Assembly: GCF_006345805.1 (NCBI RefSeq) | Contig: NC_043006.1 | Coordinates: 48,422,001 to 48,486,000 of the forward strand | Direction: 5' to 3' | Length of the DNA stretch: 64,000 bases | Source of the DNA: Octopus sinensis | Taxonomy: Eukaryota | In this document: positions 1 to 64,000 of the stretch, one piece after another | Layout of the letters: the number at the start of each line of letters is the position of its first letter | Position numbering within the stretch: the first letter of the stretch is position 1 | Notes under the pieces: model-generated | The model's database searches: none | What the model was told of the DNA's origin: nothing | Seen by the model: the letters and a program-made list of their open reading frames with translations, nothing else | Position numbers and translations under genes: made by a program

Positions 1-341
1 CGTAAACTGTGGAGATCGTCAGAATATCTTCGAGCGTCCAAGTTTTTTTAATTTATGCGTTTAAATATAAATTTACATGAAAGGGTAATTATGGACCGTA
101 AGAACTAGCAACTGAGTCATGATTTCTTTACTGTCTTTCCTCTTATTATTCCACAACTTCATGGTCTGGAAGGTATTAATAATAGTTTGTAACGGATATA
201 AAGTAAAATATCAATTATACGATAATATTCTTGAAGTGAAAAACAATTACAATAATATTACGCATTTCTTTTTTTTTTTATACCTTGTTTATTTTCAATT
301 AAATTTACGATGAAACCAGTCAGCATTTGTCGGAATTTATC

Positions 342-942
342 TTAACTCTTCTTATTCCTGGAAGCACATTCTGCAGCAATTCCAATCAGATTTATTTTGT
401 CTGTTGTCTGTTCTTTGTGATACGGAAGTATAGACAAATAATTTAATCTCCTTATATCATTCTTGACCGAAGACATTTCTTTAAACATTTTGTGAAAGAA
501 AAATTTTCTTTGAGAAATAACAGATGTCGAAGAATTCACCAGTAAAAGTTAGCAACTTGTAGGATCCTCGATATTACGTACACGCTAAAGGCTGCATTTT
601 TTTCATTCAGATACTCTGTAATGACAGTTACGCAACAAACAGAGGTATATCTCGCAGAAACTTCAAATACTGGAAATTGAACAATCAAAGAATTAACGTC
701 AACGTCTTTGGAATATGCAATCTTAATAACATTAATATCTAATGATGTATATTCTTTGATGATCACCGTAAGTAGCAATGTCTCTTGCCTTGAATATATC
801 TTATAACTCGTCTAATCAAAACACTGGTCAACAGAAGACATTATAGTATCGATCCCCTCAAGATACGCATGCGTCACACGCGACGCTCTCTTCTATGTCA
901 ATGGAATGTAAATTAAATCAGTTCCTATTCCCATCTTTTTTC

Positions 943-997
<55 letters not shown>

Positions 998-1112
998 GTC
1001 CTTCGCTTTCTTGGTAATACAGGTTCTGAGAAATGGCGTGTCACTCTCTGTGTTCCGCAAAATATCAACGTAGAGAAGATCAAAAGATCTTCATTTCACA
1101 TATTTTTCAAAA

Positions 1113-1176
<64 letters not shown>

Positions 1177-2900
1177 AATCTATCTCTCTCTCTCCATCTC
1201 TTGGCAATATTTTAGCTATGCGACTACAAAAGCTAGGTTGAGATTTCATCCAAAGAGAAAATGAAAATTTTCAAAGCCTAGCATCTAAATACACGACCCT
1301 AAACTTCAGCATCCACTTGCGACTGCAAACATTCAAACTAACAATTGAATACTCTTTTACTTGTTTCAGTGATTTGACTGCGGCCATGCAGGAGCACCGC
1401 CTTTAGTCAAGCAAATCGGCCCCAGGACTTATTCTTTGTGAGCCTAGTACTTATCCTATCGGTCTCTTTTGCCGAACCGCTAAGTTACGGGGGCGTAAAC
1501 ACACCACCATCGGTTGTCAACCAAAAATTTACATACACATACATGTATATATATACATATATACTTCGGGATTCCTTCAGTTTCCGTCTACCAAATCCAC
1601 TCACAAGGCTTTGGTCGGCCCGAGGCTATAGTATCAGACACTTGCCCAAGGTGCCACGCAGTGGGAATGAACCTGGAACCATGTGGTTGGTTAGCAAGCT
1701 ACTTACAACACAGCCTCTTCTGCGTCTATAAAAATGAAAGGAAGATTTGACCTCGGCCGAATTTGTACTCAGAACGTAAAGACGGACGAAACGCCGTTCT
1801 TCATTGTTCCTGGCGTGTTAACGATTCGGCCATTATTATTATGAAAATAGGTCATTATTATTATGAAAATTTCCTTGAAAGTGAGCAGCAGATATTTAAG
1901 TTGCACATAGAGTTAAAATACCACCAGACATCATCAATTTACTCTCAGACTCTTCCATATTTTCTTTCTTCAAATCACCAAGTACATTTTCCCTCTTTGG
2001 TGAATACACACAAACACTAACAAACACTTTACTGTTTCTGACCACCTTGAATAGTCTTTTAAATTTCACTGTAGTTTCTTTCACACACAGTTAAAGAACG
2101 TTCATGGAAATGTTTTCAATTTATTTCAAACGTTTGACCACTCCAAATTATATCTTAAGTATTCTCGCCTTGTCAAAGAATACTTCTCTACATTTGCATA
2201 AATGTAGTTGCTGGTCTATAAACAGACGTTTGAAAATATTGTTTACGATTTTATGTCTGGCAAATGATAAATCCCATAAATCTCTCCTTGACTTTCATAC
2301 CATTGCTAAGCAAGTTGTACAATAGTCGACGGCTTCGGTATATTCGCCAATAAAAGCAGAAGAATGGTTTGTACCTACTTCACCAAGTAAAATTTTTATA
2401 ATGAAGTTAAACAACGTAAAATTCATTTTGTTAGAAAATATCATCGTTTATTGTGTAGTGTCGTTGAGAACACCTGGAATGGTTTTATAAGTTCATTAAA
2501 CAGAGTTTTTCAAATAAAGCCAGTCATTTTCCCAGCGTTCATTCTACAAATTATTCAATTATATTAGCCTAACAAATTAAAAATTTTAACCCCTTCAGAA
2601 CTATAATATATTATTATTACCATTTAAGTAAATTAACATTTAAAATAGTGTAACGATTCTAATATTCTGCATTTATTCTATTGAATTAATAGTGATTCAA
2701 ATTCGTTAGCTTTTATTATAACAATTACTACAGTTTGTAGAAATATTTTTAAGCAAAAACGCCAATGTATCTTCACCTGATTACCCGAAATTCTGCAGAG
2801 ATATATTTTTACGGGTCTTCCTTGCGGACAACTGGTGCAGTAATTTTCAACTTTTCTATGCTTATAACAAAGCTTACATACAACTGAAAGTAACGTCAAC
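342..2900 (-). mobile_element. Fossil hAT-superfamily (ZMYM1-like) transposase, fragmented by a SINE and microsatellites
   Basis: Colinear minus-strand peptides resemble hAT transposase segments: VKERFMGF, LHLCKCREVFFDKA and GVVKRLK*IE (about 2130-2310); YSPKRENVLGDLKK..GGILTLCAT (ORF 1896-2084); CLQSQVDAEV*GRV (about 1290-1330); YLEGIDTIMSSVDQCFD*TSYKIYSRQETLLL (about 770-870); and the C-terminal dimerisation-like SSTSVISQRKF..RLNYLSILPYHKEQTTDKINLIGIAAECASRN (342-539). Many stops and frameshifts. Confidence 0.75.
1350..1727 (-). mobile_element. SINE family A (tRNA-derived head, internal TA/CA microsatellite, CR1-like tail)
   Basis: Reverse complement of the consensus GGAGTGGCTGTGTGGTAAG..GGTTCAGTCCC (A/B boxes)..GGCGGTGCTCCAGCATGGCC..AAAAGAGT; more than 15 copies in the window. 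Confidence 0.9.
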
Positions 2901-2904
2901 ATAG

Positions 2905-3140
2905 CTGCATGGTGTGGATGTGGGTTTCTTTAAAACTAAACTGGATCTCTTCTTGTCAGGGGTTCTAGATGAACCTACCTCTCGGCAGGAAACACAGATG
3001 CGAGCAGCGGCGTCGAACTCCCTTGTTGACCAAGTGCCACGTATGAGAGGTGGTTTCACATACTAGTGTAGCTCATTCAACGGTGGTGCCCCAGCATGGC
3101 CACAGCTTTCGAGCTGAAACATTTTTAAGGATTTTAAGGA
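2905..3140 (+). mobile_element. 3' end of a CR1/L2-group LINE (ORF2 C-terminus and 3' UTR)
   Basis: 2905-3066 reads LHGVDVGFFKTKLDLFLSGVLDEPTSRQETQMRAAASNSLVDQVPRMRGGFTY*, like invertebrate CR1-group ORF2 ends (FK.KLD.FL..PDEP...SNSL.DQ). A short 3' UTR with a hairpin and a repeated TTTTAAGGA tail follows. Confidence 0.75.
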
Positions 3141-3729
3141 CTTATAGGTCTTGATCATGAAAATTAGCCAAGGCTGAAATTGATTTCAGGCTTCTAAGAA
3201 ATGGTAATTTCAGAATAAAAACTAAAAATTCCGAAACAACTTCGTTATATAGTTCCTTTCATTTAATCACCTATCAATAATCAAATCTCAATCGCAGTAT
3301 GTTGTATCACGTGATAAATGATGCAAGTTACTTTTGAAATGATAATTTTTCGAAATTCTGTCTGGAGCCTATATACCTTTGCATGTGATAAATTATAACG
3401 CTATCATTATCATTCACCGCATGAGCTATTTTAAATCATGAAATTTCTTCATCTTATTTTTTCAATTCGGTATGACTTAGATATAATCAAGATTAATAGG
3501 CAAACTGAAATATATAGAAATTCTTATTAGAATTTAATATTGACAATTCATAAGACAAATTACCTGCTTACTTTCCTTTACTATTCCTAACACAAATGAA
3601 TTAAATGTAAATTAATAATAATATTTTTCCCCACATCGCTCACAAATATAGGTGACCATTGTAACGTATTCAAGCATTAGTAATCATCCAATTTTGTTAA
3701 CTATAGGTACATCACGATTGCCTTTAATT

Positions 3730-4057
3730 CTGGCTCAGTGGTTAGAGCGTCGAGCTTACGATCGTGAGGTTGTGAGTTCGAATCCCGGACCGGGCCGCGT
3801 GTTGTTTTCTTGAGCAAGACACTTTATTTCACTTTGCTCCAGTTCACTCAGCTGTAGAAATGAGTTGCGACGTCACAGGTGCCAAGCTGTATCGACCCCT
3901 TCGCCTTTCCCTTGGATAACACTGGTGGCGTGGAGAGGGGAGGCCGGTATGCATGGGCGACTGCTAGTCTTCCATAAGCAACCTTGCCCGGACCTGTGCC
4001 TGGGAGAGTAACTTTCTCGGTGCAATCCCATGGTCAGTCATGTCCGAAGGGGGTCTC
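3730..4057 (+). mobile_element. SINE family C (tRNA head plus CORE-like domain), tail type 1
   Basis: A box TGGCTCAGTGG, B box GAGTTCGAATCCC, then CORE-like TTCTTGAGCAAGACACTTTATTTCAC..CTCAGCTGTAGAAATGAG; antisense copy at 59314-59650. Confidence 0.85.
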
Positions 4058-5207
4058 AGCAATATAACAGGATTTCTTAAATATCGAATGGTTATGGGGA
4101 GGGGGCACCAGTGGAAACTTAAAAATCAGAAAAACCATAGGAAAAATGTGGGTGAGACCCACTGGGTTACAGCTTCATAGATTTAGCAACTACGGTTCAC
4201 GTATACTTTGTATTATTCGGTAAATTACTTTACAAATTCAGAAAATTCAAACGTTTGAAAGGATATAAGGTTTTGCCGTTGAGGGAAACAAAATCCAAGT
4301 CTACGGAAACATTGCTTGAGTGACGAACTCGGTACACATTTAAATATGTGATTGTTTGCCAAATTCTTTTAACTCTGAATGCTGAGAAGGAAACAACAAA
4401 AAATTACATCGAAAATGTATGTTAACTTACACAACAGTAAGCTACATTATATAACATTAGTTTGAAAGTTGCCAAGATGGAACACACAAAGAGTAACATA
4501 CCTTGTTCTACGGTATATTTAAATAATTGAAAATAAATCTTAGCAATGAAAGCATAAATGATTGCTTTTATCGCAAAACCATTTCTTTATATATTGTTTC
4601 AGTTATTTCTTATCTTCTTAATTGTTCAACTGTGTTGCAAATAACTAATATCTATTACATTCAAGCTCTGTAATATTTCCGGGCTAGCATATCTTAGTTC
4701 TTCTTAGTTACATGTTTAAGGTCTCTGTTGTAAAATATGCGGTGTGGCCTCTAGCCTAAAAGCTATCCCATTTAGTTAATTCTTAATGTAACTGGGGCAT
4801 CTGCTTATCTGCCCTTACTTGGCGGAAGTATTTGTATACAGCGAAACAATATTCTAAGAATTTTTCATGACGGAAGAATAACAGAAATGGTAAAGCTATG
4901 AACGAAATGTTTCACAGAATTTATCTGAATTCTCTACGTTTTATGTTGAAATCCTTCAGGATTATCTCCGCTATTCATTTCATTCCGGGACAGATAAAAC
5001 AAAAAGCGGTAATCGAATCAATTACACACATCTTTGCTACAAATTTCTAATCTTCTATTAATGCAAAGAATCGTTGTTCTATAATCTTGGGTAAAAGAAA
5101 GTCGATTAAATCCCTTCTTGCATTTTGTCACACTAATTTACATTCTGAGCTCGACTCTTTCCCGGGTTGACCTCAATGTTCAGCCCTGTAATATTATGCT
5201 GTCATAC

Positions 5208-6335
5208 AGCGGCAAGCTGGCAGGATCGTTAGAACGCCGAGTAAAATGCTTAGCGACATTTCGTAAAGGCGGCGAGCTGGCAGAAGCGTTAGCACGCCGG
5301 GAGAAATGCGTAGCCGTATTTCGTCCGCCGTTACGTTCTGAGTTCAAATTCCGCCGAGGTCGACTTTGCCTTTCATCCTCTCGGGGTCGATAAATTAAAT
5401 ACCAGTTACGCACTGGGGTCGATGTAATCGACTTAATCTGTTTGTCTGTCCTCGTTTGTCCTCTTTGTGTTTAGCCCATTGTGGTTAGTAAAGAAATAGG
5501 TATTTAGGTATTTTGTCTGCCGTTACGTTCTGAGTTCAAATTCCGCCGAGGTCGACTTTGCCTTTCATCCTTTCGGGGTCAATAAATTAAGTACCAGTTA
5601 TGCACTGGGGTCGATGTCATCGATTTAATCCCTTTGTCTGTCTTTGTTTGTCCCCTCTATGTTTAGCCCCTTGTGGGCTAAAGAAATAAGAAACGTTAGA
5701 CCGCCGGGCGAAATGCTTAGCGGTATTTCGTCTGTCTTTACTTCTAAGTTCAAATTCCACTGAGGTCGACTTTGCCTTTCATCCTTTCGGGGTCGATAAA
5801 TTAAGTACCAATTACGCACTGGGGTCGTAACTGGTACTTACGACCCCAGTATTTACGACTTAATCCCTTTGTCCTTGTTTGTCTCCTCTATGTTTAGCCC
5901 CTTGTGGGCAATAAAGAAATAAGACACGTTAGAAGGCCGGGCGAAATACTTAGCGGTATTTCGTCTGTCTTTACTTCTAAGTTCAAATTCCACCGAAGTC
6001 GACTTAGCCTTTCATCCTTTCGGGGTCAATAAATTAAGTACCAGTTGCGCACTGGGGTCGATATACTCGACTGGTCCCCTTCCCCAAACATTTCGGGCCT
6101 TGTGCCTAGAGTAGAAAAGAATATTATGCTATCAAGTTAAACGGTGAGCTGGCAGCACGCCGGGCAAAAAGCTTTACGGCATTTCGTCTGAGTTCAAGTT
6201 CCACATAGGTCGACTTTGCCTTTCCTCATTTCTAGGGTCGATAAAATAAGTATCAGTTGTGCACTGGGGTCGATGTAATCGACTTACTTCCTCTCCCGAA
6301 ATTGTTGGCCTTGTGCCAAAATTTGAAATCAATAT
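5208..6335 (+). mobile_element. Tandem cluster of SINE family B (tRNA-like head, Meta/MESC-like central domain), about 5 units
   Basis: Repeated GAGTTCAAATTCCGCCGAGGTCGACTTTGCCTTTCATCCTTTCGGGGTCGATAAATTAAGTACCAG at about 5340, 5533, 5748, 5980 and 6190. Confidence 0.9.
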
Positions 6336-6622
6336 TATGCTGCAAAATATATACCAATCACGCACTAGCGTCCATTTACTCGACTGTAGTTTGATCCCAG
6401 GTTTCCATATTTACGTATGTATAAGTCGCATTCCTAATGTAGTGTCAAATCTTGATACACATTTATTTTTATTTCATAGATATAGATTTGCCCTCAAGTT
6501 TTCGGTTAATATCAAATATAAGATAGTGAGTCTATACATAAGAAAATACAGTATGTATGTGCTCGTAAAGCTTCCGGTTATATACACATATATATATCTA
6601 TATATATATATATATATATAAA

Positions 6623-6649
<27 letters not shown>

Positions 6650-6654
<5 letters not shown>

Positions 6655-7385
6655 AATCCAAACGGGAAAAAACAAAAAAAAACAACAATGGAACAATACA
6701 GTATTATTATTAATAGGCGCTCAGGAAATGGAAGCAGGAAGGTATGACGTTTCGAGCGGAGCTCTTCGTCGGAAACATAAAGAAGAAAGAGAGAGGAAAG
6801 AAAGATCCCAAAGCGGGCAACAGGGATAGAGAAAAAAAAACGACTGGTGTTTACGAGTTACACATGGTGAAAGGCGGAAGTTTACGATAACAAGAGCAAA
6901 GTAGGTTTTTAAAGCCAAAGAGTGGAGACAAGGTTGGTAACGCAACAGATGTGAGTGTATGTGTGAGTGTGTGCGTGTGCGTGTGTGTATGTGTGTGTAT
7001 GAGGCGAGATAAAAAAACAAAAAATATATGTATGTGTTAGTGTGTGCGTCTGTGTGTAGGCGTGTGAGGTAGGGCGAGATAGTGGTAGGCAAGCAGATAG
7101 TGGTCAGTAATAAGAAAAAGAAGGAAAGAGGAAGGGAGGGAGGGGAAGGGGTGGGGGCGTATGTAGCGTGCCCAGCGTGTGTGTTGAGTAGTAGGTGTGT
7201 GTGTGTCCAGTGTCGTGGTAGTATTAATGGCGAGTAGATTGAATGTGTGTAAGAGTAATGTATATATAAACCAATGTGTGTATATGGTGTGGCGCGTGTG
7301 TGTAACACAAAAAAGGGGGGTTAAGGAAAAAGGACTACAGCTGAGGGAAGATGGAAGAGTGGTCCCGCGGAGACGGGCGTGGGAA
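6650..7385 (-). mobile_element. Penelope-like element 3' end / pseudo-LTR, truncated by the assembly gap
   Basis: Sits next to a (TA)n tract and carries a hammerhead-like motif at 6742-6776; its terminus is related in reverse complement to 17990-18092. Confidence 0.55.
6742..6776 (-). ncRNA. Degenerate minimal type-I hammerhead ribozyme motif
   Basis: Minus strand gttt-CCGACGA-A-GAGC-tcc-GCTC-GAAA-CG-TC-atac; U4>C change and one stem I mismatch. Confidence 0.55.
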
Positions 7386-7485
7386 NNNNNNNNNNNNNNN
7401 NNNNNNNNNNNNNNNNNNNNNNNNNNNNNNNNNNNNNNNNNNNNNNNNNNNNNNNNNNNNNNNNNNNNNNNNNNNNNNNNNNNNN
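7386..7485. other. Assembly gap (100 N)
   Basis: Run of exactly 100 n. Confidence 1.
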
Positions 7486-7534
<49 letters not shown>

Positions 7535-7980
7535 CACATAATAATAACAAGTGTATGTATATATGTATACATACTCGGTATTGTGTGTGTTTGTGTGTGT
7601 GGGGGGGTGTACGTGTGTTGTGCAAGGATTCAGCGTTAACCATAAACAATAAATTTTCATTTTTTTTCTTCCCGGTCTACCATGAAGTCACTGGAAGTAA
7701 GAAATGCCAACAGTGGCCATCTACAAAGCAAAGCAAAATGAAGCGATTGATGTTCTCCTCTCAAAATATACAATGACTTACATCTCGTATAGAAACAATA
7801 ATCTTAACCGGGTGTTGATAATTCGACAATATTTATGATAATACATCATAAGGAACAGCTATAACCGATTATAAGCACTGTATAAATTATGATACGCATA
7901 TGCACATAAGTTACAATATGTGCGTATGTGCCGCCGTTGCTGTGTGTGCATGTGTGTTGCGTATGTGTGTGTGTGTGTGT

Positions 7981-8026
<46 letters not shown>

Positions 8027-8317
8027 GTGTTAGTTCTGATTCAAATAAACATGTAGTTGAAGAAAGTAACTTTTACATTTGTCTCAGATGTTGTGTTTAA
8101 TTCTTAATTTTTTTTTATTAAAAATAAAACTATAACACCAGGCAAGTATCATTCGTTACCTCTCTGTCTATAATCACCTTCCAGGTGCACATGTTCTAAA
8201 ACAAGATGTGACGATATTGTTTAGATAACATCACATATTCAAACTGATTCTTTTATGTTTTGTTTACACACACACACACAGGCATGTATATAAATATATA
8301 TATATATACATACATAT

Positions 8318-8476
8318 AGGCACAGCAATGACTGTGTGGTAAGTAGCTTGCTTACCGACCACATGGTTCCGGGTTCAGAAGACAAGTGTCTTCTACTATA
8401 GCCTCGAGCCGAGCAAAGCCTTGAGTGGATTTGGTAGATGGAAACTGGTAAAAATCCATCGGATATTGTATATGTT

Positions 8477-8534
<58 letters not shown>

Positions 8535-8736
8535 TGTGTTTGTCCCCCACAACATCGCTTGACATCCAATACGAGTGTGTTTACGTCCCCGTAACTTAGC
8601 GGTTCGGCAAAAAAGACCGATAGACTAAGTACTAGGCTTACAAAGAATAAGTCCTGGGGTCGATTTGCTCGACTAAAAGCGGTGCTCCAGCATGGCCACA
8701 GTCACATGACTGAATCAAGTAAAAGAGTAAAAGAGT
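8318..8736 (+). mobile_element. SINE family A
   Basis: Head, internal (TG)n and AAAAGAGT tail, with a small internal deletion. Confidence 0.9.
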
Positions 8737-8751
8737 ATGCATGCATGCATA

Positions 8752-8900
8752 CAGGATTTATTCTTTGTAAGCCTAGTACTTATTCCATTGGTCTCTTTTG
8801 CTGAACCGCTAAGTTACGGGGACGTAAACACATCAGTATCGGTTGTCAAGCGATGTTGGGGGACAAACACAGACACACAAACATATACACCACACATACA

Positions 8901-8938
<38 letters not shown>

Positions 8939-9159
8939 CTATATATATATATATATATATTATATTATATAATATTATATTACATATATATATACATATA
9001 TATATACGACGAGCTTTTTTTTGTTTCCGTCTACCAAATCCACTCACAAGACTTTGGTCGGCCTGAGGCTATAGTAGAAGACACTTGCCCAAAGTTCCAC
9101 GCAGTGGGACTGAACCCGGAACCATGTGGTTCGTAAGCAAGCTACTTACCACACAGCCA
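8752..9159 (-). mobile_element. SINE family A (tail-truncated), tail-to-tail with the previous copy
   Basis: Reverse complement of family A. Confidence 0.9.
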
Positions 9160-10007
9160 ATGTATTTGTATATATGTGTGTGTGATTGTTTGCGTGCGTT
9201 TTCTGCGTGCGTTTTCTGCGTGCGTTTTCTGCGTCTCTCTATGTATAAATGTGCCTATATATGTGCATATGCGTACGTATGAGTTCGTATAACTTTATGC
9301 ATTTACAGAAACTCCATATTTACTCGAGCCTTGCAAATATGTAATACCTATGGCGGTTAAGTTATTTGTTTTTTTGTCGGTTTTTATCCAGTTCTTCTTG
9401 GCTTCTTTCCTTGAAAGATGTTTACCGACGCATGCTCAACAAAAACCAACCTTATTTCTCCATGTTAATGTCTATCTAATAGAGAGAAAGAGAGAGAGAG
9501 AGATGGAGGGGGTAAGGTGTAAAAACGGGGTAATTTCTAAGGGACAACAACTGAGCCTGTAATTGAACTAGCTGACAAGTGTAGTGGGCAGAAAACCAAT
9601 AGCCAATCGACCTCTGGAGATGTCAGGACGGTTAAACTAGTCACGGCAATTGACATATCTTGATAACACTCGTGATGACGGAGACGACGACGACATCGCG
9701 AAGGACGAAGAGGGAGGCGGAATAAGAAATAGGTGGAGGAAGGGTAAGAGGAGTGCTGTCGTCGGCGCACGTAAACAATGAAGCTTGTTTACATGTAATG
9801 CATGACTTTATGTGGGGTTTTTTCTGCCTTCCATATTGCATTGTATGTCTTTATTTACAACACCTGCTCCTTGACTTACAGTTGCTCTACTCCACAGGCT
9901 TTTTTCTTTTTCTTTTTCTTTTGTTATTTTTGTCGTTTGTCGCTTCACTCTTTTCCTTCTTTTTCCTATTGTTATTACTATCATCATCGTCATCATTAAC
10001 AAAACCG

Positions 10008-10047
<40 letters not shown>

Positions 10048-10079
10048 CAACAACAACAGCAAAACCGTCATCATCATCG

Positions 10080-10122
<43 letters not shown>

Positions 10123-10517
10123 TGTCGTCATTGTCGTCGTGGTGCCGCCGTCGATGGCGTCGTTGTCGGTGGCGTCGTAGTCGTCGTCGGTGGCATCGCA
10201 GTCGGTGGCGTCGTCATCATTATTGCCTTTGCAGTCAACGTTGTTATTAGAGGCTTCTTGCATTTCATAATAGTTTATCATACATTTCTTTGCTACACAC
10301 ACACACACACATATACACACACCCACGCACGCACACACACACACACACACACATACTTTGGAAATGCATATTAATGTTGTCTCGTTCTTGCCCTTTCAGT
10401 CAGATACAGAAAATATCTTTGTTGCCAGTGTTGTTGACATTGTTGCTGTTATTTTATTATCATTACTATTTAGTAATTTAATGTTATTGTTATTATTAAT
10501 ATTATTATCGAAGCAGC

Positions 10518-10662
10518 TACGTTTTGAGTTCAAAATCCACCGAGGTCGACTTTGCCTTTCATCCTTTCGGGTCGATTAAATAAGTACCAGTTACGCACTG
10601 GGATCGATGCAATCGACTTAATCCCTTCCTCCAAATTTGAGACCTTGTACTTCAAGTAGAAA
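10518..10662 (+). mobile_element. SINE family B fragment
   Basis: GAGTTCAAAATCCACCGAGGTCGACTTTGCCTTTCATCC. Confidence 0.8.
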
Positions 10663-10684
10663 GAATTACTATTATTATTATTAC

Positions 10685-10727
<43 letters not shown>

Positions 10728-10728
10728 G

Positions 10729-11175
10729 GGTGAGAGAGCAGTGCATGCACTGAAAGTGACACTGGGGTAAAATATAGGAAGCCCCGTATACACATCATGA
10801 CTTCTCGTCTGATAAGGGTACACCAGGCACATGCATCACAACCACATATGCGCAACACGGTGATCTTAAATCATGATAAACAGCGCATGACTTTGCAGGT
10901 GGGGCCCAGTTAGAATTTTCTTCAAGTTGAGTAGCCCACCCGCTCAAAAGGTCCCCGAATAAGTGCAGTTTGAGTATGTAGAACGAATTAACCACGCTTT
11001 GAAAATGATTTATTCAAACCCCAAAGAATCCCTCTCAACACATGGCCATGATGCTCCCCCACTACTTCTGCTCGTGATCAGAGATGCACACATCGTCAGC
11101 CACAAAGGGACAAAACAATGTACGTGATAACACTTCCAATCAGTTAAGATGAGAAGCCATGAGGACCACTGACTG
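10729..11175 (-). mobile_element. Interspersed repeat with (AAT)n tail, probable LINE 3' UTR
   Basis: Related copy at 14778-14968; both end in (AAT)n on the minus strand. Confidence 0.6.
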
Positions 11176-11177
11176 CT

Positions 11178-11286
11178 ATTTATTGTCTTTGCACAACATC
11201 TATCACTGTGAACTAAGGCAACACCCCCTTATTCTTCGATCACTATCCGGAGTATTCGAGCGGTTTCAAGCAGTGCTGTTTTATGT
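11178..11286 (-). mobile_element. R4/Dong-clade LINE 3' end
   Basis: HKTALLETARILRIVIEE* resembles the QKTALLGTARILRKVL C-terminus of R4/Dong ORFs; followed by a short 3' UTR. Confidence 0.65.
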
Positions 11287-11290
11287 GTTT

Positions 11291-11303
11291 TCTTCTTCTT
11301 CTT

Positions 11304-11334
<31 letters not shown>

Positions 11335-11387
11335 TTCTTCTTCTTCTTCTTCTTCTTCTTCTTCTTCTTCTTCTTCTTGTTATTATT

Positions 11388-11431
<44 letters not shown>

Positions 11432-11439
11432 TATCATCA

Positions 11440-11492
<53 letters not shown>
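11291..11492. repeat. Compound microsatellite (CTT)n(ATC)n(ATT)n
   Basis: Read directly. Confidence 0.95.
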
Positions 11493-11494
<2 letters not shown>

Positions 11495-11652
11495 GGCGGT
11501 GAGCTGGCAGAATCTTTAACAAGCCGGGTAAAATGCTTAGCGTGGTGATAGAATAAAAAATACCAGTTTAATACTGAGGGTCGATGAAATCGACTTAACA
11601 TACCATTCCGAAATTACTGGCCTTGTGCCAAAAATTTGAAATCATTATTATT

Positions 11653-11690
<38 letters not shown>

Positions 11691-12206
11691 ATGTGTTGAA
11701 GACATGTGACTGGTACTGTTCTCTTTCCCTTCCTTCTCCGTCTCTATCGTTCATTGACCTTGTCTCTTTTCCTCTCTGTCTCCCTCTGTTCCTTTCTTTC
11801 CGTGTCTCTCTTTGTCTGTTTGCTTCTTTCTCTCTTCCTTTTTTCTCTCTCTCTGTCACTCTCTCTACATCTCTCTCCCTTTTGCTCTCTTTCTCTCTCT
11901 CTCTCACCCTCTGTCTGTCTGTAACTATTTCTCCCTCTCTACATATCTCTCTCTGTCTCTATATCTATTCCCTCTCTCCCTCCCTATTTCTCTCTCTGTT
12001 TTTCTGTCCATCTGTCTTTCTCTCTCTCTCTCTTTCCTCCACTCTCTTCTTCCTCTCTCTCTCCTTCACTCACTCTCCCTCCCCCTCTCTCTGTTGACAT
12101 AATAAGCTTCCTCTTTATCCACTTATGTCTAAAGCGAAATAAATATTCACCAGGACACACATCCACACTTAACATAATACACAAACACATACTTATACAA
12201 ATCCAT

Positions 12207-12237
<31 letters not shown>

Positions 12238-12450
12238 TACATATACACACAAAACAACACATCCTCGTGTCCACACGTTTCCTCTAGGACGTGTTCCCTG
12301 CTTATAAAATGCGTCCAACATTCAGAAGACAACTACTTATGCTCTAAAGTAAATCTGTGTACACTTGTACTGGTTTCAATTCAATCGTTTTTGCTGGTGA
12401 AGAAAGAAACGTGAGAAATGCATGGCAAAATAATACATATATATATATAT

Positions 12451-12481
<31 letters not shown>

Positions 12482-12691
12482 AACGAATCCATCCATGTCC
12501 TGCTTCATGTTTTGTATTTAGATTAACTGGAAAATTAATAAATCTCCCTGCTTCAAATGTTATGCGTCCTTCCCATCAGTATTTATTTATACAATGCCGT
12601 CGGGTTTTTGTGTGCTGAAAGTCCTTCAAACCAGCCAAACTGAGTTGAAACGCGTTATTTGAATACAACTTAGGTAAAGTGTAGACAAGGC

Positions 12692-12723
<32 letters not shown>

Positions 12724-13045
12724 CGCGGGGGCGAGTGGCATATTAAGAAAAATAAAGAGAATAAATATATGAAAAGAAGGGGGAAGAAGGAAAAAAACAG
12801 GAAAAAAAAGCATTCTTGCCGAATAAATATGCATTGTGTCCATATTTACATAATGCACATGCACAGGAATTGAGAATGAAATGGAGAGAAAGAGAGAGAG
12901 AAGGTGAGAGAGAGGGAAGGAGAGGAAGTGAGAGAATAGTAAGTTACCGGGAACTAGGAATTAAATACAGGGAAGACACATTTTTTTTTAATTATTGTGT
13001 TGGTCTGCACTTTACCTCTCCCGCTATATCTACACACACACAAAG

Positions 13046-13082
<37 letters not shown>

Positions 13083-13133
13083 CACATATATACATATCCA
13101 ACACACCTACACACACACACACCACACACAGAC

Positions 13134-13191
<58 letters not shown>

Positions 13192-13367
13192 AAGATGGTA
13201 TGTATGTGTATATATATATTTATATGTATGTGTTTTATGTTATATATATACGTATGCATACGCATATGTGTATGTGTGTATGCGTGCGTGTGTATGTGTA
13301 TGTGTGTATATATGTGTGTGTATATTATGTGTGTGTATGTGTATGTGTATATATATATGTCTATGTG

Positions 13368-13407
<40 letters not shown>

Positions 13408-14179
13408 TGTGTGACCTCATTCTGCCTTGTGTGCATTCTTTCAGTGAGATTATTGTTTGACAGAGAACTAATACACACACACAGACTGAAATTGCTTATT
13501 ATGTCCGCTGCTATTTAAAAGCGTCGCTTTGCTTCGCTAGAGTATGAAAAAGATTAGTGTTTTGACTGGCTAACCAAGTGTCTCTTTGTCTTGGTCCTTC
13601 AGATGTTGGACTTGGTTTAAATGCATCAAACTGTAAGCCGAAGTCCAGAAAAACAAACCTGTATTTGTGGTGTGTAATGGCGCATCTGCCCTGTGTTAAG
13701 TTGCACATACCAGTCATAACAAAAGCTTCGCTCCTCATGTGAGGCCCCACAGCACTTTCAACATTCGCAAGTTAAGAACTGAAATCGTTGTTGTTGGTGG
13801 TGGCTGTGGCATCGTTCTAACTGTTGTTGTTGCTGGGTAATCATACGTCAGTCATGATGAAACAAACCTTTGATCAAAGGCGTCCTAGATATGACCATCC
13901 TGCATTTTTTTCACACATAGCATCACAATATCACATTAGCTAATAAGGGAGCATGCGAGTAGAAATCCTTAGAGCGTCGGAAGAAACAAATTGCAGTATA
14001 TGTTCCGTTTCCTTACTTTCTGTGTTCAAATCCCATCGAGGTTTACCTTTCATCCTTCTGAGGTCGATACAATAAAATATCTGCCAAGTAAAGTGTTGAA
14101 TGGAATAGATTAACTGCTAATTATTGTACTTATTGTACGCAGTCATATCATTTCATCATCACTTTTAGGCAAAATAATG

Positions 14180-14580
14180 AAAGATAAGGTTTATCTCAGT
14201 GGAATTTGAACTCAGAATGGAAAGAGCCGGAAGAAATAACTCCAAAGTATTTTTCCGGTGTCATAAAGATTCTGCCAATCCACTGCCCTAATAATAATTA
14301 TTTCAAATTTTTTGCCACAAGGGCAGCGTGGGGAAGGTGGGGAAGGAGTCGATTACATCAATCCCAGTGTACATTTGGTATTTATTTTATCGACCCCGAA
14401 AGGATAAAAGGTAAAGTCAACCTCGGCGGAATTTGAACTGAGAACGTAGCGACTCTAGATGGATGGAAAGCAAAACTGACCTCAGCGGTAATTAATAACG
14501 ACGATGTCTTGCTCGCGGAATCACTGATTCTAAGATTCGTCGAGTTAGTAATGATTATTCTTTCAAATTTTGGCACAAGG
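14180..14580 (-). mobile_element. Degenerate SINE family B copies
   Basis: TCGACCCCGAAAGGATAAAAGGTAAAGTCAACCTCGGCGGAATTTGAACT. Confidence 0.7.
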
Positions 14581-14635
14581 TCTTTAATACATCGACTGAA
14601 GTAGTCAACTGGATATTTGTCCTCATTTTGTTGCT

Positions 14636-14681
14636 AACACAACGTTTCGGCTGATATACCCTCCAGCCTTCATCAGGTGTC
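14636..14681 (-). ncRNA. Minimal type-I hammerhead ribozyme
   Basis: gacac-CTGATGA-A-GGCTG-gagggtatat-CAGCC-GAAA-CG-TT-gtgtt: intact core, 5-bp stems I and II, palindromic ACGT stem III. Confidence 0.75.
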
Positions 14682-14745
14682 TTGGGGAAATTTCGAACCT
14701 GGGTTCTGATTCCTAAAGTATTTTTCAATGTTGTTGTTGTTGTTG

Positions 14746-14777
<32 letters not shown>

Positions 14778-14964
14778 GAGTGAGCGAGCAGATCATGCCA
14801 TCAAAGTGACACTGGGATAAAATATACGAAGCCCAGTATACCCATCATGACTACCCGTCTGATAAGGGTACACCAGGCACATGCATCACAACCATATGTG
14901 CGCGACATGGTGATCTCATATCAAGATAAACAGCACATGACCTTGCAGGTGGAGCCCAGTTAGA

Positions 14965-14968
<4 letters not shown>
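14778..14968 (-). mobile_element. 5'-truncated copy of the 10729-11175 repeat, inserted in the (AAT)n linker of family H
   Basis: AAAGTGACACTGGG..GATAAGGGTACACCAGGCACATGCATCACAACC..CCCAGTTAGAATTT is shared. Confidence 0.75.
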
Positions 14969-15015
<47 letters not shown>

Positions 15016-15287
15016 TATTATTCAGGTCACAGCCTGGAATCGAACTCGGAATCTTGGGGTTAGTAGCCCGTACTCTTAACCACTATGCCATATACCCGTG
15101 GGCATATGGCGTAGTGGGTAAATAATGTACATAAATCCTTATCTCTTAAATATAAAACTGTATTATCAACAAGGTATTTTTGTATCTATTTATGTATGTA
15201 CGCATGTATGTATGTTTATGTTAACATCTGCTGTGTAGCTGATTTTCACAACTATACACAGTTTCTCTTCTCTATCCCGAGATAGGG

Positions 15288-15543
15288 TATGTATGTATGT
15301 ATGTATGTATGTATGTATGTATGTATGTATGTATGTATGTATGTATGTATGCATGTATGTATGTAAGTATGCATGTATGTATGTAAGCATGCATGTATGT
15401 ATGTAAGTATGCATGTATGTATGTGAGTATGCATGTATGTATGTATGTAAGTATGCATGTATGTATGTATGTAAGTATGCATGTATGTATGTAAGCATGC
15501 ATGTATGTATGTAAGTATGCAAGTATGCATGTATGTAAGTATG

Positions 15544-15574
<31 letters not shown>

Positions 15575-15722
15575 GTATGCATGTATGTATGTATGTAAGT
15601 ATGTATGTATGTTTGTATGTATGTATGTAAGTATGCAAGTATGCATGTATGTAAGTATGTATGTTGTATGTATGTATGTATGTATGTATGTATGTATGTA
15701 TGTATGTATGCATGTATGTATG
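15288..15722. repeat. (ATGT)n tetranucleotide microsatellite with variants
   Basis: Read directly. Confidence 0.95.
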
Positions 15723-15739
15723 TTTGTATATATGTGAGT

Positions 15740-15990
15740 GTTTAGTTTTATTTCAAGATTTCTTGCCAATAGAGAAAGAGCCGGTTTCTAACCTAGATCC
15801 AAGGCTCCTTCATTGGACTTTCAACAACATCAACAGGGTATTTTTGTATATATGTATACGTGCAGTTTTGCATATTTTGTTTTATGTATGTATTCTCATG
15901 CATATAGTTCTATATCTAGATATAATCATATATACTTAAATGATACGCTTCTGGAAAGTTTTACAGATATTTACAGTTCCGAAGATGTAT
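15740..15990 (-). mobile_element. PLE-type terminal fragment with a degenerate hammerhead (15774-15822)
   Basis: Minus strand gaaag-TCCAATGAAGG-AGCCT-tggatct-AGGTT-A-GAAA-CCGG-CT-ctttc: stems I and II and the CCGG palindrome are kept, the core is mutated. Confidence 0.45.
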
Positions 15991-16134
15991 GTATATATAT
16001 GTATATGTGTGTGTTCGTGTGTATGTGTTTGTATCTATGTGTGTGCTTGTCCCTCACCAAAGCTTGATAGCCGGTTATGGTTTGTGTAGGACTTCGAGAC
16101 TTAGCAGATCTCGAAAACAGCCGATAAAATAAGT

Positions 16135-16434
16135 TTGTTCCTTCTCAAACAATGCCTGGCTCATAATGGGCCGGTTTCCCGGTTTCATTGGCGTATAGGT
16201 TCCCCACCTGGATGGGACGCCTGTCCGTCGCAGGTGAGCTGCAAGATGCAGGAGGAAAGAGTGAGAGAAAGTTGTGGCGAAAGAGTCAGTAGAAGTTCGC
16301 CATTACCTTCCCCTGGAGCTGCGTGGAGCTTAGGTATTTCGTTCATAAACACACACATCGCCCGGTCTGAGATTTGGACCTGCGATCCCTCGATCGCGAG
16401 TCCGCTGCTCTAACTACTAGGTCATATACCTCCA
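16135..16434 (-). mobile_element. SINE family D, with V-domain-like tail
   Basis: tRNA head (reverse complement of CCGCTGCTCTAACTACTAGG); central GAAAGAGTGAGAGAAAGTTGTGGCGAAAGAG shared with 41574-41859. Confidence 0.8.
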
Positions 16435-17068
16435 CGATAGAATAAGTAACAAGCTTTAAAAAGATAAGTACTAGGGTTGATATTCCGACTAAACCCTCCA
16501 ACCTTATGATTGAAACAAGTAAAATATTAAAGACAAAAGGTAAAAGTGAAGTTGGCAGCCAGTCTAATTTGTTCAATACGTCCTTCATTTTCAAGACAGC
16601 GATTTGAGTAATATTTTACATCTGTTATCTCTAGCAAATTCAGCATCTACCAGACGCTGTCTCGGTGGATCGTTGTTTCATTATCTCTACATTACTGGTA
16701 GAGACGGTAGCTGTGGCAGTTATGTTGGTGTTTCATTTAGAGGATATTATTCTGGAGAGATTCTTCTCCATTTCTGCAAGCTAATCACTACGGTCGGAAA
16801 TTGCAAATAAGAGAATGAAGTGAAGTGAAATGAGGCAAAAACCAGGAATCAAACTCGCATGTGAAAAACAGCTTGCGGCAGTTTTTTAAACATCTCGGTG
16901 TCATTCACAAGTCCTTGAAGATGTATAGTTCTGCTTTATATCAATAAACTACATTTTTATCAGCATTTGTAGCAATTCTGCAGCCTTTCTGATATTTATT
17001 TAGCTTCCTCTTGTGTCATTGTTTTGCGACAGTGAGCAAAATATGCGTTACGTATATATGTTACGCGT

Positions 17069-17461
17069 GTATGTATGTATGTATGTATGTATGTATGTAT
17101 GTATTTATGTATGTATGTATGTATGTACGTACGTACGTATGTATGTATGTATGTATGTATGTATTTATGTATGTATGTATGTATGTATGTATGTATGTAT
17201 GTATGTATGTATGTATGTATGTACGTACGTACGTATGTATGTATGTATGTATGTATTTATGTATGTATGTATGTATGTATGTATGTATGTATGTATTTAT
17301 GTATGTATGTACGTATGTATGTATGTATGTATTTATGTATGTATGTATGTATGTATGTACGTATGTATGTATGTATGTATGTATGTATGTATGTATGTAT
17401 GTATGTATGTATGGATGGATGGATGGATGGATGGATGGATGGATGGATGGATGGATGGATG
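17069..17461. repeat. (ATGT)n/(ATGG)n microsatellite
   Basis: Read directly. Confidence 0.95.
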
Positions 17462-17534
17462 TTTGTATGCCTATATGTGAGTGTGTTTATGGCGCACACA
17501 CATATCAAGGCAGATATATGCATGTATATATTCA

Positions 17535-17768
17535 CAGGGTAGTCCAAAAGTCACCCGATAGTTAATCAAAATTCCATAAATACTGTGTCTGTAATTCTGT
17601 ATTGACCCGAATGGAAAAATGTGCCGGTCAAGAAGGACTTCAGTTTGAACAATTTTCATGATGTTTCATATTTAGATGCTTTTATTGAATTCATTCAGTT
17701 GTTAAACATAAATAAATCTTGGAATTAAATGGTTTGGCTTTATTGTCAGCTGAGCTTTGGTCAATCCT
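17535..17768. mobile_element. Tc1/mariner-derived MITE
   Basis: Starts CAGGGTAGTCCAAAAGTCACC and has a degenerate inverted end; second copy at 42043-42265. Confidence 0.7.
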
Positions 17769-17883
17769 ATATATATATATATATGTGTATATGTATATGT
17801 ACACACGCACACACACACAAATATATGTATGCATGCATGCATGTATGTATGTATGTATGTATGTATGCATGTATGTATGTATG

Positions 17884-17917
<34 letters not shown>

Positions 17918-18095
17918 TGTATGTATGTATGTATGTATGTAGGTAGGTAGGTAGGTAGGTATATATTATGTATATATATCTATGTATCCTCCTTCTTTCT
18001 TTTCTTTCTTGAGCGTCCAATAACGTTATACTTGTTCCACGTCCTCGCGTTCTTGTGTCTTCTCTTTGTGTTTTCAGTTTGGATTAACTTTATGC

Positions 18096-18144
<49 letters not shown>

Positions 18145-18290
18145 GTGTGCATATATATGTATGTATGTAATGTATGTATGTATGTATGCATGCATGTATG
18201 TATATATATGTATGTATGTATATATTTATAGATATATGTATATATGTATATGTATGTGTGTATGTATGTTTGTATGAATGTATGCATGTA

Positions 18291-18500
18291 TACTCTTTTA
18301 CTTGTTTCAGTCATTTAACTGCGGCCATGCTGGAGTACCGCCTTTAGTCGAGCAAATCGACCCCGGGACTTATTCTTTGTAACCCAAGTACTTATTCTAT
18401 CGGTCTCTTTTGCCGAACCGCTAAGTGACGGAGACGTAAACACACCAGCATCGGTTGTCAAGCAATGGTAAGGGGACAAACTCAGACACACATACATATA
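18291..18500 (-). mobile_element. SINE family A, 3' half (5' half at 20715-20857, split by a PLE)
   Basis: The two halves are colinear across the PLE inserted in the internal (TA)n. Confidence 0.85.
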
Positions 18501-18516
18501 TATAACATACATTATA

Positions 18517-18556
<40 letters not shown>

Positions 18557-18584
18557 GTGAAAAGGAACACAAAGGCACGAGTTG

Positions 18585-20705
18585 ATATATATGAAAAAAC
18601 AAGTCAAAAATAGAAAATGCTAAAATAATTTATAGTGAACATTTCAGTACCGGTTTCGGTCATTTTGAGACCTTTCAACTGTAACGATTAAATAATTAAA
18701 TTTAGAAAAATTAGAAGAAAAAACCTAGTCATAGGATACCTAGAGATCAGTCTGTATCGTAAGGTTCTAGAAAGATATGGCAGCCCTTTCTCCATCTACA
18801 TAGAAAAACAACTGGAAGAGATATCTAGATGACTGTTTAATCCTTTGCATAAAAATATAGAAAAACTCATAGAATTCCAGAAAATTTTAACGGACTGGAC
18901 GTAAACATCCAATTCACGATGGAATATAGCCAACAACAACTCCCCTTCCTCGATATCCTCATTAAGAAAGCTAATAATATAATAGAAACAGACAATACTA
19001 TAAGCCTACAGACTCAAGCAATATTCCATTCAATTCATGCCACCCCAGACACCAGGATGAATATCCCCTTCAATCTAGCAAAAAGGATATGCACTATAGT
19101 CTCTAACGCAAACACCAGAGACACACGACTACAAGAACTAAAAGATACCCTAATCACAGGAACTATCCACCTTCCTTATTGACAAGTGCATTCAACGTGC
19201 CCTTCAACTTAACATCAAGGAACTGAGACATCCCAAATCAAAGAAAAACTTACAACCAAAGGCTTACCATACATCTCCACACACAACCCTCTCAATAACG
19301 AAGCCTTCGACACCATCCTCCACAACATACCCCTCCTAAAAAAAGACCACAGAATGAACACAATCCTCCAAACACACACGATCATAAAAAGCAAAAGACA
19401 GCCTAGATCCATGAAAAGTCTCCTTACACAAGCCCGAATTCACTCCTCAACACAGAAGCCGACAGTAAAAAAATGTGGAAGACCCAATTGCGGGATATGC
19501 GACTATCTAATTGAGGGATCAGAGTTCTCCTTCAAGCAGGGACAACGGTTTACAGTGAAAAGCAACTTCACATGTGCTTCGGAGACCTAATATACTCACT
19601 AACCTGCTCCGGGTGTCAAGAGCAGTACATAGAAAGGCAAACAAAAAATGGTTTGCGTAAACGAATGGCCCTGCACAGATCCCAGATAAAATTCCCCAAA
19701 ACAGAAAATAGCTTTTAGCCAACACATAGATACTTGCGCCAACAAAAAAACACCAAACTTCAGAATTTCCCCCTCTACCAATTTAGGGACGATACAACCT
19801 CGAGACAACGAATAAGTAAAGAAAATCTCTTTATTACAAAATACAAGCCACTTCTAAACGGGTCTACGACAAACAATTAATATACCTCAACTTTAGAATA
19901 AAAGAAAAAAATATATATACACACAAATATTACACTCCATAGAATCCATTACTAATCAGCCCCTCATAGCTATACTTACACCCATTCATATTCCCCCTTC
20001 TCTGTTTTTTTTCTCTTCTTCTTCCTCTTCTTCTTCATCATCATCATTATCATCATCATCGTCGTCATCATCATCACCACCGTCATCACCACCATCTTCT
20101 CCTTCTCCTCCTTCTTCTTCATCATCATCATTATCATCATCATCGTCGTCATAATCATCACACCACCACCATCATCGTCATCTTCTCCTTCTCCTTCTCC
20201 TTCTCCTTCTCCTTCTTCTTCTTCTTCTTCTACTTCTCCACCCCCTACCCCTTAACTTTGTCACTAATGTTTTTTAGTATAACACCTACGCTAATTCTAT
20301 AAACCTACGCTAATTCTATAAACAAGCCTGTCAATATAAATATTCTCCTGAATTGAACTGAGACTGCCAGCCGCCACTGACCATTCAAAATACGACCATC
20401 AGGGCACTCCCAGATTCTCCCATCCCCCTTTCCCCACCAGCCTTCTTCCTCTACTACCCTTCCAAGAACTCACAACGACCTCCGACACACAAGTGCAAAC
20501 AAGGGAGTCAGAGAAAGGCAGAATGCCACTTAAATCTGAACACTACTATAGAAATATTCTTTTAAAAAAACTTTTCTTCTAATTTTTCTAAATTTAATTA
20601 TTTAATCGTTACAGTTGAAAAGGTCTCAAAATGACCGAAACCGGTACTGAAATGTTCACTATAAAATTATTTTAGCATTTTCTATTTTTGACTTGTTTTA
20701 TATAT
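18585..20705 (+). mobile_element. Penelope-like retroelement, 5'-truncated, with inverted pseudo-LTR
   Basis: Frameshifted ORF at about 18725-19880: NWKRYLDDC, LPFLDIL, HATPDTRMNIPFNLAKRICTIVS, CGRPNCGIC, LIYSLTCSGC..YI (GIY-YIG). About 130 bp at 18590-18722 is the reverse complement of 20572-20700. Confidence 0.9.
20612..20649 (+). ncRNA. Minimal type-I hammerhead ribozyme, U3:A8 covariant core
   Basis: cag-TTGAAAA-GGTC-tcaaaat-GACC-GAAA-CCGG-TA-ctg; inverted copy at 18645-18681 is one A shorter. Confidence 0.75.
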
Positions 20706-20714
20706 ATATATACA

Positions 20715-20857
20715 TACATATATATGACAGACTTCTTTCAGTTTCCGTCTGCCAAATCCACTCACAAGGCATTGGTCGGCCCAAGATGTCACGCAGTGGG
20801 ACTGAACCCGGAACCATGTGGTTGGTTAGCAAGCTACTTACCACATTCCTGCGCCCA
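20715..20857 (-). mobile_element. SINE family A, 5' half
   Basis: TTCAGTTTCCGTCTGCCAAATCC..CTACTTACCAC. Confidence 0.85.
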
Positions 20858-20901
20858 TAGTGAAAAAAAAAGCTGAATAAAAACGAAAGACAATACAAAA
20901 T

Positions 20902-21295
20902 GTAGGAGTGGCTGTGTGGTAAGTAGCTTGCTAACCAACCACATGGATCCGGGTTCAGTCCCACTGCGTGGCATCTTGGGCAAGTGTCTTCTGCTATAGT
21001 CTCGGGCCGACCAATGCCTTGTGAGTGGATTTGGTAGACGGAAACTGAAAGAAGCCTGTCGTATATATGTATATATATGTGTGTGTTTGTGTGTCTGTGT
21101 GTTTGTCCCCCTAGCATTGTTTGGCAACCGATGCTGGTGTGTTTACGTCCCCGTCACTTAGCGGCTCGGCAAAAGAGACCGATAGAATAAGTACTGGGCT
21201 TACAAAGAATAAGTCCCGGGTCGATTTGCTCGACTAAAGGCGGTGCTCCAGCATGGCCGCAGTCAAACAAGTAAAAGAGTAAAGAGTAAAAGAGT
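20902..21295 (+). mobile_element. SINE family A, full length
   Basis: Head, body and tail all present. Confidence 0.9.
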
Positions 21296-21579
21296 ATATA
21301 TTTATATGCATATATATATATGGGACAGGGATTCACACATATACGTATCTCACAATGACACAGAAGTATTAATTCATTTTGAAACAAATGTTCCGTATAA
21401 AGAAGTCAATACATGAAGTTTAGTTAAATATTCCATAATGAAACAGTGACTTCGAAGTTTCTGTAGGTACAGCTTTTGAAACTGCCAGTTTGAAAAACCA
21501 TGCCAACTGATGGCACGTAATTACGCCCTCCCACGCATACAAATATATGTATGCATGTGTATATGTATTAATTCGTATA

Positions 21580-22456
21580 CGTGGTCTGATCAATAAGTAT
21601 CAAGACTGTTGGTATAATAACGAGGCTAAGGTAAACAGTGTAAAGCTGCTTGGTACAGATTGAGCTTGATCTCTGTTGTGTATAGGCAATAAGTGTTAAC
21701 GTCCTAGCTCTCTTACGCTGTTAACAGCAGTGCTTGGAATGATGGTGTGTGGCGTGTGATCATCGCACTGATAATGGCAAATAAGTTGAATAGAGAATCT
21801 ACATCAAACTTTGCCTAAATTTTAGCGATACTCGCTCAGAGGCCCACACAAAGTTCTCAAAATGTTTTCAATTTTCTCGACACAATCAAGAGAATCTTGT
21901 GCAACTGAAACCCGAGTGTCCTTTTGGTCAGCTGAAAGCAGGTTTTGGCTCAAACTTGCCACACACGCGTCCCATACCCAAATCTTCAGTGATAATGGAC
22001 TGAGCTGAACAGTAACTAATCTGCCCATCTGATAACTCACAGGTGGTGATTCGACGATTTCTTCTCACAACTGCATGCACCTCAGTTTTACTGGCTGCGG
22101 GCCTCCCAGAACATTCGTCAGTATCAACACTTTTTCGGCTATCTTGTAAACGTCTGAACCACTTGTATACTTCTGTGTGACTTATACACTCCTCTCCATA
22201 CACTTTCTGCAACTTTGCGTCGGCCTCTAAGCATGTATCACCATGTCAACTTTCTCTGTCATGGTCAATGCAACGATCACAGGCTACACACCTTCCTTCC
22301 AAGCACTGCTGTAAGCGGCAGAAGTGAGCTGGAACGTTAAAACTAAGTGCGCATACACAGCAGAGTTCATGGTCAATCTTTGCCAAGCAGCTTTACTTTG
22401 CGTGCTTTAGCATCGTTTCTATGGCAACACTCCAAATACGTATTGATCAGAACTCG
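21580..22456 (-). mobile_element. Mariner-derived foldback element (two inverted 5' ends) with N-terminal transposase remnant
   Basis: TA-flanked TIRs CGTGGTCTGATCAATAAGTAT / ATACGTATTGATCAGAACTCG; arms homologous for about 250 bp. ORF 21928-22212 QKVYGEECISHTEVYKWFRRL..D..RSGRP-like..RRITTCEL matches mariner HTH domains. Confidence 0.85.
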
Positions 22457-23027
22457 TATGTACTGAATTCATTAACACTTTGACAGATTTTGTTTCCTGT
22501 TGAAGTGGACCCAACCAAAACCACCCTCCAAATAGGCATGATAGAGTTTCCGGTTTACTCGCCAGTGACCCGAACATGTTAGAGATGGGAGGGAGAGATC
22601 CCTAGTCGTTTTTTAAGATATTTCTTTGGGAGAATGGAAACACTGACGCAACACTTACAGCTTCGTTTGCCTCCAATAATGGAGATCTATTCTTCAATTT
22701 TGGTTCTTCATTCTCAGAAAATGGGACTGGCCCTGTGAAAGACAATTTCTCACTTTAAAAAGCTTTAGGTACAGATATATCTTGATTGTTACCATCACTA
22801 CAAACACCACTGCTATGTTTGTATAGAATAGCTAGCCGTAGTGTAAGAGATCAAAACAATGTACCTATTATTAGTATATACGTGAATTTATAATCTGGAT
22901 ATAGAAATTAGAGGTTTTGAAAGAGTTGTCCATAGTTATGTATGTACTACATATATATGTGCGTGTGTGTGTGTGTATGAATGTATGTATGTATGTATGT
23001 ATGTGTATATATATGTGTGTGTGTATA

Positions 23028-23466
23028 TTCTTTTATTCTTTCATTTGTTTCAGTCATTTCACTGTGGCCAAGCTGGAGCACTGCCTTTAGTCGAACAAAT
23101 CGACCCTAGGACTTATTTTTTGCAAGCCTAGTACTTATTCTATCGATCTCTTTCGCCGAACCGCTAGGTTATGCGGACGCAAACACATAATCATCGGTTG
23201 TCAAGCGATGTTCAGGGAAGAAACACAGACACACAAACACACATACATACACATACACGCACATACACACGCACACACACACACACACACACACGTAATA
23301 TATATATATATATATATATATACGACAAGCTTCTTTCAGTTTCCGTCTACCAGATCCACTCACAAGGCTTTGGTTAGCACGAGCTATAGTAGAAGACACT
23401 TGTCCAAGGTGCCACGCAGTGGTACTGAACCTGGAACCATGTTGATGGTAAGCAAGCTACACACAC
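23028..23466 (-). mobile_element. SINE family A
   Basis: Reverse complement of consensus. Confidence 0.9.
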
Positions 23467-23510
23467 ATATATATATATACATATATATAATATATATATA
23501 TATATATATA

Positions 23511-23572
<62 letters not shown>

Positions 23573-23773
23573 TGCACACACACACACATATAAATAGAAA
23601 GAGAGATATATATGTATGAACGTGGTATATGTATATATGCATAAATAGTGGAACGTGTAATATTTCTTTAATATATAGACTTTCTTCTTTTACTGATACA
23701 TTCATATTCTATGCAAATCTTAATATCTCGAAGCATGTATATATGAGTGTATGATTGTATGTCCGTTTACACT

Positions 23774-23824
<51 letters not shown>

Positions 23825-24413
23825 GCATATATATGTTTGTACAAAAGCTCGTGTATATGTGTGTATACCTGTCTACCTTTCTATTTGATATTCTCGTGTA
23901 GACAGACATAAACACTTATAGTTGATATATTGATCTTAGTGAATTCCATTGTGCGTGAGAGAGAGACAGACATACAGACAGGCCGACAGACAGAGAGAAA
24001 CAGACAGCATAGGTATGAATAAATAAACGTTACTCCATTTGACAGTCTAGCGTGGTGGTCTACAAAGAACTTAAATATGAAAATATGAATATATATGTGC
24101 GTGTGTGTGATTGTGTGCGCACCTGTGCGTGTGTGTGTATGTATAGATATACACACGCATGTTAATGAAAAGTCTTGCATGTCACAATATATATATACGG
24201 TGTGACGTAAAACTTTAACTGATTATACCGTTTCTATTCGGATTGTGTCTTTTCTCTTTTTTTTCTCCAAAATGGCCGCTGTATTTCAGTTGTTGAAAGA
24301 AAGAAGATTGCATGAAGTTAAATCCGCCATGCTGCAGTGAGCAATTTGAATCTAAATATAACTCTATTTGCACAAACCGCCACTGTTTTAGTTTCATTAA
24401 CATTAAGTAGACT

Positions 24414-24447
<34 letters not shown>

Positions 24448-24451
24448 CTAT

Positions 24452-24522
<71 letters not shown>

Positions 24523-24701
24523 TTCGTTTTCTTTTTTATATTATATATATCTGCGTATGAGTTTTATATTTTTCTTTCTACTTTTTATCTAATACATTAA
24601 TGAAAGGTTACTCTTACTTCTGAAAAGAATCGCCCACATTCCCAACAATTTAGTGTGCGATATAGGTTATGACATTTCCATATTATCTTCAGATGTAAAC
24701 A

Positions 24702-24745
<44 letters not shown>

Positions 24746-24849
24746 TATCAATTTACACATATATGTATGTATACATATATATATGCACACACATCACATA
24801 TATATATACGTATATATACACATATGTGTATGTTCGTATATATATACAG

Positions 24850-24894
<45 letters not shown>

Positions 24895-25204
24895 ATAATA
24901 TATGTAATATACGTATAATATTTATATATACATATATATAAATATCTACATACATATGTATTTATGTATATATATATATGCACACACATGCATGTAAATA
25001 TGTACATATATATACAGACATACATATTTATGTATGTATATATTTATACATATATATGTACATATATACATATGTATATATGTATATAAATATGTACATA
25101 TATATATATATATGTATATATATTATATATATACCTATGTATGTCAGTGTGTGTGTTTGTGTGCACATAACGACACAAATGATGTAGATATATTATATAT
25201 ACAG

Positions 25205-25235
<31 letters not shown>

Positions 25236-26624
25236 TGTATGTATGTTTGTATGTATGTATGTATGTATCAGTTCTCTTGGAGATTATTCTCTCCCCTCAC
25301 TGACATATGTACAGCTATAAATATTGGTAAGGAAAGCAATTCTTTTGAAAGCGTCAAAAGGGAAGAAAAAAATATGGCTTTTCGAAAAAAACACTGCCAG
25401 TGTGTGCATGTGTGTGCTTATGTCTATGAATATACATTAAATTGTATGTGTGTGTGTGTGTGTGTGTCTGCCCCGTGCGCGCGTCTGTATTAAATTTGCT
25501 CGTTTGAAGCATACAGGTTGTCTAACAAGAAACTACGTATTTGTACGCATGTATTATGTAAGTATTATGTATTATTTATGTATATGTGTGCCTGTGTTAA
25601 TTACGTGTGTATGATTACGTGTTTCGTATGTATGAGAGTATGTGTTTGCGTGACCATGTGTGGAGTATATGTCTTTGTGTATCTTTTTAGTTCGAGAATT
25701 TGTGCGTTTGCACTTATTTGTCTTTATGTGTGTGTATGTCAGTGTTTGCGTGTGTGTGCGTGTATGTGTGTGTCTGCTGTTGTCTGAGTGTGTGTGGCTA
25801 TAAATTTACGCTTCTTATTTGAAGTATACAGGTTGTTGTCTTGCGTGAAAAATTATCTGGGTTTCTGTAGGTGTATGTGTGTATGTATGTATGTATGTTT
25901 TTGCATGTATATGTTTGTGTAGCAGTGGATGTTCGTTAGATTGATTGATTGTGTGTGTGTGTGGTGTGTGTGTGTGTGTGTCTGTGTGTAAGTACGTGTG
26001 TGAGCGTATTTATAGTAATTTTATTTGTTTGAAGTCTACAGGTTATCAGAAAACATGGAACTGTGTGTGTACGTGTGTCTCTGTGTTTATGTGTATGTGT
26101 TTGTGTGTGTGCATATGTGTGTGTGTGCGTCTGTGTGTATATGTATATGTCTTTGTGTGTGTATGTGCGAATGGGTTGAAAAGATTTAGACTCTGTGTAT
26201 GTATTTATAGTTACTTTACTTGTTTTGAAGCATCAGGTTGTCAGTAAACATGGAAGCGCGCGTGTGTGTGTGTGTGTGTGCGCGCCTATGTGTGCATGAG
26301 TGTGTGTATGTTTGTGCGTATGCGTGTGTGTGTGCGTGTATCACTGTGTGTGTGTGCGCGTGTGTGTCCATGAATGTGTGTATGTGTGTGCGTATGGGTG
26401 TTTGTGTGCGTATGTGTATGTGTGCGCGCGCGTGTTGTGCATGACTCCGCGTATGTGTGTGCGTATGCGTGTGTGTGCAAGTGTGTGTGTGTGTGCTTGT
26501 ATATAAAATATCATATGTTGAAGCATAGTGTATGAGTATATGGTTTGTAGGTGTGTATTTGTGTGTGCTTGTTTACGTTTGCGTGTGTGATTCCGATTGT
26601 GTTTATCTTTGTATTATTTTATTT

Positions 26625-26972
26625 ATTCTTTTATTTGTTTCAGTCATTTGACTGCGGCCTTGCTGGAGCACCGCCTTTAGTCGAGCAAATCGACCGGAGG
26701 ACTTATTCTTTGTAAGCCTAGTACTTATTCTATCGGTCACTTTTGCCGAACCGTGAAGTTATGGGGACGTAAACACACCAGCATCGGTTGTCAAGCGATG
26801 TTGGGACGACAAACACAGACACACAAACGTATACACACATGCATATATATATATACAAATGAGGGTGAAAATTTGATATTAATTTAATAATACCATCAAT
26901 TTGACACCAAGTGGCTTAGCACATAAATTATATATATATATATATTATATATATATATATTATATATATATA

Positions 26973-27011
<39 letters not shown>

Positions 27012-27181
27012 CATACATATATGCGACGGGCGTCTTTTCAGTTTCCGTCTACCAAATCCACTGACAAGGCTTTGGTCGGCCCGAGGCTATAGTAGAAGAC
27101 AGTCGTACAAGGTGCCACGCAGTGTGACTGAACCCGGAACCATGTGGTTCGTAAACAAGCTACTTACCACACACCCACTCG
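26625..27181 (-). mobile_element. SINE family A with a short insertion in its internal (TA)n
   Basis: Reverse complement of consensus; extra AT-rich segment at about 26860-26930. Confidence 0.9.
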
Positions 27182-27331
27182 TACGTGTGTGTGCGTGTGT
27201 AAAATACCAACTATTGTAGCAGAGTCTATATGTATTTGTGTGTGTGTGTGTATTTGTGTTTACATCTGTACGTCTGTGCATACGTGAGTACAGTGTATTT
27301 GTGTCTGTGTCTGCGTGTGTGTGTGTTTGTT

Positions 27332-27362
<31 letters not shown>

Positions 27363-27814
27363 AGTTGTGGGAACACACGCATGTGTGCATCTTCTGTATA
27401 AGTACGCAAACATGGCCGAATGTTTTTTTTAAGAAGTTTGCCTTGCAATCATATCCAAGATTCGACCCCACGTACAATGTATTCCCTTGAGCTACACCAT
27501 CGCTTTTATATCTTAGCTTCGGGTTGACCGGACAACTTACAAGGTAAAGTTGATACGCAGAAACTGTAAGGAATCCTGTGTGATGGTTCCTTTATCTAAA
27601 CGGATTAGTCTTGTCACACACATTATGTCACGCTGATTCTACTTAAAAGTTGTTAAAATTAAACGTTTGGTGGAATACCCGACCACTTCGCAACAAAATT
27701 ACATTACGCGCAGAAACATTCGTAGAATACTTAGACTTTTGGTGGATGTTTTCTCTGCCATCCCCTATTGATTAACCTGAAAAGGAAATTTGTTTACAGT
27801 CTGTAGTGATTGAA

Positions 27815-27995
27815 TCTTTCTATATTTAAGAGATGAGGAATTATGTACATTACTTACATTATTTACATTTGACGGATATTTGTCCTTATCTTGTTTGTTG
27901 TTAACACAACGTTTCGGCTGATATACCCTCCAAACTTCATCAGGTGTCTTGGGGAAATTTCGAACCTGGATTCTCATTCCTAAGGCATTTTTCGA

Positions 27996-28034
<39 letters not shown>

Positions 28035-28036
28035 CA
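27815..28036 (-). mobile_element. Family H SINE (head missing), hammerhead at 27903-27948
   Basis: AACACAACGTTTCGGCTGATATACCCTCCAAACTTCATCAGGTGTC; stem II is partly mutated. Confidence 0.8.
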
Positions 28037-28037
28037 T

Positions 28038-28409
28038 AAGTAAGTAGCTTACTTGCAAACTACATGGTTCCGGGTTCAGTCCCACTACGTGACACCTTGG
28101 GCAAGTGTCTTCTACAGTAGTCTCGGGTCAACCAAAGCCATGTTAGTGGATTTGGTAGACGGAAGCTGAAAGAAGCCCGTCGTATGTATATATATATATA
28201 TGTATATGTTTGTGTGTCTGTGTTTGTCCTCCCAACATCGCTTGACAACCGATGCTGGTGTGTTTACGTCCCCATGACTTAGCGGTTCGGCAAAGAGACC
28301 GATAGAATAAGTACTAGTCTTCCAAAGAATCTATCCTGGGATCGATTTGTTCGACTAAAGGCGGTGCTCCAGCTTGGGCGCAGTGAAATGACTGAATCAA
28401 GTAAAAGAG

Positions 28410-28415
<6 letters not shown>
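28038..28415 (+). mobile_element. SINE family A
   Basis: Consensus match. Confidence 0.9.
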
Positions 28416-28445
<30 letters not shown>

Positions 28446-29016
28446 CAAGCAAAAAAAGAAAAAAGAAAAAAGAAAATAGCAAATCATAAGCACATTTACA
28501 ATTTCTTTCTTTTCTATAAATCTTTTTACATTTTTTTTTTAAAGAAATCTGCCCATTATGTTTAATCAAATGTTTTTCTTTTCTTTTATGGATTGAGTAA
28601 ACACATTTCCGGTGGTTTTCGTGTCGACGAACAGGTGTGAGAGTTGTTTGATCTACGGAAATAACTACACATTGAAATATAGTTTAGTTGGCTGAATATT
28701 CCATAGAAACCAGCCATCAGATAGACTCCTTATGTAACACTGAATTTTACATCCGTTCTCATATTTTCTACAAGCAAATCCTCCCCCCACACACACATAC
28801 ACACACGCACACGTTCGCGCGCCCCCATATACATACTCCAGTAAACATTTTAAACGAGCTTCCTTCGTTTTCGACGATGATCATTTTAGTTGTTCATTCA
28901 GCAGTACAAATGATGTATCTGTAAATCTATAATAATCAAGTGTTCTTGGAGCTACCCATTTATTGAGTTACTGTTTAAGTGTATGAGTATTCCACAGAGC
29001 GTTTAATTATATTGTT

Positions 29017-29178
29017 TTCTACTCTAGACACAAGGCCCGAAATTTTGGGGGAGGTGGCCAGTCGACTAGATGAAAGGCAAAGTCGACCTCGGCGGAATTT
29101 GAACTCAGAACGTAGCGGCAGATGAAATATCGCTAAAGTTTTCGCCCTGCATGCTAACGTTTCTGCCAGTTAGCCCCT
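29017..29178 (-). mobile_element. SINE family B
   Basis: GATGAAAGGCAAAGTCGACCTCGGCGGAATTTGAACTCAGAAC. Confidence 0.8.
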
Positions 29179-29612
29179 TTTATTTTATTACAGCTTTTAA
29201 GCAGAAACAATGTGACATGGTGTGTAACAAAACCGACCCTTTGAATCAACGGTTCAATCTGACGGGCTCCGCGTACAGTTTCACTTGCAATTTTGGGTCA
29301 ATCCGAAACTAAGTTATAAAAAGGAGTATTTAGCTTAAGGTGCCACGTAATGGATTCGAATCTAGGACCTCATGATTGCCCAGCAATCTTAACTACTCAG
29401 TTAAACTTGCGTCTATATGCATTATCAAAGCCTCAACACTTTTAATTTTAACTTAACTCTTGAATAGACTCTCTGTAACTTTGTGTATAAAGTTGAGTCT
29501 GACTAGAGGGATATTCTTATATTCTTTGAGGTTCGCATATGCTAGATACTGTACACAAACCAAATAATGATGCAGAATACAAAATAAAATGTGTGTGACA
29601 ATTGTTTTTATT

Positions 29613-29643
<31 letters not shown>

Positions 29644-29646
29644 TCG

Positions 29647-29720
<74 letters not shown>

Positions 29721-29725
29721 AATAA

Positions 29726-30335
29726 GGTGGCGAACTGGCAGAAACGTTAGCACGCCGGGCGAAATGCGTAGCCGTATTTCGTCTGCCATTACGTTCTGAG
29801 TTTAAATTTCGCCGAGGTCGACTTTGCCTTTCATGCTTTCGGGGTCGACAAATTAAGTACCAGTTACGCACTGGGGTCGATGTAATCGACTTAATCCGTT
29901 TGTCTGTCCTTGTTTGTCCTCCCTGTGTTTAGCCCTTTGTGGGTAGTAAAGAAATACGTATTTCGTTTGCCGCTACGTTCTGAGTTCAAATTCCGCCGAG
30001 GTTGACTTTTCCTTTCATCTTTTCGGGGTCGATAAATTAAGCACCTGTAAAACCTTGGGTCGATATAATCGACTATCCCCCTCCTCTAAATTTCAGGCCT
30101 TGTGCCTATAGCACAAAGGATTATTGTTATTATTATTAAGGCAGCGAGTTGGCAGAATCGTTGGCGCGCTGGACGAAATATTTAGCGGTATTTCTCCCGT
30201 CGCTACGTTCTGAGTGCAAATTCTGCTGAGTTCGACTTTGCCTTTCATCCTTTCGGAGTACCATTTATGCACTGGGGTCGGAGTAATCGTCTTATCTCCT
30301 CCCTCCAAATTTCAGGCCTTGTGCTTCCAGTAGAA
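29726..30335 (+). mobile_element. SINE family B, tandem units
   Basis: Head plus two cores (29726-30120) and a further copy (30140-30335). Confidence 0.85.
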
Positions 30336-30338
30336 ATG

Positions 30339-30398
<60 letters not shown>

Positions 30399-30674
30399 GC
30401 TGAGTTCCAACCCGGGCCATAGCAACAAAGTCTATCCGCCACACTTGTTAGTCCATCATCACTGCCTCTAGGTCCAGGATACATTCCAGGACAGTGTCTG
30501 CAATCAAGTGTGCGACAAAACTACATCTTCCAATTACCAGTAGTCACAAGAATTGGATGGATCCGAAGACGTGTCCCAATGTATTTCGCAGTGGAATTGA
30601 TCTCTTGTTACAAAAAGATTTCTTGTATCCGCTATTACACATGGCTTTCATTATCATGTTGAACATAGAGTTCC

Positions 30675-30900
30675 TCATTCCGACCACGGTCGAACATTCC
30701 TGACAACATTCCTCCGCAATTCAAGATTCTCTATCGCTTTTGACATCTCCTCACTGAGATTTGTATCATCTGAGAGTTGATTGATGAATGTTCGAGAAGG
30801 TATTCCTCTTCTGCGTCTCCTCTGAGTTGATTCCCACAACAGTTGATTGTGTCTATTTTCCTGCTCACTTCTCCAGTAATATCCTGCAAATCGTTGTGGG
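30675..30900 (-). mobile_element. RTE/RTE-X LINE ORF C-terminal fragment
   Basis: RFAGYYWRSEQE..QLLWESTQRRRRRGIPSRTFINQLSDDT..AIENLELRR resembles RLRFAGHCWR..LLWEP..G.R.RGRP..TYIDQL..D. Confidence 0.75.
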
Positions 30901-30911
30901 ATTGAACACGC

Positions 30912-31359
30912 GCTAAATGTACCATGTACCAAATATTCCACGTACAAATTGTACCACGTGACAAATGTACCATGTAGCAAACGTACCACGCGGCAAATGT
31001 ACCATGCGGTAAATGTACCAGGGGCCAAATGTAACACGTAACAAACGGACCACGTGCTAAATGTACCATGTGCCAAATGTATCACGTGCCAAATGTACCA
31101 AGCACCAAAGGTACCACGTGCTGAATGTAACACATGCTAAATGCACCACGTACCAAATGTAACACGTACCAAATGTGACACGTACCAAAGGTACCACGTG
31201 CCAAATGTACCACGTACAAAAGGTACCACGTGCTGAATGCAACACATGCTAAATGCACCACGTGCTAAATGCGCCACGTACCAAATGTAACACGAACCAA
31301 ACGTACCACGTACTAAATGTATCACGTGCCAAACGTATCACGTGCCGAATATACCGCGC
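30912..31359. repeat. Minisatellite, 28 x 16 bp, consensus RCCAAATGTACCACGT
   Basis: Counted 28 units in exact 16-bp phase with no indels. Confidence 0.9.
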
Positions 31360-31990
31360 TGTAGAAGTGAAGAAACAGAGAACCATATGATTTAGAAGCT
31401 AAATTCTTAAACACGGCCATTCCTATTTACACGAATGATGCAAAAATAAAACAAAATACTAGTGACGGGGTTTGGGTTTTCTATTCACAAGTATTTGTTT
31501 AATTCGACCGTTTTCTACAAAGTTTCATTTGTAGGAATTTGGTGAACTGGAGGCAGCAGTAGAAAACTCGTGCCCTATATATCACGCAACAGAATCGAAC
31601 AAACGCACAACCAGATTATTGAGAAGCTAAAATGTTATCCACACGGCTATCTCTATTTACACGAAAGGAAGTACTGCATTAGATGTAGTTAGGTGTTTAA
31701 CAATCTCGCCTAACTCCCTCACCGTCATGCATATATTTATTTCTTTTGATTAGGAACAATGGTACTGCTTCTACGTGCATACATTAACACACAAATACGT
31801 TCACAGGCTAGCATCCTACATTTCTTATCAATATATTGATTTTCGAGCTAACGTGGGAGCATCTATGCGGTTGTTCAACCTGCGTGCTAAAAATATCAGT
31901 CAAATCTCTCTCGGCATGCAGATGATTGGTGTTAAAAATGTGAAGGATGTATTTGTTGATGTACGCTAGAATTTCTATTTAGATTACGTT

Positions 31991-32398
31991 AGGAGTAGGA
32001 GTAGCTGTGTGGTAAGTAGCTTGCTTACCAACCACATGGTTCCGGGTTCAGTCCCACTGCGTGGCACTTTGGGTAAGTGTCTTCTACTATAGCCTCGGGC
32101 CGACCAAAGCCTTGTGAGTGGATTTGGTAGACCGAAACTGAAAGAAGTCCGTCATATATATGTATATATATATATGTATGTGTGTGTTTGTGTGTCTGTG
32201 TTTGTCCCCTCAACATCGCTTGACAACCGATGCTGGTGTGTTTACGTACCCGTAACTTAGCGGTTCGGCAAAAAAGAGACCGATAAAATAAGTACTAGGC
32301 TTACAAAGAATAAGTCCTGGGGTCGATTTGATCGACTAAAGGCGGTGCTCCAGCATGGCCACAATCACATGACTGAAACAAGTAAAAGAGTAAAAAGT
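31991..32398 (+). mobile_element. SINE family A, full length
   Basis: Consensus match. Confidence 0.9.
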
Positions 32399-33029
32399 TA
32401 TGGTTGGAAAAAGAAAATTGTCGGGGTGTTCCTCGTTTGAATCCTAGGTCTGTTCGATTTGGGTTAACCTGTGGCTAAAAGTCAAGAATTTCTTTTGCTA
32501 ACCATCACTGTATCATCATCATCATCATCATCATTATCACCACGACACCGACGGCGACCGTCACCACCACCATCACCACTATCACTACTCTCACCACCAC
32601 TACAGCCCTTTCCATTCCTGTCACCATCACAACCACCACCACTATCATACGACTACCAACGCTACTTCCACCAACGACACCAATACCACCAACGCCACCA
32701 ACATTACTACTGATCTTACCATCACTATTGCAAGCGCCATTAATTTTCTCCGACCCCCTCTCCATCCAACACTATCGCCATTATCACGAAAATGCTAAGA
32801 ATAATGTCAAGAAATACGAGTACGTGGTCGCTTGATAAGCAAGAAACAGTAGCTAATTTTACTTCAAATCAAGTTGGAACGATTAAAAAAAACAAATGAA
32901 GGGGCACGTTAGATAAGGTATTACGTCGAAAGAAAACACAGGAGTTAGTCACGGCTGGAACTCCATTGATTATAAACCAAATGTATTAAGGTTGATCTGG
33001 AGAATAAAAGCAACATCAAAAATACCGCT

Positions 33030-33520
33030 TATGTTGGCACAAAACCAGCAATTTTAAAGGAAATCAGAAGTAAGTCGATTATATGACCTCCGTGTACAGC
33101 TGGTACTTATTTTATTGACACCGAAAGGATGAACGGCAAAGCTGACCCCGGCGTTATTTGAACTCAAAATGCAGAGAATCGGAAGAAATGCCGCAATACA
33201 CTGCCGGCATTTTGTATTGGTTCAAAATTTTAGCACGAGGCCTGCAATTTCGAGGAGATACTAAGTTGATTACATCGACCCCAGTGATCGACTGGTATAT
33301 ATTTTTATTAAACACGAAAGGATGAAAAGCAGACTCGACTCCGGCGACATTTGAACTCTCAACGTTAAGCCAGAAGAACTATCGCTAAGCAACTTTTTAC
33401 GGTGCGGTAACGATTCTGCCAGCTCGCCGCCAAAAACACTACTTAGCAGGGCGCATACTTTATTTCTTCTTTATATTAGTTTCAAATTTTGGCACAAAGC
33501 CAGCTATTTCAGGGAGAGGC
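33030..33520 (-). mobile_element. Degenerate tandem SINE family B copies
   Basis: CGAAAGGATGAA..CCGGCG..ATTTGAACTC occurs twice; ends TTCTGCCAGCTCGCCGCC. Confidence 0.7.
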
Positions 33521-33671
33521 TGAGTTTGGTATAAATAACTGTTGCCTCTCCATAAAATTTCTGACCTTCTACCTGTCTTAGAAATTACAGGGCTGTCAGA
33601 TAAGTCCCTTCGTTTTTTGTTTGATTTTTTTCTTTTCACTTATTTTAATTCTTTCCAACTTTATTTGAATT

Positions 33672-33856
33672 CAGTTCTATATTTAAAAGACGAGGAATTA
33701 TGTACATTATTTACATTTCACGTATATTTGCCCTCACTTTGTTTGTTGTTAAACACAACGTTTCGGCTGATATACTCTCCAGCTTTCATCAGGTATCTTG
33801 GGGAAATTTCGAACCTGGCTTCTCACCCCTAAGGTATTTTTCGATGTTGTTATGAA

Positions 33857-33907
<51 letters not shown>

Positions 33908-34014
33908 CATTATTATTATTATTCAGGTCACTGCCTGGAATCGAACACGGGGTTAGTAGCCCACGCTCTTAACCACTATGCCATATGCCAGCGGTCAGAT
34001 GGCGTAGTGGTTAA

Positions 34015-34057
<43 letters not shown>

Positions 34058-34212
34058 AATATCGAAAAATACCTTAAGACTGAGAACCTAGGATCGAAAT
34101 TTCCCCAAGGCACCTGATGAAGACTGGAGGGTATATCAGCCGAAACGTTGTGTTAACAGCAAACAAGATAAGGACAATTATCCGTCAAATGTAAATAATG
34201 TAAATAATGTTA
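33672..34212. mobile_element. Family H SINE head-to-head inverted pair, hammerheads at 33752-33797 (-) and 34109-34154 (+)
   Basis: Left arm is a complete minus-strand copy including the tRNA head (33922-33989). Right arm is a plus-strand copy with a shortened head, ggcac-CTGATGA-AGACTG..CAGCC-GAAA-CG-TT-gtgtt. Confidence 0.85.
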
Positions 34213-35637
34213 ATTTGAATTAACACAAAAATATTTTGATTGTAGTGTCTTATGGGCTTCTTGGTGCTCTATTTTCATTCCACAACTTTTGTTTATCATT
34301 TCTGACAGTTGAATATATTTTACTTCTTTTCAGACATGACGATAGAGTGCCAGATAAATTTTTTTAAAACAAAAAAAAAGAAAAAGAAAATGCGAACAAA
34401 TTTATCTGACAAACTAATAGTATTTAATTACGTTTATTTATGTCCGAATATTATTCGACTTTGGTCAGATTCATTCTACAAGGATTTTTTGAAATAAATA
34501 CCTATAATATCAAAAGATACTGTTCTCGTTGCTTACAGTGATGTAACCGTGTGATATTCTGCTAATATGAGGAGTTATTATTTCCAAGTCGCCAAGAAAG
34601 TTACACAAGTGATTACTAACGTAACAAGCGCCAAAATAAGTAAAACCCAATTAGCGTTTTGAACTCAGAATCAATCAATCCAAACTGGAGGCTTTGCCAC
34701 AGCCAGATGATTCTTCAGTACCAAATATGTATATATGGAGCTGATAAACATCAAGAAAATTTGGTTCTTCACCTGGCCGCCATCTTTATACTTCGTCCTA
34801 GAGTAAAGAGAAACATATGTTAGTTTGTAATGAGAACTTTCTAGAAGTTACCAAATGAGTCAGAGAGACGTATTGAAGACGAATAAAAACTATTATAGAT
34901 TTTTTTTTCTTTCTACGAACTTCTAACTCTGTTCTCAATGCTAATGAAAATCATGTGTATCAACCGAGGCAAGAAGATTTTTTTGTGATTTGACTGTTGG
35001 CTATACTTTTTAAAAATTCATGTAGTCCAGTTGAATGAGTACTAAAGATGTAATTTAAACGTCAGCGGTTCGTATGAGTTAGGTAGCTTACACAAGACAA
35101 ATAAGGATTTGCAATTAAGAGTTACCTATGTGTGATTTATAGTATCCGTCAGGGGAGGTCTTTTAAATAATCCAGATGAGTTAACCAAGAATTTCGAAAT
35201 GTAACTTGGTTAGTAAAATTTTAGGTACGCCTTACGTAAGCTTAGCTAGCAGAGTCGATAGTTGAGTGCACAAGATGAGGCGTTGGAGGTTTTGCATCCA
35301 ATAGTGTGTATAACCAAGATACTCAATTCTCAATTGTCGAATCCACGAAGTTAAATTTTTTTTTTAACACAAGGTGGGACAGTACATCACTGAAAGCCTG
35401 CAATGGTTGCACTGCTAATTCGGTGTGCTTCATCGTTTTGTAATACCAAGTTCAAATCTTCCTTCAGCAAAAGCTACCTACTGTTCGCCACCAACCTATC
35501 AGAGAGGATATTCTTTTTCCATTCAATTAAAGTAAAGACAATCAGAGATAAGGGCCAATCTCGCAAAATACGGACGTGTTAGAAGAGTTTTCAGTATATA
35601 ACTAGCTAAATGATTAGCTATAGACGGTGATTTCAAA

Positions 35638-36248
35638 GGCGGCGAGCTGGCAGAAACGTTAGCACGCCGGGCGAAATGCGTAGCCGTATTTCGTCTGCCG
35701 TTACGTTCTGAGTTCAAATTCCGCCGAGGTCGACTTTGCCTTTCATCCTTTCGGGATCGATTAAATAAGCAGCAGTTACGCACTGGGGTCGATATAATCG
35801 ACTCAATCCGTTTGTGTCTTTGTTTGTCCTCTCTGTGTTTAGCCCCTTGTGTGTAGTAAAGAAATGGGTATTTCGTCTGCCGTTACGTTCTGAGTTCAAA
35901 TTCCGCCGAGGTCGACTTTGCCTTTCATCCTTTCGGGATCGATTAAATAAGCAGCAGTTACGCACTGGGGTCGATATAATCGACTCAATCCGTTTGTGTC
36001 TTTGTTTGTCCTCTCTGTGTTTAGCCCCTTGTGTGTAGTAAAGAAATGGGTATTTCATCTGCCGTTACGTTCTGAGTTCAAATTCCGCCGAGGTCGACTT
36101 TGCCTTTCATCCTTTTAGGGTCGATTAAATGAGTACCAGTTACGCACTGGGGTCGATATAATCGACTCAATCCGTTTGTCTGTCCTTGTTTAGCCCCTTG
36201 TGGGTAGTAAAGAAATAGGTATTTCGTCTGCCTTTATGTTTTGAGTTC
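35638..36248 (+). mobile_element. SINE family B: single head plus a tandem array of 182/182/169-bp cores
   Basis: GTATTTC(G/A)TCTGCC starts at 35686, 35868, 36050 and 36219; units 1 and 2 are essentially identical. Confidence 0.9.
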
Positions 36249-36249
36249 A

Positions 36250-37484
36250 TCTTAAAATTTCAAGCAAATTTATATTAATATGGGGTAGGATCGCCTTTGG
36301 CAGTAATTACAACTTGAATTCTACGAGGTATGGACTCGTACAAAGTTTGAATTCTTTCCAAAGGAATTTTTTATCCATTCTTCAGCTGAAACAATCTCCA
36401 GTTCTTGATGGTGGAGGTTGTCGACTCCTTACTTGATTTTCTAAAATGCACCATAAATGTTTAATGATTTTGTGATCTGGGGTCTGTGGTGGTCAGATAA
36501 GATGTTCAACTTCACTACAAGGTTTCTCGTGCCATTCAGTAACAACTTTAGCTGTTTGAATTGGTGCATTATCTTCCTGAAAGGTTGCGTTTCCCTCCGG
36601 AAACAGTCCGCAAACATAGGATGATTTTGATCAAATAAAATGCTTAAATAGTCTTGATTATTAATTCTGCCATGAAGGGAAACCATCGGGCCGGCGGATT
36701 TCCAAGATATAGATCCCCAAATTATCACAGATGTTTAACAGCTGGAAGAAGGCAGTCTAGATCAAATGCTTCTTATGGCTCTCTCCACACGTATACTCGG
36801 CTGGTGGTCGAAAATAAGGTAAAGGATGACTCGTCCGAGAAAATAACATTCTTCCACTGCTCTAGGGACCAATTTTGTAGGTTTTTACTCCACTCTAAAC
36901 GCTTTGCAACATTCGTTTTTGAAAGTAGTGATTTTCTGATTGCAGCCATCCTGTGAAATCCGGTTTTGTGCAGCTTCTGGTGAACAGTTTTTGTGGAAAG
37001 TGGGTTCTTGAGGTGGTCATTAAGCTCTGTAGTAATTTTGGGTAGCCGTACTTTTGTGATCCTTTCTAACAATTCGCGTAAGTGTCCGACGGTCCCTATC
37101 TGAAATTTTTGATTTTCTTCCGGAGTTTTCTTTCGACGAGAAGGTTTTTCTCTCTATCTCTCTATCTCAAAGGCTGTCATTACTTTCGAGACAGTTCTTG
37201 ATACACCAAACATTTCGGCTGTTTTCATTAGGCAAGCACCTGCCATACGAGCACCAACAATTTGACCTCCTTGAAAGTCCGATAGATCTGTCATTTTAAT
37301 GAATTTTAATTACCTGTTTTCTGATGATATCTGAAAAGAAACAACAATTTTAGAAAATTATATTAAGCAACACTAATAATAAATCAAAAAACATAAAAAT
37401 AAACAAACTATTGGCGGTTTTATAGATATTACAAAATTATGATACTATGATGGTAGGTGTTTCCATTATTTTGTCCAACCCCTG
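36250..37484 (-). mobile_element. Tc1-family transposon, near full length, degraded
   Basis: TIR CAGGGGTTGGACAAAATAATGGAAACACC at 37484. Peptides MTDLSDFQGGQIVGARMAG, AAIRKSLLSKTNVAKRLEW..WKNVIFSDES and MIIWGSISWKSAGP, ending GDPTPY*. Frameshifted; the left TIR is lost at the SINE array. Confidence 0.9.
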
Positions 37485-37492
37485 TGTATATA

Positions 37493-37568
<76 letters not shown>

Positions 37569-37633
37569 GGTCCGGGTTGATTCGGGGTTAACCACAGTAA
37601 ATAAGGTACTCAATACATAGTAGAGTAAAATTA

Positions 37634-37764
37634 ATTTATTATATAGAAGGAGCTTCTACAGGACTAGAACTGTTTCATTCAAGAGAAATCTTCAGGAAGT
37701 TCCTGAAGATTTCTCTTGAATGAAACAGTTCTAGTCCTGTAGAAGCTCCTTCTATATAATAAAT
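37634..37764. repeat. Perfect 65-bp-arm palindrome (1-nt spacer) with a hammerhead-like core; probable inverted PLE terminus
   Basis: ATTTATT..CTTCAGGAA-G-TTCCTGAAG..AATAAAT. The right arm has CTGAAGA-t-TTC-tctt-GAA-t-GAAA. Embedded in (TA)n. Confidence 0.85.
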
Positions 37765-37767
37765 ATA

Positions 37768-37838
<71 letters not shown>

Positions 37839-37874
37839 TAATATATATATATATATATATATGTCTGTATATAT

Positions 37875-38036
37875 ACGACGGGATTCTTTCGGTTTCCGTC
37901 AGCTATATCCACTCACGAGGCTTTGGGTAGCCTGAGGCTATAGCAGAAGACACTTGCCCAATGTGCTACGCAGTGGGACTGAACTGAAAGCCATGCGGTT
38001 CGTAAGCATGCTACCTACCACACAGCCACTCCTGTG

Positions 38037-38040
<4 letters not shown>
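37875..38040 (-). mobile_element. SINE family A, 5' half
   Basis: Reverse complement of the consensus head. Confidence 0.8.
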
Positions 38041-38084
<44 letters not shown>

Positions 38085-38388
38085 GATTTGCTTTTCGCAG
38101 GAAGTAAAGTTTCTTATCGAAGATACGTCTCGCCTTCACCTTCGAAACGTAGAGTAGATGAACCATGGCGACTGAAGAAGGGGTTTTTTTCCTTGTGTTA
38201 TTTGTCCTGTACTCTTTTTTGTTGTTTAAAAAAAATGCCCAGTTCCTTGTGTTTGTGTTTATGTTTTCGTTTCTCATTGTGTTCGACGTTTTTTTTTTGG
38301 TGTCCTGTACCTCATACATGCGTGTATATATACATGTAGAGGTAGGTACGTACATATATATACATATATATGCATAGTTTTATTATTG

Positions 38389-38428
<40 letters not shown>

Positions 38429-38600
38429 ATATATAACATAAATTCTATAATTATAAGCATAATTATAATTAGGGTTCAGGAAATTGCTTCACCACATGCC
38501 GAAATTTAAAAATAGCATTTAAATACTATTCCTCCACCATAGGATATCTCCCAGACAAGGTTACCGATAATGGTTCTTTTAACATACCGAACTATTATTA
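38085..38600 (+). mobile_element. Probable PLE terminal fragments in (TA)n
   Basis: CGAAACGTAGAG and CCGATAATGGT..ACCGAACT motifs, T-rich tail, (TA)n flanks; weak. Confidence 0.3.
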
Positions 38601-39959
38601 TTATTAATTAATTAACTAATTTTACCCTTTATTATTATTATTATATTATTTTATTATTATTATTATTATTATTATTAGTATATTATTATTAATATATATA
38701 TATAATATATATATATTATTAATATATATATATATATAATATTAATATTAAATATAATATATACACGTGTATGCATGTATTTATGCACAGAATGAGAGAT
38801 ACATACCTGCATGCATTCGTGCGTTCATACATATATAAAAAGAGATAGACAAAAAGAAACACAGACAATACAACGTTGGCGGGATTTGACACCAGTAAAC
38901 CCGCGTTGCGCTGCTGTTCGCTACCAAAATAATGATATGGGAAAGAAAAAGCTAACGACTTCGGTTATTCCGATGTGTGTTAGAAAGATAAGAAAACTGT
39001 CATGTATTGAAAAAAAAAAAAAAAAAACGAAATCTCTAAATCACACAAGAGAGAAAACACAAGTGAATAAAACTAAACAGGACTATAAAAACTCGCACAG
39101 GGAAAAAAGAAAAGTTGAGCTATATTCTGTGCGGTAATTAGAACGTGACATGTCCCGTCCCTAAACAATACGCCTTTTTCCAACTGTTCCGCTAAATCTT
39201 TCATCTTTCACAGATGAAAAAAATCAAGGGAACATAAATTAACACCTTGACTCCACCCTGATCGAATACTTTGCCAGCCCCCTTCAGCATAAAGGAAAAG
39301 GGGAAAAAACGGCCCAGCAGTTTCTTCCTAATAAAGACGCTATGTGTGTGTAGTATGTCAATGTGTTATGGGTGGGTAGTAACGTGTGGGTTTTTATCTC
39401 GGATGTCATACGAACACAGATGGTGCTAATACTTTTACGGAATTAAGACAGTAAAGTGTGACATCAGTTCCGCCTCTGTTTTTTTCTTTACCAAAAAAGA
39501 GGGGTTTTACTTATTTATTTATTTATGCCATCAGATTGCAGCACCTTTGTCGCCTCTTGAAGGTATTCAGTTTCTCTTACCCAGTCGCTCTCTGTCAGCA
39601 GTCTGATAACATTTTTCTCCTATCACCACTACCACACATCGCCATTTCTATTTTTATGGCTCGGCTTGATTTGGTTCAGAGGAAGGGCTTTTGGCAGGTC
39701 CATCAAGTGGTCGCTAGATCTGCGCGAAATAGCAGCAAAATCTTTTTTTCATCACGAAATCAAACTACGCGTGTTTAAAAAAAGGTCGAATAGTCCAGTA
39801 TACTCCGGCGTGCAACTGCTTGAAAAAATACTTGAAAAAATGGGGGAAATACTTCCTTTCATTCTTACTCTTTTTTTACTTGATTTAGTCATTGGACGAC
39901 AGCCATGTTGTGGCATTTGCGTGAAGTGTTTAAGTTGGTCATATAAACATAAATATAAA

Positions 39960-40216
39960 CATTTGACTGCAGCCATGCTGGAGCACCGCCTTTAGTCGAG
40001 CAAATCAACCCCAGGGCTTATTCTTTGTAAGCCTAGTACTTATTCCATCGGTCTCTTTTGCCGAACCGCTAAGTTACAGGGACGTAAACATCAGCATCGG
40101 TTGTCAAGCGATGTTGGGGTATATCAGCCGAGACGTTATGTTAACAACAAACAAGATGAGGACAAATGTAAATAACGTAAATAATGTACATAATTCCTCA
40201 TCTCTTAAATATAGAA
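39960..40216. mobile_element. SINE family A 3' half (-) fused to a family H tail (+, 40117-40216)
   Basis: The junction GATGTTGGGG|TATATCAGCCGAGACGTTATGTTAAC lies inside the hammerhead stem II loop. Confidence 0.8.
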
Positions 40217-40279
40217 TTATATTCCCCTTCTCAGATTCACTAATGTATTGCAGCGGTCCTTTTTATAGATAGATATTAC

Positions 40280-40371
<92 letters not shown>

Positions 40372-40638
40372 GGAAAGTTTCTTCTACTATAGCTTCGAGT
40401 CAACCAAAATCTTGTGAATGGATTTGGGAGACGGAAACTGAAAGAAGCCCATCGTATACCAGCACTCACCAATACTTTCAATTCATGTGTCTGCTTTATT
40501 TAAAATAAAACACCTATACACATACATTTGATTACAGGAACATATACACGCGATTCTAGAGAATACAGCTTGGATTTTAACCCCTTCTGCACACTATGTA
40601 CGTGCCAATATCTGAAACCGATGTTAGTAACGTCAATA

Positions 40639-40852
40639 GGCGAACAGCTGGCACAATCGTTAGCACGCCGGGCTTAAAGTGCTCAGCGGCATTTTATCAG
40701 TCGTTATGTTCTGAGTTCAAATTTCTCCGAGTTCGACTTGGCCTTTTATTCTTTCGCGGTCGATAAAATAAGTTCAATTTGAGCACAGGGGTCGATGTAA
40801 TCGTGCTACTCCTTCCCTGAACTTGTTGATCCTGTACTAAAACCTGAAACCA
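40639..40852 (+). mobile_element. SINE family B
   Basis: GCTGGCACAATCGTTAGCACGCCGGG..GAGTTCAAATTTC. Confidence 0.8.
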
Positions 40853-41267
40853 ATATTATCAGTTGTAGTTATGAGTTAGTTTGTACTAAAATATCCAATT
40901 ACATATTCGCCTGTACATCTCTTAATTTCACCAAATTCTTAATAAATCGATGAATGGTACCACTAGCATCTAAGCCATCTCTAAGCTTTTAGGAGAGCTT
41001 TAATTAGAATTTCTAACTTTAGCATCAGGCCACAAATTTCTAGGTGAATGTGTAAAATCGATTAAATCAATACTAGTATAAGAACGTTGCATTTTTGGGA
41101 GATGGGGCGTGGGGTTCTACCGCAGTGTGGTCTCAGAGATGAAAGGTAAATTCAAACCCCGGTGGGAACTTAAACACCGAGTCCATAACAATGTATGTAA
41201 ATTCTGCAAGCAGCGTATTTCGACTTCCACTCCATGATATGTAATATAGTTTTTAATAGTGGGCCTC

Positions 41268-41515
41268 TGTGAAGGCTCATGGCTCAGTAGTTAGAGCGTC
41301 GAGCTTACGATCACGAGGCTGTGAGTTCGAATCCTGGACCGGGCAGCGTGTTGTGTTCTTGAGCAAAACACTTCATTTCACGTTGCTCCAGTCCACGCAG
41401 CTGGCAAAAATGAGTAGCGCTGCGATGGACTGGCGTCCCGTCCAGCTGGGGAACACATACGCCATAGAAACCGAGAAACCGGACCCATGCGCCTGGCTAG
41501 GCTTTAAAAGGTCGC

Positions 41516-41516
<1 letters not shown>
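41268..41516 (+). mobile_element. SINE family C (CORE-like) with V-domain-like tail
   Basis: Head as at 3730; tail GCGATGGACTGGCGTCCCGTCCAG..GAAACCG. Confidence 0.85.
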
Positions 41517-41563
<47 letters not shown>

Positions 41564-41573
41564 CATATACATC

Positions 41574-41859
41574 ATCGTGACCAACCAGGCTATCAGATGT
41601 TGCTACTCATCGCTGGTCACAATGTGCTTCACATTGTTTTAGCCTTCAAATGACGCCACCCCGCTGGCTAAGCAAGCAGGCCAACAGAAGAAAGAGTGAG
41701 AGAAAGTTGTGGCGAAAGAGTACAGCAGGATCGCCAACACTCCCTGCTGGAGCCTAGTGGAGCTTTAGGTGTTTTCGCTCAATAAACACTCACAACGCCC
41801 GCTCTGGGAATCGAAACCGTGAGTCCGCTGCCCTAACCACTGGGCCATTGCGCCTCCAC
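41574..41859 (-). mobile_element. SINE family D, tail type 2
   Basis: Minus head GTGGAGGCGCAATGGCCCAGTGGTTAGG..TTCGATTCCC; the tail also occurs at 45657-45774. Confidence 0.85.
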
Positions 41860-41860
41860 T

Positions 41861-41928
<68 letters not shown>

Positions 41929-42042
41929 TGTGTATGTGTATATATATATATATATGTATATATATGTATGTGTGTATATATATATATATATGTATGTATA
42001 TACGTATGTGTATGTATGTATGTATGTGTATGTATGTATGTA

Positions 42043-42265
42043 CAGGGTAGGCCAAAAGTCACTCGACAGTAAATCAAAATTCCATAAATAGTTAATATTC
42101 AATTGTATTTATTCATTTGGCAAAATGGTGTTGCACAAGAACGGCTTCAGTTTGAACAATTTTCATGATGTTTCATATTTAGATGCTTTTAATAAATTCA
42201 TTCGGTGGTTAAACATAAATAAACCTTGACAATTAAATGGTTTTGATTTACTGACAGGTGACTTT
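42043..42265. mobile_element. Tc1/mariner-derived MITE (second copy)
   Basis: TA|CAGGGTAGGCCAAAAGTCACTCGACAGTAAATCAAAA ... TTTTGATTTACTGACAGGTGACTTT. Confidence 0.75.
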
Positions 42266-42281
42266 ATATATATATATATAT

Positions 42282-45630
<3,349 letters not shown>

Positions 45631-45631
45631 C

Positions 45632-45662
<31 letters not shown>

Positions 45663-45794
45663 ATCACGTGACCGACCAGACCATCAGATGTTGTTACATA
45701 TCGCTGGTCACATTGCGTTCGCATTGTTTTAGCCTTCGAATGACGCCACCCCGCTGGCTAAGCGAGCAGGCCAATATATATATACATACGTACT

Positions 45795-46425
45795 AATTAG
45801 CAAATTTGTCTGCTTCCTGTACAGCACCCAATCTTGTGATCTATAGAGGAGGGTGATGATGACAACAGCCTTATTAACTTTGGTCGTGGTGGACAGCTCA
45901 GTGCGCGGTTCTGTCATACACGCTTCTGCAGAGGTCTAAATGAGGTGTTGGTCTCGGTAACACCAACAACGATGCGCTCCAGCATTGACGCTATGCTGCT
46001 GGTGAGACTACTTAGGTGTTCAAATGATGTCTCATTGACGAACATATCCCAAATACTGAAAACCGTATTCTACAAGGAGCTCGGCAGGTGCAAAAGCTGC
46101 AGAGGGAGCCTCCAGGAAGTTAGAATACAAGCTCACAGAGGGAGGAAGAGACCCCAGAACATCGGGGGAGATTCATTACTCAGAGACGTTTCAAGACATT
46201 GAATTCAGATCACTCTCTGCAGCTTTAAGGTCAAATCAGCTGCAGCTGATGAGAAATGCCGAAGAAGAAACACACAGTTAGGACCTTTACCTTACTAAAT
46301 ATTCTGATGGGTTTCGGCCAAAAATTGGTCCAAAGTGCGCCAGTTCCTATCGTTCAGAGAATGGTTTACATGGCCATCCAAGGCTTGCCGCTCTTCCTCA
46401 TAATCTTAAGATACGAAGAACTGCC

Positions 46426-46428
<3 letters not shown>
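45795..46428. mobile_element. RTE (BovB-like) LINE 3' fragment with 5' inversion
   Basis: Minus 45795-45945: TTTKVNKAVVIITLLYRSQDWVLYRKQ. Plus 45945-46428: SIDAMLLVRLLR..KTVFYKEL, then a terminal SENGLHGH resembling SRIGLHSH. Confidence 0.7.
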
Positions 46429-46470
<42 letters not shown>

Positions 46471-46524
46471 TTACAGATATAGGGAAATAATTATTAATTT
46501 AATAATTAATAAATTTTACCAAAT

Positions 46525-46580
46525 ATTATGCCGATGAAGGAATTAATTTGTTAATTCTAATCCCGAAGCGCGTATATAAT
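46525..46580 (+). ncRNA. Degenerate hammerhead motif in a short PLE-like terminal fragment (about 46470-46715)
   Basis: attatg-CCGATGA-AGGA..TCCC-GAAG-CGCG-TA-tataat: 6-bp stem I, palindromic CGCG, U4>C and A15.1>G. Confidence 0.5.
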
Positions 46581-46780
46581 TAATCGTAGACAGTTTGATT
46601 TCGTTATTTTTTCTTCTTTTTGCTATGTGAGTTATATTTGGAGTTAAAATAATTAGCTGTCTTTCGGTTGTGTGGTGAAGCAATTGTTGCTAAACCCTTA
46701 TTATATTTATAATTATATATATATATATATATATAATATATATATATATATTTATTTATTTATTATATATATATAAATAG

Positions 46781-46858
<78 letters not shown>

Positions 46859-47801
46859 TAAATAAATAAAATGAGTGAACTCGGAGGCAAGAAAATCTTC
46901 CGCTGCGGAGATGGTTCCTGAAGAAAATTCGCTAATTCATCGAGTGTGAAACGCAAGGTGGACATCAATGCACCGAATGACGTATGAGTTCCAATGTCGT
47001 TTCACTTCGTCCGCTTACAAACACTAAATCGCTCGACTGAAGATCTGCACAAATCTCGCTATTTTCGAGTGATATTCTATTCAAAGATATTGCACGCTGT
47101 TACAGTATCTAGAATTTTTCAGATAATCGAGGTCTGCATTTATGTGATCCGTTCTTGTACGGAGTAGGTCATTCAAATACATTCATATTCATAGTTGGAC
47201 GTTGCATTCTTGTTTCCTAGACTGTCAGATATATCCGAACAGATAAGTAGAAATTTCACTGTTCCTAGTTCTAAACTAGTTCATACGATGATTGTAACTT
47301 GATTTGAACTTATCTATGAGTCCCGTGTTGTTCTAGTTCCTTTGGATGCCATCAGATAGTTTATAATAATGAAGTATACAGAACGTACAGAGTTCCTTTT
47401 ATTTGTGTATACTTATATGTGTATGTGTATGAGTTTACGAGAGAGGAGAGGATTGTGTGTAAGCGTAAGCATACCAGAGAAGACGGTAAAAGTGCGTATA
47501 TTCACGCATCCAGTGACTTACTGAAATACAGCACCACATCAAGCATCATTTAATCTTAACGTTATTTAAAATAGACACAAGGTTTGAAATTTTTTTTAAA
47601 TCGATAGAATATAGTCAATTATCTCAAAACCAATATTTTGCAATTACTTACTTTATCGATCTCGGAGGACGGCAGAGAAATGTAATCTACAACTGTCGGA
47701 TTTCAACACCCAGCATAAAGAAGCGTAGCTAAATATTGCACGTGTAATGCGTTACTAAATTTGCCACTCTACTTACTATCATCTGCTTAATTATAATATC
47801 C

Positions 47802-47850
<49 letters not shown>

Positions 47851-48161
47851 GGGGAGAGAGAGTGTTTGTACTTGTAGGTTTGTTCGTGTTTCCCTGTGTG
47901 TGTGTATGTGAGGTTAGAGGAACTGATAAAATTGATGTTCTACTAATAAAGATGATGAAAGGATATAAGACAAGTTGTGAAAGAAACGCGATCAGATATA
48001 ATTGGCTGAGAACTAGATCGATAAAGTGTAGTCAAGAATGGATTTCGGTATTCATCTGAGAAACTCCCGAATAAAATGGCAGTCAATTTATCCACTAATT
48101 AATGTTACCGCTCTCTCTTCCTCTCATCCTCCCTCTCACTCCCTCTCTCTCTTTCCCATGA

Positions 48162-48197
<36 letters not shown>

Positions 48198-48292
48198 TAT
48201 ATATTACATAGTGCTCTCTCTTTCTCTCTCCTCACTTTCTCTATTTTCACGCAGATACATACATACATACATACATACATACATACATACAT

Positions 48293-48355
<63 letters not shown>

Positions 48356-48798
48356 CAGACCCATGACTGGCACAATGATAGAGTGAGAGACAGAGCGAGA
48401 CAAAGTGAGAAAGAGAGAGAGAAGCAGGGAGAGAAGTGCCTCAGAAAAAGTATGCCAACATTTGAACAAGAAAGGTGGGTTCGCTGGGAAACCGTCAGAA
48501 ATCGTAACGCTGAGACCACCTGAACGAAAACTTGAAAGAAAAGAAATCTGTTGCGCTAAATAAAGTGTCTCACAAACATTACTACAGAAAAATTAAAGGC
48601 AGCGCAGTCAGGATTATAGAAAGAAATTAATCATCACCATCATCATCATCATCACATCATCGTCGTCGTCATTGTCATCATCATTACAATCCCAAAATAG
48701 GTGGCGCTACAACAGCTGTGCCGAGCGTCTCATATCTTTCTATGTTATGATCCAACAGTTAAATTGCACGGAATGGATTGCATTAGATTTGGGTCGAT

Positions 48799-49046
48799 CT
48801 CTTTACTCTTTTACTTGTTTCAGTCATTTGAATGCGGCCATGCTGGAGCACCACCTTTTAGTTGAGCAAATCGACCCCAGGACTTATTCTTTGTAAGCCT
48901 AGTACTTATTCTATCGGTCTGTTCCCTCCGCCACCCTAAGTTACTGGGACGTAAACACACCAGCATCGGTTGTCAAGCGATGTTGGGGGGACAAACACAA
49001 ACCACAAACAAACAAACACACACACACACACACACACACACCCACA

Positions 49047-49085
<39 letters not shown>

Positions 49086-49287
49086 ATATATATATATATT
49101 ATATATATTATATATATAACGACGGCTTCTTCTTCAGTTTCCATCTACCAAATCCAATCACAAGGCTTTGGTCGACCCGAGACTATAGTAAACACACACT
49201 TGTCCAAGGTGCCCACGCAGTGGGACTGAACCCGGAACCATGTGGTTGGTAAGCAAGCTACTTACTACACAGCCACTCCTGCGCCTA
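48799..49287 (-). mobile_element. SINE family A, full length
   Basis: Reverse complement of consensus. Confidence 0.9.
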
Positions 49288-50534
49288 TATTACTCTCAAT
49301 TATTTTTAAAAATCTCACTCTGCAATTAACTCAAATAACAAACTCCTAAATTCCGACGATTAGACAGACACAATCTAAGCAATCTAAGTATTTAAGTACC
49401 ATGTTAGTCTTTTCATCTTGTTCCATTCTTTGTTTACTGTCACATAGTCCTATCGTAAAAGAAAATCTGAGGAAACTTTAGTCGCTGGCTTTTCTTCTAC
49501 TGAAGCCTCGGGCCGACCAAAGCCTTGTGAGTGGATTTGATAGACGGAAACTGAAAGAAACTCGTCGTATATAAATATATATAGTTCATCGCAAAGTGAG
49601 TCACCTATCAAAACTCCTTTCCGGCTGACTGGCCTGATTCGACAGGAAAAGTGCATGGCTCAAAGATACGATATGCCACCCAATCCAGGTAGCGAAATCC
49701 TAATATAACAATCAGGAGCCTTACATTCTAACCACTAGGCCATGCGCATTCATATAGACTTAACAGGACTTCAAAATGTTTCCTTTTACACTATGTACGT
49801 CCGAAATATATCAATAGATTTTTGTGTTGTGATGAGTTTTACCATTTTGTGCTGAATTTTGCTTCTTTTTTTCACAGTATCAGAGTATGTAATGCAATTC
49901 CAATTGATTGAGGTTACAATATTCTGTTTCAAACATTGGATTCTGGGCAAAGGAATTATTGTACACAGCGCCCAGCGTTATATATATATATCTGGGTGGG
50001 GGGGCAGCATGTGTATGAGTGTGTGTATGCATGTACGTATGTATATTTTAATGCGTTGCGATTTTTATTTCTCAACTTTCCACGTTTTTGATTACAAATT
50101 GTATTTATGTTCCAAATGCGTGTTTACAAGGATAGCAAGTTAGATAAATAGATAAATAGAGGGGAGAGAGAGAGAGAGAGAGAGATACATATATTATGGA
50201 GTCCACTGCTTACGTTACCATAGAAATTGCAAACAAAATGGCAATGTGCCTATAAGACGTGCATGTGCATGTTTGTATTTGTGTGTGTGTATATACAAAT
50301 ATATATATATATACATATATATGTATGTGTGTATATGTGTGTGTGTGTGTATTTATGGTATATTTACCTGCCTATAGCTCAATTCGGTATCTGTATCGTG
50401 AGATATAGGGCGATGGTCTTTTAATTCAACGTGTTATCTACTATAGTTTTTTTTCCATCGATTTATATATTCTCTGAAATATATCAGTGTGGAGGTGTAT
50501 GTTTATATATAAATATATATGTGCATGTGTGTGT

Positions 50535-50590
<56 letters not shown>

Positions 50591-50925
50591 TGTGTCTGTG
50601 AGTGTGTTAGTCTCTGTGTGTGGGAGAATGTATCTCCTTGATAATGTCTTCTGTTAGCACACACATATGCTGACATACATTAAACTATAGATGGAATTGC
50701 TTCTACATGTGCATCAATAAATCTAGCTCCCTATTTATCTCTATATATATATCTTTCCTTTCTCTCTCCGTCTCTCTTTCACTCTCTCTCTCTCTCTCTC
50801 GCTCTTTTCTCTTTCATTTTTGCCAATCTAAACCAGTTATAGATTATTCTGGCAATAAATATATCTACCTGTGTGCATCAGTTAATCTATCTATGGTAAT
50901 ATCAAAGGATAAATGTATGCGCGCG

Positions 50926-50959
<34 letters not shown>

Positions 50960-51074
50960 ATATAATAAACTTACTCGGAAATGTATACATACATAAAAAT
51001 AAGCGCATAAATATATGTATATATATACATATATATATTATATATATATATATATATATAAATATTATATATAT

Positions 51075-51140
<66 letters not shown>

Positions 51141-51286
51141 CATATACGGTACGTGTGAGAAAGAAAGAGAAAGAGAAAGAGAATGTATATATACTATACA
51201 TACATACATATATATATAAATTCATATATGGCGAGACTGAGGCATGGTGCGATAGTGTGTGCGAATGATATATATACATACATACA

Positions 51287-51322
<36 letters not shown>

Positions 51323-51899
51323 TATGTATATATATATATATATGTGTGTGTGTGGTGTAAGTGTGTGTGTGTATCTATGTATATGTATATATGTGCACAT
51401 ATATATAAGTATACATATATACATATATATACATACATGTGTGTTTAGGTGTGTATCGCGTAGGGAGAATAACACCGTTGTATTTACAGGCTTCTATGAA
51501 AGAAACATAAATATTCGCCTAATAATCTTTCTCTTGATCCCAACAGCGGAAACATTCTCGAACAGTCCGTGGATCATTAAAATGGCACGCTCCAGTGCTT
51601 TCGGATTACGCTCTGGAAGATCTGTTCAAGCTATGAGGTCATATGAAGAAGAATAATTAACAAAAATAGAAATAGAATAAAATAAAATAAAAATATCGAT
51701 AGGTGGTGGGAAATTCCGAAGCTAGTTTCCTGAAATAAATATTGCGAAGAAGACAAAAAGCAGCTTTTAATATTATAACTAATGGAATAATGACGTTGTT
51801 AAATGCTCCACCGTAAATTTAATAAGAAAATAAATTTAATAAGGAATTTTAAATAATTTTTGAAAAATTGTTCCCTTGTAAATTTAATAATAAATGTTT

Positions 51900-53714
51900 G
51901 CAGTCACCATCACCACCACCACCACGACAACTACGACATAACCACTACCACCACCACTGCCTACACCTCCATCAACATCACCACCGCCAACGCCACAACC
52001 GCTACGATTACCGTCACCACCACCGAATCACTACAACCACCATCATACCAGCACCACCAAACCCAACACCATCACCGTCACTACTAACCCTATTACTGCC
52101 ACCACTCTCACTACCACCACCGCAGCCACCAGCACCGACGCCACCACAACGCCGCACCTTAACGCTACCTCCACCGCTACAGCCACCATCGTCCGCACCA
52201 CACCTTTTCATCACCACCACCACCGCTGCCACCTCATACCACCACCACCACCACCACCACCGCCACCAACGCGGTCACTACCAACACCGCACCACAACAC
52301 TATCTCCACTGCTGCAACCACTATCATCCCCACAAGCCACGCCACTACGATCAACGCCACCAATACCACTTCCACCGCCACCCGCATCATTACCATCTCC
52401 CGCAACTCCCCTCGCCATTCTCCCACCACCTCCACCACCACCACAAACACCGATATTCTCACCCACACCCCCACCACCACAAACATCGCCGTTCTCACCC
52501 CCTCCCCACCCCATCACAACTACCACCACTGCTTCAACCACCGCCAACCACCACCAACACCAACACCAACACTGCAACCACTACCACCACCAGTACCGCC
52601 ACTACCACCTCCTCCTCCCCCTCCCCTCCACAACCACCAACACCAACACTGCAACCACTACCACCACCAGTACCGCCACTACCACCTCCACCTCCACCTC
52701 CACCACCACCACCTCCACCATTACGATTCCTGCCAGTTTCCTTTCTTATTCCCTTTCAAACGCAACCAATGTCAACAGCTTACTTATTTCCACTTGGTCA
52801 TTATCCTTATTACTATTCTTGGAAGCATCTTCTTGTTCTTGTTGCTGTTCTCTCCACTGTTGCAGCTTCTGCTACTGCTGCTACTACTGCTGCTGCTGCT
52901 GCTGTTGTTGTTGTTGTTGTTGCTGTTGCTGCTGCTGCTGCTGTTTTTCCTCATCGTCGTTGCATTGTATTTATTGACTTGTAGATGAAATTTTGACATA
53001 ATCCAGGTGGCACTCCCGTCATTCAATAAACATTACAGGTGGTAGTGGTGGTGGTGGTGGGGTGGTGGTGGTGGTGGTGTGGTGGTGGTGGTGGTGGTGG
53101 TGGTGGTGGTGTTGGTGGGTGTTGGTGGTTGTTTGGTGTTGGTGGTGGTATGTGGTGGCGGTGGTGGTGGTGGCGGCGGTGGTGGTGGTGGTGGTGGTGG
53201 GTGGTGGGTGGTGTGTGTGGGTGGGGGGTGGTGTGGTGTTGGTGGTGGTGGTGGTGTTGGTGGTGGTATGTGGTGGCGGTGGTGGTGGTGGCGGCAGTGG
53301 TGGTGGTGGCGGCGGCGGCGCGGCGGAGGTGGCGGTCGTGGTGGCGGCGGTCGTGGTGGTGGTGGTGGTGGTGGTGGTGGTGGTGGTGGCGATGGTTGCA
53401 GTGGCGTTATTAGTGATATATGATGAGGAGAAAGATCACGGGGATTATGATGATGCGGAGGAGGAGGAAGATGAGACAGAAGGAAAATAAAGGAAATTAT
53501 GACAATGACGAGGAGAACAGCGGCGGCGAAGGCGATGGCGACGACGAGAAAGAAGACAGTGGCGGCGGCGGCGGTGGCGATGACTATGGCAACGATGACA
53601 ACGATGACGATGGTGGCGTCGTCGACGGCAACGGAGGTGCAACAGTGATGCCGACTCCTGCAGTGACAATGGCAATGGCAATGGTGAGGGCTACTCCAGT
53701 GGCTGCGACGACGT

Positions 53715-53771
<57 letters not shown>

Positions 53772-54322
53772 CGACGATGATGATGATAAGATGATGTTGA
53801 TGATGATGAGAAGACGACGACGATGATGAGGATGATCATGATGATGATCATGATGATGATGAATGTGATGATGATGAATGTGATGATGATGAGATGACAA
53901 CGACGATAAAGACGATGACGACAATGATGATGATGATTGATGATGATGAGTGATGATTGATGATGATGATGATGACGATGATAATGATGATGAAGACGAC
54001 GATGATGATGATGACAACGACAAAGACGACGACGATGATGTTGATGATGATGATGATGATGATGATGATGACGACGATGATGATGATAAGATGATGACGA
54101 TGATGAGAAGACGACGACGAGGATAACGACGACGATGATGATGATGAGGATGATCATGATGATGAATGTGATGATGATGAGATGACAACGACGATAAAGA
54201 CGATGACGACAATGATGAGGATGAGTGATGATTGATGATGATGATGATAACGATGATAATGATGATGAAGACGACGATGATGATGATGATGATGAGAACG
54301 ACGAAGACGACGACGATGATGT

Positions 54323-54366
<44 letters not shown>

Positions 54367-54540
54367 GATGATTGATGATGATGAGATGACAATAACGATG
54401 AAGACGACGATAACGACGACGAAGACGACGACGATGATGATGATAATGATAACAACGACGATGATGATGATGATGATGGTGATGACAAAGACAACGACAA
54501 CTGAAACGAAAAACAAAAAAACGAAACAAAAACAACAAAA
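51900..54540. repeat. Large cryptic trinucleotide region: (CAC)n, (TGC/TGT)n, (GGT)n, (GAT/GAC)n
   Basis: Read directly; source of the 369-aa and 510-aa low-complexity ORFs. Confidence 0.9.
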
Positions 54541-54849
54541 AAACAACTACTATGGGTGACAACAACGACGTTGATAATGTTGTTAGTCGAAGACTTGGTT
54601 GATTTAATGCATTTCACATATATTATCTCAATTAAGTGACATGTCCTTCCTAATTAACGCCAAAGAACCCACATTTAGTTTGTTTTTCTTTCTCTCTTCG
54701 TCCTTCTTATTCTTCTTCTACTCTTCTTTCTACTCTAATATATATTTCTTCTCTTCTTCTTCTCTCGTTTTTTTTAAATTTTTAAATAATCTTTCTTGTC
54801 CTTTCATTTCACTTTTCTGAATTATTTATACTCATTTTTCTCCTCTCTA

Positions 54850-54857
54850 AGTCACTA

Positions 54858-54888
<31 letters not shown>

Positions 54889-55322
54889 ATTCACTCACTC
54901 ACTTTCTCTCTCTCTTACTCACTCTCTTTCTCTCTCTCTCTTCCTCTCTCTCTCTCTTCTCTCTCTCTCTTCTCTCTCTCTCACTCTCTCTCTTTCTCTC
55001 TTTCTCTCTCTCAGTCACTCGCTCACTCTCTCTCACTTCCCTCACTCACTCTCTTTCTCTCCCTCACTCTATCTCTTTCTTTCTGTCTCTGTCTCTCTCT
55101 CGCTTTCTTTCTCTCTCTCTTTCTCTCTCTCACACTATCTCTCTTTCTTTCTCTCTCTGTCTCTGTCTCACTCTCTTTCTCTCTCTCTCTTTTCACTCGC
55201 TCTCTCTTTCTCTCTCTCACACTCTCTCTCTTTCTCTCTTTCTCTCTCTCTCTCTCTCTGTCTTTTTCTCCCTCTCTCACTTTGTCTCTCTCCCTCTCTC
55301 TCCTTTTCTCTCTCTCACTTTT

Positions 55323-55354
<32 letters not shown>

Positions 55355-55355
55355 G
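54850..55355. repeat. Polypyrimidine (CT)n-rich tract of about 500 bp
   Basis: Read directly. Confidence 0.95.
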
Positions 55356-55384
55356 CACTTTCTCGTTCTGTATTTTCTTTTATT

Positions 55385-55757
55385 TTCCTTTTATTTGTTT
55401 CAGTCATTTGACCGCGGCCATGCTGAAGCACCGCCTTTAGTCGAACAAAATCGACCCCGGGATTTATTCTTTGTAAGCTTACTACTTTATCTTATCGGTC
55501 TCTTTTGCCGAACTGCTAAGTTACGGGGACGTAAACACACCAACATCGTTTGTCAAGTGATGGTGGGGGACAAACACAGACACAAATATATACGTACATA
55601 TATATATACAACGAGCTTCTTTCAGTTTCCGTCTACCAGATCGACTCACAAGGCCTTTATCGGCCCGAGACTATAGTAGAAGACACTTGCCTAAGTTGCC
55701 ACGCAGTGGGACTGAACTCGGAACCATGTGGTTTGGAGGGAAGCTTCGTACCACGCA
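55385..55757 (-). mobile_element. SINE family A
   Basis: Reverse complement of consensus. Confidence 0.88.
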
Positions 55758-55954
55758 ACCTCTCCAATCTTATTAACAATATATTTACTTATTCATATAT
55801 CAAGCTTTCTACCTACCTAACTGTCAATCTCTATATCTATGAACGCGTGTGTGTATGTGTGTGTGTGAGTGAGTGTGTTTGTGTGCTTGTGCGTGTGAGA
55901 GTTTACGTGAATGTGTGTGTGTGTTTGTGTGTGTTTATGCGTGTGTGTGTGTGT

Positions 55955-55994
<40 letters not shown>

Positions 55995-56682
55995 TGTGTG
56001 AGTGTTACTCTTTTACGTGCCTTTTTTCGTGTTCATCTTCTCCCTGTAATCTGCCTCTCTATTTATTCCATACAGATTATAGAAAAAGGATGGAAGAAAT
56101 AATTAAGAAACACAAAGACTCGAGGAAAAAAATGGTGAGACATTAAACCTGAGAATCGAAAAGAGATAATTAAAAAAAAACGATTGAAGAAATAGTGGGA
56201 GATATAGAGAAATACAGAGAGATTGAAAGGAGAGGAAAAACTGACGAATGACTGAAAGTGAAAAACTGAGTAAGCGAATAACGAAGAAAAAAAAGAAAAT
56301 TTTCTATTTACAAAGCGATGGTACGCGGCCTCGTTTTCGATCAAAGTCGGTTGCCTCAGCTGTCCAACTGGATCGGTCGGCTGTTTCCTGAACATAAACA
56401 CCTAAAGAAATCCACCAAGGAGATAGATATGGTAGCTGTAACCGTCTCAGGCTGACTGTGGTTCACAAGGAACCTTTCCGCAGATGGAACCTTTCCGCAG
56501 GTGAGGATTAATTCAGTTCTTGCTAACGTAATCAGGCAAAGCCAAAAAGTACGAAGCTAAGTAGCGAAACGATTGTGATGATATGAAAGGATTTCCGACA
56601 TTGCAACAGATTCAGAACTTGGAAAATCTCTGAGTGATTCTTGCAACTTCTGCATGAGGCAATGCATCTCCGATATTTATTT

Positions 56683-57085
56683 CAGGAGAGGCCGTGGGGT
56701 AAGTAGCTTGCTTCCCAATCACATTGTTCCGGGTTCATTCCTACTGCGTGGCACCTTGTGCAAGTGTCTTCTACTATAATCTCCGGCCGGCCAAAGCCTT
56801 GCGAGTGGATTTGGTAGACGGAAACTGAAACAAGTCCGTCATGTATATATATGTGTGTGTGTGAGAGTGTGTGTGTGTGTGTGTGTGTATGTGTTTGTTT
56901 CTGCATCATTACTTGACAACCGATATTGGTGTGTTTACGTCCCCGTAACTTAGCACATCGCATAAATAGTCCGGTAGAATAAGTAGCAGGCTTACAAAGA
57001 ATAATTCCTGAGGTCGATTTGTTCGAATAAAGGCGGTGCTCCAGCATGGTCACAGTCAAATGACTGAAACAAATGAAAGAATAAA
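56683..57085 (+). mobile_element. SINE family A (diverged)
   Basis: Consensus match. Confidence 0.85.
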
Positions 57086-57669
57086 TATGAATAAATAAAA
57101 GATTGTCAAAATTGTTAGGACACCGAAGAAAATGCCTTTAGTTAGTTATACTTGATCTTCCGTTCTGCGCTGAAATCCCACCAAGGCCAGCTTGTGCCTA
57201 TGACACAAACGATTATTTGACGAAAAAAACATTTTGTTAGATATTCCAATAAATTATTGTTATTATTACATTTCCGTGCCTTCCATTCATTCTATGTTCG
57301 AACTGGATACGTCTATTTGTATTACACAATGAATTGTATCAGTAATCAAGCTCCATTTACGGTAAATGTTCTTTGTAATACAAGACTGGTAATGATAGTC
57401 GGGGAGATGTGGAGTACTTAAGTACTTCTATTAACTCGCTTCAAATTCTGCCTAAAATTTCGTAAACGGAGTCACAGGCATGCTAAGAATGTTAGAAATA
57501 GTAGCGAAATCACACTCAAATCGGGTTCTAAATTCTTTAGGAACTAGGGTCACATTAGATTATATGATAATAAATACCCTATGGCTGAAAAACAGAAGAA
57601 AAAGGTGATGGTCCTAGCTGGGATGTCTTTTATCATAGGTCTGTTTTATCAGACCTATTACTGAACCGG

Positions 57670-57990
57670 TACTCCATTTTTTACGACGATGAGAGTTCTA
57701 GTTGATCCTACCAACGGAAGAGCCTGCTCTTGAAATTAACGTGCAAGTGGACGAGTACTCATGAGACCTGCGTACCTTTGACATATGTGTTAGGGAGATT
57801 CATCGTGACACAGAATATGACGAAGCTGGTCCTTTGAAATACAAGTATTACGTATTTTTGCCATCTGTGTGGACTGGAGCAACGCGAAGTAAAGTGCCTT
57901 ATTCAAAAACACAACACGCCGCAAGTAACAGAACTTACGACTGTTCGACTCTGAGCTGAATATCCAAACTTCTAACTATGTGCCTCCACT
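57670..57990 (-). mobile_element. SINE family C, tail type 3 (diverged)
   Basis: Homologous to 59917-60201. Confidence 0.7.
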
Positions 57991-58529
57991 GTTACTAAAC
58001 AACCTGTGCGTTACATCACACCGATCCATACGAGAGGGTGCTGAAAAGTTTCTGGTTTGGGGCAAAAACGGAGAGTAAGAAATTTTCTTGTGGACGTTTG
58101 AATAGGAATCTTCTATATTTTATTTGTCTTATGCTTGTTCCAAGCATTGGGCTGCTGCCTTGAAGGATCTAGTCGAAGACACACACACACACGCACACAC
58201 ACACACATACACGTATATATACGGTGGTTGTCTACTCTTTATGCAGAGTTTGACCACCTCTTGTACTTACACCTTAGATCTATCATGGCGTCTGGTGTGG
58301 CTTTTTAAACCAGACAATGTTTTGAAAAGACACACACATGAATTGCATATCGACTTTAGACCGCTAAGAACAGCATTTAAGTTTTGATCTTTGTGGGTCT
58401 TGAAATGTCTGTTGATGCCTTATGCCATACACAGCATTGACAGAAAATAGGCAGAGTAGTTAGAGGAGGTTCGTTTTTCATGGGTCTGCAAATGAGATAT
58501 GAGCCTAGGAAAAGAAAGGCATGGTCTGT

Positions 58530-58593
<64 letters not shown>

Positions 58594-58596
<3 letters not shown>

Positions 58597-59195
58597 GGTG
58601 CGTAAGGTATTTGGGGACAGTTATATACTTACACAAAAATTACTCTTAGAAACAGACAATAATGCTTTTTTTTACTGAAAAAGGTTTTGAGAATAAGAAT
58701 AAACATATTGTTTCGTCATTTTATTCAATAAAGTGTCCTTCAGTTTCAATAACGGCTTCTATGCCAGGTCTGAATCGCCTACATTCTAGGATCAAGTGGT
58801 TTGTGTTCATATTGGACACTACTCTATGAAGGCTTTTAGGGATTCTTTCTCAACTACGCTCCATACACAGTAGCCCAATGGATTGAGGCCTGGGGAGTTA
58901 GAAGGCCAAATGTTGGGGGTTATGTGATTATGAAAATTTCCTGCCGTCCATTCCTGCGTTGTTGTAGCCTTGTGTGATGGTGCCGAGTTTTATTGAAACA
59001 CATAAGGTCTTTCGTTGCGTGCATTATCAACCCACTGCTCAACCGCTGTATTCAGAACATCTATGTAGGCAGCAAAGTTTACTCATAGACCTTGTGGAAA
59101 GAAGTGAGGGGGCACTATATGTCCTTCATTGCTGACAACACCCAAAACCATGACAGTTGCAGGAAATTTTGCATGCATTACTCTTGGAACTTCCT
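58594..59195 (-). mobile_element. Tc1/mariner-superfamily (maT/DD37D-like) transposon 3' half
   Basis: FPATVMVLGVVSNEGHIVPPHFFPQGL*VN..RPYVFQ*NSAPSH..WPSNSPGLNPLGYCVWS..EGHFIE*; terminus TA|CAGGGTG. Confidence 0.85.
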
Positions 59196-59313
59196 AAGGT
59201 CTGCACATAGCCATCTTTCATTTCTTCTGTTTACTTTCTGCTATAGTAAAATTAATATATGTCCTCAAATATCTTACGCAACCTGTATATACACGCATGC
59301 ATACAGAGCAGGA

Positions 59314-59650
59314 GGAGACCCCCTTCGGTCATGACTGACCATGGGATTGCACCTAGAAAGTTACCCTCCGAGGCACAAGTCCGAGCAAGGCTGTTTATGG
59401 AAGGTCAGCAGTCGCCCGTGCATACCAGCCTCCCCTCTCCACACCACTGATGTTATCCAAGCGAAAGGCAAAGGGGCCGATACAGTTTGGCACCTGTGAC
59501 ATCGCAACTCATTTCTACAGCTGAGTGAACTGGAGCAACATGAAATAAAGTGTCTTGCTCAAGAACACAACACACAGCCTGGTCCAGATTTCGAACTTAC
59601 AACTCAACGGAAGCTCGATGATCTAACCACTGAGGCATGCGCCTTCACAC
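59314..59650 (-). mobile_element. SINE family C, tail type 1
   Basis: Reverse complement of 3730-4057. Confidence 0.88.
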
Positions 59651-59844
59651 TCATGCATACACACATACATATATACATAGGGGTATGTATTTTTCAAACG
59701 TCCGCCTACAAGCACGGGTTCAGTCCCACTGCGTGGCACCTTGCGCATGTCTTCTATATCCTCGGGCTGACTAAAGCCCTGTGAGTGGAACTCGTAGGCG
59801 GAAACTGGAAGAAACCTGTTGTATATACATACATAAATACATAC

Positions 59845-59890
<46 letters not shown>

Positions 59891-59916
59891 TCACACACAC
59901 ACACACACATATTTAA

Positions 59917-60201
59917 AGAGACTCCGCCGGTTACGACGACGAGGGTCCCAGCTGATACGATCAACGGAACAGCTTGCTCGTGTACCCTTAACATAGTTCT
60001 CGGGGATAATCAGCGTGACACAGAGAGTGACAAGGCTGACCCTTTGAAATACAAGTACAACTCATTTTTGCCAGCTGAGTGGACTGGAGCAACGTGAAAT
60101 AAAGTGTCTTGCTCAAGGACACAACGCGTCGCCGGGAATCGAACTCACAACCTTACGATCATGAGCCGAATGCCCTAACCACTAAGCCACGCGCCCTCAC
60201 C
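59917..60201 (-). mobile_element. SINE family C, tail type 3
   Basis: Minus head GGCGCGTGGCTTAGTGGTTAGG..GAGTTCGATTCCC, CORE-like domain, distinct tail. Confidence 0.85.
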
Positions 60202-60638
60202 ACACACACATATACATATATATTGTATGTATACACGTAATGCTCAAGCACGTAGGCATTAGGAATCATTCTTGAAGAGAATTACCATTATGGTATTAAT
60301 TCAAAGCAAGCATGAAATATTCTTCATCTTAAATAAAAACACCAAATTAATATTTAAGCGGAGATTAATTTTAGGGATTAATACTTCCACTTGTTACTTT
60401 TATTATTTTTCGGAATTTAATGTGTTTAGATTATGCTAAATAGCGATTCTGGAGCAATGTACTTTACTAGTGTGTCTGTCTGAGAGAGTATGTGTCGTGT
60501 TAACGTGCACATGGGCGTGTATTTGTGTGTGTGTATGTGTGTGTGTGTGTGTGTGTACTTGTATGAGAGTGTATGTGTGCAGGTGTATATAAGCATATAT
60601 TTGCGCTCCTTTTCATATTGGTGTGTGTGTATTTTTGC

Positions 60639-60686
<48 letters not shown>

Positions 60687-60740
60687 TTATACGTGTAAGT
60701 GTGTGTGTGTGTAGATGCGTCTGTATGTCTGTGTGTGAGA

Positions 60741-60784
<44 letters not shown>

Positions 60785-60803
60785 ATAGATAGAGAGATAG
60801 TTC

Positions 60804-60859
<56 letters not shown>

Positions 60860-60969
60860 TATGTGCATGTTTGCGTGTGTTTGTGCATCGGTGTAGATGT
60901 GTATACATCCTCACATTCATACTATACACATTCATGTATACAAACACACGTAATACATACAAATATACA

Positions 60970-61122
60970 TAGGCGTGGCTGTGTAATAAGAAGCTTGCTT
61001 CCTAACCACATGGTTCCGGGTTCAGTCCCACTGCGTGGCACCTTGTGTCTTCTACTATATTCTCGAGCCAACCAAAACTTTGTAAGTGGATTTGGTAGAC
61101 GGAAACTGAAAGAACCCTGTCG

Positions 61123-61169
<47 letters not shown>

Positions 61170-61210
61170 ATATATGTATATATATATGTGTGTGTGTGTG
61201 TGTGTGCATG

Positions 61211-61282
<72 letters not shown>

Positions 61283-61362
61283 AATATATATATATTTGCA
61301 TGTATGTATTTGTGTGTTTGTGCTTACTGCACACTATCGCTGAAAACGGCGGTTCGGCAGAA
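60970..61362 (+). mobile_element. SINE family A, 3'-degenerate
   Basis: Head and body match. Confidence 0.8.
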
Positions 61363-61366
61363 GGAG

Positions 61367-61459
<93 letters not shown>

Positions 61460-61726
61460 TGAATTTATGAATACATGTATGTTTGTGCGCATGCACATCC
61501 TTTCTACCTCAGCGTTAGCAAATTCAGGTATGACTATTGCAAATCTGAGGCATGTTACCCATTTTTCAGAAGTAGAATTTACTCGCATAATAACAATAAT
61601 GAATAAATTCCGGAAAATCTCCCGCCGCGTTAATAACTTTCGCCACCAAATCTTCATAACATATTTTAGTTTACTCACAAAAAAAATTATGCCTTCGTCT
61701 CAAGGGTAATATTATGGATACCGCAA

Positions 61727-61945
61727 AGGTGGCAAGTCAACAGAATCGTTAGCATGCCGGACAGAATGCTTAGCGACATTTTGTTCGTCCTTATCTTCAG
61801 AGTTCAAATTTTGCCGAGGTCAGCTTTGCCTTTCATCCTTTCGGGGTTCGATATAGTAAGTACCAGTTGAGCACTGAGTGTCGATTTAATTGACTTAACC
61901 CCTCTCCCGATGTTATTGGTCTTCTGTCAAAATTTGAAACGAATA
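61727..61945 (+). mobile_element. SINE family B (another fragment at 62118-62226)
   Basis: AGAGTTCAAATTTTGCCGAGGTCAGCTTTGCCTTTCATCC. Confidence 0.8.
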
Positions 61946-62551
61946 TTATGATGTGTTACATTTTTAAAATCAGATCTCACTCAAGTGACCTTCCTATCGA
62001 TGATCGCGCCTTGAAGCGTACATGTTGAGGAAATATACATTTTATTTTCATCTTCCACGCTTGAGTGATTTATTTAGCGCAGCGAAGATGAGTTACTTGT
62101 TACTATATTCTTCACAGGTCCGACTTTGCCTTTCATCCTTTCGGGGTCGATGTAATCGACTTTATCCCCTTGTCTGTCCTTGTTTGTCCCCTCTGTGTTT
62201 AGCCCCTTGTGGGCAATAAAGAAATATATATTCTTCACAGGTTTTGAGGAAAAGTTTCTAAAGCAACCCTGACTGCTCCCTCTGGCAGTGAAACGCTTGT
62301 AACTCTTAGATGCTTGCTGATGCCCTGATGACTAAGATTTATTTAATAAAGATTGGCATACTAGTATATTATTTGTTTGTCGCAAACCTTTTCGCCTATC
62401 AAACTCATCTGCGCAAACTCATAAAATGTTGTGTAATTAATGTTGTACACATAGAAGAAATATCGAATAGTCGATTTGTTAAACTACAGTTACATGTGTT
62501 CCAGCAAGACTAATTATTCTAAAATCAATATTCCGCACCAACCACCTATTT

Positions 62552-62706
<155 letters not shown>

Positions 62707-62749
62707 CAACAACAACAACAACAATAATAATAATAATATTGCTGATCAC

Positions 62750-63010
62750 AATAACGGCAAAAATTCAAAAGATTGTGCTCATGGGAACTGTTCATATCCT
62801 ACATAAAATATTATGTAATCTCAAATTTTAAAACAAACTCATAATTTTCTTGTTTTGTTAAACATTTTCTCGAACAACACTATGTGCAAAACCCAATATA
62901 TGACACCCGAGGCATAACACCAACATGAACTTCTAACTTGTTGTCTCTTGAGGTCTCTGGGTGGGACTTGAAACCAACTTGTATAAATACAAAGCAAAGT
63001 CAAACATATA
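62750..63010 (+). mobile_element. R4/Dong-clade LINE 3' end inserted in (AAT)n
   Basis: AKIQKIVLMGTVHILHKIL resembles the EIQK.VL.GTA.ILRK.L C-terminus; (AAT)n at 62553-62737 and 63010-63123. Confidence 0.75.
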
Positions 63011-63056
63011 ATAATAATAATATAATAATAATAATAATAATAAAATAATAATAATA

Positions 63057-63126
<70 letters not shown>

Positions 63127-63145
63127 TAGGAAGAAGATGACAAAA

Positions 63146-64000
63146 TCATCTTGCTAATTTTCTGCTTTCATATGTGGGGGGAAACAGAATTTTCTCCCCC
63201 TCTAATGGTTGGCTCGCAAATTCTTGAACCTCTGCAGGGGTATCAAACAGCAACCACACCGTTGCGTATTTGATACCCCTTGCAATAAATTTAATAGTTG
63301 GCAGGTATTCTGCCAACTCCTTTTCTATTTCTGTCTGCAAGAACACAGCGATGGTGTCGAGGGACCTAGAATGCGTCCTCAGCACCACCGTTCTCGCATT
63401 AAAAAATTTCAACCACTGCTTGGGAGCCATAATTTGCCACTCCAATACAGTGTTTTTAGCTGCCATGATAACAAAACAGAGCAAATAAAAAAATGTTTAA
63501 GACAAATGTTCAAAAAAGTTTCAAATGAAAAGTCAATAAGCAACTCAAAAAAGAACGGAAAGATAGAGCAAAGAAGAAAGAACGAAGGAAGACAGTTCAA
63601 TGGCAACACAATTCCGCCACTTAGGTAGTCCACACAAATTTAGGTTCGCCGTCGCAGTACAAAAATTCCAATTTTGGTTTCTAACAGCTAAGTGAGACTT
63701 TAAACACAAAACACAGCAATTTTTATGGTCGTCCCGGTACTCCAGGACAAATGGTAACCCTCCTGGCCGAAATAGTCAAAAGTAACACAATTTGGACAAT
63801 TTGGGACACGCCTCCCAAAACAAACCTCTCACAACCAAGTGAGACCTTAAGCACGACCACTGGAGACAAATGCATGGAACCCAGTGGAGACCTCTTGTTC
63901 GACAAAAAATAAATAATACGAGCAACAGAACCCCACTAGGTCCCAAAAAATCAGACGTCTTACCTAGTAGTCGTGCTTCACTATTTCACGCCGGTGACAC
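63146..64000 (-). mobile_element. Probable LINE 5' UTR and ORF1 N-terminus (L1/Tx1-like), truncated at (AAT)n
   Basis: Non-repetitive ORF 63146-63484 (RTVVLR..EIEKELAEYLPTIKFIARGIKYATVWLLFDTPAEVQEF) has an RRM-like beta-alpha-beta-beta-alpha pattern typical of LINE ORF1; assignment is inference. Confidence 0.45.

What the first reader, a model, noticed from the sequence alone, without database searches (positions are those of the whole stretch)
20612..20649. Hammerhead with compensatory C3:G8 to U3:A8 swap, shared by two distinct PLE families
The core reads UUGAAAA instead of CUGANGA. Positions 3 and 8 form a tertiary Watson-Crick pair in the active hammerhead fold, so the double change preserves it. 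The same core, CCGG loop and GUA site recur in the divergent PLE at 42928-42966 with different stems I and II, which argues for selection. Standard CUGANGA searches would miss these.
Basis: partly seen in the sequence, partly recalled or inferred. Interest (0 to 1): 0.7.

Follow-up and report, generated by a model that had tools for sequence, protein, structure and literature searches.

The report
Penelope hammerhead with U-A core pair
The end repeat of a very abundant Penelope-type jumping gene carries a tiny hammerhead RNA motif, predicted to cut itself when two copies pair, whose U-A instead of C-G core pair is real but already published; the extra is that sister families in the same genome have flipped the pair again to A-U, which likely means the pairing itself is kept by selection.

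Summary
Observation confirmed; the variant is already in print. 20612-20649 (+) is a minimal type I hammerhead motif (core UUGAAAA, palindromic ACCGGU helix III, GUA site) in the pseudo-LTR of a decayed Neptune/Nematis-type Penelope-like element (PLE). The exact 38-mer has 1,647 genome copies; U3:A8 cores with this tail number 10,401 (control 124). U3-A8 was reported in nature (Perreault 2011) and in Schistosoma PLE pLTRs (Cervera and de la Peña 2014, ~1,300 hits). The two window families are 56% identical in protein and share U3:A8 by descent: one origin, not two. The window's second copy has lost one U of stem I. Selection is better shown by other data: across 16 hand-picked family representatives stem I covaries, N7 varies, N17 is A/C/U but rarely G, and related families carry A3:U8 (1,207 vs 7), which my searches did not find in print. 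Against a strict need for cutting: a young subfamily with U3·G8 and a slipped stem I (86 identical copies) spread, and A17 is predicted to pair with U3, a trapped fold. Cleavage is untested. The scan noted U3-A8, A3-U8 and mismatched families before in other genomes.

The parts
20612..20649 (+). Minimal type I hammerhead motif of family F1: stem I 20612-14/20647-49, core U3(20615)-A9(20621) with A8 at 20620, stem II 20622-25/20633-36, GAAA 20637-40, palindrome ACCGGU 20640-45, A17 20646; predicted cut 20646^20647
   Evidence: 1,647 exact genome copies
18722..20700 (+). 5'-truncated, frameshifted PLE of family F1: end of RT, thumb, CGRPNCGIC linker, GIY-YIG endonuclease (to about 19877), 3' UTR/pLTR, ending at a (TA)n run
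   Evidence: 90% identical to a full-length unit in L177
18545..18721 (-). Inverted 5'-truncated pLTR copy with the optional ~35-nt tail; its hammerhead (18681-18645) has lost one A of the core
42928..42966 (-). Hammerhead motif of family F2a (U3=42960, A17=42935; 2-bp stem II); this copy lacks one U of the stem I 5' strand
42786..45594 (-). 5'-truncated, frameshifted PLE of family F2a (end of ORF1, RT, linker CGRSNCATC, GIY-YIG, pLTR); a 53-nt inverted tail piece follows at 45586-45638

Best explanation
This is the minimal hammerhead motif in the pseudo-LTR of a Neptune/Nematis-type Penelope-like retrotransposon, with a U3:A8 core pair that is likely ancestral to the whole clade in this genome, and it is predicted to cut its RNA slowly after GUA (20646^20647) only when two copies pair. 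Shown by sequence and calls: the motif, its place 777 nt behind the endonuclease and, in a full-length tandem, 123 nt before the ORF1 ATG; its family-wide conservation; covariation of stem I and of 3:8. Inferred from published PLE hammerheads: helix III has only A15.1-U16.1 and one C-G pair around a 2-nt loop, so two motifs (the two pLTRs of a tandem transcript, or two transcripts) would pair through ACCGGU/ACCGGU into a double hammerhead; U3:A8 would stand in for C3:G8. Predicted by folding: in F1 and F2a A17 can pair with U3 and extend stem I, the analogue of the C3:G17 trap, so the naked RNA is likely mostly latched and would need help, most likely the element's own protein as shown for the anole PLE. 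Likely role: occasional trimming (or cutting and rejoining) of read-through tandem transcripts; not a step that every insertion needs, since the copies keep the uncut site. This window copy is a dead insertion whose two motifs face opposite ways, so it could only pair in trans.
For: Counts with tail GAAACCGGTA: U3:A8 6,256 (control 38), C3:G8 18 (15), U3-G8 188 (19), C3-A8 106 (25; scattered single copies of the U3:A8 families). U3:A8 with N17 = C/G/U: 4,145 (86); G17 in 3 of the 100 rows listed, each a single row. A3:U8: 1,207 (7), 223-336 nt behind a related endonuclease on the same strand in 7 of 8 loci tested that reach the endonuclease end (L127: 197 nt from a shorter match). 16 family representatives: the invariant columns are the hammerhead core U4 G5 A6 A9 and GAAACCGGU; first three stem I pairs 47 of 48 cells paired vs shuffled mean 21.3; 88.4% paired vs 50.4% shuffled and 31-47% for slid partners, 3:8 = UA 13, AU 3. 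Tree of the thumb-endonuclease region with mollusc outgroups: all families form one clade (100/100), U3:A8 families F3/F4 and F1 branch outside F2 + A3:U8; holding all U3 rows together is rejected at p-AU 0.04. Predicted dimer MFE of site 1 is the double-hammerhead scaffold, -27.1 kcal/mol vs -9.8 per monomer. Literature: U3-A8 active in vitro and natural (PMC3088659); PLE min-HHRs cut weakly as dimers (PMC4209133); anole PLE hammerhead cuts only with protein, depends on the 3:8 pair, and is not needed for insertion in vitro (PMC11167929).
Against: No cleavage data here. The U3:A17 paired form is predicted 2.2-2.3 kcal/mol below the open form in F1 and 1.4-1.7 in F2a. Subfamily F2b, about 95% identical to the window's second element, has U3·G8 plus one A lost at the cut site and still has 86 identical copies with inverted arms 98.7-99.7% alike; 10 of 100 F2 rows and 4 of 6 F2c loci seen also lack that A. 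Stem II is weak (1-2 bp in seven representatives) or not closed next to the core in five; the 10.1-11.1 pair holds in 11 of 16. Breaks at the predicted cut site are rare: 17 hits, 15 loci, 12 of them truncation-like, 4 compatible with the cut, against 1,647 intact copies. The 16 representatives were picked by eye as well-formed copies and are related, so the shuffle figures are not probabilities. The branch that places F1 with F2 and the A3:U8 families fell to 81/79 and the next to 88/89 when three unlabelled rows were dropped.
Confidence: 0.72

Rival explanations
1. The fold is kept but cutting is negligible or dispensable: the motif serves as a structural signal (RNA dimerisation through ACCGGU, binding of the RT-EN protein) or is a relic that young subfamilies are losing.
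For: F2b spread with U3·G8 and a slipped stem I; the predicted U3:A17 latch; copies run through the uncut site and cut-site breaks are rare; catalytic mutants of the anole PLE insert normally in vitro and no reads ended at its cut site (PMC11167929).
Against: Avoidance of G17 while A, C and U all occur, a free N7, and a double transversion U3:A8 to A3:U8 are constraints of the catalytic fold and are hard to explain by dimerisation alone; U3·G8 is still a wobble pair and occurs in a published PLE motif (Saccoglossus).
Confidence: 0.22
2. U3:A8 arose independently in the two window families (convergent compensatory swap from C3:G8).
For: Different stems I and II and 3' UTR lengths (777 vs 187 nt); C3:G8 minimal hammerheads are abundant elsewhere in the genome (21,898 vs 1,460 for a looser pattern, most listed rows CUGANGA).
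Against: F1 and F2 proteins are 56% identical and sit in one 100/100 clade whose outermost branches are also U3:A8; two changes explain all states; they share the ACCGGU tail.
Confidence: 0.04
3. Chance look-alike in AT-rich DNA.
For: Short motif, AT-rich core, below Rfam's gathering score; a CR1-like LINE family matched one of my loose patterns by chance.
Against: 10,401 vs 124 matches, fixed place in the pLTR across families, stem covariation.
Confidence: 0.02

Closest known systems
U3-A8 minimal hammerheads in pLTRs of Schistosoma mansoni Cercyon PLEs (Cervera and de la Peña 2014, PMC4209133; read: parts 1-2 of 4 of the main text, supplement parts 1-2 of 3)
   Same: Type I, in the pLTR of an EN+ PLE, U3-A8 core (UUGAUAA and UUGAAAA rows in Fig. 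S3), short palindromic helix III, many dispersed single copies, pairs in opposite strands; a U3-G8 core is listed too (Saccoglossus).
   Different: Other host and, by the Zn-finger linker, a Neptune/Nematis-type element; 6-nt palindrome ACCGGU instead of a 4-nt one; A17 in the window families (the two S. mansoni U3-A8 rows have G17 and U17); short stem II without the extra base after A9; no A3-U8 row among the 56 of Fig. S3.
Natural U3-A8 core covariants (Perreault et al. 2011, PMC3088659; read: section 8, term searches, supplement term search with no hit)
   Same: C3-G8 covaries to U3-A8 in several natural hammerheads; stated as active in vitro; weak stems II and III common.
   Different: Not PLE-specific; no A3-U8 in the section read; no rate for U3-A8 in the text seen.
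Hammerhead of the anole Poseidon element PAc (Frangieh et al. 2024, PMC11167929; read: passages)
   Same: pLTR hammerhead, short tail beyond it from two RT start sites, copies made from uncut RNA.
   Different: C3-G8 core; ORF starts inside stem II there, 123-208 nt after the cut here; activity was tested there, not here.
G17 hammerheads trapped by C3:G17 (Kalweit and Hammann 2013, PMC3884650; read: parts 1-2 of 5 and passages)
   Same: Position 17 complementary to position 3 is proposed to cap helix I and lower rate and extent.
   Different: Here the predicted trap is U3:A17 and it is the natural family sequence; 'A17' does not occur in that paper's main text.

Membership tests
Hammerhead ribozyme (type I, minimal PLE form) | Core U4 G5 A6 N7, A9, G12 A13 A14, A15.1-U16.1, H17 | tested here: met
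   N17 A/C/U, G in 3 of 100 rows
Hammerhead ribozyme (type I, minimal PLE form) | Watson-Crick pair 3:8 (canonical letters C3, G8) | tested here: met
   Pair met as U:A (A:U in sister families), canonical letters not; variant accepted in PMC3088659 and PMC4209133
Hammerhead ribozyme (type I, minimal PLE form) | Helices I and II around the core, palindromic helix III/loop 3 | tested here: met
   Site 1: 3 bp, 4 bp, ACCGGU; stem II weak in several sister families
Hammerhead ribozyme (type I, minimal PLE form) | Site-specific self-cleavage after N17 | not testable with these tools
   Genomic break test weak; no raw-read RNA run listed
Rfam hammerhead families (clan CL00010) | Score above the family's gathering threshold | tested here: not met
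   HH9 19.7 bits vs 52; not filed as an Rfam family member
C-terminal EN+ Penelope-like element | RT followed by GIY-YIG endonuclease | tested here: met
   PF01541 at 25.4 bits over cut-off 22.6 in F1 copy L061; weak RVT_1 in L050; homologues carry PF00078 and PF01541
C-terminal EN+ Penelope-like element | pLTR with hammerhead, tandem or inverted truncated copies, 30-40 bp tail | tested here: met
   features as described in PMC8557442
C-terminal EN+ Penelope-like element | Single ORF | tested here: not met
   ORF1 and RT-EN overlap in the -1 frame over a UUUUUUA heptamer in 7 of 7 F2 copies covering the site and in one F1 copy; PMC8557442 Fig. 1 legend allows an ORF1 split by a frameshift without my seeing for which clade
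Neptune/Nematis clades | CX2-5CxxC linker before the endonuclease; (TA)n targets | tested here: met
   CGRPNCGIC and CGRSNCATC, (TA)n flanks; definition from PMC8557442
Neptune/Nematis clades | Placement among named reference elements in an RT tree | not tested
   No named reference sequences were on hand; outgroups were unnamed or oyster proteins

The most novel reading that the evidence does not exclude
One Penelope clade has walked the hammerhead 3:8 pair through U:A, A:U and U·G; the A3:U8 families are a natural core not yet in print, and the U3:A8/A17 families are self-latched ribozymes in which A17 pairs with U3 until the element's protein opens them, which makes cutting a protein-gated, optional step of Penelope replication.
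Probability: 0.25. Interest if true: 0.55.

Novelty: new member of a known kind. Interest (0 to 1): 0.3.

Why it matters
The swap itself is known, so the finding as written mainly extends it to another host and PLE clade. Its use is as a natural mutant series: one clade offers U3:A8 with A17, C17 or U17, A3:U8, and U3·G8 with a slipped stem I, all amplified to tens or thousands of copies. Assaying them side by side, with and without the element's protein, would bear directly on the open question of whether PLE hammerheads must cut for the element to spread. It also shows that CUGANGA-only and Rfam-threshold searches miss more than 11,000 motifs in this one genome.

Tried and rejected
Whole-window Rfam scan: swamped by microsatellite matches, no hammerhead among the 150 rows shown. 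The repeat finder: swamped by simple repeats. Expression and cut ends: no RNA holder listed, only contigs of runs guessed to be RNA; four laid, two span the stretch in one piece, no pile of ends and no joint at the AG before U3; uninformative either way. The idea that TTACAG before the core is a splice acceptor, as in Drosophila virilis Penelope, got no support and F2 lacks it. Cut-site scar test (lead from e1-8643110 and e1-9584820): 17 hits only, 4 of 12 truncation-like loci compatible with the cut; inconclusive, and only one tail variant of F1 was searched. The frequent CUGAUUA match is the reverse strand of a CR1-like LINE ORF, not a hammerhead. An old repeat with CUGA(G/A)GA and the ACCGGU tail exists (L140-L143, L165) but showed no PLE ORF in the flanks fetched. 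F3 loci have no endonuclease match within 1,500 nt of the motif (about 1,970 nt in L147) and F5/F6 showed no ORF link, so their assignment is looser. L118 was dropped from the second tree because its ORF lies on the strand opposite its motif; L040, L159, L127, L022, L146, L014, L067 were dropped as short, odd or redundant; P0002, P0003, P0005 were left out of the clade test. Papers not held: Lünse et al. 2017, Przybilski and Hammann 2007, Nelson and Uhlenbeck 2008, Martick and Scott 2006; nothing of them was seen beyond citations. Lünse 2017 in particular may already list A3-U8 or mollusc PLE variants. Searches for print: 'hammerhead'+'U3-A8' gave 1 paper; 'A3-U8', 'A3U8', 'U3A8' gave 0 occurrences with 'hammerhead'; searches gave nothing relevant.

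Full report
Observation. The window reads at 20612-20649 (+): CAG, UUGAAAA, GGUC-loop-GACC, GAAA, CCGG, UA, CUG. This is the layout of a type I hammerhead with U at 3 and A at 8. It lies 777 nt behind the end of a GIY-YIG endonuclease remnant of a 5'-truncated PLE (18722 to about 20700), which is preceded by an inverted pLTR copy (18545-18721) whose core has lost one A. The second site (42966-42928, minus strand) lies 187 nt behind the endonuclease of a second PLE. In that copy stem I is one base out of register; the family form has one more U and pairs 7 bp. A local Rfam scan names Hammerhead_HH9 as best hit, below its gathering score.

Not chance. In the 2.72-Gb genome the pattern TTGANAAN{8,25}GAAACCGGTA has 6,256 matches against 38 for its reversed control, and with N17 = C, G or U another 4,145 against 86. 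The exact 38-mer of the finding has 1,647 copies, the second family 829 under a pattern that covers its subfamilies. With the GAAACCGGTA tail C3:G8 is at background (18 vs 15), C3-A8 gives 106 scattered single mutants and U3-G8 188. Ordinary C3:G8 minimal hammerheads with a shorter palindrome are abundant in other repeats (21,898 vs 1,460 for a looser pattern), three of them in this window. Each search lists only its first 100 rows; proportions quoted from listings were counted by eye.

The element. [quoted passage not shown] Full-length tandems (L176, period about 3,977 nt; L177; L179) put the predicted cut 123 nt (F1) or 208 nt (F2) before the ORF1 ATG. The two families are 68% alike in DNA over 827 nt and 56% in protein over 337 aa.

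One origin, then further change. In trees of the thumb-endonuclease region with public homologues as outgroup, all these families form one clade (100/100); U3:A8 families F3/F4 branch first, then F1, then F2 with the A3:U8 families (UFboot 100 and 95; 81/79 and 88/89 with three unlabelled rows dropped). Holding all U3 rows together is rejected at p-AU 0.04, and two changes explain the three states. So F1 and F2 share U3:A8 by descent, and the informative event is the later double change to A3:U8: 1,207 matches against 7, tied to a related endonuclease on the same strand. The rows dropped are listed under Tried and rejected.

Evidence that the fold is under selection. In 16 representatives, one well-formed copy per family picked by eye, the invariant columns are U4 G5 A6, A9 and GAAACCGGU; N7 is A, U or C; N17 is A, C or U, with G in 3 of 100 listed rows. 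The first three pairs of stem I hold in 47 of 48 cells with four pair types; over seven named pairs 88.4% of cells pair, against 50.4% shuffled and 31-47% with slid partners, and 3:8 is UA 13 times and AU 3 times. Relatedness and my choice of copies inflate these contrasts. Stem II is the weak part: 4 bp in F1, 1-2 bp in F2 and A1, not closed next to the core in five representatives.

Evidence against a strict need to cut. Subfamily F2b, about 95% identical to the window's second element, has G8 and has lost one A at the cut site, which leaves a U without partner at the base of stem I; it has 86 identical copies and inverted arms 98.7-99.7% alike, and its predicted fold is not the hammerhead. 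An intermediate with U3:A8 and the same loss makes up 10 of 100 rows, and 4 of 6 F2c loci seen share the loss. Copies run through the uncut site at both ends; breaks at the cut are rare and not clearly enriched (4 of 12 truncation-like loci among 17 hits). Folding predicts that in F1 and F2a A17 pairs with U3 in both monomer and dimer, 1.4-2.3 kcal/mol below the open form, like the C3:G17 trap proposed in PMC3884650. Secondary-structure energies omit the 3:8 tertiary pair, so this is a prediction only.

Mechanism. Shown: anatomy, copy numbers, covariation, position. Inferred: two copies pair through ACCGGU into a double hammerhead (predicted dimer -27.1 vs monomer -9.8 kcal/mol; weak dimer cleavage of PLE motifs in PMC4209133; review PMC6765202, passages); U3:A8 keeps the active-site pair (PMC3088659); cutting is slow and likely helped by the element's protein, and insertion can go on from uncut RNA (PMC11167929). 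I put 0.72 on slow or protein-helped dimer cleavage, 0.22 on a kept fold with negligible cutting.

What is known. Cervera and de la Peña 2014 state 'U3-A8 instead of C3-G8' for Schistosoma PLE hammerheads, about 1,300 hits; their Fig. S3 lists two U3-A8 rows and one U3-G8 row among 56, and no A3-U8 row or cephalopod. Perreault 2011 reported natural U3-A8 earlier. My searches found no paper with A3-U8 or A3U8, but Lünse et al. 2017, the most relevant survey, was not held, and figures and some supplements could not be seen. The scan's own unchecked notes describe U3-A8, A3-U8, U-G and mismatched families in other genomes; I found the U3-A8 paper and the U3-G8 subfamily before opening them, and the A3:U8 families after.

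Verdict. Real, correctly read as a variant PLE hammerhead, but a new member of a published kind. Interest 0.3; the natural series of core states and the predicted U3:A17 latch are the parts worth a bench test.

Noticed in passing
window 45420-45411 (-); L049, L050, L052, L176, L179, L177: ORF1 and the RT-EN ORF overlap in the -1 frame over a UUUUUUA heptamer (codons H-F-L in ORF1) in 7 of 7 F2 copies covering the site and in one F1 copy; a hairpin of -9.1 kcal/mol is predicted behind it in F2, none in F1. Likely a programmed -1 frameshift in an EN+ PLE; two literature hits only, neither read for this point beyond one figure legend.
   Followed up: partly
L126-L135, L145, L162-L164: PLE families with an A3:U8 hammerhead core and the same ACCGGU helix III, 1,207 matches vs 7.
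   Followed up: yes
L049, L050, L067, L176, L181: Young subfamily F2b with U3·G8 and one A lost at the cut site, 86 identical copies.
   Followed up: yes
window 14676 (-), 27943 (-), 34114 (+), and a worn copy near 33790 (-): Canonical C3:G8 minimal hammerheads (6-bp stem II, GAAACGUU tail) of an abundant short repeat; no PLE ORF seen in 20 sampled loci of such motifs.
   Followed up: partly
L176 minus strand, positions 669 and 759 on that strand: An F2b tandem begins right behind an F1 pLTR piece, so hammerheads of two families with the same ACCGGU palindrome lie 90 nt apart in the same direction; a possible setting for mixed dimers.
   Followed up: no
L148-L152: A U3:A8 family with strong stems (6-bp stem I, 4-bp GC-rich stem II, C17) and no match to the F1/F2 proteins in the DNA fetched; perhaps a separate lineage and the best candidate for clear activity.
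   Followed up: partly
L140-L143, L165, L041, L043: Old repeat with a C3:G8 core, a long stem II region and the ACCGGU tail; no ORF found nearby.
   Followed up: partly
window 37660-37738: Perfect 39-bp inverted repeat without a loop, picked up as a sub-threshold miRNA match.
   Followed up: no
window 30859-31406: Tandem array with a 16-nt period.
   Followed up: no
window 36773-37153 (-): ORF remnant that resembles a Tc1/mariner transposase (recalled resemblance, no family scan).
   Followed up: no
window 20727-21200 and many other places: Copies of an abundant SINE-like repeat in both directions directly behind the PLE's (TA)n run.
   Followed up: no

What the first reader, a model, noticed from the sequence alone, without database searches (positions are those of the whole stretch)
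33672..34212. Family H inserts as head-to-head inverted pairs
A full minus copy and a plus copy diverge from a central junction (..CACTATGCCATATGCC-agcggtcaga-TGGCGTAGTGG..). The same geometry is at 15096-15101 (..CCATATACCC-GT-GGGCATATGG..). In both, the second arm has a deletion starting just after the A box, consistent with palindrome instability or template switching. Recurrent inversion matches PLE-type integration rather than LINE-type TPRT. It also yields hammerheads on both strands and a long dsRNA hairpin.
Basis: partly seen in the sequence, partly recalled or inferred. Interest (0 to 1): 0.75.

Follow-up and report, generated by a model that had tools for sequence, protein, structure and literature searches.

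The report
Penelope retrotransposon ends with tRNA-like head

Summary
Observation confirmed and general, but mostly known biology. 'Family H' is the pseudo-LTR of an autonomous Penelope/Poseidon element (RT then GIY-YIG ORF, ~2.7-kb unit), not a SINE. The pair at 33672-34212 has a 9-bp TSD. In 82 loci picked without regard to geometry, 57 have an adjacent inverted partner and none is tail-to-tail; one arm alone carries the ~31-nt tail in 39 of 43 pairs; 22 of 39 pairs have TSDs of 8 nt or more. Head-to-head pairs, tail, TSD and junction palindromes are published Penelope features (PMC3846280, PMC8557442). The second arm is better read as a short fold-back stub (8-26 nt) from a natural hairpin, joined to a separately truncated copy, than as palindrome decay. 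Unusual: a tRNA-like A/B-box head where 43 of 54 arms reaching it end; a distant relative (L288) has a similar head. Pol III use is inferred, untested; the lack of T4 terminators is only weak support. The scan reached this reading before on other loci of this genome. The exact junction centre was not confirmed in read contigs.

The parts
33663..33671 (.). Target-site duplication, left copy (9 bp)
   Evidence: Identical to 34213-34221 (seen)
33672..33989 (-). Long arm: pseudo-LTR plus tail of a Penelope/Poseidon element
   Evidence: Maps to reference positions +2..+261; same segment follows the GIY-YIG ORF end in L121-L124, L129, L130, L132
33672..33702 (-). ~31-nt Penelope 'tail', on this arm only; lies in the ORF N-terminus
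   Evidence: 3' ends fall in two clusters, about +222-233 and +249-266; region matches residues 15-66 of relative P0003
33752..33797 (-). Minimal type I hammerhead motif, core intact, one mismatch in stem II
   Evidence: Core scan; stems read by eye; no Rfam hammerhead hit shown
33858..33923 (-). AAT microsatellite inside the pseudo-LTR
   Evidence: present at this place in copies shown
33924..33989 (-). tRNA-like head: A box 33973-33983, B box 33937-33946; 8-nt deletion in this copy
   Evidence: A well-kept copy (L071) aligns to host tRNA-Arg(TCT), score 61 vs 35+/-3.6, 0 of 500 shuffles; ARAGORN and Rfam do not call it a tRNA
33974..34011 (.). 38-nt head-to-head junction; centre 33990-33999 probably a decayed form of the family's hairpin centre
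   Evidence: Length equals the commonest junction among 84 matches; centre not covered by read contigs
34000..34014 (+). Short mirror stub of the head ending after the A box, joined to the AAT tract through TAA overlap
   Evidence: stub range genome-wide
34012..34212 (+). Second arm: AAT tract, ORF N-terminus, hammerhead (34109-34154), ends without tail
   Evidence: Maps to +76..+232
34213..34221 (.). Target-site duplication, right copy
14611..15098 (-). Second site, long arm, interrupted in its AAT tract by another repeat (14778-14966); 3' end lost
15080..15117 (.). Second site, canonical 38-nt junction
   Evidence: Exact pattern match
15101..15160 (+). Second site, 18-nt stub joined directly to the tail
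27818..28037 (-). Unpaired 5'-truncated copy with tail
40117..40216 (+). Unpaired 5'-truncated copy with tail, starts inside the hammerhead

Best explanation
The inverted pair is one insertion of two end pieces (pseudo-LTRs) of a protein-coding Penelope/Poseidon retrotransposon, likely made by two cDNAs primed on the two nicked target strands and joined at their far ends. Shown: parent element, single-event TSD, one-sided tail, head-to-head polarity, pile-up of 5' ends at a small natural hairpin just before a tRNA-like head. Inferred: (a) one cDNA starts at each of two neighbouring start sites in the RNA, giving one arm with and one without tail; (b) many cDNAs end at the head because the RNA starts there, likely from the head acting as a type 2 RNA polymerase III promoter; (c) a cDNA ending in the hairpin folds back and copies 8-26 nt of itself, then joins the second, shorter cDNA (or host DNA) through a few matching letters, which looks like a deletion; when both reach the hairpin a full mirror results. 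The copies are old and inactive-looking, so the hairpin RNA and two-strand hammerheads are likely by-products.
For: Parent: head-body follows the GIY-YIG ORF end in 7 of 12 RT-anchored loci (L121-L124, L129, L130, L132; a rearranged eighth, L128), and L132 runs head-body-tail-ORF-RT-GIY-head; 587 exact matches to the ORF-side motif; RT Pfam PF00078 40.4 bits; 44% identity to an 836-aa Anolis protein; C-terminus aligns with relatives' CxC/GIY-YIG-type region. Single event: TSD of 8 nt or more in 22 of 39 pairs vs 0.7% of 726 mismatched flank pairs. Tail: one arm only in 39 of 43 classifiable pairs, 21.5 expected, p=1.4e-8; tail on anchor arm 18, on partner 21. In vitro the anole Poseidon nicks and extends both strands and starts at two adjacent RNA sites that bound the tail; a dimer is predicted (PMC11167929). 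5' ends: 43 of 54 arms that reach the head end within -20..+6; per-nt rate 0.031 vs 0.0073 downstream and 0.0042 upstream; 441 palindromic vs 324 ORF-linked exact matches. Stubs: of 29 unique loci 2 are full mirrors and 27 have a short match (13 jump to a downstream part of the repeat, 10 run into unrelated DNA, 3 are more complex, 1 is really ORF-linked; sorted by eye); long arm has the parent's hairpin orientation 14:3, 12 ambiguous, p=0.006. Head: tRNA alignment and A..B motif chance 2 of 5000 shuffles; similar head, AAT and hammerhead after the stop codon in L288.
Against: No transcript start, polymerase or cDNA intermediate was observed. A strong RT stop at the hairpin would give the same pile-up without Pol III. 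Arms of a pair are no more alike than arms of different pairs (9.1% vs 9.4% different; 6 shared variants, permutation p=0.19; 20 pairs), so a common template is not shown. By hand count of the 100 matches listed, 22 arms reaching +25 have the non-parent orientation against 45 parent, 32 ambiguous, 1 other, so the fold-back bias is about 2:1, not absolute. The strict A..B motif has 0 hits in my mapping reference and a relaxed one hits 12 of 30 ORF-linked copies. PMC3846280 explains junction palindromes by self-priming on an antisense RNA, which I cannot exclude. The centre of this very junction has 4 of 10 mismatches, more than the ~5% background, and lacks read cover.
Confidence: 0.72

Rival explanations
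1. Full mirror insertions form first; one arm is later shortened by palindrome instability.
For: Full mirrors exist (L013, L017, L019; 2 of 29); small microhomology deletions also occur inside long arms; PMC3846280 reports microhomology deletions in Penelope copies; some long arms have the non-parent orientation.
Against: Breaks cluster 8-26 nt from the centre rather than along the 250-nt arm, the centre is kept, and the surviving arm is biased to the parent orientation 14:3. No sign of arm homogenisation.
Confidence: 0.12
2. Same Penelope insertion, but the head is a passive captured tRNA/SINE piece; transcription is by Pol II and cDNAs simply stall or self-prime at the hairpin.
For: Palindromes of 18 and 38 bp at pseudo-LTR 5' ends and Pol II motifs are reported in rotifer Penelope (PMC3846280). 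324 exact matches read through the hairpin into the ORF. Zero T4 runs is not significant against order-1 or order-2 Markov nulls (P=0.10, 0.24); L297, with no head motif, has 0.61 T4 per kb.
Against: 5' ends sit a few nt before an A box at tRNA spacing; the family has the lowest T4 rate seen (0.38 per kb over 89 kb vs 0.61-14.4 in 21 relatives); a second, distant lineage (L288) has a tRNA-like head at the same place.
Confidence: 0.35
3. Family H is a separate non-autonomous tRNA-SINE or retrozyme mobilised by a Penelope partner, or a master palindrome copied whole.
For: Short head-started copies outnumber ORF-linked ones (43 vs 11 of 82); fixed 38-nt junction.
Against: Head, AAT tract and hammerhead are contiguous with the ORF on both sides; inverted junctions also occur deep in the ORF (L128, L134-L136); stub lengths and join points differ from locus to locus. 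Some secondary spread from short copies is not excluded.
Confidence: 0.05
4. Long-read assembly artefact (fold-back chimera).
For: No read contig covers the centre.
Against: Arms differ by about 13%, are asymmetric, and are bounded by a TSD; short-read contigs of other copies show head-to-hammerhead inverted joins.
Confidence: 0.02

Closest known systems
EN+ Penelope elements of Adineta vaga, e.g. Pen2a_Av, Pen3a_Av (PMC3846280; passages and Discussion section read)
   Same: Inverted pseudo-LTR at the 5' end, head-to-head, 8-10-bp TSD, 31-bp tail on one side, pseudo-LTR covering the first residues of the ORF, palindrome at the junction, microhomology joins.
   Different: There the pseudo-LTR has TATA/Inr-like motifs and copies are few; here it starts with a tRNA-like A/B-box head followed by an AAT tract, and copies number over a thousand by exact motif counts.
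Poseidon of Anolis carolinensis, PAc (PMC11167929; parts 1-2 of 4 read)
   Same: RT then GIY-YIG order, hammerhead overlapping the ORF start, tail between two 3' end clusters, AT-rich targets; an 836-aa Anolis protein is 44% identical in the RT (that it is PAc itself is my inference).
   Different: No tRNA-like head mentioned in the parts read; PAc is active, whereas the longest stop-free frame fetched here is 551 of about 840 aa.
General PLE insertion structure (PMC8557442; passages read)
   Same: Partial tandems, inverted 5'-truncated copy, 30-40-bp tail at one end.
   Different: Naiad/Chlamys have an N-terminal endonuclease and lack canonical hammerheads.
TRIMp3: Cassandra, Helenus, Ajax (PMC10886601; passages read); Schistosoma hammerhead SINEs (PMC6765202; passages read)
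   Same: Small-RNA-derived Pol III promoter inside a terminal repeat, or Pol III promoter plus hammerhead.
   Different: These are non-autonomous; PMC10886601 argues that autonomous partners must use Pol II. Here the head sits in the repeat of a coding element.

Membership tests
EN+ Penelope-like element, Penelope/Poseidon type | Single ORF with PLE-type RT | tested here: met
   PF00078 40.4 bits; 874 relatives, most listed with the same domain set; 44% to Anolis P0086
EN+ Penelope-like element, Penelope/Poseidon type | C-terminal GIY-YIG endonuclease | tested here: met
   L061 and L085 frames align with the C-terminus of P0086, P0003, P0012, P0028; Pfam gave no GIY-YIG hit on the decayed pieces; some relatives carry PF01541
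EN+ Penelope-like element, Penelope/Poseidon type | Pseudo-LTR spanning ORF end to ORF start in partial tandem | tested here: met
   L132; blastx match of the hammerhead/tail region to residues 15-66 of P0003
EN+ Penelope-like element, Penelope/Poseidon type | Inverted 5'-truncated copy, one-sided 30-40-bp tail, short TSD | tested here: met
   57 of 82; 39 of 43; 22 of 39
EN+ Penelope-like element, Penelope/Poseidon type | Minimal type I hammerhead in the pseudo-LTR | tested here: met
   Core and stems present; 1208 exact 37-nt matches; no Rfam hit; cleavage untested
EN+ Penelope-like element, Penelope/Poseidon type | Clade placement against named reference elements | tested here: inconclusive
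   Quick tree only, mostly unnamed rows, midpoint root; no CxC-linker Neptune/Nematis references included
tRNA-derived SINE | tRNA-related head with A and B boxes | tested here: met
   not called by ARAGORN at default or Rfam; host tRNA set had 27 genes of 9 types only, so the parent tRNA is not settled
tRNA-derived SINE | Non-autonomous, separate from its coding partner | tested here: not met
   Head is embedded between ORF stop and ORF start
tRNA-derived SINE | Transcription by RNA polymerase III | not testable with these tools
   Only assembled contigs of runs were available; indirect signs
Non-LTR retrozyme | Non-coding head-to-tail hammerhead repeats | tested here: not met
   Same-strand repeats in 4 of 82 loci; element has a coding parent
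LINE-type insertion | Single 3' end with poly(A) or simple-repeat tail; APE/REL endonuclease | tested here: not met
   Two outward 3' ends at two fixed internal sites; GIY-YIG-type C-terminus

The most novel reading that the evidence does not exclude
A protein-coding Penelope retrotransposon is transcribed end to end by RNA polymerase III from a tRNA-derived promoter in its pseudo-LTR (no shared T4 terminator in 2.6 kb of sense strand), so one RNA serves as mRNA and as template for SINE-like copies of its own tip; the same solution occurs in at least one distant Penelope lineage (L288).
Probability: 0.22. Interest if true: 0.85.

Novelty: new variant of a known kind. Interest (0 to 1): 0.47.

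Why it matters
The inverted geometry itself is ordinary for Penelope elements. Two things add value. First, this family gives a large natural sample for the unsolved Penelope insertion mechanism: one tail per pair, TSDs and short fold-back stubs fit two cDNAs primed on both strands, which can be tested with the existing anole in vitro system. Second, a tRNA-type promoter inside the terminal repeat of an autonomous element would blur the line between SINEs and coding retroelements and, if Pol III makes the whole RNA, would ask how an uncapped RNA is translated. Practically, repeat libraries could misfile these short copies as SINEs.

Tried and rejected
Rfam on the window (150 of 170 rows shown, nearly all microsatellite-driven miRNA hits), on 5 loci, on one 301-nt copy and on 6 relatives: no tRNA or hammerhead match shown. 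ARAGORN: 0 genes in the window; 0 in 28 relatives at ps90; calls only at strongly relaxed scores. Single-strand folds of hammerheads and heads: z between -1.24 and +0.55, no support for stable structure. Whole-pair fold -268 kcal/mol, z -28: expected of any inverted repeat, not evidence of function. Read laying: contigs only; centre skipped as repeat or uncovered; no test of start site, strand, editing or this junction. Arm-sharing test: no signal. T4 test: 0 runs in the 2626-nt majority string, expected 4.5/2.4/1.5 under Markov order 0/1/2 (P 0.015, 0.10, 0.24); synonymous shuffles of three natural frames P 0.17-0.51: weaker than earlier notes implied. A control Penelope family in this genome was sought with P0086, but hits looked like the same family. 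Relatives as controls: 21 of 28 loci used, duplicates and short matches dropped; tRNA-alignment scan on 12 of them gave 0 of 60 shuffles for L288 but also for L297, which lacks the motif. Viral contigs: no relatives. Sequence look-up of earlier findings: nothing. Literature: searches listed no paper whose title or abstract start describes a tRNA-headed Penelope; the retrozyme preprint 10.64898/2026.07.22.740005 has 0 occurrences of tRNA or Pol III (term search only); PMC13282606 passages do not describe it. Repbase/Dfam, subscription papers and all supplements (e.g. consensus files of PMC8557442, PMC13282606) were not seen and could already hold this family.

Full report
Observation. The window shows a minus arm at 33672-33989 and a plus arm at 34000-34212, 87% alike over 198 nt, each with an AAT tract and a hammerhead core. 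The second site at 15080-15117 has the same polarity. The pair is bounded by a 9-bp direct repeat at 33663-33671 and 34213-34221, so it is one insertion. The junction 33974-34011 is 38 nt long, like most of the 84 exact junction matches in G000 (0 control matches); its centre matches the usual centre at 6 of 10 letters, compared by eye.

How common. A B-box motif has 1831 exact matches. I took 84 loci from the first 100 listed places, all on contig C1, and dropped 2 overlapping duplicates. Of 82, 57 have an inverted partner within 60 nt; within 700 nt 60 are head-to-head, none tail-to-tail, 4 same-strand. A hammerhead-anchored sample gave 13 of 30 head-to-head and 0 of 30 tail-to-tail. L175 and L176 share flanks and may be one duplicated insertion.

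What the family is. Some copies continue upstream of the head in a shared sequence with 587 exact motif matches. It is the end of an ORF. RT-anchored loci run RT, C-terminal domain, head, body in one direction, and L132 holds a whole unit of about 2.7 kb from head to head. The RT scores 40.4 bits on PF00078, is 44% identical to an 836-aa Anolis protein and 62% to P0003; the C-terminus aligns with the GIY-YIG-type region of these relatives, though Pfam did not call it. The hammerhead and tail region encodes the N-terminus (match to P0003 residues 15-66). So 'family H' is the pseudo-LTR of a Penelope/Poseidon element. Copies differ about 5% from the majority at non-CpG sites, and the longest stop-free frame seen is 551 aa.

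Known hallmarks. PMC8557442 (passages) describes an inverted 5'-truncated copy and a 30-40-bp tail at one end. PMC3846280 (passages and Discussion) describes head-to-head inverted pseudo-LTRs with 8-10-bp TSDs, a 31-bp tail, junction palindromes and microhomology joins. Here 3' ends fall in two clusters; exactly one arm has the tail in 39 of 43 classifiable pairs (14 of the 57 pairs had an interrupted arm), p=1.4e-8, on either arm about equally. TSDs of 8 nt or more occur in 22 of 39 pairs against 0.7% of 726 mismatched flank pairs. PMC11167929 (parts 1-2 of 4) shows that anole Poseidon nicks and extends both strands and starts at two adjacent RNA sites that bound the tail, with a predicted dimer. 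I infer two cDNAs, one per site and strand, joined at their far ends.

The 'deletion after the A box'. The parent has a small natural hairpin just before the head. Of 54 arms that reach the head region, 43 end within -20..+6; the per-nt ending rate is 0.031 there, 0.0073 downstream and 0.0042 upstream. Exact palindromic junctions number 441 and ORF-linked forms 324. In 29 unique palindromic loci only 2 are full mirrors; in the rest the mirror part is about 8-26 nt and then jumps to a later part of the repeat (13), runs into unrelated DNA (10), is complex (3) or is really ORF-linked (1), sorted by eye. Jumps usually share a few letters on both sides (by eye). The long arm has the parent's hairpin orientation 14:3 with 12 ambiguous (p=0.006); by hand over the 100 listed matches the ratio is 45:22. 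This fits fold-back from the hairpin and joining at insertion better than later decay, which would not favour one orientation; that hairpin-driven loss tends to remove the centre is my own recalled knowledge. Against: paired arms share no more variants than unpaired ones (p=0.19, 20 pairs), and self-priming on antisense RNA (PMC3846280) is not excluded.

The tRNA-like head. A well-kept head (L071) aligns to a host tRNA-Arg(TCT) with score 61 against 35+/-3.6 in 500 shuffles, over a set of 27 host tRNAs of 9 types; an A..B motif arises in 2 of 5000 shuffled units. ARAGORN and Rfam do not call it; a relaxed motif hits 12 of 30 ORF-linked copies. Earlier notes of this scan reached the same reading on other loci and pointed to a lack of T4 runs. 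I tested this: 0 T4 runs and 29 A4 runs in the 2626-nt majority string, 34 T4 in 89 kb of copies; P(0) is 0.015, 0.10 and 0.24 under Markov orders 0-2, and synonymous shuffles show no depletion. Relatives range from 0.61 to 14.4 per kb, the family has 0.38. This is suggestive only. Beyond what those notes showed me: L288, a perfect tandem dimer from a metagenome contig (39% identity, outside the family's clade in a quick tree), has after its stop codon an A-box/B-box-like segment, a short AAT run and a hammerhead in the same order, with 2 T4 runs per unit, both shortly after the hammerhead, which would rather give a short Pol III RNA. It is the only one of 21 relatives with the motif, 5 of which had under 260 nt downstream, and its tRNA score is weak (48 vs 42+/-2.7; L297 scores 47 without the motif).

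Hammerheads and dsRNA. Both arms keep the core. A read-through RNA would fold into a long hairpin, which would bury its one sense hammerhead in duplex; PMC6765202 (passages) says Penelope hammerheads have a very short stem III and need tandem copies. Function at this locus is therefore unlikely, by inference. Runs were contigs only; they cover flanks and arms but not the centre, and cannot show starts or editing.

Verdict. The Penelope identity is near certain; the two-cDNA, fold-back-and-join model is likely; a Pol III role for the head is about even; Pol III transcription of the whole coding RNA is possible but weakly supported. Eight literature searches listed no report of a tRNA-headed Penelope, but repeat databases and supplements were not seen. 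New variant of a known kind; interest 0.47.

Noticed in passing
window 37632-37760: Near-perfect palindrome (79 nt, 37660-37738) inside TA microsatellite, each arm with an outward hammerhead-like core; unrelated in sequence to this family; looks like another Penelope-type head-to-head end pair.
   Followed up: no
L288 1-5741: Two identical 2791-bp tandem units of a Penelope element with an open 790-aa match, tRNA-like segment, short AAT run and hammerhead between ORFs; looks young.
   Followed up: partly
L316, L317: Penelope-type RT in two contigs filed under bacterial MAGs; probably eukaryotic contamination.
   Followed up: no
window 14778-14966; L035, L043, L058: Other repeats are inserted in the AAT tract of this family, which seems to be an insertion hotspot.
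   Followed up: no
L050, L051, L055, L157, L189: Recurrent junction without the hairpin, joining position +17 of one arm to about +36 of the other through a short shared word.
   Followed up: partly
L175 and L176: Identical left and right flanks about 10 kb apart: local duplication or assembly duplicate.
   Followed up: no
window 52001-54000: G+C of 54% against about 37% elsewhere in the window.
   Followed up: no
L007, L015, L019, L021: Complex junctions with repeated or back-and-forth head pieces, suggesting several template switches in one insertion.
   Followed up: no
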